Under the pieces are notes generated by a model that worked only from the letters and a program-made list of their open reading frames with translations, was not told the DNA's origin and made no database searches. From positions 110,403 through 174,402 of the forward strand of contig CAWJRG010000011.1 in NCBI GenBank assembly GCA_963845185.1: 64,000 nt of DNA, written 5' to 3'. Source of the DNA: an uncultured bacterium. GTDB taxonomy: Bacteria > Oederibacteriota > PGYV01 > CAWJRG01. The position numbers were made by a program, and so were the translations under genes. Below are positions 1 to 64,000 of the stretch, piece by piece (the first letter of the stretch is position 1; each line of letters begins with the position of its first letter).

Positions 1-280
1 ACGGCCTTGGCCCGAATACCACGCCTCCGCCTTTCCATATAGGTGACCGTATGCTTCCGTGCCTTGCCTGGCCAGTGCCTTTTTGCTTCCATGGCTTTTT
101 ACCGCCGCCCCTGACCTCGGCACGTGTCTTTGTATTTGACGAGCCTGTATGCTGGCTATTTAAATAAGCAAGCAGCACGTCGTGCACTAGGTCGTCTTTT
201 CTTTTAATATTTATAAAGTTGTCGTCTATTTCAAACTCTGCGATCTTTTTATTTTCAACATTAATAACATCAAGTTTCAT
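1..280 (-). CDS. rplD: 50S ribosomal protein L4 (5' part; runs off left edge)
   Basis: Manual translation from ATG at 280: [12 protein letters not shown]...[44 protein letters not shown], the L4 signature; follows rplC. Confidence 0.96.
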
Positions 281-299
281 TTTTTACTGCTCTCCTTGT

Positions 300-947
300 T
301 TATTTCTTTTTTACGCTCTTTTTTATCATAAGCAGTCCGCCCTTTGCGCCCGGCACTGCTCCGCCTACAAGTATAAATTTATTTTCAGCGTCTATTTTTA
401 CCACCTTTAAATTCTGAACCGTAACATTTTCATTTCCCATCCTACCTGCCATTTTCTGGTTTTTAAATACTCTTGCAGGAAAAGTGCTCGAGCCTATGGA
501 GCCCGGCGCCCTGTGCTGCATTGAGCCGTGGGAATCCGGTCCTCCTGCGAAATTCCATCTTTTAACAACTCCCTGGGTTCCTTTTCCTTTCGAAACCCCT
601 GACACATCAACCCACTTTTGGTTTAAATCCTTGAAAACCTCAAGCGTCACCGCGTCACCTTGTTTATATTTGTCTAGTTCGGTCTTGTCTATTTTGAATT
701 CTTTTAAAACCTTTTTTAATGGCACATTTGCCTTGGTAAATATTCCCTTTATGGGCTTATTCACCCTTTTTGGTTTTTTGGCGTCGGTATTGCCAAGTAA
801 AAGTGCGCTGTATCCGTGTTCCTCCTCGGTTTTTTTGCCCACGACAACGGAGTCCTCAACTTCGATTATTGTCACAGGCACGGCTTCGCCTTTCTCGTTA
901 AAAATCTGCGTCATGCCGACTTTTTTTCCTAAAAATGCTGACAGCAC
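300..947 (-). CDS. rplC: 50S ribosomal protein L3
   Basis: GKKVGMTQIF, VDVSGVSKGKGTQGVVKRWNF, KMAGRMG motifs; GTG start with AAGGAG SD. Confidence 0.98.
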   Translation of the reverse strand: MLSAFLGKKVGMTQIFNEKGEAVPVTIIEVEDSVVVGKKTEEEHGYSALLLGNTDAKKPKRVNKPIKGIFTKANVPLKKVLKEFKIDKTELDKYKQGDAVTLEVFKDLNQKWVDVSGVSKGKGTQGVVKRWNFAGGPDSHGSMQHRAPGSIGSSTFPARVFKNQKMAGRMGNENVTVQNLKVVKIDAENKFILVGGAVPGAKGGLLMIKKSVKKK

Positions 948-960
948 CTTATTTCTCCTT

Positions 961-1059
961 AGAGTCCGTTGATTTTGCTAAGCGTCAACAGCGGCAGCAA
1001 AATCTTACGGAGTCTTATACCCGCTCAAGTCCGAGGCATACGCCGTGGACAAACGGTAT
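961..1059. ncRNA. Conserved two-hairpin intergenic element, copy 1 (between rpsJ and rplC)
   Basis: Shares aagc(c)gtc and cccgYtcaagtccgaggc..gcc..(g/a)gacaa motifs and stem architecture with 22104-22206 and 46847-47012; family unrecognised. Confidence 0.7.
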
Positions 1060-1063
1060 TTAT

Positions 1064-1375
1064 TTACAGTTTAATTTCGACGTCTATGCCCGCCGGTAAA
1101 TCAAGATTCCTGAGTTTTTCAACAGTTTCATGGTTTGGTTCGACTATATCTATTATCCTTTTATGTATTCTCATCTCAAACTGTTCCCTTGATTTTTTAT
1201 CTACATGCACTGACCTTAAAATAGTGTATTTTTGTATTTTTGTAGGCAGAGGTATCGGGCCTGATACTCTCGCTCCGGTTTCTTTTACTTTTTTTATGAT
1301 ATCAACCACCGACTTGTCAAGAAGTTTGTGGTCGTAAGCTTTTAATCTTATTCTTATTTTCTGCACATCTATCAT
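1064..1375 (-). CDS. rpsJ: 30S ribosomal protein S10
   Basis: [34 protein letters not shown]. Confidence 0.98.
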
Positions 1376-1399
1376 TTTTGGGGTTCTCCCTTCAGACTT

Positions 1400-2602
1400 T
1401 TATTCAACTATATCCGTGACAACGCCGGAGCCCACGGTCTTTCCGCCTTCCCTTATTGCAAACCTTACTTCTTTCTCCATTGCTATCGGCGTTATCAGCT
1501 CCACGTCCATCAGCACATTGTCCCCGGGCATTACCATCTCTATCCCTGCCGGCAACTTTATGCTCCCTGTCACATCCGTTGTCCTGAAATAAAACTGCGG
1601 CCGGTAATTGTTAAAAAACGGCGTGTGCCTCCCGCCCTCTTCTTTTGTCAGTATGTATACTTTCCCTTTGAATTTCTTATGCGGCGTTATCGAACCTATC
1701 TTTGATACTACCTGCCCTCTCTCTATATCCGTCTTCTCTATTCCCCTAAGCAACAACCCTACATTGTCTCCGGCTATACCTTCGTCCAGCAGTTTCCTGA
1801 ACATCTCTATTCCTGTCACCACTGTCTTCTTCGTATCCTTTATCCCTACTATTTCAACTTCTTCGTTTAATTTTACTTTGCCCCTCTCTATCCTTCCTGT
1901 CGCTACTGTTCCCCTGCCGGTTATTGAAAATACATCCTCTATTGCCAAAAGAAACGGCTTGTCTATGTCCCTTTTCGGCTCTGGTATCTCTGTATCAAGC
2001 GCGTTTACAAGGTCTAATATCGGCTTCGACGCCTCTCCATTTGGATCCTGCAATGCCTTTATTGCCGATCCCCTTATCACTGTTATCTTGTCTCCGGGAA
2101 ATTCATATTTCGTTAACAGCTCCCTTACCTCTACCTCTACCAGATCTAGTATCTCAGGGTCGTCTACTAAATCCACTTTATTTAAAAATACCACTATGTT
2201 ATGCACTCCCACCTGCCTTGCCAGCAGTATATGCTCCCTTGTCTGCGGCATTGGCCCGTCTGCCGCGCTTACCACTAGTATCGCTCCGTCCATCTGCGCC
2301 GCTCCGGTTATCATGTTCTTTACGTAATCTGCGTGCCCGGGGCAATCTATGTGCGCGTAGTGCCTTTTATCTGTCGAATACTCAACGTGCGATGTCGCTA
2401 TCGTCAATATCTTTGTCGCGTCCCTTCTTCCCTGTGATATTGACGCCTTTGCCACCTCATCGTACGGTATGTATGTCGCTAGTCCTTTGGCTGCCATTAC
2501 TGCTGTTATTGCCGCTGTCAGCGTCGTTTTTCCGTGGTCCACATGCCCTATCGTCCCCACGTTTATATGCGGTTTTGTCCTCTCAAATTTCTGCTTACTC
2601 AT
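1400..2602 (-). CDS. tuf: Elongation factor Tu
   Basis: [36 protein letters not shown]. Confidence 0.99.
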
Positions 2603-2640
2603 CTCTTAACCTCCTGAATTTGTGTTATGCGGGAATCTAA

Positions 2641-2686
2641 TTTGTCATTACTTATCATATACCACTTCCCACTTTTAACTTTTTAT
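2641..2686 (-). repeat. Degenerate 7-nt periodic tract after the fusA stop
   Basis: Minus strand reads agttaaa agtggga agtggta tatgata agtaatg. Confidence 0.4.
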
Positions 2687-4783
2687 CTATCTTACCGTGC
2701 CAGTTGCCTTTGCAACTATTGTTTCCTGTATACTTGAAGGTACTGGCTCGTATTTTGAAAACTGCATTGTATAAGTCGCCCTTCCCTGGCTCATTGACCT
2801 TAATTCTGTCGCGTAACCGAACATATCAGCCAGCGGCACAAAAGATTCTATAACCTGGGACTTGCCCCTTTTTTCAAGTTTTTCTATTTTTCCCCTGCGT
2901 GCGTTCAAATTTCCTATGATATCACCTAAAAATCCCTCGGGAGTGACAACCTCTACTGCCATTATAGGCTCAAGTATAATCGGGCCGGCTCTCCTAAATC
3001 CGTCTTTAAAAGCCAGCGATGCGGCTATTTTAAAGGCGTTCTCGTTTGAATCAACCTCGTGAAACGACCCGTCAAAAAGTGTTACTTTTACGTCGCTTAC
3101 TGGATATCCAGCAAGTACGCCGTTTTCTACTGCTTCCGCTATTCCCTTGTCTATTGCCGGTATATATTCCCTCGGTATTATTCCGCCCACTATATCATTA
3201 ACAAATTCATACCCTTTGCCCCGCTCATTCGGCTCTATATCTATTACAACATGCCCGTAGTTTCCCCTGCCTCCCGACTGCCTTATATATTTGCCTTCGG
3301 CTTCGGCCTTTTTTGTTATTGCTTCCCTGTAAGCCACTTCAGGTTTGCCTACATTTGCCTCAACCTTAAATTCCCTTTTCATCCTGTCCACTATGATTTC
3401 AAGGTGCAGCTCTCCCATGCCTGAAATTATGGTCTGTCCGGTTTCTTCATCGCCCCTCACCCTGAATGTCGGGTCTTCTTCGGATAATTTGTTTAAGGCT
3501 ATGCTCATTTTTTCCTGGTCTGCCTTTGTCTTGGGTTCGACCGCAACAAAAATAACCGGCTCCGGGAATATCATTTTTTCAAGGCCGATTAAATTATTTT
3601 CATCACATAACGTGTCTCCGGTAAAAGTATCCTTCAATCCTATGCCCGCGACTATGTCCCCGGCGTAAGCTTCTTTTATCTCTTCCCTGTGATTTGCGTG
3701 CATTAAAAGAATACGGCTTATTCTTTCCTGTCCGTCCCTAGTCGCGTTATAAACATATGACCCTGCTGAAAGCGTACCGGCGTATATCCTGAAATAAGTA
3801 AGCCTGCCCACATAAGGGTCAGACATAATTTTAAAAGCAAGCGCGGTAAAAGGCTCTTTTTCGTCGGCTTTTCTTATGATTTCCTGGTCGGGATTTTCCG
3901 GTGAATGTCCTACCACAGGAGGCACGTCAAGAGGTGACGGCAAAAAATCAACCACGCCGTCAAGCAGCGGCTGCACGCCCTTATTTTTAAACGCAGCGCC
4001 GCAAAATACAGGCACTATAGAGAATGTGAGCGTGCCTTTTCTTATTGCCCTTTTTATCATTTCCGGGGTAACCTCTCCGGCCTTGCCTTCCAGATATTTA
4101 TGCATAAGTTCGTCGTCAAAATCCGCCACTGCCTGGAGCATTTTATCCCTGTTATCTTCTGCCTGTACTTTGTACTCGGCAGGTATTTCCTTTATTTCAA
4201 ACTTGGCTCCCAGAGTTTCCTCGAGCCATATGATTGCCTTCATATTAATTAAATCCACGACCCCTATAAAAGTGTCCTCTGCTCCTATTGGCAGCTGAAG
4301 CGGTACAGGATTTGCACCCAGCTTTTCCTCTATTGAATGCACAGACATCCAGAAATCAGCGCCTACCCTGTCCATCTTGTTTAAAAAGACCACCCTTGGT
4401 ACTTTATATTTGTCTGCCTGGCGCCAGACTGTCTCGGATTGGGGCTCTACGCCGTTTACGACGTCAAAAACTGCCACGGCACCGTCAAGTACCCTCAGGG
4501 ACCTTTCGACTTCTATTGTAAAATCAACATGCCCCGGCGTGTCTATAATATTAATCCTGTAGTTGTTCCAGTAACATGTTGTCGCAGCCGAAGTTATGGT
4601 GATTCCGCGCTCCCTTTCCTGCTCCATCCAGTCCATGGTGGCAAGCCCCTCGTGCACCTCGCCTATTTTATGAACCTTGCCCGTGTAATAAAGCACCCTT
4701 TCGGTAAGCGTAGTCTTACCTGCATCTATGTGCGCCATAATTCCTATGTTTCTTGTTCTCTCAAGCGGGTATTCACGTGGCAT
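2687..4783 (-). CDS. fusA: Elongation factor G
   Basis: [39 protein letters not shown]. Confidence 0.99.
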
Positions 4784-4823
4784 TTTCTTTTACTTCTCCT
4801 CGGTTTTTAACATTAAACTTGTT

Positions 4824-5291
4824 TTACCATCTATAATGTGCAAAAGCTTTGTTTGCTTCCGCCATCTTATGCGTGTCGTCTTTTTTCTTTATTGCTCCGC
4901 CCTGGTTATTTATCGCGGACATTATTTCATTCGCAAGCCTTTCCTGCATGCTTTTCTCTTTTCTTGCCCTTGCGGCTTCGATAATCCACCTGACGGCAAG
5001 TGAAGTGCTCCTGTCCGGGTTAACCTCCACGGGTATCTGGTAATTCGCTCCGCCTATCCTTCTTGTTTTTAATTCAAGGAGCGGCTTGACATTATCGACC
5101 GCGTTTTTAAAAGCCGCAAGCGGTTCCTTTCCCTGCTTTTCCATCATCTGGAAAGCGTCGTAAACTATAGATTCAGCCGTGCTTTTCCTGCCTTCGTACA
5201 TTATGCAGTTGATTAACTTGGCGACAAATTCATTTTTATATTTTGAATCCGGTGTTATTTCTCTTTTAACTACTTTTTTCCTTCTCGGCAT
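4824..5291 (-). CDS. rpsG: 30S ribosomal protein S7
   Basis: RRIGGANYQIPVEV, HKMAEANKAFAHYRW. Confidence 0.99.
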   Translation of the reverse strand: MPRRKKVVKREITPDSKYKNEFVAKLINCIMYEGRKSTAESIVYDAFQMMEKQGKEPLAAFKNAVDNVKPLLELKTRRIGGANYQIPVEVNPDRSTSLAVRWIIEAARARKEKSMQERLANEIMSAINNQGGAIKKKDDTHKMAEANKAFAHYRW

Positions 5292-5308
5292 TGTTTACCT
5301 CTTTTTAA

Positions 5309-5701
5309 TTATTTTGCGGCCGCTGGCTGCTGTTTTGGCATCTTTGCGCCGTATTTGGACCTGCCCTGTTTCCTGTCGGATACGCCCTGCGTATCAAGTG
5401 TGCCCCTGATTATGTGGTACCTTACACCCGGCAAATCTTTTACCCTGCCACCCCTTATCATTACGATAGAGTGTTCCTGAAGGTTATGTCCTACACCTGG
5501 AATATAGCATATTACTTCCATTTTATTCGTAAGCCTTACTCTTGCCACTTTTCGCAATGCGGAATTCGGCTTTTTTGGCGTAACGGTATACACTCTTGTG
5601 CATACCCCTCTTTTTTGCGGGCATGATTTCAAAGCAGGCGCAGACGTCTTATTCTTTGCATGTTTTCTTTTTCTTTTTACAAGCTGGTTGATTGTAGGCA
5701 A
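5309..5701 (-). CDS. rpsL: 30S ribosomal protein S12
   Basis: [28 protein letters not shown]. Confidence 0.99.
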
Positions 5702-5804
5702 TTACTAGCCTCCTTGCTTAAACTTTTATAAAGGAACATCCCAGTTCCCTCCGGAAAAGTATAATTAATCCCCCATCCGAAATCGGGGAATTTTTTTCGG
5801 ATAA

Positions 5805-5842
5805 AATAACAAAAGACGGCTCTAACGGCTCCGTCTTTTTTT
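5805..5842 (-). terminator. Terminator-like hairpin in the rpsL leader (possible attenuator)
   Basis: aaaagacgg...ccgtctttt inverted repeat followed by U-rich ttttgttatttt on the minus strand, between promoter and rpsL. Confidence 0.45.
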
Positions 5843-5906
5843 ACAGCAATTTACCTATTTTATTAGTAAAACCATATCCAATGAGCCTTTTTGAATAAGC
5901 GCAAGT

Positions 5907-5935
5907 ATAATATTAAAAATGTTATACTTTGTCAA
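5907..5935 (-). promoter_or_regulatory. Sigma70-type promoter of the str operon
   Basis: Minus strand TTGACA-N17-TATTAT. Confidence 0.7.
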
Positions 5936-6061
5936 GGTTTTTTTTGATATTTTTTAAGTTAATCCTGCATAGGTTAAAGCATATGGTTCACAATTTATGG
6001 CATATATTTAAGATTCTTTTGCGTCCCGCTTCCCCCTTACCAACTGCCACCCGCATTTCTC

Positions 6062-8449
6062 CTACTGCCCCTTTATCCTCCTTTCCTTTGCCTGCTCCAG
6101 TTGGTTGTATAAATTCACAATCTGGGGGTCGTTGCCGAATAGCGGTATAGCATCCTGCAGTGTCGAAAGCGCCTTGTCGATTTTGCCCATTTTATAATAT
6201 GTATATGCCACATACATATACATGCTCAAACTTTTGTTTATTCCCCTTGCCCTGATAAAATACTTCAAAGCCGTGTCATAATTATTGTTTTTAAAATAAT
6301 AAACCCCTATATTTTTATTAACGTCAGCCGTCCTGTAATTTTCGCCTATCAAAAACTCGTATATATCAATGGCAGTTTCATAATTGCCTTTTGCCATCAT
6401 TTCTGTCCCCTGCGTAAAAAGCGCTTCATACTGCTTGTTTAAATCGATATTTCCTATAGCGTCTATATATGTCTGCAGCAATGCCCTGTTGTCGCTGCCG
6501 TATTGTATTGCCTTTTCAAACATTTCCTTTGCCATAGGCAGGATTTTGTTGTTATAATAAATCATTCCCAGCGCTGCGCACGCAACCCAGTAATCCTTTT
6601 TTATTGCAATGGACTTTTTAAGGCAATTGATTTCCTCGTTTTCATTACCCAATTCTTTATACGCCAGGGACATATTATAGTAAGTTTCTGCAGTCTCAGC
6701 ACTCATTGCTTTCATGTTGTCTGTGTAGCAGAAATATAACGCCTTTTTATATACCCATAATGCCTCATTCGGCCTGTGATTTAGCAGCAACTCAAACGCT
6801 TGAAGCATCATAGTTTCAGGATACCATGTGACAAGATACAGGTTTTCCCCGTTATATTTCACATACCTGTCAAAAGTCCCCCTGTCATAAGCGTAAAGTT
6901 TATATATATCAGGCGAAACCTGCTCGTTAGCTAAGGTGTACTTGCGAACCAGCCCTTTTTGCTTGTAATTATATGCTATTTTAATCTTATCGACGAACGG
7001 CGAATAAGTACTCCTGTAGACTCCTGTATTGCGTACAAAAACGCCTATTACATTATTCATATTATTGCCGAATTCATTCTCTTTCATCGGCATATTCCCA
7101 TATTTATTTATAAAATCATTTATTCCCCACTTTATCCTGAGATTAAGAGCCGGCACAAATTTTATATCCGGCCTTTCTTTCTCAATAGCTTGTATATAAT
7201 AAACCGGCATCATGTTATGGTCGCCCTCAGCGAGGTACATGCTTCCCTGCTCCATGCTGTTTAATATATTTTTGCCGTAGTCGTAAGCCAGGTAGTCATA
7301 TCGCCTGTCGTTTTTTTGAAAATGCATGATGCCGGCAAATAAAACTGTTGCCACGACGAGGCCGATTAAAACCTGTTTTAGCATCCTTTGTTTAATACAC
7401 ACCATTGCAAAACATGCGCCGCACACCACAAACATCAGCAGTACATACTGCGCAGGCATAAGAAAAATATCTATCATCCATGCCCAGCCTGTTTCTGTGC
7501 GGTTGTAAAAAACTACCATCCCTGTGTATATAATGATTGCGCTTAAATAAAAGAAAAAGACCGGCCTGATTTTTTTTGCCAGTATATAACCACCGAAAAA
7601 TATCAAAACCCACAATAATGAATAATTATTTATGAATAGATTCAGGAATTCTTTTACCTGGCCCATGTAAAGGCTCAATGACGGAGCAGGCAGCTCTGAA
7701 TATCCGCTTCTAAGCAGCGTCCACCAGAAATCCGACCAGGTATTCGGTTTTGCCATAAAAACAAACGCGCCTTCACTGCCGCCTCTTATAGGCAGGTAAA
7801 TATATGCGCTTAATCCGGTTATCAGGAATAACAGCGTAAAAACAGCGTTTTTTATGCTGATTTGGCGTACAAAACGTATAAAAAAATAGCCGAATACAGG
7901 CAAGAGTATTATCATGCTTGGCCAGTGGTTTGCAAGCGATAACCCGAAAATATACGATATTAAATAAAGATATTTAGTACTGAAATTGTTGAATAAACGC
8001 AGGCTAAAAAACAGCATGATTGAGAAAAACAAAAGATTCAGCATATATATGCCGCCCTTTGCTTCTATTGCCTGGTTCCAGAATATATATGAAAAAGCAA
8101 GAATAAAAACTCCAAGGAAATTCATGATTTTATTTTCATAATTAAAAATGCGGAAGGTATTCTGCCTTATCAAGAAATAGGTTAAAAGCAGGATAATCAT
8201 CGCGAGAAAAACCGCGAACAGATTTATCCTGAAAGCAGGCGCGCCGATCGGCAGCCAGGAAAATATTTTTGCAGCCATTGTAAATAAAGGATAGCCGGGC
8301 GGATGGCTTATGCCAAGCATATATGCAGATGTTATGGTTTCCGGCGAGTCGTTGCTTTTAAATGCCGGCGGCATGGTGTAAATGTATATTTGAAATATTG
8401 CAATTAGAGACAGCAGCAATATTATTGTATCTTTATATTTTTTCCACAT
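6062..8449 (-). CDS. DUF2723/TMEM260-like integral membrane glycosyltransferase with C-terminal TPRs (paralog 1)
   Basis: NDSPETITSAYMLGISHPPGYPLF motif, many TM helices, TPR tail; start placed at MWKKYKD (8449) by alignment with paralog 2 (ORF track extends to 8515). Confidence 0.82.
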   Translation of the reverse strand: MWKKYKDTIILLLSLIAIFQIYIYTMPPAFKSNDSPETITSAYMLGISHPPGYPLFTMAAKIFSWLPIGAPAFRINLFAVFLAMIILLLTYFLIRQNTFRIFNYENKIMNFLGVFILAFSYIFWNQAIEAKGGIYMLNLLFFSIMLFFSLRLFNNFSTKYLYLISYIFGLSLANHWPSMIILLPVFGYFFIRFVRQISIKNAVFTLLFLITGLSAYIYLPIRGGSEGAFVFMAKPNTWSDFWWTLLRSGYSELPAPSLSLYMGQVKEFLNLFINNYSLLWVLIFFGGYILAKKIRPVFFFYLSAIIIYTGMVVFYNRTETGWAWMIDIFLMPAQYVLLMFVVCGACFAMVCIKQRMLKQVLIGLVVATVLFAGIMHFQKNDRRYDYLAYDYGKNILNSMEQGSMYLAEGDHNMMPVYYIQAIEKERPDIKFVPALNLRIKWGINDFINKYGNMPMKENEFGNNMNNVIGVFVRNTGVYRSTYSPFVDKIKIAYNYKQKGLVRKYTLANEQVSPDIYKLYAYDRGTFDRYVKYNGENLYLVTWYPETMMLQAFELLLNHRPNEALWVYKKALYFCYTDNMKAMSAETAETYYNMSLAYKELGNENEEINCLKKSIAIKKDYWVACAALGMIYYNNKILPMAKEMFEKAIQYGSDNRALLQTYIDAIGNIDLNKQYEALFTQGTEMMAKGNYETAIDIYEFLIGENYRTADVNKNIGVYYFKNNNYDTALKYFIRARGINKSLSMYMYVAYTYYKMGKIDKALSTLQDAIPLFGNDPQIVNLYNQLEQAKERRIKGQ

Positions 8450-8602
8450 TAAATTATCCTTTTGATTGTATTGTTTGTTCCCCTGTAATTTAACATGAAA
8501 TAATATTTTTTCCATTAAAAAATTTTATATTTTATGTCATTTCTTAAAAATATATTGTTCCATTAAATAATGAATTTTAAAATTGATCATTACCAAAATA
8601 TG

Positions 8603-10603
8603 TTATTGTATATTCCCCATGCTCTGATTTATTGATGATATATATTGTTCAAGGCCCTGTCTGTTCGGGCTTCCGTATCGTATCGCATTTTCAAACATTT
8701 CCTTAGCCTCCGGCCCTAGTTTTTGATTGTAATAAATCATTCCCAATACTTCAAACGGCCTATAAAAAACATCACTTGCATTAATATTAGCAGCTTCTTT
8801 TAAGCATTTTATCTGATTATCTTCATCATTTACTAATGCATATGCCATTGATAAAGCATAGTAAGTATGGGCTTCATATTTTATTACAGGCATGTATAAC
8901 GCTTTTTTAAATATATCTATCGCATCATTATATTTTTTTTGATTTAAAAAATCACTTCCCTGAGATGCCATACGCCAGCTATAAATTGATATTAATTCTT
9001 TATCAAAATGAATTTTTGTTTTAATATCATAAATTCCCCTGTAAGAATAATTTTTAAAAATATTCGCAGATATATATTCGTTTTTATCTGCCATTTTGTT
9101 CACAATTCCGTCTGCCCGCTGGTAATAATTATTGGTATTATTTTCCAAATCATTTCTATAAAGGCTCAAATAAATATTATCTTTTAAAATGAAATTATTA
9201 ATAATATTAATTACATTATCAGTCAGATAATCTTTTTTAAGCCCGATATTACCGTATTTCTTTATAAAATCCTCTATTCCCCATTGATAATTTAATGAAA
9301 ATAAATTTAAATATTTTATGTCATTTATTTTATGTTCAACGGACTGGAAATAACATAACGGCATTATATAATAATCGGCTGTAGCTATAAAAAAGCTGCC
9401 GGGTTTTATTGTTTTTATAATATTATTGCCAAAATCATAAGCAATATAATCATATCTGTTGTTATTAATTTTATAATTTTGAAATCCCATATTTAATATT
9501 ATTCCAGTAAATATAATCATAAAAGAATACTTATACCTTTTTAAGTTTAGTATTTTCATAACATAATATGCCCCAAATATGATTAAAATATATGATATAT
9601 ATTGTGAAGGCATAAGAAAAATATAAATTAAATCAAATGCTATTTTTTCACCCCGGTTAATTAATACAACAGCAAATACAACAATTAAAAATCCGCTTAA
9701 ATAAAAAAATAGTATTTCTCTACTTCTTTTAAATAAAATATATGCCCCGAAAAATATTAACAACCATATATATGAAAAATTGCTTAAAAACAAATGAATA
9801 AATCCTTTTATTTGGTCTATATATAAATTTATGGTTGGAAGCTCCAGATAAGTATAAGCATTTCTTAAGATTGTCCACCAAAAATTTTCCCATGTATTTG
9901 TCCGTGCCATAAAAACAAAAATGCCGTCCGTTCCGGCTCTTATAGGTAAGTAAAGATAAGGGCTCAAACCGGTAAAAAGCAGCAAAACCATTGTTATAAT
10001 ATTTTTTTGATCTATTTTTTGCCTATATTTAAAAACTAAATATCCAAAAACCGGTAAAAGTATTATCATACTCGGCCAGTGGTTAGAAAGCGACAACCCG
10101 TAAATAAACGCCATAAGATAAATATATTTAATATTCAATCCTCTGAATAATTTTATGCTCAGATACATCAATATTGCAAGAAACAATAGATTTAATATAT
10201 ATATGCCACCTTTTGCCTCAATTGCTTGGTTCCAGAATATAAAAGAAAATGCTAAAATAAATACACTAAAAAAATTTATTATCTTATCTTCGTAACCAAA
10301 AATAAGCCATGTATTTTGTTTCAACAAAAAATAGGAAAAAAATAAAACAATCATCGCAAGAAAAACCGCGAACAGATTTATCCTGAAAGCAGGCGCGCCG
10401 ATCGGCAGCCAGGAAAATATTTTTGCAGCCATTGTAAATAAAGGATAGCCGGGCGGGTGGCTTATGCCAAGCATATATGCAGATGTTATGGTTTCCGGCG
10501 AGTCGTTGCTTTTAAACGCCGGCGGCATGGTGTAAATGTATATTTGAAATATTGCAATTAGAGACAGCAGCAATATTATTGTATCTTTAATTCTTTTTTG
10601 CAT
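8603..10603 (-). CDS. DUF2723/TMEM260-like glycosyltransferase with TPRs (paralog 2)
   Basis: Same DSPE..HPPGYP motif; homologous to paralog 1 throughout; body noticeably AT-richer. Confidence 0.82.
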   Translation of the reverse strand: MQKRIKDTIILLLSLIAIFQIYIYTMPPAFKSNDSPETITSAYMLGISHPPGYPLFTMAAKIFSWLPIGAPAFRINLFAVFLAMIVLFFSYFLLKQNTWLIFGYEDKIINFFSVFILAFSFIFWNQAIEAKGGIYILNLLFLAILMYLSIKLFRGLNIKYIYLMAFIYGLSLSNHWPSMIILLPVFGYLVFKYRQKIDQKNIITMVLLLFTGLSPYLYLPIRAGTDGIFVFMARTNTWENFWWTILRNAYTYLELPTINLYIDQIKGFIHLFLSNFSYIWLLIFFGAYILFKRSREILFFYLSGFLIVVFAVVLINRGEKIAFDLIYIFLMPSQYISYILIIFGAYYVMKILNLKRYKYSFMIIFTGIILNMGFQNYKINNNRYDYIAYDFGNNIIKTIKPGSFFIATADYYIMPLCYFQSVEHKINDIKYLNLFSLNYQWGIEDFIKKYGNIGLKKDYLTDNVINIINNFILKDNIYLSLYRNDLENNTNNYYQRADGIVNKMADKNEYISANIFKNYSYRGIYDIKTKIHFDKELISIYSWRMASQGSDFLNQKKYNDAIDIFKKALYMPVIKYEAHTYYALSMAYALVNDEDNQIKCLKEAANINASDVFYRPFEVLGMIYYNQKLGPEAKEMFENAIRYGSPNRQGLEQYISSINQSMGNIQ

Positions 10604-10751
10604 TTAATCGTCCTTTTTGATAATCATTAGATTTTCCCATTAATTTAACATGAAATAGTGTTTTTTTCATAAAAAATTTTGGAATTTATATTTATATTTT
10701 TTTCTCGGTCATTCTATTCCATAAGGTATCATTGATTAATAACAAAATTTG

Positions 10752-11120
10752 TTATTGTATCTTATCTAAACTCTTGTCTATTTTTGATATATATTGCTCA
10801 AGTACCTGTACGTCCGGACTGCCGAATTGTATAGCTTTTTCAATCATTTCCTTTGCCATGATCAAATTGCCCTCCTCAAAATAGACCCCGCCAAGCGCTT
10901 GATAAGCCTGCCAATAATTTACTTTTAACAAAATAGCTTTTTTTAAGTATTTTATTTGGTTATCTTTGTCATTTAAACTTCTATAAGCATTAAAGAGATC
11001 GTAATAAAAATTCGGTTCATTCTCTTTCATTTCATTTTTAAAAGGGAAAAACATAGCTTTTTTAAATATTTGTAGTGCTTCGACCGTATTTCCTCCATAC
11101 GAAAGTTCTTCTCCCTTTGG
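10752..11120 (-). pseudogene. 3' TPR remnant of a third DUF2723 paralog
   Basis: ALQIFKKAMFFP...QIKYLKKAI..YWQAYQALG..MAKEMIEKAIQFGSP..LEQYISKI..IQ aligns with the C-terminus of paralog 2; catalytic TM region missing. Confidence 0.75.
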
Positions 11121-11153
11121 ACAATGAATTTTCCCCCTCTTTTTATACTATTA

Positions 11154-11363
11154 TCATCTATTTTTTATTGCCCTTCTGACAGAAGTGACGGAAATGCCCG
11201 ACATATCGGCAATCTCCTTGTATATTCCCATGAAATTATATTTAAAATTGTCTTTTTTTAAACATTGAAAAGCTTGGTATATTATTTCGTCCCTGCGTTT
11301 TATATAATTAAGTCTTTGTTTGATATTCAGGAATTCATTTCATATGATTTTATTTTTTGCCAT
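11154..11363 (-). pseudogene. Small HTH protein gene with in-frame TGA at codon 8
   Basis: MAKNKII*NEFLNIKQRL...YKEIADMSGISVTSVRRAIKNR; AGGGG SD-like sequence upstream; HTH-like C-terminus. Confidence 0.55.
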
Positions 11364-11465
11364 AGTTTATCCCCTACAGTAAAACCTAATAGGTAATACA
11401 CTAAATAGAAAAAATTAATACATGGATTTATTTCCGTTTATTAAAGCCTTTATACCCTGAATATA

Positions 11466-11494
11466 AATGTATTACTATATTGATATTTTGTCAA
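11466..11494 (-). promoter_or_regulatory. Sigma70-type promoter upstream of the HTH/DUF2723 cluster
   Basis: TTGACA-N17-TACATT on minus strand. Confidence 0.55.
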
Positions 11495-11757
11495 CACGAA
11501 ATCTTGTCAATTTCGAATTGAGAAATTATATGTCACCAAGCATAACAGTCCGGGACTTTTAGGAGTTTTTAATTCATAAACGTGAAGATGGGCTTTGAAG
11601 ATTTTGTATTAGACTTTCCCTTGCAATGTATGTCAAGGTAGAGGTCGTAGGATATTTTAACTGCTTTTATTGTTTTTCAACCCCGACTTTTTTGTCACAT
11701 AAAAGGTAAAAAAATTCCAAATTTTTCTCTCAATCTATTTTAAACTACAGATTATTT

Positions 11758-12783
11758 TTAATTCGGTTTTATTATGACTTTCAGGCATTCTTTGCTTTCG
11801 CTTGCCAGGCGAAAACCTTCTGCTATTTGATCAAGCAGTAAAATATGCGTGATAATATCCGTAACTTTCATCCTGCCCGAGCTTATGAGTTCTATGGCCT
11901 GCTTATTATCCTCTGGCGCCGAACCATAGCTTGTTTTTATGCTGATATCGTCGCGCCAGAAAGGCGTAAAATCTATTGCCACGGTTTCACCCGGCTTTGG
12001 CACTGCAAAAAATACTATCGTTCCTCCCCTGTCCACACACTTCAATGCCTGGTTCGCGGCAGGCAAAGCGCCGGCGCATAATATTACTTTATCAGCAAGC
12101 CTTCCGTTATTTGCCTTTTTCACCATTTCAGGCACGTTTTCCGCTGCGCTTATTATTGTATCAGCGCCTGCTTTTCGGGCAGCTTCCATTTTATACGGGC
12201 TTATGTCAGTCGCTATTATCTTGCCTGCTCCTGTTTCCTTTGCCAACATTATGCTCAGAAGCCCGGTTATGCCGCTTCCTATTATAAGAACAGTATCGCC
12301 TTTTTTAAGCCCGGCTGCGCGCAGGCACCGCACGACCGTGCCGACCGGCTCTATAAAAGTCGCCTGTTCGTAAGACATATTTTCGGGAAGTTTGAACACC
12401 CCCGTTTCAATTGACCTGCCCGATACTTTTAAAAACTCGGCAAAGCCGCCGGGAGTAAAATTATTTTCCGAATGAAATACTTCGCAGGCTGTCTCATGTC
12501 CGTTTTTACAATAAATACATTCGCCGCATGGTACATGGTGTGTGGCAAAAACCCTGTCCCCCTTTTTTAAGCCTTTGATATCTTTGCCGGTTTCCATGAT
12601 TTCACCGGCCATTTCATGTCCGAGCACGATTGGCGCCTTTTTTATCCTGTACCATTCCAGTACATCGCTGCCGCAGATGCCGCATGCCATGACCTTTATC
12701 AATATATCTTTAGGGCCAATTTCCGGAACCGGCCTTTCCTCTATTCTCACGTCCCTGTTATTATAATAAACTCCTGCTTTCAT
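11758..12783 (-). CDS. Zinc-dependent medium-chain alcohol/sugar dehydrogenase
   Basis: CGICGSD, GHEMAG, C-x2-C-x2-C-x7-C structural Zn site, IIGSGITG NAD-binding motif. Confidence 0.92.
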   Translation of the reverse strand: MKAGVYYNNRDVRIEERPVPEIGPKDILIKVMACGICGSDVLEWYRIKKAPIVLGHEMAGEIMETGKDIKGLKKGDRVFATHHVPCGECIYCKNGHETACEVFHSENNFTPGGFAEFLKVSGRSIETGVFKLPENMSYEQATFIEPVGTVVRCLRAAGLKKGDTVLIIGSGITGLLSIMLAKETGAGKIIATDISPYKMEAARKAGADTIISAAENVPEMVKKANNGRLADKVILCAGALPAANQALKCVDRGGTIVFFAVPKPGETVAIDFTPFWRDDISIKTSYGSAPEDNKQAIELISSGRMKVTDIITHILLLDQIAEGFRLASESKECLKVIIKPN

Positions 12784-12788
12784 TTTGC

Positions 12789-13667
12789 TTACTTCTTAAT
12801 TAAGCTGTTATAAAATTCAAGCGCTTCTTTCGCGGTTTTACCTTCGTGCACCACACTTCTTATTGTGCGTATCATTGCCACCGGGTTCTCGTTCTGGAAT
12901 ATGTTCCTTCCCATGTCAACGCCTATGGCGCCTGCGTTTATGGCGTTATACGTGAACTCAAGCGCTTCCTTTGTCGGCCTTTTTGTGCCGCCTGCAATCA
13001 CAATCGGCGCCAGGCAGGATTCAACGACTTCCTCGAACCCGTCACAGTAATATGTTTTTACTATATCCGCTCCGTTTTCCGAGACGACCCGGCACGCGTG
13101 TTTTAAATATTTTATGGCTTCTTTCTTGTCTTCCTTTGACAGCTCGCCCCCGCCCTCTGCCTCGCCTTTCACGAATTTCCCGAGCACAGGGTCGCTCCCG
13201 ACAGCCGTAATGCCTATTGAAATAAGGCCGTATTTATGGCCCTCATTTGTATGGTCAGCCAGGTTTTTTATGGTCTGCTTCTGGTGTGGAAGGCCGATAT
13301 AGCATGAAACCGTAAAGCCGATTGCGTTTAACTTCAGGATTTCGTCTATTGTGACTGTTATTACCTCATCGTCCAGCTCATCCGGTTTTCTCATGCTGTT
13401 GCCGCCAGTTGCCCTCAATATAATAGGCGTCGTGCACCACGGGTCCATGCTGGTTTTCAAGCCTCCAACAGTAGGGCTTATCGCGTCGCAGTACGCTATC
13501 AGTGGCTTTATCGTGTTTCTTAAATCCTCCAGCCCTGCCGGCGCGCCCTGAAAATAGCCGTGGTCAACGGCAAGCAATACCGTCCTGCCCGACTCCGGGT
13601 TCACCATCCTTGCGAGCCTATTTGTCAGCCCGCTCCATTCAGTCTGATATTCAAATATCTTTTTCAT
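12789..13667 (-). CDS. lsrF: Class I DhnA-type aldolase, LsrF-like thiolase
   Basis: LAVDHGYFQG, GADIVKTYYC, PIVIAGG, GVDMGRNIFQ. Confidence 0.8.
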   Translation of the reverse strand: MKKIFEYQTEWSGLTNRLARMVNPESGRTVLLAVDHGYFQGAPAGLEDLRNTIKPLIAYCDAISPTVGGLKTSMDPWCTTPIILRATGGNSMRKPDELDDEVITVTIDEILKLNAIGFTVSCYIGLPHQKQTIKNLADHTNEGHKYGLISIGITAVGSDPVLGKFVKGEAEGGGELSKEDKKEAIKYLKHACRVVSENGADIVKTYYCDGFEEVVESCLAPIVIAGGTKRPTKEALEFTYNAINAGAIGVDMGRNIFQNENPVAMIRTIRSVVHEGKTAKEALEFYNSLIKK

Positions 13668-13702
13668 GTTTTTCTCCTTTTGGTTTTAATCTTATAAATC
13701 GG

Positions 13703-13731
13703 ATTATACTATTCCAAATGTGTTTTGTCAA
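13703..13731 (-). promoter_or_regulatory. Perfect sigma70 consensus promoter for lsrF-ADH, overlapping the end of the upstream ATPase gene
   Basis: TTGACA-N17-TATAAT on minus strand. Confidence 0.8.
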
Positions 13732-14509
13732 ATTTGTAAGGCGAATCTGGAATTGATGCAAGAAGCAGTTTTGTGTAGTCGTTTAAAGGCTTTTTATATA
13801 TATCGCTTACTTGCCCCTCTTCCACTATCTTTCCTTTGTTTAAAACAATCATCTCATCTGCTATGTTTTTCACAACCCTTAAATCATGTGTGATGAAAAT
13901 TATTAATATCTTTCCCTCTTTGTTCAGTCTTGAGAAAAGCTCAAGTATCTGTGCCTGCACTGATACGTCGAGTGAGGATACGGGCTCGTCCGCAACCAGG
14001 ACCTCTGGTTTCATGGTAAGCGCCCTTGCCACAACTGCCCTTTGCCTCTGGCCGCCTGATAATTCGTGCGGGTATTTCTTTAAGATCGAGACAGGCAGCC
14101 CCACCAGGCCAAGGTATCTTTTTACTTCCGTTTCAAGCTGCTCATCTTTTAATTTAAAGTGAAAGTTGATGGGTTCTGAAAGCGCGTCTGATATTTTAAT
14201 CCGCGGATTTAAAGAAGCGAATGTATCCTGGAATATATATTGTATTTTCCTTCTCGTGTAAGGGTTTTTAAAATCAATCGGCTTGCCTTCAAAGAATATT
14301 TCGCCTGAATCCTGCGTTTCAAGCCCGCATATGCACCTTGCTATGGTTGTCTTGCCTGACCCGCTTTCGCCTACAACTGCAAGCACCTTGCCTTTAAAAA
14401 GCGTAAAACACACCCCGTCCACTGCCTTTACAGTGTCTTTTTCCTCTGAAAACACATGCTCTATTTTAAAGCTCTTTTTTAGTCCTTTTACTTCAATAAT
14501 TTTTTCCAT
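13709..14509 (-). CDS. Oligopeptide/dipeptide ABC transporter ATP-binding protein (OppF/DppF-like)
   Basis: GESGSGKT, YPHELSGGQRQR, ADEPVSSLDVSVQAQIL. Confidence 0.92.
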   Translation of the reverse strand: MEKIIEVKGLKKSFKIEHVFSEEKDTVKAVDGVCFTLFKGKVLAVVGESGSGKTTIARCICGLETQDSGEIFFEGKPIDFKNPYTRRKIQYIFQDTFASLNPRIKISDALSEPINFHFKLKDEQLETEVKRYLGLVGLPVSILKKYPHELSGGQRQRAVVARALTMKPEVLVADEPVSSLDVSVQAQILELFSRLNKEGKILIIFITHDLRVVKNIADEMIVLNKGKIVEEGQVSDIYKKPLNDYTKLLLASIPDSPYKFDKTHLE

Positions 14510-14533
14510 GTTTGCCTCTTAGTATTTCACGAT

Positions 14534-14620
14534 GTCATTGCGAGGAGCGAAGCGACGAAGCAATCTCGCATTTTAGGAAAAAACGAGATTGCCACGCTCC
14601 CTTTGGTCGCTCGCAATGAC
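14534..14620. repeat. Palindromic intergenic repeat of the GTCATTGCGAG...CTCGCAATGAC (RPE-like) type
   Basis: Terminal inverted repeat gtcattgcgag/ctcgcaatgac and inner gcaatctcg/cgagattgc stem. Confidence 0.8.
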
Positions 14621-14653
14621 AGAATACGTAGTTGTAGCGAACGATCCCATTAA

Positions 14654-15619
14654 CTACTTTACCGGGAAATAACACCTTACAAAATGTCCCTTCTTTAATT
14701 CCTCTATTTCCGGGTGCTTTTTTGTACATTTATCCCTGCCGTACTCGCACCTGCCGTAAAAATAACACCTGCCGAGCACCTGCTTTAATTCCGGTACTTC
14801 TCCTTTTATTACCTTGAATTCCCTTTTATCTTCCCTTACATCCGGTATCAGCTCGAATAATGCTCGTGTGTAAGGATGTAAAGCTTCTTTTTCTTTTTTA
14901 ATCCTGCAGTCTTCCATTATTTCACCTGCATACATTACAACAACCCTGTCTGCCGTATCTATGGCCAGGTGCAAATCGTGCGTTATTAAAATCAGCGTAA
15001 GCCCCCGCTCCTCTTTTAACTTTTTAAGCGTTTGCATTATCTGCGCCTGCACGGTCACGTCAAGCGCGGTCGTGGGCTCATCCGCGACCAGGATTTCAGG
15101 GTTGCACGACAGGGCAATGGCTATCATTGCCCTTTGCTGCTGGCCTCCTGACAACTGGTGCGGGTATGAGTTGTATACCCTTTTCACGTCGTCTATGCCT
15201 GCTTCTTTTAGAAGCCTTTCCCCGGTATTTTCAAGCTCCTGCTTTTTTGTGTCTTTGTAATGCGCGAGCACGGTTTCCTCAATCTGCTGTTTTATAGTAA
15301 ACACCGGGTTAAGGGCAAAGCCTGCTTCCTGGAATATTGTGCTTATTATTTTCCCCCTAATTTTTTCAAGTTTCTTGTTGCTTTTGTCAATCATGCTGTT
15401 GCCGTCTATCAGGATTTCGCCTCTTACAGCTGTATTTTGCGGCAGCAGGTTTATAAGCGCGTTTGCAAGCGTTGTCTTGCCGCAGCCAGACTCGCCGACT
15501 ATTGCTATGCTTTCGCCTTTTTCCACTTTTAAATCAATGTTCCTGAGGGCAAACACTTTTTCCCCGGGATTTATCAGATATTCGACGTTTAGGTTGTTGA
15601 CTTCGATGATTTGGCTCAT
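14654..15619 (-). CDS. Oligopeptide/dipeptide ABC transporter ATP-binding protein (OppD/DppD-like)
   Basis: GESGCGKT, YPHQLSGGQQQR, ADEPTTALDV, HPYT, C-terminal Cys cluster. Confidence 0.92.
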   Translation of the reverse strand: MSQIIEVNNLNVEYLINPGEKVFALRNIDLKVEKGESIAIVGESGCGKTTLANALINLLPQNTAVRGEILIDGNSMIDKSNKKLEKIRGKIISTIFQEAGFALNPVFTIKQQIEETVLAHYKDTKKQELENTGERLLKEAGIDDVKRVYNSYPHQLSGGQQQRAMIAIALSCNPEILVADEPTTALDVTVQAQIMQTLKKLKEERGLTLILITHDLHLAIDTADRVVVMYAGEIMEDCRIKKEKEALHPYTRALFELIPDVREDKREFKVIKGEVPELKQVLGRCYFYGRCEYGRDKCTKKHPEIEELKKGHFVRCYFPVK

Positions 15620-15650
15620 ATTTCCCCTTTAATTGTAGAGACACGCCATG

Positions 15651-17264
15651 GAGTCTGTCTCAAAACTCTTTTAAACGCCTTGCATTGCCTACACTTATCG
15701 CGTTTTTTAGCCCCTATCTTTATTATTTCTCTTCTTTTCGATTTGTGGTTCTTTTCTTGTCAGGTTGCGAACCTTAATTTAACCTTACCTTCCCTCCACA
15801 AGGCATACATTGTCTTTATGTTATGGGCGGCGCATATAAAAGACCATTGTGTTTTTACGCTTTCGATTCCTCTAACACTAAATCTTGTAAAACCAAGTAC
15901 GTTTTTTATACGTCCCAATAATGGCTCAACTATTGTTTTTCTCTTTCGAAGCTGTTCTTTCCAGTTATTGACCCTAGCTTCTTCTCTGTATATTGACACT
16001 ATCTCCTCATACTCATGCTTATTTGCTTCTATTATCCTTCCGGATTTTACCTTGCTGCATTCGTATTTATAAATACAATCCCTATGATCCCCGCATCGGT
16101 ATATCATTGTCTCTTTTCCGTTTTTCTTCTTCCTTATACTGGTATATTCAAGCCTGCCATTTTTAGGACATACATATTCGTTTTTTTCTTTGTCGTATTT
16201 AAAATGCGCTTTGCCATACGGCCTATCGCTGTCATCCTCCGGCAAGTTAACAATTATATTCCTTTTTTCTTCTTTGGCTTTTGCCAGTTCTTCCGGTGAA
16301 TAATACCCTCCATCCGCAAGCGTTACTCCTGATTTTTGTCCGGTATTCGACTCTGCTTTTTCTATCATATCATTCAGCATGTGAGCATCCGATTCCTTGT
16401 TTGTCACATTCTCTGCCACAATTATCTGTTTCTTTGCGTCCACAACAACCTGTGAGTTATATGCCTGTTGCAGTCCTTTACCTCTTGTCATCATGAACCG
16501 GCTGTCTCTATCTGTGGGGTTTTCAGTTGTTTTTCCTTCACTTTTCATACGTTCTATATGTTCTCTTATTACCTGACGCAGTTTCTCCTTTTCCTGCAAT
16601 TCTTTTGGCATTCCGCACTTACTTTTGCCCTCTTCATCGTCTTGTTCGTCATTTTTCTCAATTTCCACCATTATTTTGTCTATTTCTCTGTCTAATTCTT
16701 GTATTTTTTTATTCATGTCTTTTATTGTTTTGGTCTTTTCCTTATTTACATCTGCCTGTATTTTTGTGCCGTCCACGGCTTGAATTTCAAAACCAACCAA
16801 ATTGTTGTTTGTTGCCACACGCACCGTCTCCTTCAGTAAAACCCTTATCTGCTCTTTATTTCCTTTAAAAAATCTCCATAGCGTATTATGGTCGGGATGA
16901 TTATTCCCGGTTATCCATATCATCCCCATTGAATCGTAAGTCATTTTTTCAACTTTTCTGCTGCTCTTTTTTCCTTCCAGTATGCCGTACATCCATGCCC
17001 CAAGTAAAAGATCTACAAAATATCCCGGTCTTCCGGTTTCTTCTTCCATTTTAAAACCCATCTCTTCAAGCGGTAATTCTTCTACGAATTCTACGACAAA
17101 TCGAGCTAAATGATCTTTTGAAACCCAATCTTCTATTGCCGGTGGCAGTAGATACATTTGATTTCTATCGGCTCTTATCGTTGGCATTTGGTTTCTCCTT
17201 CGCTAAATTTTGAAACCATTATACCATTTATGTCAAAGAATTAAGAGGCTTTTGAGACAGACTC
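15651..17264 (-). mobile_element. IS1182-family insertion sequence, 1614 bp
   Basis: 15-bp perfect terminal IR gagtctgtctcaaaa / ttttgagacagactc; 4-bp TSD CATG (15647-15650, 17265-17268). Confidence 0.93.
15760..17187 (-). CDS. IS1182-family DDE transposase
   Basis: LLPPAIEDW..DHLAR, GRPGY, PDHNTL.RF, AVDGTKIQA, TDRDSRFM, ADGGY, RKTIVEPLLGRIK. Confidence 0.95.
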   Translation of the reverse strand: MPTIRADRNQMYLLPPAIEDWVSKDHLARFVVEFVEELPLEEMGFKMEEETGRPGYFVDLLLGAWMYGILEGKKSSRKVEKMTYDSMGMIWITGNNHPDHNTLWRFFKGNKEQIRVLLKETVRVATNNNLVGFEIQAVDGTKIQADVNKEKTKTIKDMNKKIQELDREIDKIMVEIEKNDEQDDEEGKSKCGMPKELQEKEKLRQVIREHIERMKSEGKTTENPTDRDSRFMMTRGKGLQQAYNSQVVVDAKKQIIVAENVTNKESDAHMLNDMIEKAESNTGQKSGVTLADGGYYSPEELAKAKEEKRNIIVNLPEDDSDRPYGKAHFKYDKEKNEYVCPKNGRLEYTSIRKKKNGKETMIYRCGDHRDCIYKYECSKVKSGRIIEANKHEYEEIVSIYREEARVNNWKEQLRKRKTIVEPLLGRIKNVLGFTRFSVRGIESVKTQWSFICAAHNIKTMYALWREGKVKLRFAT

Positions 17265-17290
17265 CATGGCGTGTCTCTACCTTAATTTCA

Positions 17291-18713
17291 TTACATAAAA
17301 AGCTTCTGGGAAATCTCCATGGTTAAATTCACAAAATAAAAAGGAAAAATTCCTATTAAAATTATGCCCGCTATTGTCAAAAGCAATGCAAGCCTCAAGG
17401 CAACAGGCAGCTTTATCTTCGGGTATTCTTTTGTCCTGTCGAAAATGTACATTTGCTTGAGCACAAGCAGATAATAATAAAGCGATATTGTGCTGTTCAG
17501 CGCGCCGGCTATGACAAGCCACAAATACCCTTTCTGCATTGCGGCGTAAAAAAGGTAAAATTTCCCGACAAAGCCGGCCAAAGGAGGTATTCCCGCAAGC
17601 GACAGCAGGGCCAGCAAAAACGTCAGCGCGAGCAGCGGTTCCCTCTGCGCCAGGCCGGCGTAGTCCTCAAGTTCGTCTGAGCCTGTAACATTTGAAAATC
17701 CTATAATGACGGCAAACGCTGCCATATTTGTCACGGTATAGGCAATCAGGTAAAACAAAACCGAGCTCATGCCTGTTACTGACGCTCCCACAAATCCCAC
17801 GAGTATATACCCTGCCTGCGAAATCGTCGAGTATGCGAGCAACCTCTTGACATTTTTCTGGTGAATGGCTACCAGATTGCCCAGTGTCATTGTCAAAAAA
17901 GCAAGTATTGATACTATCGGTACCCAGACAAAAGTAAATTTAACAAAGGTGTAGCCGAGCACGCGCAAAGCGAATACAAAACCGGCTGCCTTTGATGCTA
18001 CGGATATAAATGCAGTAATGGCCGTGGGCGCTCCCTGATAAACGTCCGGCGTCCACACGTGCATCGGCACCATTGAAAGCTTGAACCCTATTCCGAGCAG
18101 CATCATTATCACGCCCGTTACGAACAATGCGTTTGACCCGTTTGTTCCGGTAAATGACTGGATGCGCGCTAGCGACGTCGTGCCCGCGGCCGCGTAAACA
18201 AGGCTGATGCCGTAAAGCAGTATCGCTGATGAAATCACGCCGAGTATAAGGTACTTGATCCCGCCTTCGAGCGACAGGTCGTCGTTCTTATAAATTGCAG
18301 TAAGCGCGTATAAGCTCACTGTTGTGGTCTCCAGCCCCACGTACATTGTTATTAATTCCTTTGAGGATACCAGCACCATCATGCCGAGCACGGATGACAG
18401 CAGTATGGCATAATATGCGCCTAAATATTTTTGCTTTATTTTCAGCGAATTAAGCGAAAGCAGCCCGGTCAGAAACGCACCTGCTAAAATTATTATTTTT
18501 GCAGAGCCACGACAGGCCGTCATATACATACACACCCGAGAATAAAACCCCTTCCCTCCTGAAATACGCCACGAAACATAGGAGCAGGAATGTAAAAAGC
18601 ACGTAAAAAGACCCGATTACGGCCTTTCTATCCCTGGTAATAAAATCAAGCAACAGTATAACCGCTATGGCGCCTGTGGTTGCTATTTCATCAGACATCA
18701 GGAGATAACTCAA
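17291..18713 (-). CDS. nuoN: NADH-quinone oxidoreductase subunit N, split by a 1-nt insertion
   Basis: ORFs 18450-18713 and 17291-18535 join as ...DGLSWLC-KIIILAGAF... if one T of the T5 run at 18496-18500 is removed; FKLSMVPMHVWTPDVYQGAPT motif. Confidence 0.9.
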
Positions 18714-18714
18714 T

Positions 18715-20190
18715 TTACATGCCTCCCAGTCTGGCGGCTATTGGCATTACAGCCGAATATATTACGTTCATCATGTAAAACGGATAAAATCCCACGGTTA
18801 TTATGAAAAACATCAGTATCGCGAGCGCGATAAATTCCACGTTATTTGCATCGGTTAAGTGTTCATGGTGCGGGTCTGATATCTTGCCGTAAAAAATCAT
18901 TTGTATAACGCGTAAAACGTAAAAAGCCGTTATTACTATTCCTGTAACACATATGATTGCTATCACCGGGTTATATTTAAAAGCGCCTACAAATACAAGC
19001 AGTTCCGCGACAAAACCCGACATCCCTGGCAAGCCGAGCGAGCACAGGCCAGTAAGTACAAAAAACGCTGCCAATTTGGGCATCCTCTTTGCCAGGCCCG
19101 ACATTTCATTTATCATCCTTGTATGCGACCTGCCGTAAACCATGCCTACGAGGCCGAAGAAAAGCCCGGTCATTACGCCGTGCGAGAACATCTGCAGCAC
19201 GGCCCCCGATATGGCCGTCGCGTTCCTTGAGGCTATGCCGAGCAGCACTATTCCCATGTGGCTCACGCTTGAATAAGCCACTATGTATTTTAAGTCCTTT
19301 TGAGCGGTCGCGCCCAAAGAGCCGTAAACGATATTGACAATGGTCAGCAAAGCCACAACAGGCAGCCAGAACTTTGCTCCCTCAGGCAGCAGGAAAACAG
19401 CCACTACAAGGCATCCGTATGCGCCGAGTTTCATAAGCACGCCTGCGTGCAGCATGGAGACCGCAGTAGGCGCAGATGCATGTCCGTCCGGCGACCATGT
19501 GTGAAACGGCCACAGCGCTGCCAGAATGCCGAACCCTAGGAAAAGTATTGGGAAAAATATTTTCTGGAAAACCGGGTCAAATGAGACTTTTGAAAGCACG
19601 TCGAAATCAAAAGTATTCAGGCCGGAACCGAAATATAACCCCAGTATGCCGGCGAGTATAAGAGCACTGCCCACCATGAGGTAAAGCGTAAGTTTCATTG
19701 CCGAGTATTCCTTTTTGCCTGTCCCCCATATGCCTATCAAAAGGTACATTGGCAAAACAGCGACTTCATAAAACAAAAAGAACAGGAATAGGTTATAAGC
19801 CATGAAAACACCGAACACGCCAGTCACGAGCGTAAGCAAAAACGCGAAAAACTCTTTTGGCCTGTACGAGACATCCCATGACGCGAGCACTCCTGCCACT
19901 ATTATTATGCCTGTCAAAAGCACCAGGGTTATATTTATGCCGTTTACAGCCATGAAATAATTGATGCCTATAGCCGGTATCCAGCTCATGCGCTCGACAA
20001 ACTGAAGCCCGCCCGCCTTGTAATCATAGGAAAAAAACAGGAGAATGGAGAGTATCAAGGCAATCGAAGTCAGGCCGAGCGCCACGAATTTAACTGCCTT
20101 ATCGTACTTTTCAGGTATAAAAAGTATTATTATAAGCGCGAGCAAAGGCATGCAGAATATTGTAGTAAGTATCGGGAAAGGAAAATGCAT
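18715..20190 (-). CDS. nuoM: NADH-quinone oxidoreductase subunit M
   Basis: WPFHTWSPDGHASAPT, LMKLGAYG, AYSSVSHMG. Confidence 0.95.
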   Translation of the reverse strand: MHFPFPILTTIFCMPLLALIIILFIPEKYDKAVKFVALGLTSIALILSILLFFSYDYKAGGLQFVERMSWIPAIGINYFMAVNGINITLVLLTGIIIVAGVLASWDVSYRPKEFFAFLLTLVTGVFGVFMAYNLFLFFLFYEVAVLPMYLLIGIWGTGKKEYSAMKLTLYLMVGSALILAGILGLYFGSGLNTFDFDVLSKVSFDPVFQKIFFPILFLGFGILAALWPFHTWSPDGHASAPTAVSMLHAGVLMKLGAYGCLVVAVFLLPEGAKFWLPVVALLTIVNIVYGSLGATAQKDLKYIVAYSSVSHMGIVLLGIASRNATAISGAVLQMFSHGVMTGLFFGLVGMVYGRSHTRMINEMSGLAKRMPKLAAFFVLTGLCSLGLPGMSGFVAELLVFVGAFKYNPVIAIICVTGIVITAFYVLRVIQMIFYGKISDPHHEHLTDANNVEFIALAILMFFIITVGFYPFYMMNVIYSAVMPIAARLGGM

Positions 20191-22089
20191 TTACCTGCCT
20201 CCGAATATCTTTAGGGCTTCGGGATTGTAAATCGCGAAAACCAGTATTACTATAACGGCACCGCTGAAAATTATAAGCGCGTAATTTTGCACTTTGCCGG
20301 ATACCGTAAGTTTTAGCTTCGAACCCGACCACCTGCATAAGAACGCCACCAGGTTTACCGCTCCGTCAACTATGTGCCTGTCGAACCACGCTATTACTTT
20401 TGTAACTGCCAGGAATGTATATTTTATTACAAAAAGGTAAATCTCATCTATGAAGAATTTGCGTTTGGACAGCACATAAAGCGGCCCTGTTATTTTTTTC
20501 ATTGTCTCTGCCTTGATTATTTTAAGGAAATAAATTATAAAAGCCAGGAATATGCCCGCAAGGGCCGCAGCATTTGATGTAACGGCTATTTTCATGTTAA
20601 ACTCTGTCGCCTGCGGTGACTCACCCAGGTAAAGAAAATTATAAATGCTCACCTGTTTACCCGGTATGCCTATAAACCCGGCGAATATAGAAAGCAGGGC
20701 AAGTATGACGAGGGGTATTGTCATGACTGGAGGCGATTCGTGACCGTGGCCTTCATCGTTTCCCTTGCCTGTAAAAGTCACAAAAAACAGCCTGAACATG
20801 TAAAAAGCTGTCATAAACGCTGTGATAAGAGCCGAATAATAAAGCATTTTGTGCCCGCTCTCCTGCGCCGCTACGAGTATTTCATCCTTGCTCCAGAACC
20901 CGGACAATGGGAAAATGCCTGCTATGGCAAACGCTGCTATTAAGAATGTAGCTGCCGTGATAGGCATCTTTTTGCCCAGTCCGCCCATTTTCCATATATC
21001 GTTTGTCGCGACTGAGTGTATTACGCTGCCCGCGCAAAGGAACAGCAAAGCCTTAAAAGCCGCGTGCGTAGTAAGGTGAAACATGCCTGTCGTATATCCT
21101 CCTACGCCGAGCGCGAGCATCATATACCCGAGTTGGCTCAGCGTGGAATAGGCCAGTACGCGTTTTATATCATCCTGCGTTAGCGCTATGCTCGCCGAGA
21201 ATATTGCTGTAAAAGCTCCAAGGTACGCTATTACAAGCATTGCTTCGTGGCTTGACGCGAATATTCCGAATAACCTTGCCACCATAAAAACCCCGGCTGC
21301 GACCATGGTTGCCGCATGAATCAGGGCAGATACGGGAGTGGGGCCTTCCATTGCGTCCGGCAGCCAAACGTGCAGCGGGAACTGCCCGCTTTTGCCCATG
21401 GCTCCGGAAAACAGTAAAAGCGCGATTATCATCATCATTTTGGGCGTTATGCTCCCCGACGCTACGCCTGCTTTCACGAAATCTTCCGCTTCGTGAAAGT
21501 TAAAGGTCTTAGCCAGATAGCTTAATATTAATATGCCGATTAAAAACCCAAAATCCCCAAAGCGGGTCACGACAAACGCCTTTTTGGCCGCGTCGCTGGC
21601 CTCGGGTTTTTCATACCAGAAACCGATTAAAAGGTACGAGCATAATCCCACGAGTTCCCAGAAAATATAAATCTGTATGAAGTTGTTCGCGAGCACCAGG
21701 CCAAGCATTGAAAAGGAAAAAAGAGATATAAAAGCGAAAAATTTCGGGTATGTCCTGTCCCCGTGCATGTATCCGACTGAATATATCTGCACCAGCAAGC
21801 TCACCGTGGTAACAACCATGAGCATTATTCCGGTCAGCGGGTTTATCAGTATGCCAATATTCCAGTTTATATTGCCAATGTGGAGCCACGGAATATTGTA
21901 TTCAAACGACATTTTTACTGCCAGCAGGCTGTACAGGATAAAGCAAGAAAACAAAAACGACAGGCCTATGCCGAGTATGGATATTGTGCTGCTAAGTAAG
22001 TTATATTTTTTAGTCAGCGCAACTATGATAAGGAATGCCGCAAACGGGCAAACCGGAATCAGCAATCCTGCCAAAACAATCGTGTTCAA
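20191..22089 (-). CDS. nuoL: NADH-quinone oxidoreductase subunit L
   Basis: GKSGQFPLHVWLPDAMEGPTPVSALIHAATMV. Confidence 0.96.
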   Translation of the reverse strand: MNTIVLAGLLIPVCPFAAFLIIVALTKKYNLLSSTISILGIGLSFLFSCFILYSLLAVKMSFEYNIPWLHIGNINWNIGILINPLTGIMLMVVTTVSLLVQIYSVGYMHGDRTYPKFFAFISLFSFSMLGLVLANNFIQIYIFWELVGLCSYLLIGFWYEKPEASDAAKKAFVVTRFGDFGFLIGILILSYLAKTFNFHEAEDFVKAGVASGSITPKMMMIIALLLFSGAMGKSGQFPLHVWLPDAMEGPTPVSALIHAATMVAAGVFMVARLFGIFASSHEAMLVIAYLGAFTAIFSASIALTQDDIKRVLAYSTLSQLGYMMLALGVGGYTTGMFHLTTHAAFKALLFLCAGSVIHSVATNDIWKMGGLGKKMPITAATFLIAAFAIAGIFPLSGFWSKDEILVAAQESGHKMLYYSALITAFMTAFYMFRLFFVTFTGKGNDEGHGHESPPVMTIPLVILALLSIFAGFIGIPGKQVSIYNFLYLGESPQATEFNMKIAVTSNAAALAGIFLAFIIYFLKIIKAETMKKITGPLYVLSKRKFFIDEIYLFVIKYTFLAVTKVIAWFDRHIVDGAVNLVAFLCRWSGSKLKLTVSGKVQNYALIIFSGAVIVILVFAIYNPEALKIFGGR

Positions 22090-22103
22090 ATTCTGTTCTC
22101 CTT

Positions 22104-22206
22104 AGATTTCGTTTACTTTGCCAAGCCGTCAACAGGTGCAGGCAAAGTATTACGAAATCTTGTACCCGCTCAAGTCCGAGGCCGCCAGGCCGAGGACAAG
22201 CGGTGC
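22104..22206. ncRNA. Conserved two-hairpin intergenic element, copy 2 (between nuoK and nuoL)
   Basis: agatttcgt/acgaaatct and tactttgcc/ggcaaagta stems, then gtaccc..gtccgaggcc gcca ggccgaggac..ggtgc hairpin. Confidence 0.7.
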
Positions 22207-22210
22207 TTAT

Positions 22211-22257
22211 TATTATTCAGTTTTTCAATCTAAGATCAAAAATCTAAAATGCACTAC
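22211..22257 (-). repeat. Short 7-nt periodic tract after the nuoK stop
   Basis: Minus strand attttag atttttg atcttag attgaaa. Confidence 0.4.
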
Positions 22258-22569
22258 TCAGTATTTCATAAGATTCATTTCATCCGCATGAATCTTCATT
22301 CTTTTCCTGTAAATCGCGAGTATTATCGCAAGCCCCAGAACGCTTTCCGCCGCTGCCACGGTTATAATGAAAATTGCGAATATCTGGCCCGGTATTTCGT
22401 TCGGAGTGATATATTTCGACACGGCAACCATGTTTATATTTACCGCGTTTAATAGGAGCTCGGTTGACATGAGTATGCCAATGGCGTTTCTCCTTGTCAG
22501 CACTCCGAATATTCCTACGGCAAAAAGTATTGCCGACAGTATTATGTAATGCGTGAGCGTGATTGTCAT
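22258..22569 (-). CDS. nuoK: NADH-quinone oxidoreductase subunit K
   Basis: RRNAIGILMSTELLLNAVNIN, VAAAESVLGLAII. Confidence 0.95.
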   Translation of the reverse strand: MTITLTHYIILSAILFAVGIFGVLTRRNAIGILMSTELLLNAVNINMVAVSKYITPNEIPGQIFAIFIITVAAAESVLGLAIILAIYRKRMKIHADEMNLMKY

Positions 22570-23075
22570 TTTACGCCCTCCTTGTCTTTTGCCACTATTA
22601 CTATCGCTCCTATAAGAGCGGCAAGCAGTAGGACCGACGCAAGTTCAAAAGCCGGCATATAATCAGTAAGAAGCAGCCTGCCTATCTGGGCAGTGTCGTT
22701 TAGCGGCTGGTTCGGCGGCGCTGTTATTGCCAAGTATTTTGTCTTCATAAGCGCGAGTATTATAAGCGTTGCACCAAGTCCTGCAGTGAGTAATGCCGGT
22801 AAAATCTGCTTGTTGATAAGCGGCACTGGCTCGCCCAGGATTTCCTTTGTAAGGTTGATGACAAATATTGTAAGCACTACAACCGCTCCTATGTAAATAA
22901 GCACCTGTATCCCCGCTATAAAATACGCGTTTAAAAGCACGAATACCGCAGCCACGCCGAAAAGCGTAAGCGCGAGGTATAAAGCGCTGTGAAAAATGTT
23001 TTTTGACGTTACCATCAAAAACGCGCTCAGTAGTATTATCGCCGAGAACGCGTAAAACAGTACTGCTTCAGTCAT
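22566..23075 (-). CDS. nuoJ: NADH-quinone oxidoreductase subunit J
   Basis: QVLIYIGAVVVL, FELASVLLLAALIGA. Confidence 0.94.
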   Translation of the reverse strand: MTEAVLFYAFSAIILLSAFLMVTSKNIFHSALYLALTLFGVAAVFVLLNAYFIAGIQVLIYIGAVVVLTIFVINLTKEILGEPVPLINKQILPALLTAGLGATLIILALMKTKYLAITAPPNQPLNDTAQIGRLLLTDYMPAFELASVLLLAALIGAIVIVAKDKEGVK

Positions 23076-23078
23076 GCT

Positions 23079-23570
23079 TTACTCCGTTTCTTCTTTAAAT
23101 TTTGTCTTCCACCAATTTGCTTTTTTGCCCTGCAGGCCGTACTTTTCCGACACAAGTTCAAGCATAAGGCCTGATTTGTCCGGTGTGGCAAGTTCGTACT
23201 CGTCGGACATTACTATGGCAAAAAACGGACACGATTCCACGCATAAATTGCAGAACATGCAGGTGGCCATATTGTACATGAACTTTGCCGCCTTTGGCTT
23301 TGGCTTGCCGGTCTCGTCCACGATTTTCTCCACTTCAAGCGACCTGTTCGGGCATGCCTTCACGCAAATATTGCAGGCAGTGCACCTGTTGTCGTTTTTG
23401 TCCGGGTCAATCGGCATGACAAGCCTCCCCCTGAACCGGGTCGGCAGGTCCGGCTTTTCATCCGGGTACTGCATAGTATACGGCTTGACAAATAAATACT
23501 TAAAAGTCACAGCCAGTCCCTCTGCCAGCGATATGATTCCCTTTATGATATCTGCTATATACTTGAACAT
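23079..23570 (-). CDS. nuoI: NADH-quinone oxidoreductase subunit I
   Basis: TMQYPDE..RFRG; two CxxCxxCxxxCP ferredoxin motifs. Confidence 0.95.
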   Translation of the reverse strand: MFKYIADIIKGIISLAEGLAVTFKYLFVKPYTMQYPDEKPDLPTRFRGRLVMPIDPDKNDNRCTACNICVKACPNRSLEVEKIVDETGKPKPKAAKFMYNMATCMFCNLCVESCPFFAIVMSDEYELATPDKSGLMLELVSEKYGLQGKKANWWKTKFKEETE

Positions 23571-23582
23571 GTCAACTCCATA

Positions 23583-23656
23583 AGTTTAATGTTTCCTGTT
23601 TAAGGTTTGAAGTTAAACTGCTCTTTCTTTCAACTTTGAACATTGAACTTTAAACC
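23583..23656 (-). repeat. Gene-less heptamer-repeat hairpin between nuoH and nuoI
   Basis: ttaaggt ttaaagt tcaatgt tcaaagt ... ttcaaac cttaaac aggaaac attaaac; same two-arm layout as 25182-25258. Confidence 0.7.
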
Positions 23657-24721
23657 TTAAACTATTTTTATAACTACTGCCGTCACTATCAGGTTCAGCA
23701 GCGCAATCGGCAAAAGCACTTTCCACGCGAATTCCATAAGGTGATCAACCCTTATCCTCGGGAAAGTCCACCTGATCCACATGAGTATCGATACCACAAA
23801 ATATGTCTTTATGAAAAACCATACAAACGGCGGCAAAAACGGCCCCTGCCATCCTCCAAGAAAAAGCGTCGTGGCAACAGCGGAAACCAGGAATATATTT
23901 GTGTATTCAGCAAGGAAAAACATAGCGAACTTCATGCCGCTGTACTCTGTTATAAACCCTGACACAAGCTCAGACTCAGCTTCAGGCAGGTCAAAAGGAG
24001 CCCTGTTTATCTCGGCGTTTGACGCTATAAGGAACAAAATAAACCCAACGGGCTGGAATATTACAAACCATGTCTTTGACTGTGCCGCCACTATGTCTCC
24101 CATTTTCAATGAGCCTGCCATAAGTATGACGGACAGTACTATTAAAACAGAAGGTATTTCATAGCTGACTATCTGGGCCGCCGACCTCATCCCGCCTATC
24201 AGCGAGTATTTGTTGTTTGACGCCCAGCCGCCGGCAAGTATACCTATAACGGAAAGTCCTGTTATGGCGAGTATATATAATACCCCGATATTCAAATCCG
24301 CGGCTATTATGCCCTTGCCAAATGGTATCACGAGGAAAACCGCGAAAGTTGCAAGCATGACTATAATAGGCGCTATTGTAAAAACATTCTTGTCGACTTT
24401 TGCAGGCACTATGTCTTCTTTTATAAGGAGCTTGATTGTATCCGCGACAAGCTGCAGCGAACCCTGCCATCCCACCCTGTTCGGGCCGTACCTGAGCTGC
24501 ATCTTCGCCGACAGACGCCTTTCATAATATATGATCCACAGGGCGTTTAAAGCCAGGAAAACCACGACAATAACTGCGACCACGAGCTGTATTATAATAT
24601 CAAGGATCACGCCTGGCAAATGCCAGCTGGCCCACAACGCATGCGACTGTGTGTAAATCCACGCCACAATCTTATCTGTATTGTAAAAAATGTCCTTTAC
24701 AACCTGCCAGAAATTCATCAA
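23657..24721 (-). CDS. nuoH: NADH-quinone oxidoreductase subunit H
   Basis: RYGPNRVG, KLLIKED, NRAPFDLPEAESELVSG, FPRIRVD. Confidence 0.96.
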   Translation of the reverse strand: MMNFWQVVKDIFYNTDKIVAWIYTQSHALWASWHLPGVILDIIIQLVVAVIVVVFLALNALWIIYYERRLSAKMQLRYGPNRVGWQGSLQLVADTIKLLIKEDIVPAKVDKNVFTIAPIIVMLATFAVFLVIPFGKGIIAADLNIGVLYILAITGLSVIGILAGGWASNNKYSLIGGMRSAAQIVSYEIPSVLIVLSVILMAGSLKMGDIVAAQSKTWFVIFQPVGFILFLIASNAEINRAPFDLPEAESELVSGFITEYSGMKFAMFFLAEYTNIFLVSAVATTLFLGGWQGPFLPPFVWFFIKTYFVVSILMWIRWTFPRIRVDHLMEFAWKVLLPIALLNLIVTAVVIKIV

Positions 24722-24741
24722 ATCTCCTTACAGTTTTCAGT

Positions 24742-25164
24742 TTACGGTTTACTATTTCCAGTCACCTTTAAACTGTCTTTATACTTCGTTCCTTTAAAAT
24801 CCGTTCTATTTAAATACTTGATCAATCCATATATCATCGAGCTAACTTCGTCAGCTATTGAATACATTTCATCAAATTCCGTCTTAGTTATATAACTCTG
24901 GTCCAATGCAATATGTATCAGGTTTCTTACTTCGCCCGAAGAACCTTTTGCTATTGATAAAAATTGTTTAAACTCTTTGCTGCCGCCGCGTTCAAATCCT
25001 TCAGCTATGTTTGACATTATTGAATAGCTTGCCCTTTTAATCTGATCGCGTAAAGAAAAATCTTTATTAAAAGGCTCCTTAGCTATGACTTTATAAATAT
25101 AATTATTTAAGTTTCTCGCCTTTTGCCAAGCTTCAATATCTTCAAATTTCTTAAAGCCTGCCAT
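24742..25164 (-). CDS. Four-helix-bundle protein (23S rRNA intervening-sequence protein / Avd-like family)
   Basis: FEDIEAWQKAR, LRDQIKRASYSIMSNIAEGFERG..EFKQFLSIAKGSSGEV. Confidence 0.92.
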   Translation of the reverse strand: MAGFKKFEDIEAWQKARNLNNYIYKVIAKEPFNKDFSLRDQIKRASYSIMSNIAEGFERGGSKEFKQFLSIAKGSSGEVRNLIHIALDQSYITKTEFDEMYSIADEVSSMIYGLIKYLNRTDFKGTKYKDSLKVTGNSKP

Positions 25165-25181
25165 ATTTACTCCTTATAACT

Positions 25182-25258
25182 ATTTCCTGTTTCCTGATTA
25201 AAGTTCCCTGTTTAAAGTTTTCAACTGTAAACCTTAAACAGTAAACTCTAAACTGTTT
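25182..25258 (-). repeat. Eleven in-phase 7-nt units upstream of the four-helix-bundle gene
   Basis: aaacagt ttagagt ttactgt ttaaggt ttacagt tgaaaac tttaaac agggaac tttaatc aggaaac aggaaat. Confidence 0.75.
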
Positions 25259-26392
25259 TTACCTGTCTATCTCCGGTATTATCACGTCAAGGCTTCCGAG
25301 TATTGCCACAACATCCGCAACTTTATAACCTATAATAAGTTCTTTTATCACGCTTAAATTCGAGAATGACGGTTTTCTCATTTTAAGCCTGTAGGGCTTG
25401 TCGCTGCCGTCGCTGACTAAATACACACCTATGTCTCCGCGCGGGCCTTCTACCCTGGTGTAAACCTCGCCAGGCGCCGGCTTTATTACTTTCGGAACTT
25501 TTGCCATGACCTCGCCGGCGGGTATACCTTCAATTGCCTGCCTTATTATAACCGCGCTCTGGCGTATCTCATCCATCCTGACCTTGCACCTATCCCATGT
25601 ATCGCCGTTTTTACCTACAGGTATCTCAAAATTAAATTTCGGATATACCGAGTATGGCTCGTCTTTTCTTACATCGTGCGCTATGTTTGAGCCACGCAAA
25701 GACGGCCCTGACAATCCGTAATTAATCGCCTTTTCCTTGCTTATTATAGCTATGCCCTTTGTCCTGCTTGTCAATATAACGTTATTTATCAGCAGGGCCT
25801 CATACTCGTCCACATCATCGTCTATGCGGTCAAGCACCTTCTTCAGGCCTTCAAAAAATCCTTTGGGCAGATCGTTCTTAAACCCTCCAAACCTGAAATA
25901 TGTATGCAAAAGCCTTGCCCCCGAAGCCGCTTCCACAAGCGACATCAGTTCTTCCCTTTCGCGGAAAGCGTACCAGATTGGTGTCAGCGCCCCCACGTCC
26001 ATGCCGAAAGCCGAATACCATAAAAGGTGGCTCATCATCCTGTTGATTTCTGCCATTATTACCCTGATATACTGCGCGCGTTCAGGCACCTGTATGCCCA
26101 TTAATTTTTCCACGGCCATGACATAAACAAAATTATTAGCTATAACGGAAAGGTAATCCGTCCTGTCTGTATAAGGAATTATTTGCTCGTATTTCTTGTT
26201 TTCAAACAGTTTTTCCATGCCGCGGTGCATAAAGCCGAGGTACGGGACCACGTCTTTCACTACTTCGCCGTCCATTTTCAAAACAAACCTCAGCACGCCG
26301 TGAGTGCTGGGATGCTGCGGCCCCATGTTCAGTATGTATTCGTCTGAAGTCAGGTTCTTTATCTCGAGTGGTACTTTTGCGTCCATATTCAC
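25259..26392 (-). CDS. nuoD: NADH-quinone oxidoreductase subunit D
   Basis: NMGPQHPSTHGVLR, HRGMEK, DRTDY, ends PEIDR; no NiFe CxxC motifs. Confidence 0.96.
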   Translation of the reverse strand: MNMDAKVPLEIKNLTSDEYILNMGPQHPSTHGVLRFVLKMDGEVVKDVVPYLGFMHRGMEKLFENKKYEQIIPYTDRTDYLSVIANNFVYVMAVEKLMGIQVPERAQYIRVIMAEINRMMSHLLWYSAFGMDVGALTPIWYAFREREELMSLVEAASGARLLHTYFRFGGFKNDLPKGFFEGLKKVLDRIDDDVDEYEALLINNVILTSRTKGIAIISKEKAINYGLSGPSLRGSNIAHDVRKDEPYSVYPKFNFEIPVGKNGDTWDRCKVRMDEIRQSAVIIRQAIEGIPAGEVMAKVPKVIKPAPGEVYTRVEGPRGDIGVYLVSDGSDKPYRLKMRKPSFSNLSVIKELIIGYKVADVVAILGSLDVIIPEIDR

Positions 26393-26398
26393 CTTATT

Positions 26399-26863
26399 TT
26401 ACTTATCATCCGGCATCGGAATTAAATTTTCATGCTTAAAATCTTTTCTTAATGGATATCCTTCAAGCCCGTCCGGCGTAAGAAGAGGTCTTAAGTCCGG
26501 ATGGTTTATGTAATTTATTCCGAACATTTCAGCCGTTTCCCTCTCGTGCCATTCCGCCGTCCTGTATATGTCGCTCACTGTTTCTATCTCAGGCTTGCTC
26601 CTGTCAAGTTTCGCCCTTACAACAATTTTATCTTTTGTTTCGTATGAAAAAAGGTAATATATTGCCTCTATATTATTATTTGCCGGCCAGTCCAGCGCGG
26701 TTGTAAAAAACATAAAGTTAAATTTAAGTTCATTCTTTAAATAAGAGAGTATTTGCCTTATTTGCGATTTTTCTATTTCCACATTCAGTATGCCGAGGTC
26801 TTCTTTTGATCCGGCAATCTGGAATTTTGCTTTTATGTTGTCCAGGAGTTCGACAAAAGTCAT
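26399..26863 (-). CDS. nuoC: NADH-quinone oxidoreductase subunit C
   Basis: [26 protein letters not shown]. Confidence 0.95.
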
Positions 26864-27381
26864 TTTTTCCCTCCTGTAAGGAACTTATCCTTCATTATTT
26901 TTTTCTGAAGCTGCATAAACCCGTAAAGCAGCGCCTCTGGCCTCGGAGGGCAGCCAGGCACGTAAATGTCGACCGGTATAATCTTGTCGACTCCCTTTAC
27001 TATTGTGTATGAATCGTAAACATATGGCCCGCCCGATATGGCGCAGGAGCCCATTGCGATGACGTATCTTGGCTCTGCCATCTGCTCAAACAGCATCCTT
27101 ACCGTCGGCGCCATTTTTTCCACGATCGTGCCCGCTATTACCATGACATCCGACCTTCTCGGTGACGCGGCAGGTACCTCAAACCCGAACCTTGCCCAGT
27201 CGTATTTTGTGGCTCCGGTGTGCATCATTTCTATGGCGCAGCAGGCAGTGCCGAAAGTGAGCGTCCAGAGTGAATTGCTCCTCGATATGTTTATTGCCCA
27301 CTCGGCTGTCGCGAGTATTATCTGGCCGCCTGGAATTTTGTATACTATATTATCCTTGTCAAGCCCGTTCATTAATCCCAT
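26860..27381 (-). CDS. nuoB: NADH-quinone oxidoreductase subunit B
   Basis: [35 protein letters not shown]. Confidence 0.96.
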
Positions 27382-27725
27382 TTAAGCTCACCTTTTTTCC
27401 AGGCATAGGCCAGGCCTAGTATGATGATAAAAAGGAATATAAGGATTTCAATCAAAGGCATTAACCCGGAAAGCGACCTGTAAACAACGGCCCACGGGAT
27501 CAGGAATACCGATTCAACTGCAAATACGACATACATAAGGGCAAATACGTAAAATCTCAGGTTATAACGGACGTGCGCTTCGCCTATCGGGTCCACGCCG
27601 CATTCATATGTTGAATTCTTGGCGTATGTCGGGTGATGCGGCATAAGGATTGCGTTCACAATAAATGCTGCCGCCACAAACACGACTGCGAATACCAGAA
27701 ACATTAAAAGCATTCCGTATTCCAT
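27372..27725 (-). CDS. nuoA: NADH-quinone oxidoreductase subunit A
   Basis: [25 protein letters not shown]. Confidence 0.95.
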
Positions 27726-27747
27726 TTAATTCTACGCCTCCATATTT

Positions 27748-28713
27748 TTAATAAGTTCTTTCCAGAACATAATCAGCCAGCATTTCCAGTACTTCTTTTT
27801 TATTCTTAAATTTGACTTTTGCTTTTTTTAAATATAATTTTGCTTTTCTTATGTATCCGGCCGCTATATCAGCTGCGGTTTCGATTCCTTTATATTTTTT
27901 TATGAATTTTATTATTCCAGCTGTGTGATTTTTTTTACTTAAAAACAGTTTTTTTACTGAACGGCTGTTATTTTGCCCGGCGTTTTTCAGCGCAAGTATA
28001 AAAGGCAGTGTTACTTTCCCCTCCCGGATATCATTACCGACAGGCTTGCCGAGCTTCTTTTCGTTTCCAGTTATATCAAGGATATCGTCCTTTATCTGAA
28101 AGGCAATGCCCATATTCTCGCCGTAATTTTCCAAATTCCATGTTGCGGCAGCCTTTGCGCACGAAAGATACGCCCCTGCTTTCACCGCAGTTTTAATGAG
28201 TAAAGCCGTTTTCTTTCGTATTATGTCCAGGTATACTTTCACGCTAAGGCTTGTATTGTATTTATTGTAAACTTCGTTTATCTCCCCTTCGCATATGCCC
28301 CTGGTGGCAGAAACAAAAAGCTTTAATAATCCCCAATCCTGATTTTGTAAGATCAAATTTGTAACATAATAAAAAATGTAATCACCTGTCAAAACAGAAA
28401 ATTCATATCCAAGCCTGCGGTTTAAGGAATCCATGCCTCGTCTTGTTTCAGAGTTATCGACGATATCATCGTGTATCAGAGTAGCATGGTGCAAAAGTTC
28501 TACGGCGACAGCCGTATTAATAGCGTTTTGGCCTGTTTTTCCGATATTTAACTCCGCTGTCAACAGAACAAGTAGCCCGCGTAGCCTTTTACCTGATGAT
28601 ATTTTGGTATTCTTGAAAATATATTGTATGCTTTTGCTTTTTATTCTCTTGATTAAATTTATTCTTTTATTTATTAAATTTAACCTTTCTTTTATTTTAT
28701 ATTCATCGAGCAT
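27748..28713 (-). CDS. Polyprenyl diphosphate synthase (HepT/IspB-like)
   Basis: GKRLR, LIHDDIVD..RRG, AFQIKDDILD, GKPVGNDIREGK; start uncertain (28713 or 28743). Confidence 0.9.
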   Translation of the reverse strand: MLDEYKIKERLNLINKRINLIKRIKSKSIQYIFKNTKISSGKRLRGLLVLLTAELNIGKTGQNAINTAVAVELLHHATLIHDDIVDNSETRRGMDSLNRRLGYEFSVLTGDYIFYYVTNLILQNQDWGLLKLFVSATRGICEGEINEVYNKYNTSLSVKVYLDIIRKKTALLIKTAVKAGAYLSCAKAAATWNLENYGENMGIAFQIKDDILDITGNEKKLGKPVGNDIREGKVTLPFILALKNAGQNNSRSVKKLFLSKKNHTAGIIKFIKKYKGIETAADIAAGYIRKAKLYLKKAKVKFKNKKEVLEMLADYVLERTY

Positions 28714-28786
28714 TTCATGACCTGCAATCTTGTTTTGATACAACGGGAGGTTGAGAAATTTTTCTCAAAGTCGAAAAGACTTTTTT

Positions 28787-28814
28787 ATTGTATTACTAAA
28801 ACTTTTTTTGTCAA
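28787..28814 (-). promoter_or_regulatory. Sigma70-type promoter for the prenyl synthase-nuo operon
   Basis: TTGACA-N16-TACAAT on minus strand. Confidence 0.6.
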
Positions 28815-28831
28815 GAAAATTTATTTTTCAT

Positions 28832-31726
28832 TTAAAATCCAGGCGACAGCATATTATAAGTTACCGGCCCATATTCCTGCCAGCCGCTTCTTTTATACAT
28901 TAACCTTAATGTTGAGCCCGGACCCGATTGAGTTAATACATACTTATAAGCTGCTGTAACTTTTATTCGTTTTTTACCTTTTCCCAAATTTACCGCAATT
29001 GTATGCTCTTTCCCGTTTTCCCGTTTAAAAACAATATTATTGTCTATATTTATACTGCAATCATAAGGCCCGTTAAGCAAAAAAGCATATGTGTTTGTAT
29101 TATCTATATTTATATAACCGTTCCAACTGATATTATAATTCTTCTCCAGTTCTTCTTCCCCGCCTGCAAGCTTGCTTGCAGGCCTCTGGTGAAAATAATA
29201 CAGCCTGTAATCTATGACAGGCTCAAGCTCTTTATATATGACTTTTCCTTTGTCAAGATATACAGCATTTAACCCAAAAATCTTACTTGAATTTATCAGA
29301 TAACAGCGCTGCAGCTCCGACAAGGTGGCGTCCTCCTTTTTTTTCCACTTGACTTTTACAGTCTGGGCATAATACTTCCCGAGAATAATTTTTATCCTGT
29401 GCAGGCCTTTGTAAAGCTCGACAGGCCCGTTTGCCAGGCTCCCGTTGATAAATAATTGGCCTGGCGCGCCTTCGACCTGGAACTGATAAATTCCGTAATC
29501 TGGCACATCAACCATCCCGTTTATTTCAGCCCTGTCAAATTCAATGCCTTCAGCCCGCATAGGAAAAAATATCGGCATTTCTTTAATTTCTTTCCCTCCT
29601 TTGAAAAACTTTGCGCTAAGCGAAAATTTTTCATCAATGTCTTTCTTGGGTATCTCTGCAATGCTAAGCCTCGCAAACTTCACTTCGTCGTCGTATATAT
29701 AAAAAGTGGTTAATCCCATGTTTAAATCTATTGTTTTATCAGGGTATTTCCATCCATAACAATATTTAAGGCTCGAGTTTTTGTCAAACTGCCAGTAGCT
29801 GTTGTCCCATAATGTCTGTATTTCCGCGTCGGGAAAATATTCCTTGTAAACCGGCAACAGCTTGTGGTATATGCCCTCTCCTATTACAACCGCGCCGTTT
29901 GCTTTATTGTCATAAAGTTTAAAAAGCTCAAAAAGGGATATGTCTTCATGCGAAACAAACTCCTGCAATTTCGGCGCAGACAAATCCTCCATCATGTTGT
30001 AATAATTATTATTTTCCAAAAAGTTTGAAACCAGCATGTGTCTGTCTGTATTTTTTAGCAGGCAATCAGCGGTCAACTTATAAACATACCTGTAATTGCT
30101 TTGAGTATCTGGGTCATTCGGGAAAACCACAAAATAATTGTGCAGGTTGCAAAAAGCAAACCAGCTGAATATATAAACAAGAACTAAAGGCATAACGTAT
30201 TTCAGGATTTTTGGCCAGAAACTTTCAATTTTAGCCCAGCTGCGCTCTATGCCCAATGCCAGAGTTATCATAATCGCAGGTATTGCCAGTACAACCCTGC
30301 CCGGATATGGGTCGTACGTCCCGTATTGCGACATAAACCCCGGTAGCAGCCCGAAAAATAGCCATAGCATGACAAAAGAACTCGCCTGTCTTTTCCATGT
30401 AAATAACAGGTAACCCAGCCCTGCCAGCATTAAAACCGATATAAAAGCGTCGAAAAACGGTACACCCGGCAAGTTAAACCCGTTTCCAACTGCCGCAGCA
30501 GTAAAGAACATCTGTATTTCGTTTATAGTGTGCTGTATTAAATCCTTGTATTCGCTGCCTTTCGGAACAATTGAAGTTATAATCGCGAATTGCTGTATCC
30601 TTTTAAAGTATAAATCCGGGTAATGTACCATGTAATCAATGACAGGCAGGAACACTAGTATCATTGACGCTGCCATAAGCGCCATGCCTCTCCAGTTTGC
30701 TGCCAGGCCTTTCCTGCTTTCCTTGCCAGTAAACAACAGTACCAGATAAAATATAATTACCAGCGGCGACGCTTTTGCCGCGCTGTAAAAATACAGCCCC
30801 AGGCCAAGTATAACCCCTGACGCAATAAAATATTCCGGATTTCCGCGCTTTATTGCCTTGATAAAAAAATAGTATCCTGCGGCTGCCAGGCATGGCACAG
30901 GTATCCACAGATTGGCCATCCTGCTGAAAAAAATTTGCATAAAAAAGCATGACAAAAACATCGAAGCAAGCACTGCAGCGCGCCTGTTGAAAATCTCCTT
31001 TACGGTTAGATAAACAAACACAACTTCTGCCGAGCCGAAAATGACTGAAATCCATTTCGCTGTCACTATGTTTATCCCGAATATCTTGCCTGCCAGCGTA
31101 ATAATATAAAAGTACAGCAGCGTCAGCCCGTTGTAAAGCCAGGAGTCCTGCACCACCTGCAGGATTTCGCCTTTTCCGAGCCTTTGTGCCATTGAAATAG
31201 TTGAATTTTCATCCAGGTGAAGCCCCGGAGGGATGTCCATAAGTTTCCAGCTGAAAATTATCATGCTCAAAATAAATACGGCAATGCAATATACCCTGTC
31301 GAATAATTCTCCCTTTTTTTCTTCCGGCTTTTCAATAAAATAGCTTTCTCCAGCTCTTGCCATGCCAAACAGCAGGCTGCCAAGCGCAAAGAATATTACT
31401 GAAATTTTGATATTGTATGCCTGCAGGCCGGTAAAAGCAAAATAATACAAAAAAAAAGAGGCGGTTACGCAAAGAATGGATATGATTTTCAGATTGGTTG
31501 AAGGCTCTTTAACGGCAGTTTTTTCTTCCGGTGCTTTATTCCGCCCTCTCAACCTGAATATATAGACCAGCTGGATAATCATGCATACATATGCGGCAAC
31601 CGCAAGGAAAGAATGGTTGGTTTTTACAAAAACCAGGCCTAGCAGGCCCAGCGCAATTGCTGAAAATGATTTTAAAAAGATTTTTTTTAAAGGCTGCGGC
31701 GTGTATACGGGTATAACAGGCATCAT
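28832..31726 (-). CDS. GT39/ArnT-like (PMT_2) membrane glycosyltransferase with C-terminal PA14-like domains
   Basis: PPGLHLDE motif after TM helices, many TMs, then soluble beta domains (NISWNGYINI..YAF..). Confidence 0.75.
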   Translation of the reverse strand: MMPVIPVYTPQPLKKIFLKSFSAIALGLLGLVFVKTNHSFLAVAAYVCMIIQLVYIFRLRGRNKAPEEKTAVKEPSTNLKIISILCVTASFFLYYFAFTGLQAYNIKISVIFFALGSLLFGMARAGESYFIEKPEEKKGELFDRVYCIAVFILSMIIFSWKLMDIPPGLHLDENSTISMAQRLGKGEILQVVQDSWLYNGLTLLYFYIITLAGKIFGINIVTAKWISVIFGSAEVVFVYLTVKEIFNRRAAVLASMFLSCFFMQIFFSRMANLWIPVPCLAAAGYYFFIKAIKRGNPEYFIASGVILGLGLYFYSAAKASPLVIIFYLVLLFTGKESRKGLAANWRGMALMAASMILVFLPVIDYMVHYPDLYFKRIQQFAIITSIVPKGSEYKDLIQHTINEIQMFFTAAAVGNGFNLPGVPFFDAFISVLMLAGLGYLLFTWKRQASSFVMLWLFFGLLPGFMSQYGTYDPYPGRVVLAIPAIMITLALGIERSWAKIESFWPKILKYVMPLVLVYIFSWFAFCNLHNYFVVFPNDPDTQSNYRYVYKLTADCLLKNTDRHMLVSNFLENNNYYNMMEDLSAPKLQEFVSHEDISLFELFKLYDNKANGAVVIGEGIYHKLLPVYKEYFPDAEIQTLWDNSYWQFDKNSSLKYCYGWKYPDKTIDLNMGLTTFYIYDDEVKFARLSIAEIPKKDIDEKFSLSAKFFKGGKEIKEMPIFFPMRAEGIEFDRAEINGMVDVPDYGIYQFQVEGAPGQLFINGSLANGPVELYKGLHRIKIILGKYYAQTVKVKWKKKEDATLSELQRCYLINSSKIFGLNAVYLDKGKVIYKELEPVIDYRLYYFHQRPASKLAGGEEELEKNYNISWNGYINIDNTNTYAFLLNGPYDCSINIDNNIVFKRENGKEHTIAVNLGKGKKRIKVTAAYKYVLTQSGPGSTLRLMYKRSGWQEYGPVTYNMLSPGF

Positions 31727-33312
31727 TTCAAGACAGCCACTTTACCCATGTATTTTGTTTTCTCTCCCCTTTGGGTAACTGCTTCTATAGAATAAATATA
31801 AATGCCCGATGCCACTTTTTTATTGCTGTTATTATCGCAGTTCCAGGTGATATTTTTGAGGCGTATGGACGGGGTCATACCATAATTGTAATTAATGTCG
31901 TTAAATGCGGTTGAAATCTTTTTTATTGTTTCGCCCGAGACGTCATAGATAACAAGGTTTACCTGCGCTGATGTGGAAAGCCCGAAAATAAAATTGGTTT
32001 GTTTCTGCGCAGGGTTTGGATATGTGCCTTTAAAAGTAAATGACAGCGGCACCGGCGTTGGAGTTATCGTAGGTGTAATTGTTACCGTACATGTCAAAAT
32101 AGTCGTTGTTGTTGTATTTGAATAAGTTACTTCGTCATAATTCCAGTAAGGATCAAAAAACATGCTTTCTGCAACATTGTCCACTTCCACGCCTTGGCAA
32201 GGGTTTGAGTAGACGCTGAACCACTGGCTGTAAGCAGTATACGTGTTAGTGATGTTGCCGATATTCCACCATATTACATTGCCTGCGGTGTTATAACCCG
32301 CCGACGCATTAATAAAAATTGAGTTCCATGGAATAGTGTCCCAAATATTAATATTGCCGGGTACTGCGCTGCCGGTATTAGAATAGGTGAGTGTATAGGT
32401 CAGCGTATCGCCGTACATTATATTCTGCGTTTTGTCCACGGATTTTAATATGTCCACATGCGCGCCCGAAACATCGGGTATGCCGTAATATATTATAAAA
32501 GTTGATTCTGCGCCGGCAGTATAAGTGGTCGGCCCCCAGTACATTGCCGCGGCTGTATCGGTTATTGGCCCTGGTGTCAATGCATATGTCCACAGGTCAG
32601 CGTCATCTGCCATGCTAAACCATTTGCCTATTACAAGCATATCGGGTTTTGTCGCTTGTGGCACGAAGACACCTCCTGTGCTAAGGCCGCATTCTGCCTC
32701 AACCGAATAATTATCGAGGCTATAAAATGTCTTCCATGAGTCACCTATCGGGCCGCTGTCAGGCCATTCTGTTTCCTGTGCTACAAGGCCATAACCCTGT
32801 TCTGCGATTGGCGCAGCATCATTGCCGGGTGCCGTACTATTTAGTGTAAGAAAGGTATCAAGCACTATCCTTATCCCTATATCGTGGGATACAGTAGTGC
32901 TTGTATTTTGAACTGTATATTCTATTTGTATTGTGTCCGGATGGTTCCCTGTCCTCGGGTTTGGCACAATGGAAAGCTGCTCTTGTACCCATACGTCATT
33001 AATCTGCCATGAGGAAACATTTACAGTATTACCGCTTAAATACTGGTATTGGGGCGTTGTTAAATTTCCGCCCTCTTCGCTCGAGTCTCCGTAAATATAA
33101 TCGACACCGTCCACCATGATTGTTGTGAATGTGGTTTCTATGTTGTCAGGGAATCCATAAAGCAGGCTCTGACCGCTGCCTGTACCTATGACATACCTTG
33201 CGTTAGAAGTACTTACTTCCAGGTCTATATATTGGTTTGAGATGGCAGGCACGCTTGCCGCGCAGATAAAGGTAAACATTATTATGGCTGTAAGCAGGGT
33301 TATTCCGCGCAT
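31723..33312 (-). CDS. Secreted protein with DUF11-like domain, Thr-Pro linker and T9SS-type/FlgD-like C-terminal domain
   Basis: Signal peptide; ILKSVDK..GDTLTYTLTYSNTG; TITPTITPTP; YPNP..IYDVSGE..W..KKVASGIYIY..KVAVLK. Confidence 0.75.
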   Translation of the reverse strand: MRGITLLTAIIMFTFICAASVPAISNQYIDLEVSTSNARYVIGTGSGQSLLYGFPDNIETTFTTIMVDGVDYIYGDSSEEGGNLTTPQYQYLSGNTVNVSSWQINDVWVQEQLSIVPNPRTGNHPDTIQIEYTVQNTSTTVSHDIGIRIVLDTFLTLNSTAPGNDAAPIAEQGYGLVAQETEWPDSGPIGDSWKTFYSLDNYSVEAECGLSTGGVFVPQATKPDMLVIGKWFSMADDADLWTYALTPGPITDTAAAMYWGPTTYTAGAESTFIIYYGIPDVSGAHVDILKSVDKTQNIMYGDTLTYTLTYSNTGSAVPGNINIWDTIPWNSIFINASAGYNTAGNVIWWNIGNITNTYTAYSQWFSVYSNPCQGVEVDNVAESMFFDPYWNYDEVTYSNTTTTTILTCTVTITPTITPTPVPLSFTFKGTYPNPAQKQTNFIFGLSTSAQVNLVIYDVSGETIKKISTAFNDINYNYGMTPSIRLKNITWNCDNNSNKKVASGIYIYSIEAVTQRGEKTKYMGKVAVLK

Positions 33313-33334
33313 TTATCGCCTCTTTTTTCCTTCA

Positions 33335-34519
33335 CTAACTATAATCTGCGTTTATTTTCACGTAATCAACAGATAGGTCTGTGGTAAGCAGGTAATAATC
33401 CTGTCGCCCTGCTTTTAAATCAAGCGTGATTTCAATTCTCTTCTTTTTAAGTTCCTGCCCGGCTTTATTGTAATTTTTCAAAATAATTCCGCCACCGCTG
33501 ATAATCGAGATATTGCCTATTTTCAACGCTATTTTATTAATGTCCACCGGTTCAAAAGTCTGCCCCAGCGCGCTTATTATCCTGCCCGGGTTAATGGATT
33601 CTCCAAAAAACATGCATTTTACAAGGGGCGAATTCGCTATCTGCCTTGCTATTTTCTCAGCTTGTTTTATGTCTTTCGCGTTTTTTATATTTATTTTTAT
33701 TAATTTTGTCGTGCCCTCGCCGTCTGAAACCATATCATCCGCAAGGGAATAAAATATCCTGCATAAAACGTTTTTAAACTTTTCATATTCCGGGCCGTAG
33801 CCTGATATTTTTTTGTTTTGGGCCCGGGCATTGGCAAGTACATAAACAGTGTCATTTGGGCTCATGTCCCCGTCAACCGTAATCCTGTTAAAAGAAAGTT
33901 TTATTGCTTCATAAGCAGCTGCTTTCAGCATTGGTTTTGATATGTTCACGTCCGTCATAGTAAAAACAAGCATGGTAGCCATATCCGGCGATATCATACC
34001 TGCCCCTTTGGCAGCCGCAGTTATTATGCATTTTTTGCCGGCAATATTCAATGTTTCAGAAACGGTTTTTACCTTTGTATCCGTGGTCATTATGGCTTTC
34101 GGGAAATTTCTGTCTTTTCCGGAAAGTCCTGCTGTAAGTAGGATTAGGTTTTCGATTATGCTTTTAACCGGCAATAATTTGCATATTTTGCCTGTTGAAG
34201 CGCCGAGGATTGTGTTGGCTTTGACTTTCAGCAGTTTGCTTAAGTTTACGATTATTTTTTCCAGGTCCTTTATCCCCTGCTTGCCTGTAAGGGCATTGGC
34301 GCTGCCGCTGTTGGCAAATACGGCCCTTATGTTGTTTTTTAGTATTTTCTTCGCATGCAGTATATGGGCACTCTTTAACCTGTTCCTGGTAAAAAAAGCC
34401 GCGGCCTCGCACGGTGTATCCGAATAAATAAGCCCGGCGTCAAGGCTTTTGCCTTTTTTTATGCCGGCATGTATCCCGCTGCTTTTGAAACCTTTCGGCA
34501 GCAGGTATTCTTTCTTCAT
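33335..34519 (-). CDS. argJ: Bifunctional ornithine acetyltransferase / N-acetylglutamate synthase
   Basis: AIMTTDT, KGAGMISPDMATML, DGEG, NSPLVK, YVKINADY. Confidence 0.93.
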   Translation of the reverse strand: MKKEYLLPKGFKSSGIHAGIKKGKSLDAGLIYSDTPCEAAAFFTRNRLKSAHILHAKKILKNNIRAVFANSGSANALTGKQGIKDLEKIIVNLSKLLKVKANTILGASTGKICKLLPVKSIIENLILLTAGLSGKDRNFPKAIMTTDTKVKTVSETLNIAGKKCIITAAAKGAGMISPDMATMLVFTMTDVNISKPMLKAAAYEAIKLSFNRITVDGDMSPNDTVYVLANARAQNKKISGYGPEYEKFKNVLCRIFYSLADDMVSDGEGTTKLIKINIKNAKDIKQAEKIARQIANSPLVKCMFFGESINPGRIISALGQTFEPVDINKIALKIGNISIISGGGIILKNYNKAGQELKKKRIEITLDLKAGRQDYYLLTTDLSVDYVKINADYS

Positions 34520-35526
34520 GCAAGGCCTTCTTTTTCATCCATGCCGAACATTATGTTCATATTCTGCACCGCCTGACCCGAGGCGCCTTTCACAAGGTTG
34601 TCAATTGTTGTAATAACTATAAGGGTCTTGCTCTCTTTTACTCCGTCAATGCATATTTCGCAGAAATTGGTATTTTGCACGTTATGAACGCTCGCACTAT
34701 CCACCATCCTGACAAATGGCTCGTCTTTGTAGTAATCAGTGTATATTTTTTTTACCGAGTCAATGTCCTTCCATGTTTTTAGCTTAATGTAAATGCAACT
34801 CAATATGCCGCTTGATATAGGGACGACTTGAGGAGTAAATATAATATCCGGTTTATTTTTAAATTCCCTGAAGATAACATCTTCCACTTCAGCAAGATGC
34901 CTGTGCTTCCTTCCGACTTTATATGGCACAACGTTTTCATTTACATACAAATAATGGTTTGTCGGAGCGGGAGTTATTCCTGCTCCGGAAACGCTTGATT
35001 TAGCATCTATTATAATGCTTTCCACGCTGAGTTTTTTTAAGGCCGGGATTATGCCAAGAAGTATTGACGTTGGGTAACATCCCGGGTTGGCAAGTATACT
35101 GGTTTTTTTTATTTCTTCGCGGTACAACTCAGGCAAGCCGTAAACGGCCTGTTTTAAGAGCGCCTTGTATTCATGCTCCTTGCCGTACCATTTTTTATAG
35201 CTTTCCGGGTCTTTAATCCTGAAATCCGCGCTTAAATCTATCACTTTTATCTTTTTTCCCGCAAATTTATTTACAAAGCCCATTGCCGCCGCATGCGGTA
35301 GGCAGACAAATGCAACATCCACGCCTGAATATATATCTTCTTCGCCGGCATTCATGAATTTGCCGTCAATCATGCTTGCCAGTTCTGGGAAAACCTTAAT
35401 TATGTCTGCGCCGGGATATTCAAGCGATGTAACATAATTGATTTTAACCCGGCTGTGCCTTGCAAGTATTTTTATCAGCTCTTTCCCGGTAAGTCCGGAG
35501 CCTCCTATAATTCCTGCCTTAATCAT
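34516..35526 (-). CDS. argC: N-acetyl-gamma-glutamyl-phosphate reductase
   Basis: IDLSADFR, ANPGCYPT, DNLVKGASGQAVQNMN; start at MIKAG with AAGGAG SD. Confidence 0.95.
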   Translation of the reverse strand: MIKAGIIGGSGLTGKELIKILARHSRVKINYVTSLEYPGADIIKVFPELASMIDGKFMNAGEEDIYSGVDVAFVCLPHAAAMGFVNKFAGKKIKVIDLSADFRIKDPESYKKWYGKEHEYKALLKQAVYGLPELYREEIKKTSILANPGCYPTSILLGIIPALKKLSVESIIIDAKSSVSGAGITPAPTNHYLYVNENVVPYKVGRKHRHLAEVEDVIFREFKNKPDIIFTPQVVPISSGILSCIYIKLKTWKDIDSVKKIYTDYYKDEPFVRMVDSASVHNVQNTNFCEICIDGVKESKTLIVITTIDNLVKGASGQAVQNMNIMFGMDEKEGLA

Positions 35527-35604
35527 TTTTAGTCTCCTTATAGTTCTTACCTTATCCAAAATTTATTGTGTTCCTTCATTTTAAACTTCAGATTTAAAAA
35601 CCTT

Positions 35605-35639
35605 TATATTTGGAATTTGCAACCTGAAATTTGAAATTC
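35605..35639 (-). repeat. 7-nt periodic tract after the SurA-like gene stop
   Basis: Minus strand gaatttc aaatttc aggttgc aaattcc aaatata. Confidence 0.45.
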
Positions 35640-36617
35640 CTACTTGTCCATATATTTAATGTAAGCCTGCTCTTTTGCTTTTGTCGTCCATTCATCCCAC
35701 ATTTTTTCAACTTTTCCTTCAATAACTTTTATTCTTACCTTATCGCGGATATCTTCGAAAACCGCGTCTTTCCCACCTTTCGAATCCACAAGTTTAACAA
35801 TAAGATATCCGTTGTTTGTTTCTATCGGAGAGCTGAAAGCGCCTTTCTTTAACTTCGCAACGGCCTTTTTTACGCTCTCGTCAAGGTTTGTGGTATCTAT
35901 CCATCCAAGCTCTCCTGCCGCAACCGTTTTATCGCTTTTCATTTCCTTGATTACATCTTCAAATTTTACTCCTGTTTGTAGTTTCGAGTAAGTATCGCCG
36001 GCCTTCTTCTTAATATCGGAGTTTCCGGCTTTTACTTTATCAAAAAATATCTGGGATATATTGACTTCGTCATCGGTTTTAAAATCGTCCTTGTTCTCGC
36101 TGAAATATTTTTTTATTTCTTCGTCGCTCACAGCCGCTTTTGCTATAAAATCCTGCTGTTTTTTTTGTTTGACTTTTGTAAAAATAAGATTGTCACGCAC
36201 CTGAGCCTCTATCTTTATCCTGAAATCCGAATAACTCATGCCTTCTTTTGCCAAAGCATCCTCAAATTCCGATTCGCTACCGAACTTATTACGCAAATTG
36301 TCTATAAAATCGTTTGCTTTATCCGCCACAGCCTCGTCGCTCACCTCAATGCTTTCATCTTTTGCCATTGTAATAATCAGTTTTTGCTCTATAAGGTTCT
36401 GCAGCATTTTGTCTTTCGTGTCTTTCTCGTCTTCCTTTCCGGGTTCCTTTCCCGTGAGTTTAAGCTGTGTATCAAGCAAATTAATTGCCTCATCCAGCTC
36501 ACTCTGGGTTATTATCTCGTTATTGACTATTACTATGATTTTATCCTCAAGTTTTGCTGCCAGTTGCATTGTAAAAAAAATTGCTACCGTTAAAACAAAA
36601 AATGCTGATTTTTTCAT
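35640..36617 (-). CDS. SurA-like periplasmic chaperone/PPIase
   Basis: Signal peptide, DKIIVIVNNEIITQSEL, GELGW, SSPIETNNGYLIVKL. Confidence 0.85.
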   Translation of the reverse strand: MKKSAFFVLTVAIFFTMQLAAKLEDKIIVIVNNEIITQSELDEAINLLDTQLKLTGKEPGKEDEKDTKDKMLQNLIEQKLIITMAKDESIEVSDEAVADKANDFIDNLRNKFGSESEFEDALAKEGMSYSDFRIKIEAQVRDNLIFTKVKQKKQQDFIAKAAVSDEEIKKYFSENKDDFKTDDEVNISQIFFDKVKAGNSDIKKKAGDTYSKLQTGVKFEDVIKEMKSDKTVAAGELGWIDTTNLDESVKKAVAKLKKGAFSSPIETNNGYLIVKLVDSKGGKDAVFEDIRDKVRIKVIEGKVEKMWDEWTTKAKEQAYIKYMDK

Positions 36618-37573
36618 GCTTTTTCCTCCTTGACGAAAATCTTCAAATTATCCTCTAAAATTTCTATTTTGGCGTTTTTTCTCAATTCTTCCATCCAGCT
36701 GTTGAAATATTCATCTTTCTTTTCTTCAAAATAAGTGTGGTAAACCTCGTCTTTTACCTCTTCGAATTTCGGCGTATCTGCCTTTTGTATATCCTCACAC
36801 TTGAATATATGATACCCATAAGCTGATTTCACTATGCCGCTGACTTCCCCCTTTTTTAATTCAAAAACGACATTTGTAATAAATCCCGGCATTTCATTTC
36901 TGCCGAAGTATCCCAGGTCCCCGCCATCTTTTCCCTCGGATGCTATTGAGTACTTTTCCGCCAGGGTTATAAAATCTACGCCGGCTCTGATATTTTCAAG
37001 AATGGCTTTAGCCTTTTCCTCGGTATCAACCAGTATCTGCCTTACCCTCACCTTATCAAAACGCCTGTAATCAATGATGTGTGTCCAGAAATAATCTTTC
37101 AATTCCTCATCCTTAATTTTCACGTGGTCTTTCACTGCATAATTGATTTCTTTTTTAATAAGGAGCTTGTCGTTTATGTCCCTTTTCCAGTCTCCATACT
37201 GAATGCCCGCTGATTTAAGTGTTTTTTTTATTTCCGGCATTGACGAATCAGGCACAAAATTCCTAATTTCCCGGTTCAGTTCAGGGGCGGTCACGCTTAT
37301 TTTATCCTTTTTCGCCTGTTCAAGTATAAGATAATTATTTATAAGCAGGTTTAAAAATCTTTTGACATCATCTTCGTTGTTGATTGTAAGGTTGTAAAGT
37401 TTCGCCTTTAAGCTTACCTGCCTGTCGGTTATTTCATATTTATCCACTCTGGCAAGGATTATCTCTTTCCTGCCGAAACCCTGCCCGCACCCTGTTGACA
37501 GCCAAAGCATAAAAAACGCTGTAATGAAAACCGGAAACCATTTACTTTTTTTTAATAATAATTTAATACACAT
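36614..37573 (-). CDS. Parvulin-type peptidyl-prolyl isomerase, probable lipoprotein
   Basis: LSTGC lipobox-like; RQILV, FITLAEKYS, GGDLGYF, SAYGYHIFK. Confidence 0.88.
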   Translation of the reverse strand: MCIKLLLKKSKWFPVFITAFFMLWLSTGCGQGFGRKEIILARVDKYEITDRQVSLKAKLYNLTINNEDDVKRFLNLLINNYLILEQAKKDKISVTAPELNREIRNFVPDSSMPEIKKTLKSAGIQYGDWKRDINDKLLIKKEINYAVKDHVKIKDEELKDYFWTHIIDYRRFDKVRVRQILVDTEEKAKAILENIRAGVDFITLAEKYSIASEGKDGGDLGYFGRNEMPGFITNVVFELKKGEVSGIVKSAYGYHIFKCEDIQKADTPKFEEVKDEVYHTYFEEKKDEYFNSWMEELRKNAKIEILEDNLKIFVKEEKA

Positions 37574-37611
37574 AATTAAAAACCTTTACTTTAAAATCAA
37601 TTTTCCTCAGT

Positions 37612-38331
37612 TTACTTTTTGCCAGCCTTGTCCGTTCCCGCTTTAGGAGCCGCCTGTTTTCCTTCATTGGGCTCAAGCACTTTAAGGTTTGCGCCTGCGT
37701 CGGTAAGAGGAGGCGCTCCAAGCTCATTTTCGTTTATTTTAATATTTGCGGTTTTTTTCAGGCTATCAAGCCACTTTTCTCTAGCTACCGAAAGTTTTAC
37801 CTGATCCTTAATTCCTGACAGCGGCTTGATTACCGCATTTGGATCCTGAGCTTTCGCGTTTTTTACATACTGGTCATAGCCGTCTTTTATCTCCTTGTCT
37901 GATACCTCGATACCCTTATAATCCTTGTTTTTCAAAACCTCGTTAATAAGCACTTCCTTTTTTGAGTCTTCCGATACTTTTTCAAGCTGTTTTTTCAGGC
38001 TAAAAATCTGTGTTTCTATGTCCTTTTTCATTTCGTCTTCATATTCCTTTATTTTCGCCTGAATTTCAGCTTTTGCGGTAAGACCTTCCTTTTCAGCTTC
38101 CTGTATTACGAGTTCCCTTGTTATCATGGAATCCAGGATCCTCTTTTTACCTTCTCTGTTCATCATAAACATTTTGTACTGTGCCGGTATGTTATCCATC
38201 TCCGCGTCTAATTCATCCGAAGTTATAGCCTGTCCGTTTACGGTCGCAACTACATTGCCTTTTTTTGACATATTGCATGCTGCCGCTGCAAACAGCACAA
38301 TAACTATTGCAATAAAAACAAGTCTTTTCAT
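37612..38331 (-). CDS. SurA N-terminal-domain / PrsA-like lipoprotein
   Basis: AAAC lipobox; VVATVNGQAIT; ILDSMITRELVIQEAEKEG; no clear PPIase core. Confidence 0.75.
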   Translation of the reverse strand: MKRLVFIAIVIVLFAAAACNMSKKGNVVATVNGQAITSDELDAEMDNIPAQYKMFMMNREGKKRILDSMITRELVIQEAEKEGLTAKAEIQAKIKEYEDEMKKDIETQIFSLKKQLEKVSEDSKKEVLINEVLKNKDYKGIEVSDKEIKDGYDQYVKNAKAQDPNAVIKPLSGIKDQVKLSVAREKWLDSLKKTANIKINENELGAPPLTDAGANLKVLEPNEGKQAAPKAGTDKAGKK

Positions 38332-38412
38332 GTTATCTCCTTTTTAATTTTTTAAATTTTATTAAAAACAGCAGTTTCCTCCTTTCAAAATATTTTAATT
38401 GTAATTTATCTA

Positions 38413-38441
38413 AATTTACCACAGTAAAAGGTTGAATGCAA
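38413..38441 (-). promoter_or_regulatory. Possible promoter for the PPIase-argCJ operon
   Basis: TTGCAT-N17-TAAATT with TG extension. Confidence 0.4.
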
Positions 38442-38491
38442 GTTATTTGTAGGGTATTTTACGCTACAGTCTGCGTGTAAGCGGTTAAAAA

Positions 38492-39340
38492 TTATTTTTT
38501 ATCAAACCGCGCCTTTTCACCTGCCGTCGCGGCCGTAGGCGTCGTGCTGTTTATTTCAACTTTGTAAAGCTTTGCATACTGGTTTTCATTTTCTCCGCCG
38601 GCGTATCCCACGCCTTTTCCATACCAGTTGTCCTCAATATGCCACACGCCGTCGCCCTGGTCGATGTTATTTCTTATATGAAATGCCTCAATTTTCTTGT
38701 CTCCCACTTTAATTTTTTCTATTGCCACAAACTTAAATTTCGCCGTTATATTACGCTCGATTTTCAAGGTCAAAACCTGGGTTTGTGCGCTTACTTTTTC
38801 CACCCATTCATCACCCGGCCTTGCGTTGAAATCAACAAATTTTATTTCCGGGTAAAAATAAATATCTATCGACATAAAATCAAGCACCGGATACGGGTAC
38901 CTGATAATTTTCATGTAAACACCGTTGCCGTCTTTCCTTAAAAACGACCTTATATTAAACTCCGGTGCATAATAATAATAGTATTCTTTGCCGTCAACCG
39001 TCTGTGTATTGATTATCTCGGCTTTTACATCATAAATCTTTTTAGGTTCGCTTTTTTTATAGCCCTTGTAATACCACACATAACCTTTATCCACAGGATA
39101 ATAAGCTTGCGGGTTTTCAATAGGTGTAACTGTTAAAGTCGGGGTTGCCGTGCTTGATAAAGCCTGGGTTATTGTTCTTGTGCATGTGCTTGTGTTAGGC
39201 GGTATATAAGGAGTGATCGTCGGCGAAGGAGTGGCGAAAAAGTTTGGCATTTGCGGGATTTTCATATTCCAGGTATAAGCGCCGAAAAGCAAAAAAAAAC
39301 CAAACAAAAACAAAAATATGCTTTTGTTTATTTGTTGCAT
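38492..39340 (-). CDS. Hypothetical exported protein with Thr/Pro-rich linker and beta-rich domain
   Basis: N-terminal TM/signal, TPSPTITP..TATPTLTVTP, YYP..G..W.Y and W.G.GVG motifs. Confidence 0.7.
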   Translation of the reverse strand: MQQINKSIFLFLFGFFLLFGAYTWNMKIPQMPNFFATPSPTITPYIPPNTSTCTRTITQALSSTATPTLTVTPIENPQAYYPVDKGYVWYYKGYKKSEPKKIYDVKAEIINTQTVDGKEYYYYYAPEFNIRSFLRKDGNGVYMKIIRYPYPVLDFMSIDIYFYPEIKFVDFNARPGDEWVEKVSAQTQVLTLKIERNITAKFKFVAIEKIKVGDKKIEAFHIRNNIDQGDGVWHIEDNWYGKGVGYAGGENENQYAKLYKVEINSTTPTAATAGEKARFDKK

Positions 39341-39669
39341 GTCGTATTATATTTGTAAACCAAAAACCTTTTAATCGATTCCATTTGTTTCGGCAGGAGC
39401 CCCGGTGTAGGACAAAGCCCTATGTACAGATTTTCCGGAGCATTGCCCGCTTTTTCAAGCCAGCAACTGTATTTATCGTGGGAAACAGGAAAATTCTGCG
39501 CGGTATCTATCTCTTCCGTCATTCCTATGTATAAAACGCCATAGTCATCCACTTTCTTTTCAGGTTTCTTAAGGAAAAAAATCCCAAAAAGTCCTCTTAT
39601 GTCGGTCTTCTGATAATCCTTTAAATTCTTAGGCCCGTCGAAAACATATCCTGCTAAAATTAAACTCAT
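39328..39669 (-). CDS. Hypothetical protein, weakly GIY-YIG-like
   Basis: 113-aa ORF with GGAG SD; GLFGIFF...VLYIGMTE pattern. Confidence 0.6.
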   Translation of the reverse strand: MSLILAGYVFDGPKNLKDYQKTDIRGLFGIFFLKKPEKKVDDYGVLYIGMTEEIDTAQNFPVSHDKYSCWLEKAGNAPENLYIGLCPTPGLLPKQMESIKRFLVYKYNTTCNK

Positions 39670-39877
39670 CTTTTTGCTCCAATTTGTAATATTTTAATCG
39701 AATAAAAATCTGCAGCCCGACACCGTGTCACTGCTTAAATTACTTATCTTTAATATATCAAAAATCCTTAAAAAATCAAGATATAATATCCCCTTTCGCC
39801 CTGCTCTTTCACATAATGCCGTCTGGATACCCACCCTCCTACAGCGCATTCCTTCAAAATTATTTTTATTTTTTATT

Positions 39878-41116
39878 TTAAAATTCCTGGACAAAATAGA
39901 ATACAGGCAAAGATTTATTGAAAATAATAGCCTGCGCCAGCATAAAAGTAAACTTTACCTTGGACGTTTTGCCTAAAATACATCCGAATCTGACTCCTGC
40001 CCCAACGCTAAAGTGGTAATTCCGGATGCCCTGTATTTCGCCGACATTACCCACGCACCCGGAATCAAAAAGCAAAAAAGCGTCCATATCATTCCACCTG
40101 GCTGTAAATTGTTTCCATCCTAATTCCCATCCTATGTTGCTCAACATTTGCATGCTTAGTTTGAACCTGTTGAAAATTTTGTAATATCCGTAGAATTGTT
40201 CAAACCCGTAACCCGCCAGGTGGTCATAACCACCCAGATAGTAAAGTTTCCACTGCGGCACGTTGTACTGTTCCAGCATGTAGCCGGCTTCAAAAGTATC
40301 GGTCACTTCATTAACACCCATAATCTTCAAAGTCTTATAGGCATCTATGTTTAAAAACATGAAATTATAGCTGGAATTCCCTGCAGGTATTGATTTTTCA
40401 ATGCCAGCCTGGAAATAATAATCGGAATTTTCCTTTTTTTTATCGAATATCTCAATTTTACCGTTGGCAAGGTTGATGTTCCCCTGGTTCACGTTTAAAT
40501 TTTCCTGCAGGTTTGCAAAATAAAAATTTTCGTTTTTTGCTTCGGCGCTCAAAAGAAATATATCACAAAACATGGGCGTTTTTATGCCCCCGGATAAACC
40601 TCTTGTACGCTGTATGTATTTGCTGTTGGCATAAACTTTTTCAAAATCAGTGTCGTCATACAGGCTTACAAAAGGCTGCAGAAATATATCAAGCGAGTAG
40701 CGGAGCATGTAATTTATTTTGCTGTATAAATAGTTATACTCGGTAAACGCTTCAAACAAGGAATTTTCAAACTTATTAGTAATGTTGATTTTAAAATCCG
40801 TGTCCGGAAGTACAAACTTAAAAGACGGCGTCACGTCAAGATGCAGCTCTTTTAACTGCATCTGCATATATTGGTCTTGAGGCAGGCATACCGCAGATGT
40901 TGTTGTAGCCGTGGCATCCGCGCTTTTTGCGGACATTGACGTCACATTATACGTACCAGCTGCCGGTGCCGTTGTTGTTGCCATTTTGGCTGCGGAGTTT
41001 GTAATAGTATTATAAGTACCGCTTGTCTGGGCTGTTGTTGTTATATCATCCGCATATATAAATCCGTCAAAAGCAGCCAGCAAAACCGTAAAAACAAGTA
41101 GAATATATCTTCTCAT
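39878..41116 (-). CDS. Putative outer-membrane beta-barrel (Omp85/BamA-barrel-like) protein
   Basis: Signal peptide MRRYILL.., YLGGYDHLAGY (L6-like loop), SVGAGVRF, C-terminal Phe; ATGA overlap with rarA stop. Confidence 0.65.
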   Translation of the reverse strand: MRRYILLVFTVLLAAFDGFIYADDITTTAQTSGTYNTITNSAAKMATTTAPAAGTYNVTSMSAKSADATATTTSAVCLPQDQYMQMQLKELHLDVTPSFKFVLPDTDFKINITNKFENSLFEAFTEYNYLYSKINYMLRYSLDIFLQPFVSLYDDTDFEKVYANSKYIQRTRGLSGGIKTPMFCDIFLLSAEAKNENFYFANLQENLNVNQGNINLANGKIEIFDKKKENSDYYFQAGIEKSIPAGNSSYNFMFLNIDAYKTLKIMGVNEVTDTFEAGYMLEQYNVPQWKLYYLGGYDHLAGYGFEQFYGYYKIFNRFKLSMQMLSNIGWELGWKQFTARWNDMDAFLLFDSGCVGNVGEIQGIRNYHFSVGAGVRFGCILGKTSKVKFTFMLAQAIIFNKSLPVFYFVQEF

Positions 41117-42434
41117 TGCTGTCCCTGCCCGCGGTTTTTCCGCCATTTTTCAAGCCTTTCTTTTATTTTGGCTTCAATGCCGTTATCCGTCGGCCTGTAA
41201 TAAACCCGGCCTTTTAATTTATCCGGCATGTGTTCCTGCTCAACGAAGTTCCCTTCGTAATTATGCGCGTATTTGTAGCCTTCCCCGTAGCCAAGGTCTT
41301 TCATCAATTTAGTCGGAGCGTTCCTGATATGCAGGGGCACTGGCTCATCCCTGAAATTCCTTACATCATCCTCTGCCTCGCCAAAAGCCGCATAAGCAGC
41401 GTTGCTTTTAGGAGCGCACGCGAGATAAAGGCATGCCTGCGCAAGCGCCAGCTCGCCTTCCGGGTGCCCGAGGAAATCAAAAGCTTCCTTGGCTGAAAGC
41501 GCCATCCGCAATGCTCCCGGGTCCGCGTTTCCTATGTCCTCGCTCGCAAACCGCACCATGCGCCTGGCTATATACAAGGGATCCTCGCCTGCGTCAATCA
41601 TCCTTGTCATCCAGTACAATGCGGCGTCCGGGTCGCTGTCCCTCAAGCTCTTGTGCAGCGCGGATATCAGGTTATAGTGTTCTTCGCCTGCTTTATCATA
41701 AAGGAAAGTTTTCCTTTCCACGACCTGTTTTACGTCTTCTGCGGAAACTTCATATTCGTTTTTTGCCTTAAGCGCGTCTATCATTTCTATTATGTTGAGC
41801 GCTACCCTGGCATCGCCGTTGCCTACGCTGCTTATATAAAGGTAAGCGTCGTTCGCAATTTTTATCTTTTTATTCCCAAGGCCGCGTTCCCTGTCAAGTA
41901 TAGCGGCGTCAATAATTGCTTTGATATCCTCGTCGGTCAGTGCTTTTAAAGTTATTACTTTCGTCCTGGACAGCAGCGCCGAGATTACTTCAAAAGACGG
42001 GTTTTCCGTGGTGGCTCCTATAAGTATTATGGTTCCGTCCTCAACGTAAGGCAAAAACGAGTCCTGCTGGGATTTATTGAACCTGTGAATTTCATCAACA
42101 AATAATATTGTTTTTTTGTTGTTTTTTAGGTTTAAAATCCCCCTCTCGACAACGTTCTTTATGTCTTTTACGCCGCTTGAAACAGCCGAAAGAGTCACAA
42201 AATCTGCCCTGATATAATTGGCTATTATGATTGCAAGCGTTGTCTTGCCGGACCCGGCGGGCCCCAGAATATCATTGAAGATATCACGCCTTTATTCAGC
42301 AGGCTTTTTAAATAGCCCGATTCCCCTACTATGTGCTTTTGCCCGACGAATTCTTCCAGGTTCCGCGGCCTCATGCGAAACGCAAGTGGCTGTTTTTCGC
42401 CGTCAATGGTTTCTTTGTTGTCGAAAAGGTCCAA
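41113..42434 (-). CDS. rarA: Replication-associated recombination protein A (MgsA), split by a 1-nt deletion in Walker A
   Basis: PLAFRMRPRNLEEFVGQ..FWGPPG then SGKTTLA resumes in another frame at about 42253; LFVDEIHRFNKSQQD, ISALHKSLR, ASEDIGNADP. Confidence 0.92.
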
Positions 42435-42488
42435 GTTTTGCTCCTGTAAATAGGGTGAATTTTTTGCCTGCGTCGCCGCTGCAGTGAT

Positions 42489-43787
42489 TTATCTGTCCTC
42501 CAATTTATATACCAAAAGTCCGGTCGCGAGCTTGGGAAGAAAATAAGTGCTTTTTTGCGGCATTACTTCTTTATTCTCCGCTATTATCTTCACCTGTTCT
42601 ATGGTGGCTGGTTTTATTAAAAAAGATATTTTTGCGTCGTTTGTTTCCACCGCCAACACGGCGTTATCCATGTCCTGGGTATATTCCACATTCCTGAAAA
42701 TATATTCCTCGGGCATTTTCAATATTTTTTCGAGCAGGAGCCCGTGCAAAATCGATACGTCAAGCATGTAATAATCAATTATGTGTTCTCCGCTTTCAAG
42801 CGTCTTTTTATAATCCGCTTCCTTTAATTCGAGGAGCATGCACCCGTTTTTCGCAACCACGCCGATGTTCTTTTTGCCGTCGTTTTTTGCAATAATCTCC
42901 CTAAGCTTCATCGAATTTCTTATGTGAGTTGTTTTAAAAAATCTCTTTAAAGCCGGCGCGTCTTCCAGTTCCTCGCTCATAAAATCCCTGAATATCCTGT
43001 GTGTCGGAAGTATTGAAATGCCGGAGTGTTCCATGCTTATAAGGCACATCATTATATAATCATACGGCTTCCCGCCCTTGTCTGAGCCGTATTTTTGCCG
43101 CATTTCGTTCCTGAAATTCAGGGCTGTTTCATACCTGTGGTGCCCGTCCGCGATAAAAAGCTGCTTATCCCTTAAAAACCCGGTTATTTTCAGCAGTTCA
43201 TCTTCCCCGCTTAAATGCCAAATCCTGTGCCTGCATCCATTCTCGTCTTTCGCGTCCACGTAAGGACCGTTTGATTCCGCGTACCCTTTTATGATTCCGT
43301 CTACCGCTTTTTCCCTGTCAAAATAAAAAGCAAGTATCGGGCTTGTATCTGCCATGCAAGCCCTCATCAGTTGCAGCCTGTCCGCTTTCGGCCCGCTGTG
43401 CGTCCTCTCGTGCGGCAGGATTATTCTTTTATCAAACTCCTCGAGTTTTGCCAGGGCCATAAACCCGAACATTTCCCTTTTTTCCCCGCCAGGCAGCGCG
43501 TATTCTTCAGCGTACAGGTAAATGCTTTTTTTACCGTCCCTGGTCATCATCCCCTCGGCCATCCACTTGTCAAAATACTCCCTTGCCCTTGTATATTTGT
43601 TGGACTTGTCGCTATCCCCTTCTTTTTCCATGCCCTTGTCGATCCTTATGATATTATGCTCGTCGCGCTTGTAATACCTGCCTATTTCCGTATCTTTAAT
43701 GATGTCATAAGGCGGCATAATCACCTTTGAATAATCAGCTTTATCCCTGTCAAAATAAACCGCCTGGAAAGGCTTTATTTCAGCCAC
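42489..43787 (-). CDS. DUF1015 family protein
   Basis: PPYDII, ILPHERT, FIADGHHRYETA, MPQKSTYF.PK. Confidence 0.9.
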   Translation of the reverse strand: MAEIKPFQAVYFDRDKADYSKVIMPPYDIIKDTEIGRYYKRDEHNIIRIDKGMEKEGDSDKSNKYTRAREYFDKWMAEGMMTRDGKKSIYLYAEEYALPGGEKREMFGFMALAKLEEFDKRIILPHERTHSGPKADRLQLMRACMADTSPILAFYFDREKAVDGIIKGYAESNGPYVDAKDENGCRHRIWHLSGEDELLKITGFLRDKQLFIADGHHRYETALNFRNEMRQKYGSDKGGKPYDYIMMCLISMEHSGISILPTHRIFRDFMSEELEDAPALKRFFKTTHIRNSMKLREIIAKNDGKKNIGVVAKNGCMLLELKEADYKKTLESGEHIIDYYMLDVSILHGLLLEKILKMPEEYIFRNVEYTQDMDNAVLAVETNDAKISFLIKPATIEQVKIIAENKEVMPQKSTYFLPKLATGLLVYKLEDR

Positions 43788-43789
43788 TG

Positions 43790-45208
43790 TTATATCCTGT
43801 ATTTCGCGATGTCTTTGCCGGCCTGTAAATCCTTGAGCTTTTCCCTGTATCCATGCCTGCCCATCATGGCGTACGTCGCTATCTTGCCCATTTCCACGCC
43901 GGGCTGGTCAAATGCGTTGATATTATAAAGCTCGCCTATAAACGCGGTTTCCACTTCCATGAGGTATAAAAGCTGTCCCAGTGTGAATTCTGAAACTTCC
44001 GGCAATGAGATGGTCATGTTTGCCCTTTTATTCCTGGTCAGCGCTATTTCTGTTGCTTTTTGTTCCGCGTTTAAGAGCTCGGCAAAAGTATGCCCGCTAA
44101 GATAGGATATCGATTCTTCATCCGAAAAATTATCCGGCATTACAGGATTTTCCCTGAACTTTTCCACCCTGATGAAAGTAACGACCTTGTCATAAGGCCC
44201 TTCCATGTACAATTGTGCCTGCGAGTGCTGGTCTGTTGCTCCAAGCGCCTTTATCGGCGTAAGCCCCACATTTACCGTCTTGCCGCTGTTGTTCAGCTTT
44301 TTGCCCAGGCTCTCTGCCCAAAGCTGGCAAAACCAGTCTGCCACGTCTTTTAAGGAATTCGCGTAAGGCATCATGACCGTTATCTTTTTCTCGAATTTGA
44401 CATCCGACAGATAATGCAAAACAGCCCGCATGTAAGCCGGGTTTTTCCACACGCTGTCATTCGACATTATTATATTATCCATAAAAGCCGCGCCGCGCAA
44501 AAGTTCGTCGATATCCGTGCCCGTGCTCGCGAGCGGCAGCAGGCCCACCGGAGTCATCACGGAAAACCTCCCGCCCACATTATCCGGCACCACATAGGAA
44601 ATAAACCCGTACTGCTTGGCTATTTTTCTCAGGACTCCCTTTTCCCTGTCCGTTGTAATTATTATATGGTCCTTTAATTTTTCCTTTTTAATCTGTTTTA
44701 AAAGCTTGTTCCATAAAAACTTCATGAAAGCTATGGTCTCGGCAGTTGAGCCTGACTTTGTTATGATATTTATTACGGATTTCTTTAAATCCACGACATC
44801 CAGCAGCCCTGCTGCCCATTCAGGGTCCACGTTATCCATCACATAAAGCTTCGGCGCTTTCCTTTTATCCGCCGTAAGCTCGTTGACAAAAGGATGTTTC
44901 AGCGCGCGCGCCAGGGCTATGGTCCCAAGCGCCGAGCCGCCTATTCCCAGCGTGATAAAATTTTCGAATTTGCCCTTTATCACTTCCGCGACTTCCTTGA
45001 CCTCCTCCTTTGTCTTCGCGTCATATGGCAGGTACATAAAACCCAGCTTGCCGTCGTCCCGTTTCTGCCTGATATTTTTAGCGGCGCTTTTTATCCTTGG
45101 CTTAAGCCGCGCAATATCGTTTTCGCTTATGCCTTCGCCGCCTATCTTGTGTTTCATCATATTGTTGAAATCAAGTGTAATTTTACTTCTCTTTTTTGAC
45201 TGTGGCAT
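43790..45208 (-). CDS. pgi: Glucose-6-phosphate isomerase
   Basis: GIGGSALG, KSGSTAET, VGGRFSV, QLWAESLGK, FDQPGVE.GK; start at MPQSKK with AAGGAGG SD. Confidence 0.95.
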   Translation of the reverse strand: MPQSKKRSKITLDFNNMMKHKIGGEGISENDIARLKPRIKSAAKNIRQKRDDGKLGFMYLPYDAKTKEEVKEVAEVIKGKFENFITLGIGGSALGTIALARALKHPFVNELTADKRKAPKLYVMDNVDPEWAAGLLDVVDLKKSVINIITKSGSTAETIAFMKFLWNKLLKQIKKEKLKDHIIITTDREKGVLRKIAKQYGFISYVVPDNVGGRFSVMTPVGLLPLASTGTDIDELLRGAAFMDNIIMSNDSVWKNPAYMRAVLHYLSDVKFEKKITVMMPYANSLKDVADWFCQLWAESLGKKLNNSGKTVNVGLTPIKALGATDQHSQAQLYMEGPYDKVVTFIRVEKFRENPVMPDNFSDEESISYLSGHTFAELLNAEQKATEIALTRNKRANMTISLPEVSEFTLGQLLYLMEVETAFIGELYNINAFDQPGVEMGKIATYAMMGRHGYREKLKDLQAGKDIAKYRI

Positions 45209-45821
45209 CCGCCTTAACCTCCTTTTTATCATATTTATAGTATGTAAAAACATTTACCCCGATATTGACAGCGGCAAAACAGCTTGCTGCTATTATAAGC
45301 GGCGTCCTGTAATAATTAACTTCATGAAATGCCGGCGGTATCTGCTGCTGTTTTATGCTTTCATATATCGCTATGCCCAGGAAGGAATAAGCAAGCGCGA
45401 AAGGCACTGATTCTACCGCGCTTACCTTGATGTCCTGGAACAAATCGCGGGGCGTGTGTGTTACAGATTCGTATTGCGGCCTGTAACTGTAATCTGCCGA
45501 TGTTGTAAGCGAGTTGTATAAGGTTTCGCTGTCCATTTTTGCCTCTTCCTCGGGAGAAATCTGGGCCTGCTGGCTTTGCTGGCTGGAAGTGCTTATTGCC
45601 TGCTTAAGAGCCTGATTTACCTGGCTGGCTGTGCCTGTAACCGGGCTTGGCTGGCCTGATATGCTTGTGGTCGGGCTTGGCTGGATGGATGTGTTAGTGG
45701 CCTGGTTTGGCTGTCCTCCTGTATTTATTCCGCCTCCGGGCATCCAGGGCATGCCGGGGCCTGCTCCGTAAAGATAAGCAAAAAAAACGGTTGCAGTTAA
45801 TATTAAAATCAGTTTTTTCAT
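45183..45821 (-). CDS. Hypothetical exported/membrane protein with low-complexity Q/S/T/P region
   Basis: Signal peptide MKKLILIL.., two C-terminal hydrophobic segments. Confidence 0.65.
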   Translation of the reverse strand: MKKLILILTATVFFAYLYGAGPGMPWMPGGGINTGGQPNQATNTSIQPSPTTSISGQPSPVTGTASQVNQALKQAISTSSQQSQQAQISPEEEAKMDSETLYNSLTTSADYSYRPQYESVTHTPRDLFQDIKVSAVESVPFALAYSFLGIAIYESIKQQQIPPAFHEVNYYRTPLIIAASCFAAVNIGVNVFTYYKYDKKEVKADATVKKEK

Positions 45822-45863
45822 AAATAATATTTGTCCTTTTTTATAATTGAATTGTTTTTCCGT

Positions 45864-45936
45864 GTAGGGGCGATTCATGAATCGCCCGAAACAAATCAAA
45901 CAACAAATATAGGGGTAATTCATGAATTACCCCTAC
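45864..45936. repeat. Inverted doublet of GTAG-family REPs (REPIN-like)
   Basis: gtaggggcgattcatgaatcgccc and taggggtaattcatgaattacccctac palindromes. Confidence 0.8.
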
Positions 45937-45959
45937 GGAAAATATTTTTTTGAATGTCC

Positions 45960-46835
45960 TTAATATATGACTTTATTCAGCGGGTATTCGATTATATCTT
46001 CTGCGCCTTTTTGTTTTAAAAGCGGTATTAATGTCCTTACCTTTGCCTCGTCAATGACAACCTCGATTGCCGCCCATTTGTCCTTTTCGCCTATCAGGTA
46101 AGACACCGTAGGCCTCTTTAAAGCAGGCAGGATCTCAAGTATCGCGTTTAAGTTTCTTTGCGCCACATTCAGTTTCAGCCCTACTTTTTCTTCGGCGTTC
46201 AGCGCGCCTTTTAAAAGCATCATTACGGTCTGTATTTTTTGCTTTATCCATGCGTTCCTCATGGCTTTTTTGTTTGCTATCATGACAGTAGTAGACACCA
46301 TAACTGTATCAATAATTCTCAGGTTGTTCGCGGCAAGCGACGAGCCGGTTTCCGTAAGTTCAACAATGGCGTCTGCCAGGTAAGGCGGCTTTGCCTCGGT
46401 TGCGCCCCATGAAAATTCAACTGTTGCTTTAACTTTGTTCTTTTTCAAATAGTCTTTCGTTGTGTTTACAAGTTCAGTCGCTATCCTTTTGCCCTGCAAA
46501 TCCTTGACTGTTTTTATCTTTGAATCATTTAGCGCTGCGAGTACCCATTTTACAGGCCGGAGCCCCTGCTTACCATAAACAAGCTTGTCAACGATTTCAA
46601 CAGCTACCCTACTTTCTTTTACCCAGTCCTCGCCTGTCAGCCCGGCGTCAAATACACCCTCGTTGACATACCTGGCCATTTCCTGCGCGCGCACCAGGGT
46701 CAGGGAGATTTCAGCGTCGTCAATGGACGGATAATAGCTCCTGTTTGTCATCTTTATGGAAAAACCCGCTTTTTTAAAAATATTAAAAGTTGATTCCTGC
46801 AGGCTTCCTTTTGGTAATCCTAATCTCAAAATCAT
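45960..46835 (-). CDS. hisG: ATP phosphoribosyltransferase, long form
   Basis: [46 protein letters not shown]. Confidence 0.95.
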
Positions 46836-46846
46836 TTTTTCCTCCC

Positions 46847-47012
46847 AAGCAAGAGTTTTTTTTGCAAGCCGTCGAAGGCAGTCAAACAATCCTGTGGATT
46901 ATTTGACGAATAGTTACAATAAGTTATAATTATAAAAGCTACCCAGCAAAAATATTACTCTTGCTTGCACCCGTTCAAGTCCGAGGCTGAAAAGCCAAAG
47001 ACAAGTGGTGCA
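46847..47012. ncRNA. Conserved two-hairpin element, copy 3 (hisG leader; enlarged loop)
   Basis: aagcaagagt/actcttgctt stem, aagccgtc motif, gcaccc..gtccgaggct gaaa agcc..gacaa..ggtgc hairpin. Confidence 0.68.
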
Positions 47013-47031
47013 ATTTTTTCTAACAAAAAAA

Positions 47032-47060
47032 ATAATATCATAAATATAGTTTATTATCAA
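47032..47060 (-). promoter_or_regulatory. Promoter for the hisG leader
   Basis: TTGATA-N17-TATTAT with TG extension, just upstream of element copy 3. Confidence 0.55.
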
Positions 47061-47240
47061 CGATTAAATCCTTTTGATTGGAATTCCCCCAAAATTTGGT
47101 TTTCGTAGTTTTATATTTTGTTGCATTTGTATAGGAGCACTCGAGCCACAGTGATGGTCAAGCCCGCCGCTACATCAATGTAAATAATTTTACTTAAAAA
47201 TTAATTTATTGATTTTTATTCAGGCAGGTATTCCTTTTTA

Positions 47241-49595
47241 TCACGAATAAAACTTTTCATCCCTCGATACTATATCAGGGTTGTTGACGTCGCCCTCTAA
47301 TGTTATCCTGAGCCGTTTCTTGTCTTTCTTGTCTTCTACAGCAGGCGTTTCTTTCTTGATTTTTTCTTCCTTTTCCTCGTTTTTTAATATGGCAGAAAAT
47401 ATATTTACTATCTTTGCGTCAAACTGGGTCCCTGCAAATTTCTCAAGTTCTTTTATGCTTTCCTGTATGCTCATGGCAGCCCTGTAAGGCCTGTTGGAAG
47501 TCATTGTCGAGTAAGCGTCGGCTATGCTTATTATCCTCGCGCCCAGAGGTATCTCGTCCCCGCGCAGGCCTCCGGGATAGCCCGAGCCGTTGACCCACTC
47601 GTGGTGGCCCACGACCAGCGGCACGAGCTTTTTCAGCGATTCTATTTTTGATATTATATTCGCGCCCATCTGGGGGTGCATTTTCACCACGGCGTATTCT
47701 TCTTTGGTGAGTTTTGACGGCTTGTTTATTATATTTTCGCTTATGCCTATTTTGCCTATGTCGTGCAGCAGCGCCGCGTATTTGATATTCTCAATTTCTT
47801 CCGCCGGGAGTTTCATGGCCTCTGCCATCTTCGTGGAATATTTCATGACCGTTGTGGAATGCCCGTGGGTATAATGGTCCTTTGCGTCGACTGCCGCGGC
47901 AAGGGCGTATATGGTGTTTAGATAGTCCTCCTTGACGTCCTCGTATAAATTTACTATCTCTATCGAGCCTCCTATGTGGCTGGCAAGCACGGTCAATAGG
48001 TACAGGTCGTCCCTTTTATATTCGCCTTTTGATTTTGTCACGCATATCACGCCCATAACTTTGCCTTTCTGGTAAATTGGCGATACTATCCCGATTTTTT
48101 TAAGGTACATATTATCGGTGTCCGCATTGTAAAACCTCAATTTCGATGAATCCTTTATGAAAAGGTTCCTGTTGTTTTTATACACCCAACCGGCTATGCT
48201 GTTTTCCGCGACCTGTTTGTTGATGACATCGTCGCTTATCCCGTACTGGGCTTTTATCCGCAGCGCGTTCTTCTTGTCGACAAGCATTACGACTCCTGCC
48301 GAGGACATAAAAAGTTTTCTGATGCTCTCGGAAAGGGAGTTCCTTATTATTTCATCCATGTTGAGGGACGAGCCTATATTCAGCGTTACCTTCATGAGTT
48401 TTTCCATGCCGTCCGCTTTGCCTTTCATGTCATCGTACATGAGCCTGTTATGCAGTAACACGCCTATCTGTTCGCCCAGGATTTCAATCAATTCCATGTC
48501 GTTTTTATTGTAAATACTGACTTCCTTGTTGAATACGATTATAAGCCCCGATGTCTTCCCTTCCGAAACCAGGGGCGCGGCTATGCAGGAGCCGTCTTTT
48601 ATTATCTCCTTCAGTATCGGGTCCTTTTCCCCTGACGTTTCCCTGAAAAACATCGTCTTCTTCTTTTTCAGTATGTCGTTGAATTCCGAATCCTGGTTAA
48701 TCGTCCACTCATACCTGCCGCTTACCGCGTCCTGTCCTATGATATTTTTATAAACCTCCACCTTCAGGTTGCTCCTGCCTGAAGTAGTTGACAGTATTAT
48801 GCCGCCCGTGCCTTTCATGAGCGGCACTATTATGCCGAGCGCCATGTTCAGCAATTCTTCCCTTGTGTTCGCATCGTCTGCCGTCTTGTATATTTCATGC
48901 ACGGCAAGAAGGCTGATATTTTTTTTGACAAGCACCAGGTTTGTGTTCGCAAGGCTTGATGTTGCCCTCTTCACTTTTTCCTCAAGGTCAATGTTTATTT
49001 TTTTTACCGTGTCCAGCAACTCTTCTTTTTCCGCGTTTATCTTCCTGATATCTTCATAATGCCCTGCCATCCGCTTCGCCGCCTGATTGCCGGTATACCC
49101 CACAAACGCCAGCAAAAAAAACTGCACCAGGTAAGTATAAATTTCCGAGCTGAAAATACGCCCGTTGCTCGTAATAAGGTACATGGTCATGTAGCAGACG
49201 CCGATTATTACAGTAAGGTAATAATAGACATACTCGATCAATACGTCAAAAATGCTGGAAAGCACTATCAAAAAGTAGATAAAAACAAGCGGGCTGCTTG
49301 ATTTGCCCGTATAATAAATCCCGACAGTCGTAATAATGATGTCTATAGCGCCCGAGGCATAATATAAAGGAACAAAAACTTTCGGGTTCTTGATTAAAAA
49401 AATATAGGCAATGTTTGAAGCTACCAGGAGGGAATATAAAATTATTATCGGCACCGTGCTTAACTGCGGGTTCCGGTTGAAATAAATGATTACAATGGGC
49501 AGTACCAGGACGGCCACTACCCACCTTAACATTATATCCCTGATAAGGGATTTTTTTATTGTCGCGTTTCTTTCTTCCAGCTGGTTGCTGTCCAT
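47241..49595 (-). CDS. Membrane-bound HD-GYP c-di-GMP phosphodiesterase with two GAF domains
   Basis: N-terminal TMs, two GAF-like segments, DHYTHGHS, LLHDIGK, HHEWVNGSGYP, ADAY..M...RPYR. Confidence 0.92.
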   Translation of the reverse strand: MDSNQLEERNATIKKSLIRDIMLRWVVAVLVLPIVIIYFNRNPQLSTVPIIILYSLLVASNIAYIFLIKNPKVFVPLYYASGAIDIIITTVGIYYTGKSSSPLVFIYFLIVLSSIFDVLIEYVYYYLTVIIGVCYMTMYLITSNGRIFSSEIYTYLVQFFLLAFVGYTGNQAAKRMAGHYEDIRKINAEKEELLDTVKKINIDLEEKVKRATSSLANTNLVLVKKNISLLAVHEIYKTADDANTREELLNMALGIIVPLMKGTGGIILSTTSGRSNLKVEVYKNIIGQDAVSGRYEWTINQDSEFNDILKKKKTMFFRETSGEKDPILKEIIKDGSCIAAPLVSEGKTSGLIIVFNKEVSIYNKNDMELIEILGEQIGVLLHNRLMYDDMKGKADGMEKLMKVTLNIGSSLNMDEIIRNSLSESIRKLFMSSAGVVMLVDKKNALRIKAQYGISDDVINKQVAENSIAGWVYKNNRNLFIKDSSKLRFYNADTDNMYLKKIGIVSPIYQKGKVMGVICVTKSKGEYKRDDLYLLTVLASHIGGSIEIVNLYEDVKEDYLNTIYALAAAVDAKDHYTHGHSTTVMKYSTKMAEAMKLPAEEIENIKYAALLHDIGKIGISENIINKPSKLTKEEYAVVKMHPQMGANIISKIESLKKLVPLVVGHHEWVNGSGYPGGLRGDEIPLGARIISIADAYSTMTSNRPYRAAMSIQESIKELEKFAGTQFDAKIVNIFSAILKNEEKEEKIKKETPAVEDKKDKKRLRITLEGDVNNPDIVSRDEKFYS

Positions 49596-49693
49596 TTGCC
49601 CGTCCTTATAGGTAAATTTTACACCATAAATAGAGAAAAATATATCCTATATCCCTTTTTGCGTTTCGATTCTTCTTTTCTTAACGTGCCTAA

Positions 49694-51292
49694 TTAATAA
49701 TATTCGTTGTTGGCTGACACGACTTTGCCGGACACAACCTCGGAAAAATCGCTTTCAATGCCGTCTTTATTTACGGTTGTTACCATAAAATAATATGTGA
49801 CCGAAGCGTTCAGCCCGGCAAGCGTGGCTTTATTTTCCCTTAGCAGTTCTTTGTTGAGCTTCCTGAACTTAATATCGCCTTCCTTTTTATAATACAGGTT
49901 AAAGCCTGTTATTGTCGGGTCTGTCGTGGAATCCCATGTTATTATTATTGTTTCTTTGTCTACTCTTGCGGTTACGCCCTGCGGCTTTGCGGGCTTCTTT
50001 GCAATGTATTTCTGCGGCGTAGCGGCTATTTCCTCGGAATATATGCTTTCAAGGTTCCTGTTGTTGATTGCGGTCACTACGAAATAATATGTTTGGCCGT
50101 TGTTGAGTGTCGCGCTGTATTTTGTCTCTTCCATTACCGGCTTGTCGTTTAGTTTCTTGAATTTTTCGTCTTTTGAAGCCCTTGAATAAATATTATACCC
50201 TATTATATTCGCCTCCGGGTTCGGCTCCCAGCCCAAAAGCACTATCCTGTCGCCTGAAGCAGCCGTCACTTTCTGCGGCGGCTGAGGGCCGCCAATGACC
50301 GGCCTCGGCACGTTTTGCCCGAATTTGCCCGTGAGGGACACGCGGTGGGTCCCGCCGAGCTCCTTGTTCGGCATGTAAGCGTAATCTGCGCTCGCGTACC
50401 CGCCTATGTCAAACCCGCCCCCGACCGTAAATGTATAATCCGGGTCCCCGAACATATACCCTCCCCTTACCAGGAAAATATTGGCTATGTTCATTTCCGC
50501 GCCCAGGTCAAAAAGCACCTGGTTGAAATTCACGTTTGTCAAGTCTATGGGTTTCAGCAAATCGCCGCTGATAAGCAGGTAAAAATCGCTCCCCTGTTTG
50601 TATTTGTAACTCATGCCTGTCCTTATGTCAAACGGGCTCTGGTCTTCGCCCGCGGCAGTCCCTATATTCTGGAAAACCAACCCGAACTTAAGCTCCTCGG
50701 TTATATTGGCCATCAACCCGAGGTCAAGGTCAAACGTTTGCGGCATCTGCACGCCTATTATTGACCTGCTTATATAAGTGGCGTTCCCGCCGATAGATAT
50801 ATTGCCTATTGTGAAATCTTTTGTGTATAAATTACCCAGGTCCTTCGCGTACGATACGGTAAATGCCATGTCGTAGGACTGCTGTGTGCCTGAAGAAAGG
50901 AATACTCCGCTGGCGCTGCCTGTGCTGTTGAACCCGGGCATCCATAAATAATTCATGCAAAGGCCAATATCAGTCATGCTGTCTATCGGCATAACTGCCG
51001 CAAAATACTCGTAATAAGTGTCGTCAAACCACATGAGATGCATGCCTGTCGCGCTTATCTGGTCAACGGCTGTAAGCCCGGCCGGGTTCCAGAAAGCCGC
51101 GTCGCTGTCGTCAGCTACTGCCGTGTATGCCTCGCCCATGGCAGACGGCCTTGCGCCCACGCCTATCTTGAGAAAATCGGCGTTTGATGTGCCTCCGCCA
51201 AGCGCAAAAATATCCGCGGCCAGCAGCAGGCCTGCTGCCATAATTACCGCTCCTCTAAAAGCTTTAATAAACTTTCCTTTCATTCCTTTCAC
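49694..51292 (-). CDS. PorV/PorQ-family (UPF0164) beta-barrel protein fused to two fibronectin type III domains
   Basis: FLKIGVGARPSAMGEAYTAVADD..A.FWNPAGL, LGGTHRVSL; two FN3 repeats (W.P....I.GYN.Y, YYF.VT..N....ES..S). Confidence 0.85.
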   Translation of the reverse strand: MKGMKGKFIKAFRGAVIMAAGLLLAADIFALGGGTSNADFLKIGVGARPSAMGEAYTAVADDSDAAFWNPAGLTAVDQISATGMHLMWFDDTYYEYFAAVMPIDSMTDIGLCMNYLWMPGFNSTGSASGVFLSSGTQQSYDMAFTVSYAKDLGNLYTKDFTIGNISIGGNATYISRSIIGVQMPQTFDLDLGLMANITEELKFGLVFQNIGTAAGEDQSPFDIRTGMSYKYKQGSDFYLLISGDLLKPIDLTNVNFNQVLFDLGAEMNIANIFLVRGGYMFGDPDYTFTVGGGFDIGGYASADYAYMPNKELGGTHRVSLTGKFGQNVPRPVIGGPQPPQKVTAASGDRIVLLGWEPNPEANIIGYNIYSRASKDEKFKKLNDKPVMEETKYSATLNNGQTYYFVVTAINNRNLESIYSEEIAATPQKYIAKKPAKPQGVTARVDKETIIITWDSTTDPTITGFNLYYKKEGDIKFRKLNKELLRENKATLAGLNASVTYYFMVTTVNKDGIESDFSEVVSGKVVSANNEYY

Positions 51293-51305
51293 CTCAAGTA
51301 AAAAA

Positions 51306-51395
51306 CTTCACCCTCTCTCTTTCCTCTCCCCCGTCAAGGGGGAAAAAATCCCAATCATATCCCTCTCCACCTGCGGGAGAGGGACAGGGTGAGGG
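51306..51395. repeat. Palindromic intergenic repeat of the CCCTCACCC/CCCTCTCC type
   Basis: cttcaccct...agggtgaggg termini with inner tcccc..gggga and ccctctcc..ggagaggg hairpins. Confidence 0.75.
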
Positions 51396-51406
51396 TATTC
51401 CCTTAA

Positions 51407-54400
51407 TTATTGCTTTATCACTGCCACTTTCTTTATCTGCGAATAGCCACCGGCAGTAAGTTTTATATAGTATATGCCGTTTGTTACGACCATGCCGTCA
51501 TCTGCCTTGCCGTCCCATATGGCAAGCTGCGTATATAGCACTCCTGCGGTCACAGGCCCCAGGTTCATTGTCCTTATCCTGTGCCCTGAGATGTCAAATA
51601 CCATGACAGACGAGCTTGAGGCATTACTTGCCACGCTGAATACTATGGTGACTGTCTGGCCCTTATTCGGGTTAATGCTGTTAGTGCTCAAATACATGTC
51701 GTTCTGTATCGCAGTCGGCTGGCCGAATTGTATGGAAACAGTATTTGACGCTGTCAATAATGTCTGGGTACTTACTGTGTTAAGGGATACGGAATCAATA
51801 TAACTGAACGCGAGCCCGCGGTTAAACTCTATAGTGCCTCCTGTAACAGCCGTGTAAACCCATGTAAATGCTGCTGAAGCTCCAGGCGCCAGGCCAATGT
51901 TATCCGCGCTTGTTTCTGTCACAAATGTCGCGACACCCGGGCCTGTTGTTGTCGGCGTTACGGCATCCGGGTTCACGTTAAACGCCGCGGTCTGGCCTAT
52001 GTTGGATACTGTCATAATAACGGTTATCATTTGCGTCAGTGCCACGCTGGGAGGCGAAGCAACAATGTTTATCGTGAATGACGCGCCCGACGGGGCTATT
52101 GTCAGATTATTATTTGCAGAAACAGGGACAATGGTTGACGTTCCGTTATTTGTGCCTGATGCCGAAGCGCTGAAATTCACAACTCCCGGGGTATTGGAAG
52201 CAGTATATGTCCACGTGAACGACGCTGTTCCGTTGACAGGTATCAGGGCTATGTTCGCCGGTGATACCGCGTTTACCGGGTTCACAATGTTCGGCGCTAT
52301 TACCATTGCATTTGGCGTCACGTCAGTCGCTGCCACGAGGCCTATATTGGTCATGTTAAGCACTACAGTTAATGCCTGGCCAAGCGGCACAGGTGTTACC
52401 GGCGTGTAGAACACAACCTGGCTCTGCAAATTTGCCGATGGTTCCGTGATAGTAAGCAGCGCGTTCGTTGCTGCAGAACCAACCACTGCGCCTGTATTCG
52501 CGTCTGTTCCCTGGGCAGATGAGTCAAAAGTTACCTGTCCTATGCCGCTGCATGAATAGGTCCAGATAAAGGTTGCCGAACCGTTCCCATTAATATTTTT
52601 CGCTACAGGAGTTACCATTGGTATAACGAGCCCGCCGTTGGTTAATGTCATGGACGGCGTCACGTTATCTGCGGTCGCTCCTCCGCTGTTTGTCACGGAT
52701 AATACCACGCTGACTACCTGCGTCTGGGATATTGTATTTGCCGGTATTGTGAATACTGTTGATACGAGGGCCGCCGGCGTTTGTACAGAAATATTCGAAG
52801 TTACAGAAGTAGAGTTAACTGCAAGCCCTGAATTGGCGTCAGTGCCCTGCGCCGAGGCAGTCAGGCTGAATACGCCGGCTGATTGTCCAGTATAAACCCA
52901 GACAAAGGTTGCTGTATTATGCCCTGCAAGGTTTGCGTAATTTGCAGGCGTTGGCCCGCTGACAAGGGTAGCATTCGCGCTTGCCGCAAATACAGGCACC
53001 AGGGTGTTTACCGCTGCGTCGCCTGTATTGCTGACTGTCAATGTTATGGTGAAATTGCTGCCTATGTCAACCTGCGCCGGGACTCCTGCTATTGTATTAG
53101 TCAGGCCTGCAGCCTTTTGTATTGTGACCGGTGCTGAAAGCTCAGATATAGACTGTATGTTGCCTCTTATCGGGTCTTGCCCGGTCGCGTAAGTGCTGAA
53201 AGTCACTGTGCCCGCGTTGTTTGTAGAATAAGTCCATTGATATGTTACGGCAGTCCCGGTAGTAAGCGTTACCGGCTGGGCCTGCAAAGGAACTGTTGTC
53301 GGGGCCGACAATGATCCAGCCGGTCCGTTAACCTTTAAAGCAAATGGAATGACATTGTAAGCGGTGGTGCCTGCCACGCCTGTCTGGGTTATTGTCATTG
53401 TTATTATTATCTGCTCGCCTGTAGATACAGTAGCCGGCAATGCCGAAATATTGGCTGAAAGCGCTGCAGAAGACTGTATCGTAATTGTAGCCCCTGTTAC
53501 CGTTGTCATGAGCGGCCACGAGGCGTTCGCGTCCAGGCCGTCAGCAGACGAACTGAAGCTGACCATGCCGCTGCCCGAGGCTGTATAAATCCATGTGAAC
53601 GAGCCGGTCGAATTCGGCTGTATTGTTATCGGGGCCGGCCATGGCGATGCAAGCGCAGCCACCGGCGGTATTGCGCCCATAGAATTGGTCTGCATGGCTG
53701 TAGGGCTCACGCCGACTGCAGCCACTGCGCCCGTGTTTGTCACGACAAGTATTACCTGGAAAGCGTCGCCCGAGAAAGCAGTTGCCGGCACTATTGACAT
53801 CTGCGAGGCAAGGCTTGCCGCTGACTTTACCGTTATGCCGCCCATGCTTCCCGTCAGCGAGTAAATTGTATTTCCCGAATTTACGTCAAGGCCCTGTACC
53901 CATCCCTGCAAGGTGATATTGCCGATGCTCGTGGATGAATATGTCCATGTAAATGTGTCTGTGGCCCCTCCGGGCATATTGACAGGCGTCGGCGCGCTGA
54001 TTACTTCCAGGCTGCCGCTGCCTGTGGCTGACAGCGTCGCCATGACATTATTGACCGTGCCCTGGCCGCTGTTTGTAATTGTCATTGTCACTGTAAAGAG
54101 CTGTCCCTGGAATATGGGCACAGGCGTTAGCTGCACCATAAGCAGGCTCAGATTGGACGGAGACACAATTTGCGGCAATCCAAGCGTTGCCGGTTGCTCT
54201 ATGTTAATGAAATTGGTGGTGGTATTAACTGATGACACAGCCGCACCTGTATTCACGTCATAGCCGGTTGCGTTTCCCTGCCATGCGAGCGGCCCGGTGC
54301 CGTTTGCCGTGACTACCCATGTGAAATTCTGCGACCCGCCCGGCAATATCGTGACATTGACCGGCACATGTATCGGGTTGTCCGGCGTGGAGCCTCCTGT

Positions 54401-57400
54401 CCCGATTTTTACAAGCTGGTTCGGGTTGACCGTGACAGCTGACGCGCCGCCTGTATTTGTAACTGTCATAATCAGTGTTATGGCCTGGTTCAGGTTTACG
54501 ACCAGGGGCATTACAGTCAGGTTCGACGCAAGAGTCGCCGGCGCCTGTATTGCAACATTGTTTGATGTGCTTGGCACCGATATCTCAGCCCCTCCGTAGA
54601 AAGGCCCAGTATCAGTGCCTGTCGCAGAGCCGCTGTAACTTACTATTCCAGGCGTCGTTGCGTTTGCGCTGTATATCCATGTAAATTCAGCTGACTGGTT
54701 AATATTCAAAGTAACAGCAGTAGTTGGCGGAGTGATAACCGTACTAAGCGGCGGGCCTGCAGGAGTGTCGTTCTGCAGCAGCGGCAAAGCCGGCAGCACA
54801 TTATTTGCCGCATATAAGCCGGTGTTGGTAACACTCATGTAAACCGTAAACATCTCTCCGTAGCCTACTGTAAGAGGCGCTGCAGACAGGCTTGCGGTTA
54901 ATATTGCCTGCGCCGCTATAATGCTGACCTGCACGGTATTCGTAACCCCTGTGGTAATTGCGCCTGTTGTATTGCTGTCAATGGCGTTCGCAGAGCCCGA
55001 GAACCATACATTGCCTGCCGCAGTGGCAGAATAAGTCCATGTAAATGTGACTGCAGCTCCGGGATTTAATGACCCTACGGCTGCAGGCAGGGGCCCTGTG
55101 GTCAAAATTGCGTTGCCTGTTCCGGAGTTTACGACCGTAAGCGCTGAAGGAATAATTGACTGCGCCAGTGCCCCGCCGGAATTTGATACGGTCATAAATA
55201 TTGTTATCATCTGGGTTGTCGCAACCGTAGGCGGATAAGGTGTCATCGCTGTCACCAGCAGAGCTGGCTGGACCTGCAAGGCCGTGCTGTTATTTGCCAG
55301 GCTCATTGACGATGAGACCGCGAGACCGCTGTTATTGTCAATGCCTGTGGCATCGCCGCTGAACGTCAGGTTGCCTGTGCCAAACCCGCTGAATGTCCAT
55401 GTGAATGTATATGAAGTGCCGCCGGGTATCGCTATCGGAGCAGGCGCTGTGACCGGCATTACGCCTGTGCCTGCCGTGCCTGTAACGAACAGGGCCGGGC
55501 TTACGCCGTTTGCAGTGGCGCCTCCCGTGTTCTGCACAAGCATTGTTATTGTGAATACCTGCGTATTAGTGTCAACTGATACCGGCGAAGTTATGCTTGA
55601 CGTAAGGGCTGCAGCTGTCTGTACCTGCACTATGCCGGAAGTAACCGGCACAGTATATTGCTGACCATAGGTTAGGTCCGCATATGCGGCATTCGCGCTG
55701 AAACTCATAGAACCCACGCTTGAAGCCGTATAAATCCATGTAAACGTCGCAGTCCCTGTACCTGCCGCCAGCGGAGCCGAAGGAGCAGGTGCACTAACCA
55801 GGTTAAATGTAACGCCTCCAAAAGTATTCACTCCCACACTAGGCGTTACATTGCCGTCTGTTATCGCCGTACCGTTGTTTGTCACTGTTAATGCTACGGT
55901 TATAAATTGAAGCGTGGATACTGTGGCAGGCAAGGCTGTTATGCTGCTTACCAGGAATGCAGAGTTATTAATCGATACCTGGTTTGAATTAATTGCCGTG
56001 GAAGTTGTATTTATACCCGTGTTGACATTCAGCCCGTAGGCAAAGCCTGAAAATTGTATCTGGCCCTGCGCTGTGGAATTATATACCCATGTAAATTCCC
56101 CGCTTGCGCCGCCTGCCAGATCACCCAGCGTAGCAGGATTCGGGCCTGAAGAAAGCACGGCATTTCCGCCGCCAGTGCTGACTAATGTCAGCGCCGACGT
56201 CAACACGCCGCCCGTGGTTTCCTGTCCCGAGTTTGTAACTGTCATGTAAACCGTTATTGACTGTCCTGTTTTTACGGATGAAGGTATTGCGTTTATAGCT
56301 ATATTAAGCTGGGCAGGTATCTGTATGTTTACATAATTGCTGTCGTTCACCTGCGAATTTACAGCAAGCAGGCTGTTCTGGTCCGTGCCCGAACAATTAC
56401 CTTCCAGCGCCACCGACCCCTGGCCTGATGCCGAGTAAGTCCATGTAAAATAAGCTGTTGAATTTCCTGGTATATTCTGCTGCGCAGGCGCCGGGCCTAG
56501 CGGGAACATGCCGCCGGTGCCTATTAAAATCATATTGTTAGGCGACACGCCGACAGCCGTGGCCATGCCGTTATTGGTTACTGTCATAATAACCGTTATT
56601 GCCTGCCCCAGGTTTATGGTTGCTGCCTGTATGCTTATGGTGCTCGAGATCTGCGCCGGAGACTGGACAACAATGCTGTTTGATGTTGCTGTCACGCTGT
56701 TAAATACGGTTCCTGTGCTGGCATCAGTCCCCTGAGCCTGGCCGTAATAAGACAGGTTACCCCAGCCGGTAAGGTTATAAGTCCAAGTGAAATTCCCGGA
56801 ACCGCCTGCCGGTATGACCGTGTTCGCAGGGTTCGGGCCGTTTATAAGCTGCGCCGCTGCCGTGCCTATTCTCGTAAGCGCTGCAAGCGGATGCACGTTG
56901 TCAGCGTCTGTCTGGCCCGTGTTGCTTATGGTCATTACCACGGTTATGTTCTGGCCAACCGAATAAACCGCCGGCGGAATAAGTATCTGCATATTATTAT
57001 ATGAAAGCAGTGCTGGGTTATTGGATACAACGCTTGTTTGCGCAACATTGGACGCGACAACTCCGGTGAAAGCGTTTCCCTGGAACGTCACTGTAACATT
57101 TGCGGTTGTGGCATAAGTCCATGTAAAGTTGACAGTGTTGCCTGCTGTAATATTCTGCGCGGCAGGCAAGGGCCCTGTAATCAGGACCGCATCGGCCGGT
57201 AGAGGGCCTACAGTCAAAGCAGTCGTGCTCACGGTTAACGCGTCAACAAGCCCTACATTCTGCACACTCATTACTACTGTGAAAGTCTGGCCTACCTCCA
57301 CATTACCGGGGTTTGCCGTCATGTTAGCGACAAGCACAGGCAAATTGGACACCACATTTACAGTTGTTGTCGTGCCTATGGAGCTTACCGGCAAGAGTGA

Positions 57401-60400
57401 ATTCGCGTCAATGCCCTGCGCGTAACCTGTGAAGGTCAAGACTCCTGTCCCTGATGCCATGAATGTCCATGTAAACGACGCAGACCCGCCGTTGCCGGCT
57501 ATTACTGCGTTTGGCGGTTGCGGCCCTGTAATAGGCATAGGGGCAGGCACGCCTGTAGTGGTAAGTGATGGGGCAACCCCGCTTGCCGTTGCCTGGCCCA
57601 TGTTAACAACTTTCATTATCACTGTAACAGTATCCACGGTTTGTTTAATTGTCACAGGCGCCTCGCTTAAGGAAGCCGTGAGCTGCGGCGGTGTCTGGAT
57701 TAATATATTATTGCTGGACGCGCTTGCTGTAACAGTTACATTGCTGTTTACGTCATATCCCGTGACAAGCGACGCGAGGTTGATATTGCTGGTCGCGTTA
57801 TTTGCCAGATATGTGAATGTGAATACCTGCGACCCGCCGCCCGCTATCGTAGCTGAGTTGGGCGAAGGCCCTGTCTGTACCGTGACAAAACCGCCGCCGG
57901 CGCTCGGTGTTATTGGCGATACTCCAACAGCCTGTGCGCTGCCTGTGTCGGTCACTGTAACATAAACATTAATCAATTGCCCCACGCTTACCTGGGCCGG
58001 CACTCCGTTGATTGACATTGCAAGTCCTGCCGGGCTCTGGACCGTGACATTGTTGGTCCACATTGCCTGCGCGAATATTGTATTGCCCTGCGTATCGTCT
58101 ACTGCCGTAGCCGCGTTTGAGAACCAGACCGTGCCTGATGAAGTCGTGTTATAAACCCACTGGAATACCTGGCTGTTGCCCTGGTTTAAGGACGCAACTG
58201 ACGCAGGTGTCGGGCCTGAAACAAGGCTTGCCGGCCCGAATACTGTCATTGCAAGCGGCGCCACTAAATCCGCTTTGCCCGTGCCGTCGTTATTTACCGT
58301 CATGAGCACGGTTACGTTCTGGTTCGAGCTGACTGTTGCAGGCAATGCCGTAAATGACGATATTGTCAGGTGCGAGGACGGCACAATAGTTACGGTTGTG
58401 TTTACACTGACAGGTGTTATTGTTACCGGCAATCCGCTTACGGGGTCTGTAGCTGCCAGGGATGTCGTAAATGAAACCGGGCCGGTTGTGGTGCTTGCCG
58501 CGTATGTCCATGTCAGGCTTGTGGAAGCGCCTCCGCCAAGGCTGGCTATGGCTACCGGAGTAGTGTTAGGTGTAACCACACCGGTGCCGCCCAATACAAT
58601 TGGCTGCGGTGTAATATTTAACGCGGTTGACTGGCCGGCATTTGTAATATTCAATATTATGGTCAGGTTCGCTCCTGTGCCTACATTTAAAGCCGGTATG
58701 CTTGACAAAGATATGTTTAGGCTTGCCGGGGTGCTTATTGTAATGGCAGAACAGCTTGATCCAGGGCTGCTGACTGCTAATCCCGTATTCGCGTCTGTGC
58801 CTGAAGCGTTTCCGTTAAATACCAGCTGCCCTGTGCCGCTGGCGTTGTATGTCCATGTGAATACTGCCGAGCCTCCGCCAATTATTGTTGTCGGCGTAGG
58901 CGAGCTTACTGGTATTGCGCCGCCGCCGTCTGACTGGCCAAGCGCGCTTGGTAGTACTGCATTTACTGCAGCGCCGCCTGTATTTGTCACTACCATGTAA
59001 ATTGTCATTACCTGGTTTAAATCCACTGCTGACGGCCCGTATATGCTGCTTGCAAGGTTCGCAGGCGCCTGGATAGTTATATAATTACTGTTTGATGCTG
59101 TTGAATTTACCAATGCGTTATTATATACATTGTACCCTGCCACGCCATCATTTACCGCAAGTGTTCCTGCTCCTGTCGCGTTATATGTCCATGTATATGT
59201 CGCTGTCCCGCCGTTAGCAGCTATGTCCTGGCTCGCCGGGTTCGGTCCGTTTTGTGTGTAGCTGCCTGTCCCAAGCTTATTCAACGCCAGCGGCGCTACA
59301 TTTATCGCCTCGCTCTGCCCGCTGTTTGTCACGTTCATTATTATTGTTATCAGCTGGTTCACGCTTACTGTAGCAGGTATTATGTTTATATCCTGCGCTA
59401 ATACCGGCACTCCTACCACGGTCAATACATTCGCGTTGTTGCTGCTTATATTCGTCGATGTTGAAAGCCCGCTGCTCGCTGTATCGTTTATCGGCGCTGT
59501 CCCTGCGTTCGCGCTTGTGTATATCCATGTGAATTCCTTGTACCCGCCTATTGGCACATCTGTTGTCGTTGGCAATGGCCCGCTGTTCAGCGTGCTTCCA
59601 AGAACTGCTGCAAGCGCCCCCGGCGTTGTATTTGGCGCGTCAACCACTCCTACATTGCTTACTCCCATCACTACCGTGTATGCCTGCGGTATGCTTACTG
59701 TATTCGGCGTTACTATTATCCAGCTGTTCAATACAGGCGTGTTCGGCTGCACGTTCACCGTATTACTCGTTGACCCTGTGCTCGCCACCGCCAGCCCTGA
59801 ATTATTATCTGTCCCAGACGCGTTCCCGTTAAATGTTGATGCCCCTGTTGCTGTCGGGCTGTATTTCCACGTGAACTCTGCGCTTGTTCCTCCCGGTATG
59901 TTCTGCGATCCGCCTGGCCCTGTTATTAGCGTCTCATTTGCCGCCACCAATGCCGACGGCAATACATTATCCGCTGTCGCCTGCCCTGAGTTTGTCACTG
60001 TCATTATCACTGTTATTGTGAACCCTACCCCTACTATTGGCGGCGCCGCGCTTATGCTCGACGCCAGTGCCGCAGGCGCCTGGATTACTATATTATTAAC
60101 TGTTGCTATATTGCTCGTTATACCCAGCCCGGTGTTCACGTCTATCCCGTGCGCTGCGCTTGTCAGTGTCACAAGCCCTGCGCCTGTAGCGTTGAATGTC
60201 CACGTGAAATCATATGACCCGGCCGCCAATATGTTCTGGCTCGCCGGCGAACTCACTACTGCAACTGCTCCTGTCCCGCTGGATACTGTCGGCGTTACTG
60301 GCAATACCCCGTTCGCTACTGCCCCTCCTGTGTTTGTCACTGCCATTATTACTGTTATTAATTGCCCTGCACTCACCTGCATCGGCATTGCTGTCATTGC

Positions 60401-63400
60401 TCCTGCCAGTACTGCCGCGTTCTGGATTACTATATTATTACTCGCTGATACTGCGCTTGACAGGTTTGTCCCCTGCGTATGGTCCTTGCCCGTCGCGTTT
60501 GTGCTTACCCATACTGTCCCTGCTGTCTGTGCCGCGTATACCCATGTTATTTCCCCGCTTGCCCCGTTTGCCAGTGTCGGCGTACCTGTTGTAGGCCCTA
60601 GTATCGGGCTTCCACTCAGGCTACCTGTCCCTGCTGTTATTATTGCCCCGCCAGCTATATTGTCCACTGCTCCGGTCCCGTTGTTTGTCACTGTCAGTAT
60701 TATCGTTACGTTCTCCCCTGTCGACACTGTCGGAGGCATCATGCTCACGCTGCTTATTATGTTCGCTGCCGTCACTATCCCTACGTTATTGCTTGTCGAT
60801 ATCCCCACTGTTGATGTTGTGTTATTTGAGTTCGCGTCTATTCCGCTCGCTGTTGCCGTGAAGTTTATTGTCCCTGCGTTTACCGCGTTATATATCCAGC
60901 TGAATGTATATGACCCGCCTCCTGCTATTACCTGCGGCACTGCAGAGTTTGCCACGCTTATCACTGCGCTTCCAGGCGCTGTTACTACTTCCCAGTTCAT
61001 CCCCGTCACGCTTACGCTTGTTGCAGCCGCCCCGCCTGTGTTGTTTACTGTCGCCAATACATTTATCGCTGCCCCTGTTCCTACAACTACAGGTACTGCC
61101 TGGATGCTCAGCACAAGGTTCGCAGGCGTTACTATGTTCACTATCCCGCTTGGCGTTGTCCCGCTCGATATTATTGCCCCTGAATTCGCGTCTGTACCAG
61201 ACGCGTTCCCGTTAAATGTTATTGTCCCTGCCCCGGCCGCGCTGTATACCCACGTGTAGTTCTGGCTGCTGTTTGCCGCTATGTTCTGCGCTCCCGGCGC
61301 CGAACCCTGCAGTATTACCCCGCCTGTACCTACTATGGTCAATGTCCCCGGCACTACGTTATCCGCTATTGCTCCGCCTGTGTTGGTCACCACCATCACT
61401 ACCGTGAACTGCTGGTTCATGTCCTCGGTTGTTGGCGCGTATATGCTGCTTGTTAAACTCGCCGGCGCCTGGATCAAGATATTATTGCTGCTTGTAGGCC
61501 CTGAACTTGCCTGCGCTCCGTTATATACATTGTACCCTATCGCGCCTGTGTTTACCCCCAATTGCCCTGCTCCTGTCGCGTTATATGTCCATGTGAAATT
61601 CGCCGACGTCCCCGGCATTATGTTCTGGCTCGCCGGGTTCCCTCCTGCCTGCGTATAGTTCCCTGTTCCAAGCTTGTTCAATGCCAGCGGCGCTACATTT
61701 ATTGCCTCGCTCACTCCTGCTGCGTTCGTCACTGTCAATACTATCGTTATCTCCTGCCCTATGCTTACCTGCACGGGATTTATCGTTATGTTCTGCGTCA
61801 GTACCGGCACTCCTACCACGGTCAATACATTCGCGTTGTTGCTGCTTATATTCGTCGATGTTGAAAGCCCGCTGCTCGCTGTATCGTTTATCGGCGCTGT
61901 CCCTGCGTTCGCGCTTGTGTATATCCATGTGAATTCCTTGTACCCGCCTATTGGCACATCTGTTGTCGTTGGCAACGGCCCGCTGTTCAGCGTGCTTCCA
62001 AGCACTGCTGCAAGCACTCCCGGCGTTGTATTTGGCGCGTCAACCACTCCTACATTGCTTACTCCCATCACTACCGTGTATGCCTGCGGTATGCTTACTG
62101 TATTCGGCGTTACTATTATCCAGCTGTTCAATACAGGCGTGTTCGGCTGCACGTTCACCGTATTACTCGTTGACCCTGTGCTCGCCACCGCCAGCCCTGA
62201 ATTATTATCTGTCCCAGACGCGTTCCCGTTAAATGTTGATGCCCCTGTTGCTGTCGGGCTGTATTTCCACGTGAACTCTGCGCTTGTTCCTCCCGGTATG
62301 TTCTGCGATCCGCCTGGCCCTGTTATTAGCGTCTCATTTGCCGCCACCAATGCCGACGGCAATACATTATCCGCTGTCGCCTGCCCTGAGTTTGTCACTG
62401 TCATTATCACTGTTATTGTGAACCCTACCCCTACTATTGGCGGCGCCGCGCTTATGCTCGACGCCAGTGCCGCAGGCGCCTGGATTACTATATTATTAAC
62501 TGTTGCTATATTGCTCGTTATACCCAGCCCGGTGTTCACGTCTATCCCGTGCGCTGCGCTTGTCAGTGTCACAAGCCCTGCGCCTGTAGCGTTGAATGTC
62601 CACGTGAAATCATATGACCCGGCCGCCAATATGTTCTGGCTCGCCGGCGAACTCACTACTGCAACTGCTCCTGTCCCGCTGGATACTGTCGGCGTTACTG
62701 GCAATACCCCGTTCGCTACTGCCCCTCCTGTGTTTGTCACTGCCATTATTACTGTTATTAATTGCCCTGCACTCACCTGCATCGGCATTGCTGTCATTGC
62801 TCCTGCCAGTACTGCCGCGTTCTGGATTACTATATTATTACTCGCTGATACTGCGCTTGACAGGTTTGTCCCCTGCGTATGGTCCTTGCCCGTCGCGTTT
62901 GTGCTTACCCATACTGTCCCTGCTGTCTGTGCCGCGTATACCCATGTTATTTCCCCGCTTGCCCCGTTTGCCAGTGTCGGCGTACCTGTTGTAGGCCCTA
63001 GTATCGGGCTTCCACTCAGGCTACCTGTCCCTGCTGTTATTATTGCCCCGCCAGCTATATTGTCCACTGCTCCGGTCCCGTTGTTTGTCACTGTCAGTAT
63101 TATCGTTACGTTCTCCCCTGTCGACACTGTCGGAGGCATCATGCTCACGCTGCTTATTATGTTCGCTGCCGTCACTATCCCTACGTTATTGCTTGTCAAT
63201 ATCCCCACTGTTGATGTTGTGTTATTTGAGTTCGCGTCTATTCCGCTCGCTGTTGCCGTGAAGTTTATTGTCCCTGCGTTTACCGCGTTATATATCCAGC
63301 TGAATGTATATGACCCGCCTCCTGCTATTACCTGCGGCACTGCAGAGTTTGCCACGCTTATCACTGCGCTTCCAGGCGCTGTTACTACTTCCCAGTTCAT

Positions 63401-64000
63401 CCCCGTCACGCTTACGCTTGTTGCAGCCGCCCCGCCTGTGTTGTTTACTGTCGCCAATACATTTATCGCTGCCCCTGTTCCTACAACTACAGGTACTGCC
63501 TGGATGCTCAGCACAAGGTTCGCAGGCGTTACTATGTTCACTATCCCGCTTGGCGTTGTCCCGCTCGATATTATTGCCCCTGAATTCGCGTCTGTACCAG
63601 ACGCGTTCCCGTTAAATGTTATTGTCCCTGCCCCGGCCGCGCTGTATACCCACGTGTAGTTCTGGCTGCTGTTTGCCGCTATGTTCTGCGCTCCCGGCGC
63701 CGAACCCTGCAGTATTACCCCGCCTGTACCTACTATGGTCAATGTCCCCGGCACTACGTTATCCGCTATTGCTCCGCCTGTGTTGGTCACCACCATCACT
63801 ACCGTGAACTGCTGGTTCATGTCCTCGGTTGTTGGCGCGTATATGCTGCTTGTTAAACTCGCCGGCGCCTGGATCAAGATATTATTGCTGCTTGTAGGCC
63901 CTGAACTTGCCTGCGCTCCGTTATATACATTGTACCCTATCGCGCCTGTGTTTACCCCCAATTGCCCTGCTCCTGTCGCGTTATATGTCCATGTGAAATT
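51407..64000 (-). CDS. Giant surface protein of tandem ~133-aa Ig-like (DUF11/CARDB-like) domains with C-terminal FlgD/T9SS-like domain; 5' end outside window
   Basis: Frame open to the window edge (NFTWTYNATGAGQL precedes the ORF-track start); recurring V.M.VTN.G...FTW.Y motif; C-terminus VFDISGHRIR..WDGKADDG..V.NGIYYI..KKVAVIKQ. Confidence 0.9.
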   Translation of the reverse strand, partial: NFTWTYNATGAGQLGVNTGAIGYNVYNGAQASSGPTSSNNILIQAPASLTSSIYAPTTEDMNQQFTVVMVVTNTGGAIADNVVPGTLTIVGTGGVILQGSAPGAQNIAANSSQNYTWVYSAAGAGTITFNGNASGTDANSGAIISSGTTPSGIVNIVTPANLVLSIQAVPVVVGTGAAINVLATVNNTGGAAATSVSVTGMNWEVVTAPGSAVISVANSAVPQVIAGGGSYTFSWIYNAVNAGTINFTATASGIDANSNNTTSTVGILTSNNVGIVTAANIISSVSMMPPTVSTGENVTIILTVTNNGTGAVDNIAGGAIITAGTGSLSGSPILGPTTGTPTLANGASGEITWVYAAQTAGTVWVSTNATGKDHTQGTNLSSAVSASNNIVIQNAAVLAGAMTAMPMQVSAGQLITVIMAVTNTGGAVANGVLPVTPTVSSGTGAVAVVSSPASQNILAAGSYDFTWTFNATGAGLVTLTSAAHGIDVNTGLGITSNIATVNNIVIQAPAALASSISAAPPIVGVGFTITVIMTVTNSGQATADNVLPSALVAANETLITGPGGSQNIPGGTSAEFTWKYSPTATGASTFNGNASGTDNNSGLAVASTGSTSNTVNVQPNTPVLNSWIIVTPNTVSIPQAYTVVMGVSNVGVVDAPNTTPGVLAAVLGSTLNSGPLPTTTDVPIGGYKEFTWIYTSANAGTAPINDTASSGLSTSTNISSNNANVLTVVGVPVLTQNITINPVQVSIGQEITIVLTVTNAAGVSEAINVAPLALNKLGTGNYTQAGGNPASQNIMPGTSANFTWTYNATGAGQLGVNTGAIGYNVYNGAQASSGPTSSNNILIQAPASLTSSIYAPTTEDMNQQFTVVMVVTNTGGAIADNVVPGTLTIVGTGGVILQGSAPGAQNIAANSSQNYTWVYSAAGAGTITFNGNASGTDANSGAIISSGTTPSGIVNIVTPANLVLSIQAVPVVVGTGAAINVLATVNNTGGAAATSVSVTGMNWEVVTAPGSAVISVANSAVPQVIAGGGSYTFSWIYNAVNAGTINFTATASGIDANSNNTTSTVGISTSNNVGIVTAANIISSVSMMPPTVSTGENVTIILTVTNNGTGAVDNIAGGAIITAGTGSLSGSPILGPTTGTPTLANGASGEITWVYAAQTAGTVWVSTNATGKDHTQGTNLSSAVSASNNIVIQNAAVLAGAMTAMPMQVSAGQLITVIMAVTNTGGAVANGVLPVTPTVSSGTGAVAVVSSPASQNILAAGSYDFTWTFNATGAGLVTLTSAAHGIDVNTGLGITSNIATVNNIVIQAPAALASSISAAPPIVGVGFTITVIMTVTNSGQATADNVLPSALVAANETLITGPGGSQNIPGGTSAEFTWKYSPTATGASTFNGNASGTDNNSGLAVASTGSTSNTVNVQPNTPVLNSWIIVTPNTVSIPQAYTVVMGVSNVGVVDAPNTTPGALAAVLGSTLNSGPLPTTTDVPIGGYKEFTWIYTSANAGTAPINDTASSGLSTSTNISSNNANVLTVVGVPVLAQDINIIPATVSVNQLITIIMNVTNSGQSEAINVAPLALNKLGTGSYTQNGPNPASQDIAANGGTATYTWTYNATGAGTLAVNDGVAGYNVYNNALVNSTASNSNYITIQAPANLASSIYGPSAVDLNQVMTIYMVVTNTGGAAVNAVLPSALGQSDGGGAIPVSSPTPTTIIGGGSAVFTWTYNASGTGQLVFNGNASGTDANTGLAVSSPGSSCSAITISTPASLNISLSSIPALNVGTGANLTIILNITNAGQSTALNITPQPIVLGGTGVVTPNTTPVAIASLGGGASTSLTWTYAASTTTGPVSFTTSLAATDPVSGLPVTITPVSVNTTVTIVPSSHLTISSFTALPATVSSNQNVTVLMTVNNDGTGKADLVAPLAMTVFGPASLVSGPTPASVASLNQGNSQVFQWVYNTTSSGTVWFSNAATAVDDTQGNTIFAQAMWTNNVTVQSPAGLAMSINGVPAQVSVGQLINVYVTVTDTGSAQAVGVSPITPSAGGGFVTVQTGPSPNSATIAGGGSQVFTFTYLANNATSNINLASLVTGYDVNSNVTVTASASSNNILIQTPPQLTASLSEAPVTIKQTVDTVTVIMKVVNMGQATASGVAPSLTTTGVPAPMPITGPQPPNAVIAGNGGSASFTWTFMASGTGVLTFTGYAQGIDANSLLPVSSIGTTTTVNVVSNLPVLVANMTANPGNVEVGQTFTVVMSVQNVGLVDALTVSTTALTVGPLPADAVLITGPLPAAQNITAGNTVNFTWTYATTANVTVTFQGNAFTGVVASNVAQTSVVSNNPALLSYNNMQILIPPAVYSVGQNITVVMTISNTGQTDADNVHPLAALTRIGTAAAQLINGPNPANTVIPAGGSGNFTWTYNLTGWGNLSYYGQAQGTDASTGTVFNSVTATSNSIVVQSPAQISSTISIQAATINLGQAITVIMTVTNNGMATAVGVSPNNMILIGTGGMFPLGPAPAQQNIPGNSTAYFTWTYSASGQGSVALEGNCSGTDQNSLLAVNSQVNDSNYVNIQIPAQLNIAINAIPSSVKTGQSITVYMTVTNSGQETTGGVLTSALTLVSTGGGNAVLSSGPNPATLGDLAGGASGEFTWVYNSTAQGQIQFSGFAYGLNVNTGINTTSTAINSNQVSINNSAFLVSSITALPATVSTLQFITVALTVTNNGTAITDGNVTPSVGVNTFGGVTFNLVSAPAPSAPLAAGTGTATFTWIYTASSVGSMSFSANAAYADLTYGQQYTVPVTSGIVQVQTAAALTSSITSPVSVDTNTQVFTITMLVQNTGGATANGVSPALFVTGTAGTGVMPVTAPAPIAIPGGTSYTFTWTFSGFGTGNLTFSGDATGIDNNSGLAVSSSMSLANNSTALQVQPALLVTAMTPYPPTVATTQMITIFMTVSNSGGALAQSIIPSALTVVNSGTGNAILTTGPLPAAVGSLNPGAAVTFTWTYSATAAGNVWFSGSANAIDSNTTGAITTGVTNTVQVSIIAAQAILTASLSAAPLTVGYGEMFTVYMSVTNTGLYAANNVLPALPLLQNDTPAGPPLSTVITPPTTAVTLNINQSAEFTWIYSANATTPGIVSYSGSATGTDTGPFYGGAEISVPSTSNNVAIQAPATLASNLTVMPLVVNLNQAITLIMTVTNTGGASAVTVNPNQLVKIGTGGSTPDNPIHVPVNVTILPGGSQNFTWVVTANGTGPLAWQGNATGYDVNTGAAVSSVNTTTNFINIEQPATLGLPQIVSPSNLSLLMVQLTPVPIFQGQLFTVTMTITNSGQGTVNNVMATLSATGSGSLEVISAPTPVNMPGGATDTFTWTYSSTSIGNITLQGWVQGLDVNSGNTIYSLTGSMGGITVKSAASLASQMSIVPATAFSGDAFQVILVVTNTGAVAAVGVSPTAMQTNSMGAIPPVAALASPWPAPITIQPNSTGSFTWIYTASGSGMVSFSSSADGLDANASWPLMTTVTGATITIQSSAALSANISALPATVSTGEQIIITMTITQTGVAGTTAYNVIPFALKVNGPAGSLSAPTTVPLQAQPVTLTTGTAVTYQWTYSTNNAGTVTFSTYATGQDPIRGNIQSISELSAPVTIQKAAGLTNTIAGVPAQVDIGSNFTITLTVSNTGDAAVNTLVPVFAASANATLVSGPTPANYANLAGHNTATFVWVYTGQSAGVFSLTASAQGTDANSGLAVNSTSVTSNISVQTPAALVSTVFTIPANTISQTQVVSVVLSVTNSGGATADNVTPSMTLTNGGLVIPMVTPVAKNINGNGSATFIWTYSCSGIGQVTFDSSAQGTDANTGAVVGSAATNALLTITEPSANLQSQVVFYTPVTPVPLGQALTVVLNMTNIGLVAATDVTPNAMVIAPNIVNPVNAVSPANIALIPVNGTASFTWTYTASNTPGVVNFSASASGTNNGTSTIVPVSANNNLTIAPSGASFTINIVASPPSVALTQMITVIMTVSNIGQTAAFNVNPDAVTPTTTGPGVATFVTETSADNIGLAPGASAAFTWVYTAVTGGTIEFNRGLAFSYIDSVSLNTVSTQTLLTASNTVSIQFGQPTAIQNDMYLSTNSINPNKGQTVTIVFSVASNASSSSVMVFDISGHRIRTMNLGPVTAGVLYTQLAIWDGKADDGMVVTNGIYYIKLTAGGYSQIKKVAVIKQ
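59402..64000. repeat. Near-perfect 2400-bp tandem duplication inside the giant gene
   Basis: 59402-61600 matches 61802-64000 with about five substitutions seen by eye (59576, 59603, 59616, 59618, 60798). Confidence 0.95.

Follow-up and report, generated by a model that had tools for sequence, protein, structure and literature searches.

An element of two hairpins occupies the junction between nuoK and nuoL and abuts the Shine-Dalgarno (SD) sequence of nuoL. The element is a family of more than 120 copies in this genome. Our preferred reading, which we hold tentatively and at somewhat less than an even chance, is that the element is a conserved structured RNA module that has spread in this genome as a co-transcribed leader, taking positions next to SDs that were already there. 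The original prediction offered either a cis-acting RNA or a mobile unit; the data fit a mixture of both, and the behavior of the family agrees with the proposal that the unit has been copied to many gene starts.

Three copies of the element in the window

The genome analyzed comprises 3.50 Mb in 11 contigs and is 99.38% complete. The window is the whole stretch of 64,000 nt under study (positions 110403-174402 of contig C11). To describe the element we use a covariance model, R1, which is built from alignment A2 (58 simple copies, mean column identity 72%) and is thus trained on this genome alone. Searched over the whole window with filters off, R1 finds three copies, all on the minus strand (Table 1). 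The only other row in the window lies on the opposite strand, covers hairpin A alone, and has an E-value of 0.84. The core motif CCTCGGACTTGARCGGGT, an 18-mer, occurs three times in the window, compared with 0.04 occurrences expected. As the original prediction stated, the three copies share one orientation and abut the SD of the gene that follows, ending 0-2 nt before the GGAG of nuoL, rplC, and hisG.

Table 1 Features of the three element copies in the window and of the genes beside them
Feature	Position	Strand	Description
Copy 1	961-1059	-	Between rpsJ and rplC; R1 94.8 bits
rpsJ stop codon	1064-1066	-	Upstream of copy 1
rplC SD GGAG	955-958	-	After AA past copy 1; 7 nt, then GTG at 945-947
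rplC ORF	300-947	-	GTG start; behind copy 1
Copy 2 (flagged stretch)	22104-22206	-	Between nuoK and nuoL; R1 102.1 bits, E 7.5e-23, model positions 1-99
Hairpin B of copy 2	22162-22206	-	5' hairpin, conserved in sequence; UU bulge, bulged G, UC/UC internal loop
Linker of copy 2			One base between hairpin B and hairpin A
Hairpin A of copy 2	22104-22160	-	Two 9-bp helices with AA/A internal loop between; tip variable
Hairpin A inverted repeats, copy 2	22104-22112/22152-22160 and 22114-22122/22141-22149		Both 100% complementary
nuoL SD core GGAG	22098-22101	-	2 nt (AA) past the end of copy 2
nuoL ORF	20191-22089	-	632 aa; TTG start at 22087-22089, 8 nt after GGAG
Spacer, AT-rich	22207-22257	-	51 nt, from nuoK stop codon to copy 2
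nuoK ORF	22258-22569	-	103 aa; upstream of copy 2
Copy 3	46847-47011	-	Between hisG promoter-like block and hisG SD; R1 61.5 bits over 46915-47011
Module C in copy 3	46881-46944	-	Second small structured repeat, 64 nt, nested in hairpin A loop
hisG SD GGGAGG	46841-46846	-	Directly joined to copy 3; N5, then ATG at 46833-46835
hisG ORF	45960-46835	-	ATG start; behind copy 3

Copy 3 extends to 46847 because module C sits inside the loop of its hairpin A. Many other copies have module C at the same place, others have it in the 5' arm of hairpin B, and it also occurs alone.

The fold of copy 2 is better than that of shuffled sequences on the gene strand (z -4.98) and on the other strand (z -7.83). 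No terminator-like site is found in or directly after copy 2. The element is new to Rfam, as predicted. Rfam 15 has no match in the window at the gathering score, and a permissive scan of positions 22050-22260 returns only two microRNA families with E-values of 6 and 8.2. In addition, Rfam scans of nine loci of relatives return four sub-threshold rows with E-values of 0.11-0.45.

The element forms a large family in this genome

The original prediction knew of three copies and treated the element as rare. This view has to be revised, as the genome holds the large family introduced above and stand-alone relatives occur in sister families. With up to three mismatches allowed, the core motif has 122 matches in the genome. 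The R1 search of the genome gives at least 148 matches (150 of 1466 candidates scored), and nhmmer gives 181 hits, of which 123 are near full length. In a pattern scan of public genomes with the core motif, the matches listed include only single chance ones, in unrelated high-GC genomes.

Conserved fold and folding strand

RNAalifold predicts 25 base pairs from the 58 copies of A2, with compensatory changes in 19 of them. In a wider set of 89 distinct sequences from six genomes, 94.5% of the pair cells hold standard pairs and both sides have changed in 20 of the 25 pairs. None of 500 shuffles of this set is as good, and sliding the pairing partners by 1-3 columns leaves only 29-47% paired. The stems therefore covary, as the original prediction held. 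The invariant nucleotides are in the bulges and internal loops, and the helices are the parts that covary.

Two sequence features that had been singled out need a narrower description. The "tandem GA mismatch" is what the UC/UC loop looks like when the plus strand is read. It is real in copy 2 but is not a feature of the family: of 120 distinct copies, only 27, copy 2 included, have the loop complete on both arms. The aagc(c)gtc motif is indeed conserved in some subfamilies, but it lies in the variable tip of hairpin A.

The tests of which strand folds disagree, and we lean toward the strand that reads from hairpin B to hairpin A. In minimum-energy folds, G-U pairs are more frequent on the B-to-A strand than on the other strand, both in this genome (233 versus 148, with one conserved U-G pair in hairpin B making up about half of the excess) and in relatives (28 versus 6). 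The G-U excess of 25 versus 3 in relatives is inflated, since inspection of the alignment rows places 13 of the 25 in two columns with a misregistered inner stem. The minimum free energy points the other way. The opposite strand is the more stable one in 83 of 123 copies of this genome, the advantage being 1.95 kcal/mol, and in 21 of 25 copies from relatives, where it amounts to 3.4 kcal/mol. Moreover, among the model pairs of this genome, A-C mismatches outnumber G-U pairs by 67 to 34. These mismatches cluster at the two terminal hairpin-B pairs and at one hairpin-A pair, and they look like arm combinations common to subfamilies.

Closely similar copies were compared in 47 independent nearest-neighbor pairs (80-98% identical). 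The differences per site are 0.076 at paired and 0.158 at unpaired positions. In the same comparisons, 33 base pairs are doubly compensated and 16 carry wobble-preserving changes, and 61 of 110 differing base pairs are broken in one copy. This shows constraint and decay together.

The fold also bears on the possibility that the element is an RNA processing signal. It would either cleave itself or be an RNase III-type site at which polycistronic mRNA is cut just upstream of the SD, and the cut would leave a protective hairpin on the upstream fragment. We regard both parts of this reading as very improbable. An interrupted helix of about 20 bp with a conserved asymmetric internal loop would suit such a signal, and the combination of conserved unpaired nucleotides, covarying helices, and multi-copy and tandem occurrence is in keeping with it, as is the operon-internal position from stop codon to SD at rplC and nuoL. 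However, no ribozyme family in Rfam 15 matches the element. The intercistronic RNase III sites of phage T7 are likewise interrupted hairpins that precede the next SD at a short distance; unlike them, the element also has stand-alone copies and arrays.

Placement against Shine-Dalgarno sequences

Genes were called by a longest-ORF heuristic that favors starts with an SD, and the placement figures rest on these crude calls. The next downstream gene is on the same strand for 163 of the 181 nhmmer hits. Between co-oriented genes, 140 copies are in the sense and 9 in the antisense orientation. The leading strand carries 84% of the genes, so this count does not separate the direction of the gene from that of replication; lagging-strand gene pairs contain only five copies, four of them sense.

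The SD core begins 0-3 nt past the element in 86 of 123 full copies, at +1 in 63 of them. Orientation and position relative to SDs are thus strongly non-random across the genome, which bears out the original prediction. Neither a strong Rfam match, nor random orientation or position, nor a lack of covariation was found. The 28 of 123 copies that have no SD within 25 nt are members of tandem arrays and gene-less copies. The matrix of the 3' flank (n = 123) reads W, R, G at +3 (90), G at +4 (84), A at +5 (83), and G at +6 (81). On the 5' side the only bias is toward A and T, and 83 of 123 copies have A at -1.

Many copies are operon-internal, 0-50 nt behind a co-oriented gene. For 87 copies, the free non-coding DNA on the 5' side exceeds 50 nt; 60 of them abut an SD, 9 precede another copy, and 18 are without an SD. 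As 60 of these 87 roomy copies still abut an SD, the tight register is not merely due to lack of room.

The genes downstream of the element, whose names were read from N-terminal sequences, include rplC, nuoL, and hisG, genes with atpA-, argG-, metK-, gatC-, murC-, glpK-, and fabD-like N-termini, and many lipoprotein genes. They have no common functional theme. Because the downstream genes are functionally unrelated, we rejected a riboswitch or a ribosomal-protein leader. Signal peptides are not enriched behind the element (29/74 versus 828/2742, p = 0.12). The predicted probability that the SD is unpaired is 0.54 behind the element (n = 85) and 0.44 in the comparison set (n = 250; p = 0.001), a small effect that depends on the crude gene calls.

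Empty sites in related genomes

To compare the three junctions of the window, homologues of NuoL, RplC, and HisG were taken from up to 30 related genomes, the closest being 69%, 65%, and 78% identical, respectively. A NuoL homologue is present in all 31 related genomes searched, with up to 69% identity, and the best relative in a metagenome scan with NuoL is 66% identical. R1 finds no element at these loci of the relatives (0/29 at nuoL, 0/29 at rplC, and 0/27 at hisG).

In the two closest relatives shown (G010 and G002), the nuoK-nuoL junction consists of TAA, 1 nt, GGAGG, 6-8 nt, and TTG, with no element. The other relatives have a spacer of up to about 130 nt at this junction and no element either. 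The 51-nt AT-rich spacer before copy 2 is absent from the relatives. At rpsJ-rplC, most of the relatives shown have TAA, 1-2 nt, GGAGG, 6-9 nt, and the start codon, again with no element. At hisG, the relatives have a conserved promoter-like block, TTTATGTTATTAT, followed by about 15 nt and the SD. The matching promoter-like block of this genome, TTTATGATATTAT, is located 5' of copy 3.

The junctions of the relatives carry an SD without the element, indicating that the element does not supply the SD. The suggestion in the original prediction that it does so is also at odds with the array members and gene-less copies, which lack an SD. On sequence comparison, the insertions at nuoL, rplC, and hisG are shown to be specific to this lineage and the SDs to pre-date the element. 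Copies 1 and 2 were inserted between the stop codon and the SD, copy 2 along with the 51-nt spacer, and copy 3 was inserted between the promoter and the SD.

As the element lies between a stop codon or promoter and the SD, it would be transcribed within the mRNA, as a structured leader or an intercistronic spacer. This is the starting point of the preferred reading, the co-transcribed leader. A lineage-specific module of about 100 nt, running from hairpin B to hairpin A on the gene strand, has been copied at least 120 times here, and about 70% of the full copies end 0-3 nt ahead of a pre-existing GGAG that belongs to a gene of the same strand. The two stable hairpins would stop at the foot of the SD and keep it single-stranded. 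They may also protect the following cistron at its 5' side against structure formed upstream, against passing ribosomes, and against 5'-dependent decay, and they could be a docking or processing site in common with a free form of the RNA. Transcription of the stand-alone copies, an effect on translation or stability, and the mechanism of copying are what we infer within this model. One consideration counts against the leader: more than 80 independent beneficial insertions are much to ask of selection alone.

Stand-alone copies in related genomes

Among the other genomes of the order, R1, which is trained on this genome alone, detects the element in 10 of 23, at 1-18 copies per genome; in 75 genomes from different orders of the phylum it detects none. 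In G001, which belongs to another family, both of the full-length copies examined abut SDs as here, and the UC/UC loop is absent from them. We rejected an anti-SD guide, in which the CCUC of hairpin B pairs with the SD, on two grounds: the small fraction of copies with UC/UC on both arms, and the absence of the loop from these SD-abutting copies of G001.

The family f10 (genomes G014, G019, G020, and G023) presents a different arrangement. No SD-abutting leader copies are found among the f10 copies examined. In f10, 22 of 26 copies are antisense to both neighbors, with the stop codon of the convergent neighbor 52-71 nt away. A hairpin of -7 kcal/mol or lower follows within 14 nt after 21 of 22 non-tandem copies, usually as an A-run, a GC stem, and a T-run. 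This hairpin could equally be the terminator of the neighboring gene, and it could serve both strands. Other copies lie directly against the stop codon of a convergent SDR-like gene or against the 3' end of a convergent tRNA gene.

At three f10 loci, synteny extends to both flanks and holds across species and genera; the flanking proteins are 64-90% identical. In seven comparisons of orthologous f10 copies, the numbers of compensatory pair differences are 2, 3, 4, 5, 6, 8, and 12, and no pair is broken; the unpaired columns differ freely. These orthologues give the clearest indication that the fold is kept up at fixed loci and is more than a relic of copying. TATAAT-like hexamers occur directly 5' of many stand-alone copies, too near the element to place a start site. 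In the sister family, the stand-alone module, with the terminator-like hairpin behind it, is most simply a gene for a small structured RNA.

The same hexamers could be taken to mean that the element is a DNA-level regulatory cassette that carries a promoter or a protein-binding site, like the Neisseria REP2/CREN or Correia elements. We consider this barely credible. At copy 2, a sigma-70-like match is present in the 51-nt spacer, with a -10 box that ends 5 nt before the element, and the 500-nt region has three promoter-like matches where 1.0 is expected, a weak signal. However, sigma-70-like sites are not enriched in the 5' flanks of the family (32/123 copies versus 107/600 control stretches) and their positions are scattered. 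In addition, many copies are operon-internal, and a site in duplex DNA needs no compensatory changes in stems.

The occurrence of one module both as an SD-abutting leader and in stand-alone form, with arrays of two, three, and seven units, suggests another function, in which the element is the operator of a regulator that acts globally and post-transcriptionally. Hairpin B and the internal loop of hairpin A, next to the SD, would be bound by a protein or by the 30S subunit, and the free copies and arrays could act as decoys, by analogy with CsrA and CsrB/RsmZ; we hold both steps to be quite unlikely. The pattern of invariant nucleotides at bulges and internal loops within covarying helices is what a binding site would give, and the leader precedes many housekeeping genes of unrelated function. 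That breadth has its reverse side, however: the target genes have no common theme and no enrichment of signal peptides. Furthermore, the sister family, with stand-alone copies and no leader copies among those examined, would have decoys without targets.

In a broader form, the element could be the cis-acting handle of an undescribed post-transcriptional system that spans the genome, free or decoy copies included, or a new self-processing RNA. This broader alternative is unlikely in our estimate. As a handle, the module would be recognized by a protein or the small ribosomal subunit, with the invariant hairpin-B bulges and the hairpin-A internal loop as the points of contact. A module placed at the SD would connect each of more than 80 housekeeping genes to the system, and the stand-alone copies and tandem arrays would be the free or decoy form of the RNA.

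Copying and candidate mobilizing enzymes

A tandem array of seven units and one interrupted unit, with a period of 100 nt, is present in this genome, and relatives have arrays of two and three units. No target-site duplication is found around the copies; the best signal, 6-11 of 123, is attributable to tandem units. The hairpins at the two ends of the element are unlike each other.

The main rival of the leader reading is that the element is a selfish DNA repeat, non-autonomous and of the MITE, REP, or PATE kind. Its insertion machinery would recognize the SD or its complement, which we find somewhat unlikely; likewise somewhat unlikely, in our judgment, is that the hairpins are single-stranded-DNA mobility signals and the host tolerates the insertions. 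The distribution suits such a repeat, with more than 120 copies in one lineage against far fewer in relatives and with the three sites of the window empty in every relative searched. So do the exact GGAG register even where there is room elsewhere, and the presence of tandem arrays, gene-less copies, and a small repeat nested inside.

The enzymes are a difficulty for this explanation. The Y1 HUH transposase domain (PF01797) has no match in this nearly complete genome, in a search in which the positive controls matched, and the TnpB-like domain (PF07282) is not found in this genome either. PF01797 is present in 22 of 31 related genomes, and its presence does not track the element. Insertion without target duplication resembles that of HUH-type or retro-type elements, but the ends are different hairpins, and apart from AT-richness nothing that could be a target is conserved in the 5' flank. 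Read on the other strand, the element would have the complement of the SD on its 5' side.

The structural evidence on a selfish repeat is divided. The slightly better fold of the opposite strand, the excess of A-C mismatches over G-U pairs in this genome, and the broken pairs among close copies are as expected for a DNA element. However, the orthologous copies keep every model pair through their compensatory changes, and among close copies the rate of change at paired sites is half that at unpaired sites.

Two specific movers were rejected. A DDE-type MITE does not fit, given that there is no target duplication and that the ends of the consensus, by inspection, are not inverted copies of each other. 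Reverse transcriptase was rejected because the hits belong to a group II intron that has its own target of SD plus ATG. Two copies of the group II intron sit behind leader copies, and no other link of the intron to the element was found.

Comparison with known systems

Dispersed structured repeats are common in bacteria and are usually loosely placed. Here, the register against the ribosome-binding site is fixed at dozens of essential genes, including sites in the interior of the S10 and nuo operons, and the same module is present stand-alone in a sister family. SD-abutting placement across unrelated housekeeping genes is not known for any described bacterial repeat. Full-text literature searches with the lineage names and with SD-abutting repeats return nothing on this two-hairpin family.

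The nearest descriptions that we find in print (PMC3184786) concern Neisseria REP2 (contact-regulatory element) and the Borrelia plasmid repeats IR-A and IR-B. These are intergenic repeats of 120-180 bp that lack terminal inverted repeats, have two internal stem-loops predicted at the RNA level, and lie directly before unrelated genes, where they belong to the 5' UTR (PMC3184786). REP2 has its own promoter, ribosome-binding site, and ATG and is present in about 26 copies, and bcr1 of Bacillus cereus consists of two independent stem-loops (PMC3184786). The element resembles REP2 and the Borrelia repeats, as described there, in having two stem-loops immediately upstream of ORFs. In contrast to REP2 in that description, it stops 0-2 nt before an older SD, has no start codon, and is often operon-internal. 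It also differs in having more than 120 copies, arrays, and stand-alone homologues at syntenic loci in another family.

Pneumococcal BOX and enterobacterial ERIC/IRU are structured modular repeats of about 100-150 nt that are co-transcribed with their neighbors. Like these and bcr1, the element is a structured intergenic repeat with modules that can be present, absent, or nested. To our knowledge, none of BOX, ERIC/IRU, and bcr1 is in a fixed SD register, their position being loosely intergenic and both orientations being common.

With the REP/BIME-RAYT system and the PATEs of IS200/IS605, the element has in common hairpin repeats, no target duplication, and strand-specific insertion beside a short target. 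It differs from them in that there is no Y1 transposase here, the hairpins are dissimilar, there is no conserved 5' target, and the stems are kept at orthologous loci. In the Csr/Rsm system, protein sites are located at the SDs of many mRNAs and, repeated, in multi-site decoy small RNAs, the sites being short GGA motifs. The likeness is that one RNA feature is found beside many SDs and, repeated, stand-alone; here, the feature is a two-hairpin module of 100 nt.

An action on mRNA would make the element a portable 5' leader or insulator of natural origin, and as such it would be relevant to translation control and synthetic biology. Were it wholly selfish, it would represent a mobile element aimed at SDs, a target choice for which the literature searches found no description. 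On either reading, the family bears on gene annotation and on the interpretation of 5' UTRs in this lineage.

Integron attC sites have R''/L'' and L'/R' core sites (GTTRRRY) at the foot of the hairpin and go together with cassette arrays and an integron integrase. In the element, by eye, a GTTGAC is located in the tip of hairpin A, and the host genes are those of core operons.

Tandem and possible composite copies of the element

In addition to single copies, the genome under study (G000) contains a tandem array of the two-hairpin element, with a period of 100 nt and no adjoining Shine-Dalgarno sequence (SD). In a subfamily with the 3' end ...CGCTATAA/GA, a common GTTTTCAATTTTCAAT-like sequence takes the place where the SD would be, which suggests that the subfamily and its tail are part of a larger composite repeat.

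Module C, which is 64-70 nt long, consists of a GGGTAG...CTACCC hairpin and a GTCAAATAGTCC/GGACTATTTGAC hairpin. Inside the main element its positions are fixed, being either the loop of hairpin A or the 5' arm of hairpin B, and it is also found by itself, outside the main element.

A promoter-like block, TTTATGTTATTAT, lies 5' of hisG and is conserved across families (relatives' loci L351, L352, L356, L361, and L369). G000 keeps this block, in a variant form, upstream of the element copy that precedes hisG.

Group II intron at start codons

G000 carries six near-identical copies of a group II intron, each ~1.93 kb, and one fragment, all outside the window (Rfam: group-II-D1D4-6, 100 bits; domain V/VI, 49 bits). 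In all copies, the insertion point is immediately 3' of GGAGGnGGnTATGA, which comprises the SD of the gene, the ATG, and one further base. The domain VI loop carries its own AGGAGG-N9-ATG, and this ATG is in frame across the 3' splice site with the signal peptide encoded by the gene that the intron interrupts.

Related genomes

ORFs with a Y1 (HUH) transposase domain, mostly about 320-345 aa, occur among the related genomes G001-G030, being present in 22 of the 31 genomes of the group; none is found in G000, the genome with by far the highest element copy number. In the relatives G003 and G021, units consisting of hairpin A only lie 3' of short repeated ORFs, after their stop codons; these ORFs have a Cys-rich C-terminal ...CGYSKC motif.

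The gene-strand bias of G000 is strong: out of 2698 genes called by a crude method, 2270 are on the strand that the local GC skew favours.

Locations of the repeats, introns, and promoter-like block
Feature	Location	Strand	Remarks
Tandem array	G000:C9:916520-917176	(-)	7 complete units, 1 interrupted
CGCTATAA/GA subfamily (example)	G000:C9:656517-656611		
CGCTATAA/GA subfamily (example)	G000:C9:671475-671569		
CGCTATAA/GA subfamily (example)	G000:C9:676579-676677		
CGCTATAA/GA subfamily (example)	G000:C5:32833-32927		
CGCTATAA/GA subfamily (example)	G000:C5:35397-35491		
CGCTATAA/GA subfamily (example)	G000:C1:208375-208469		
Module C	window 46881-46944	(-)	second small structured repeat; many further sites genome-wide
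hisG promoter-like block	window about 47035-47060	(-)	form TTTATGATATTAT
Group II intron	G000:C9:699931-701857		
Group II intron	G000:C9:811158-813089		
Group II intron	G000:C9:845005-846928		
Group II intron	G000:C10:383310-385241		
Group II intron	G000:C10:831391-833306		
Group II intron	G000:C11:61512-63458		
Group II intron fragment	G000:C1:269104-269898		
Hairpin-A-only units	G003:C117:2800-3400		
Hairpin-A-only units	G021:C62:54000-54600
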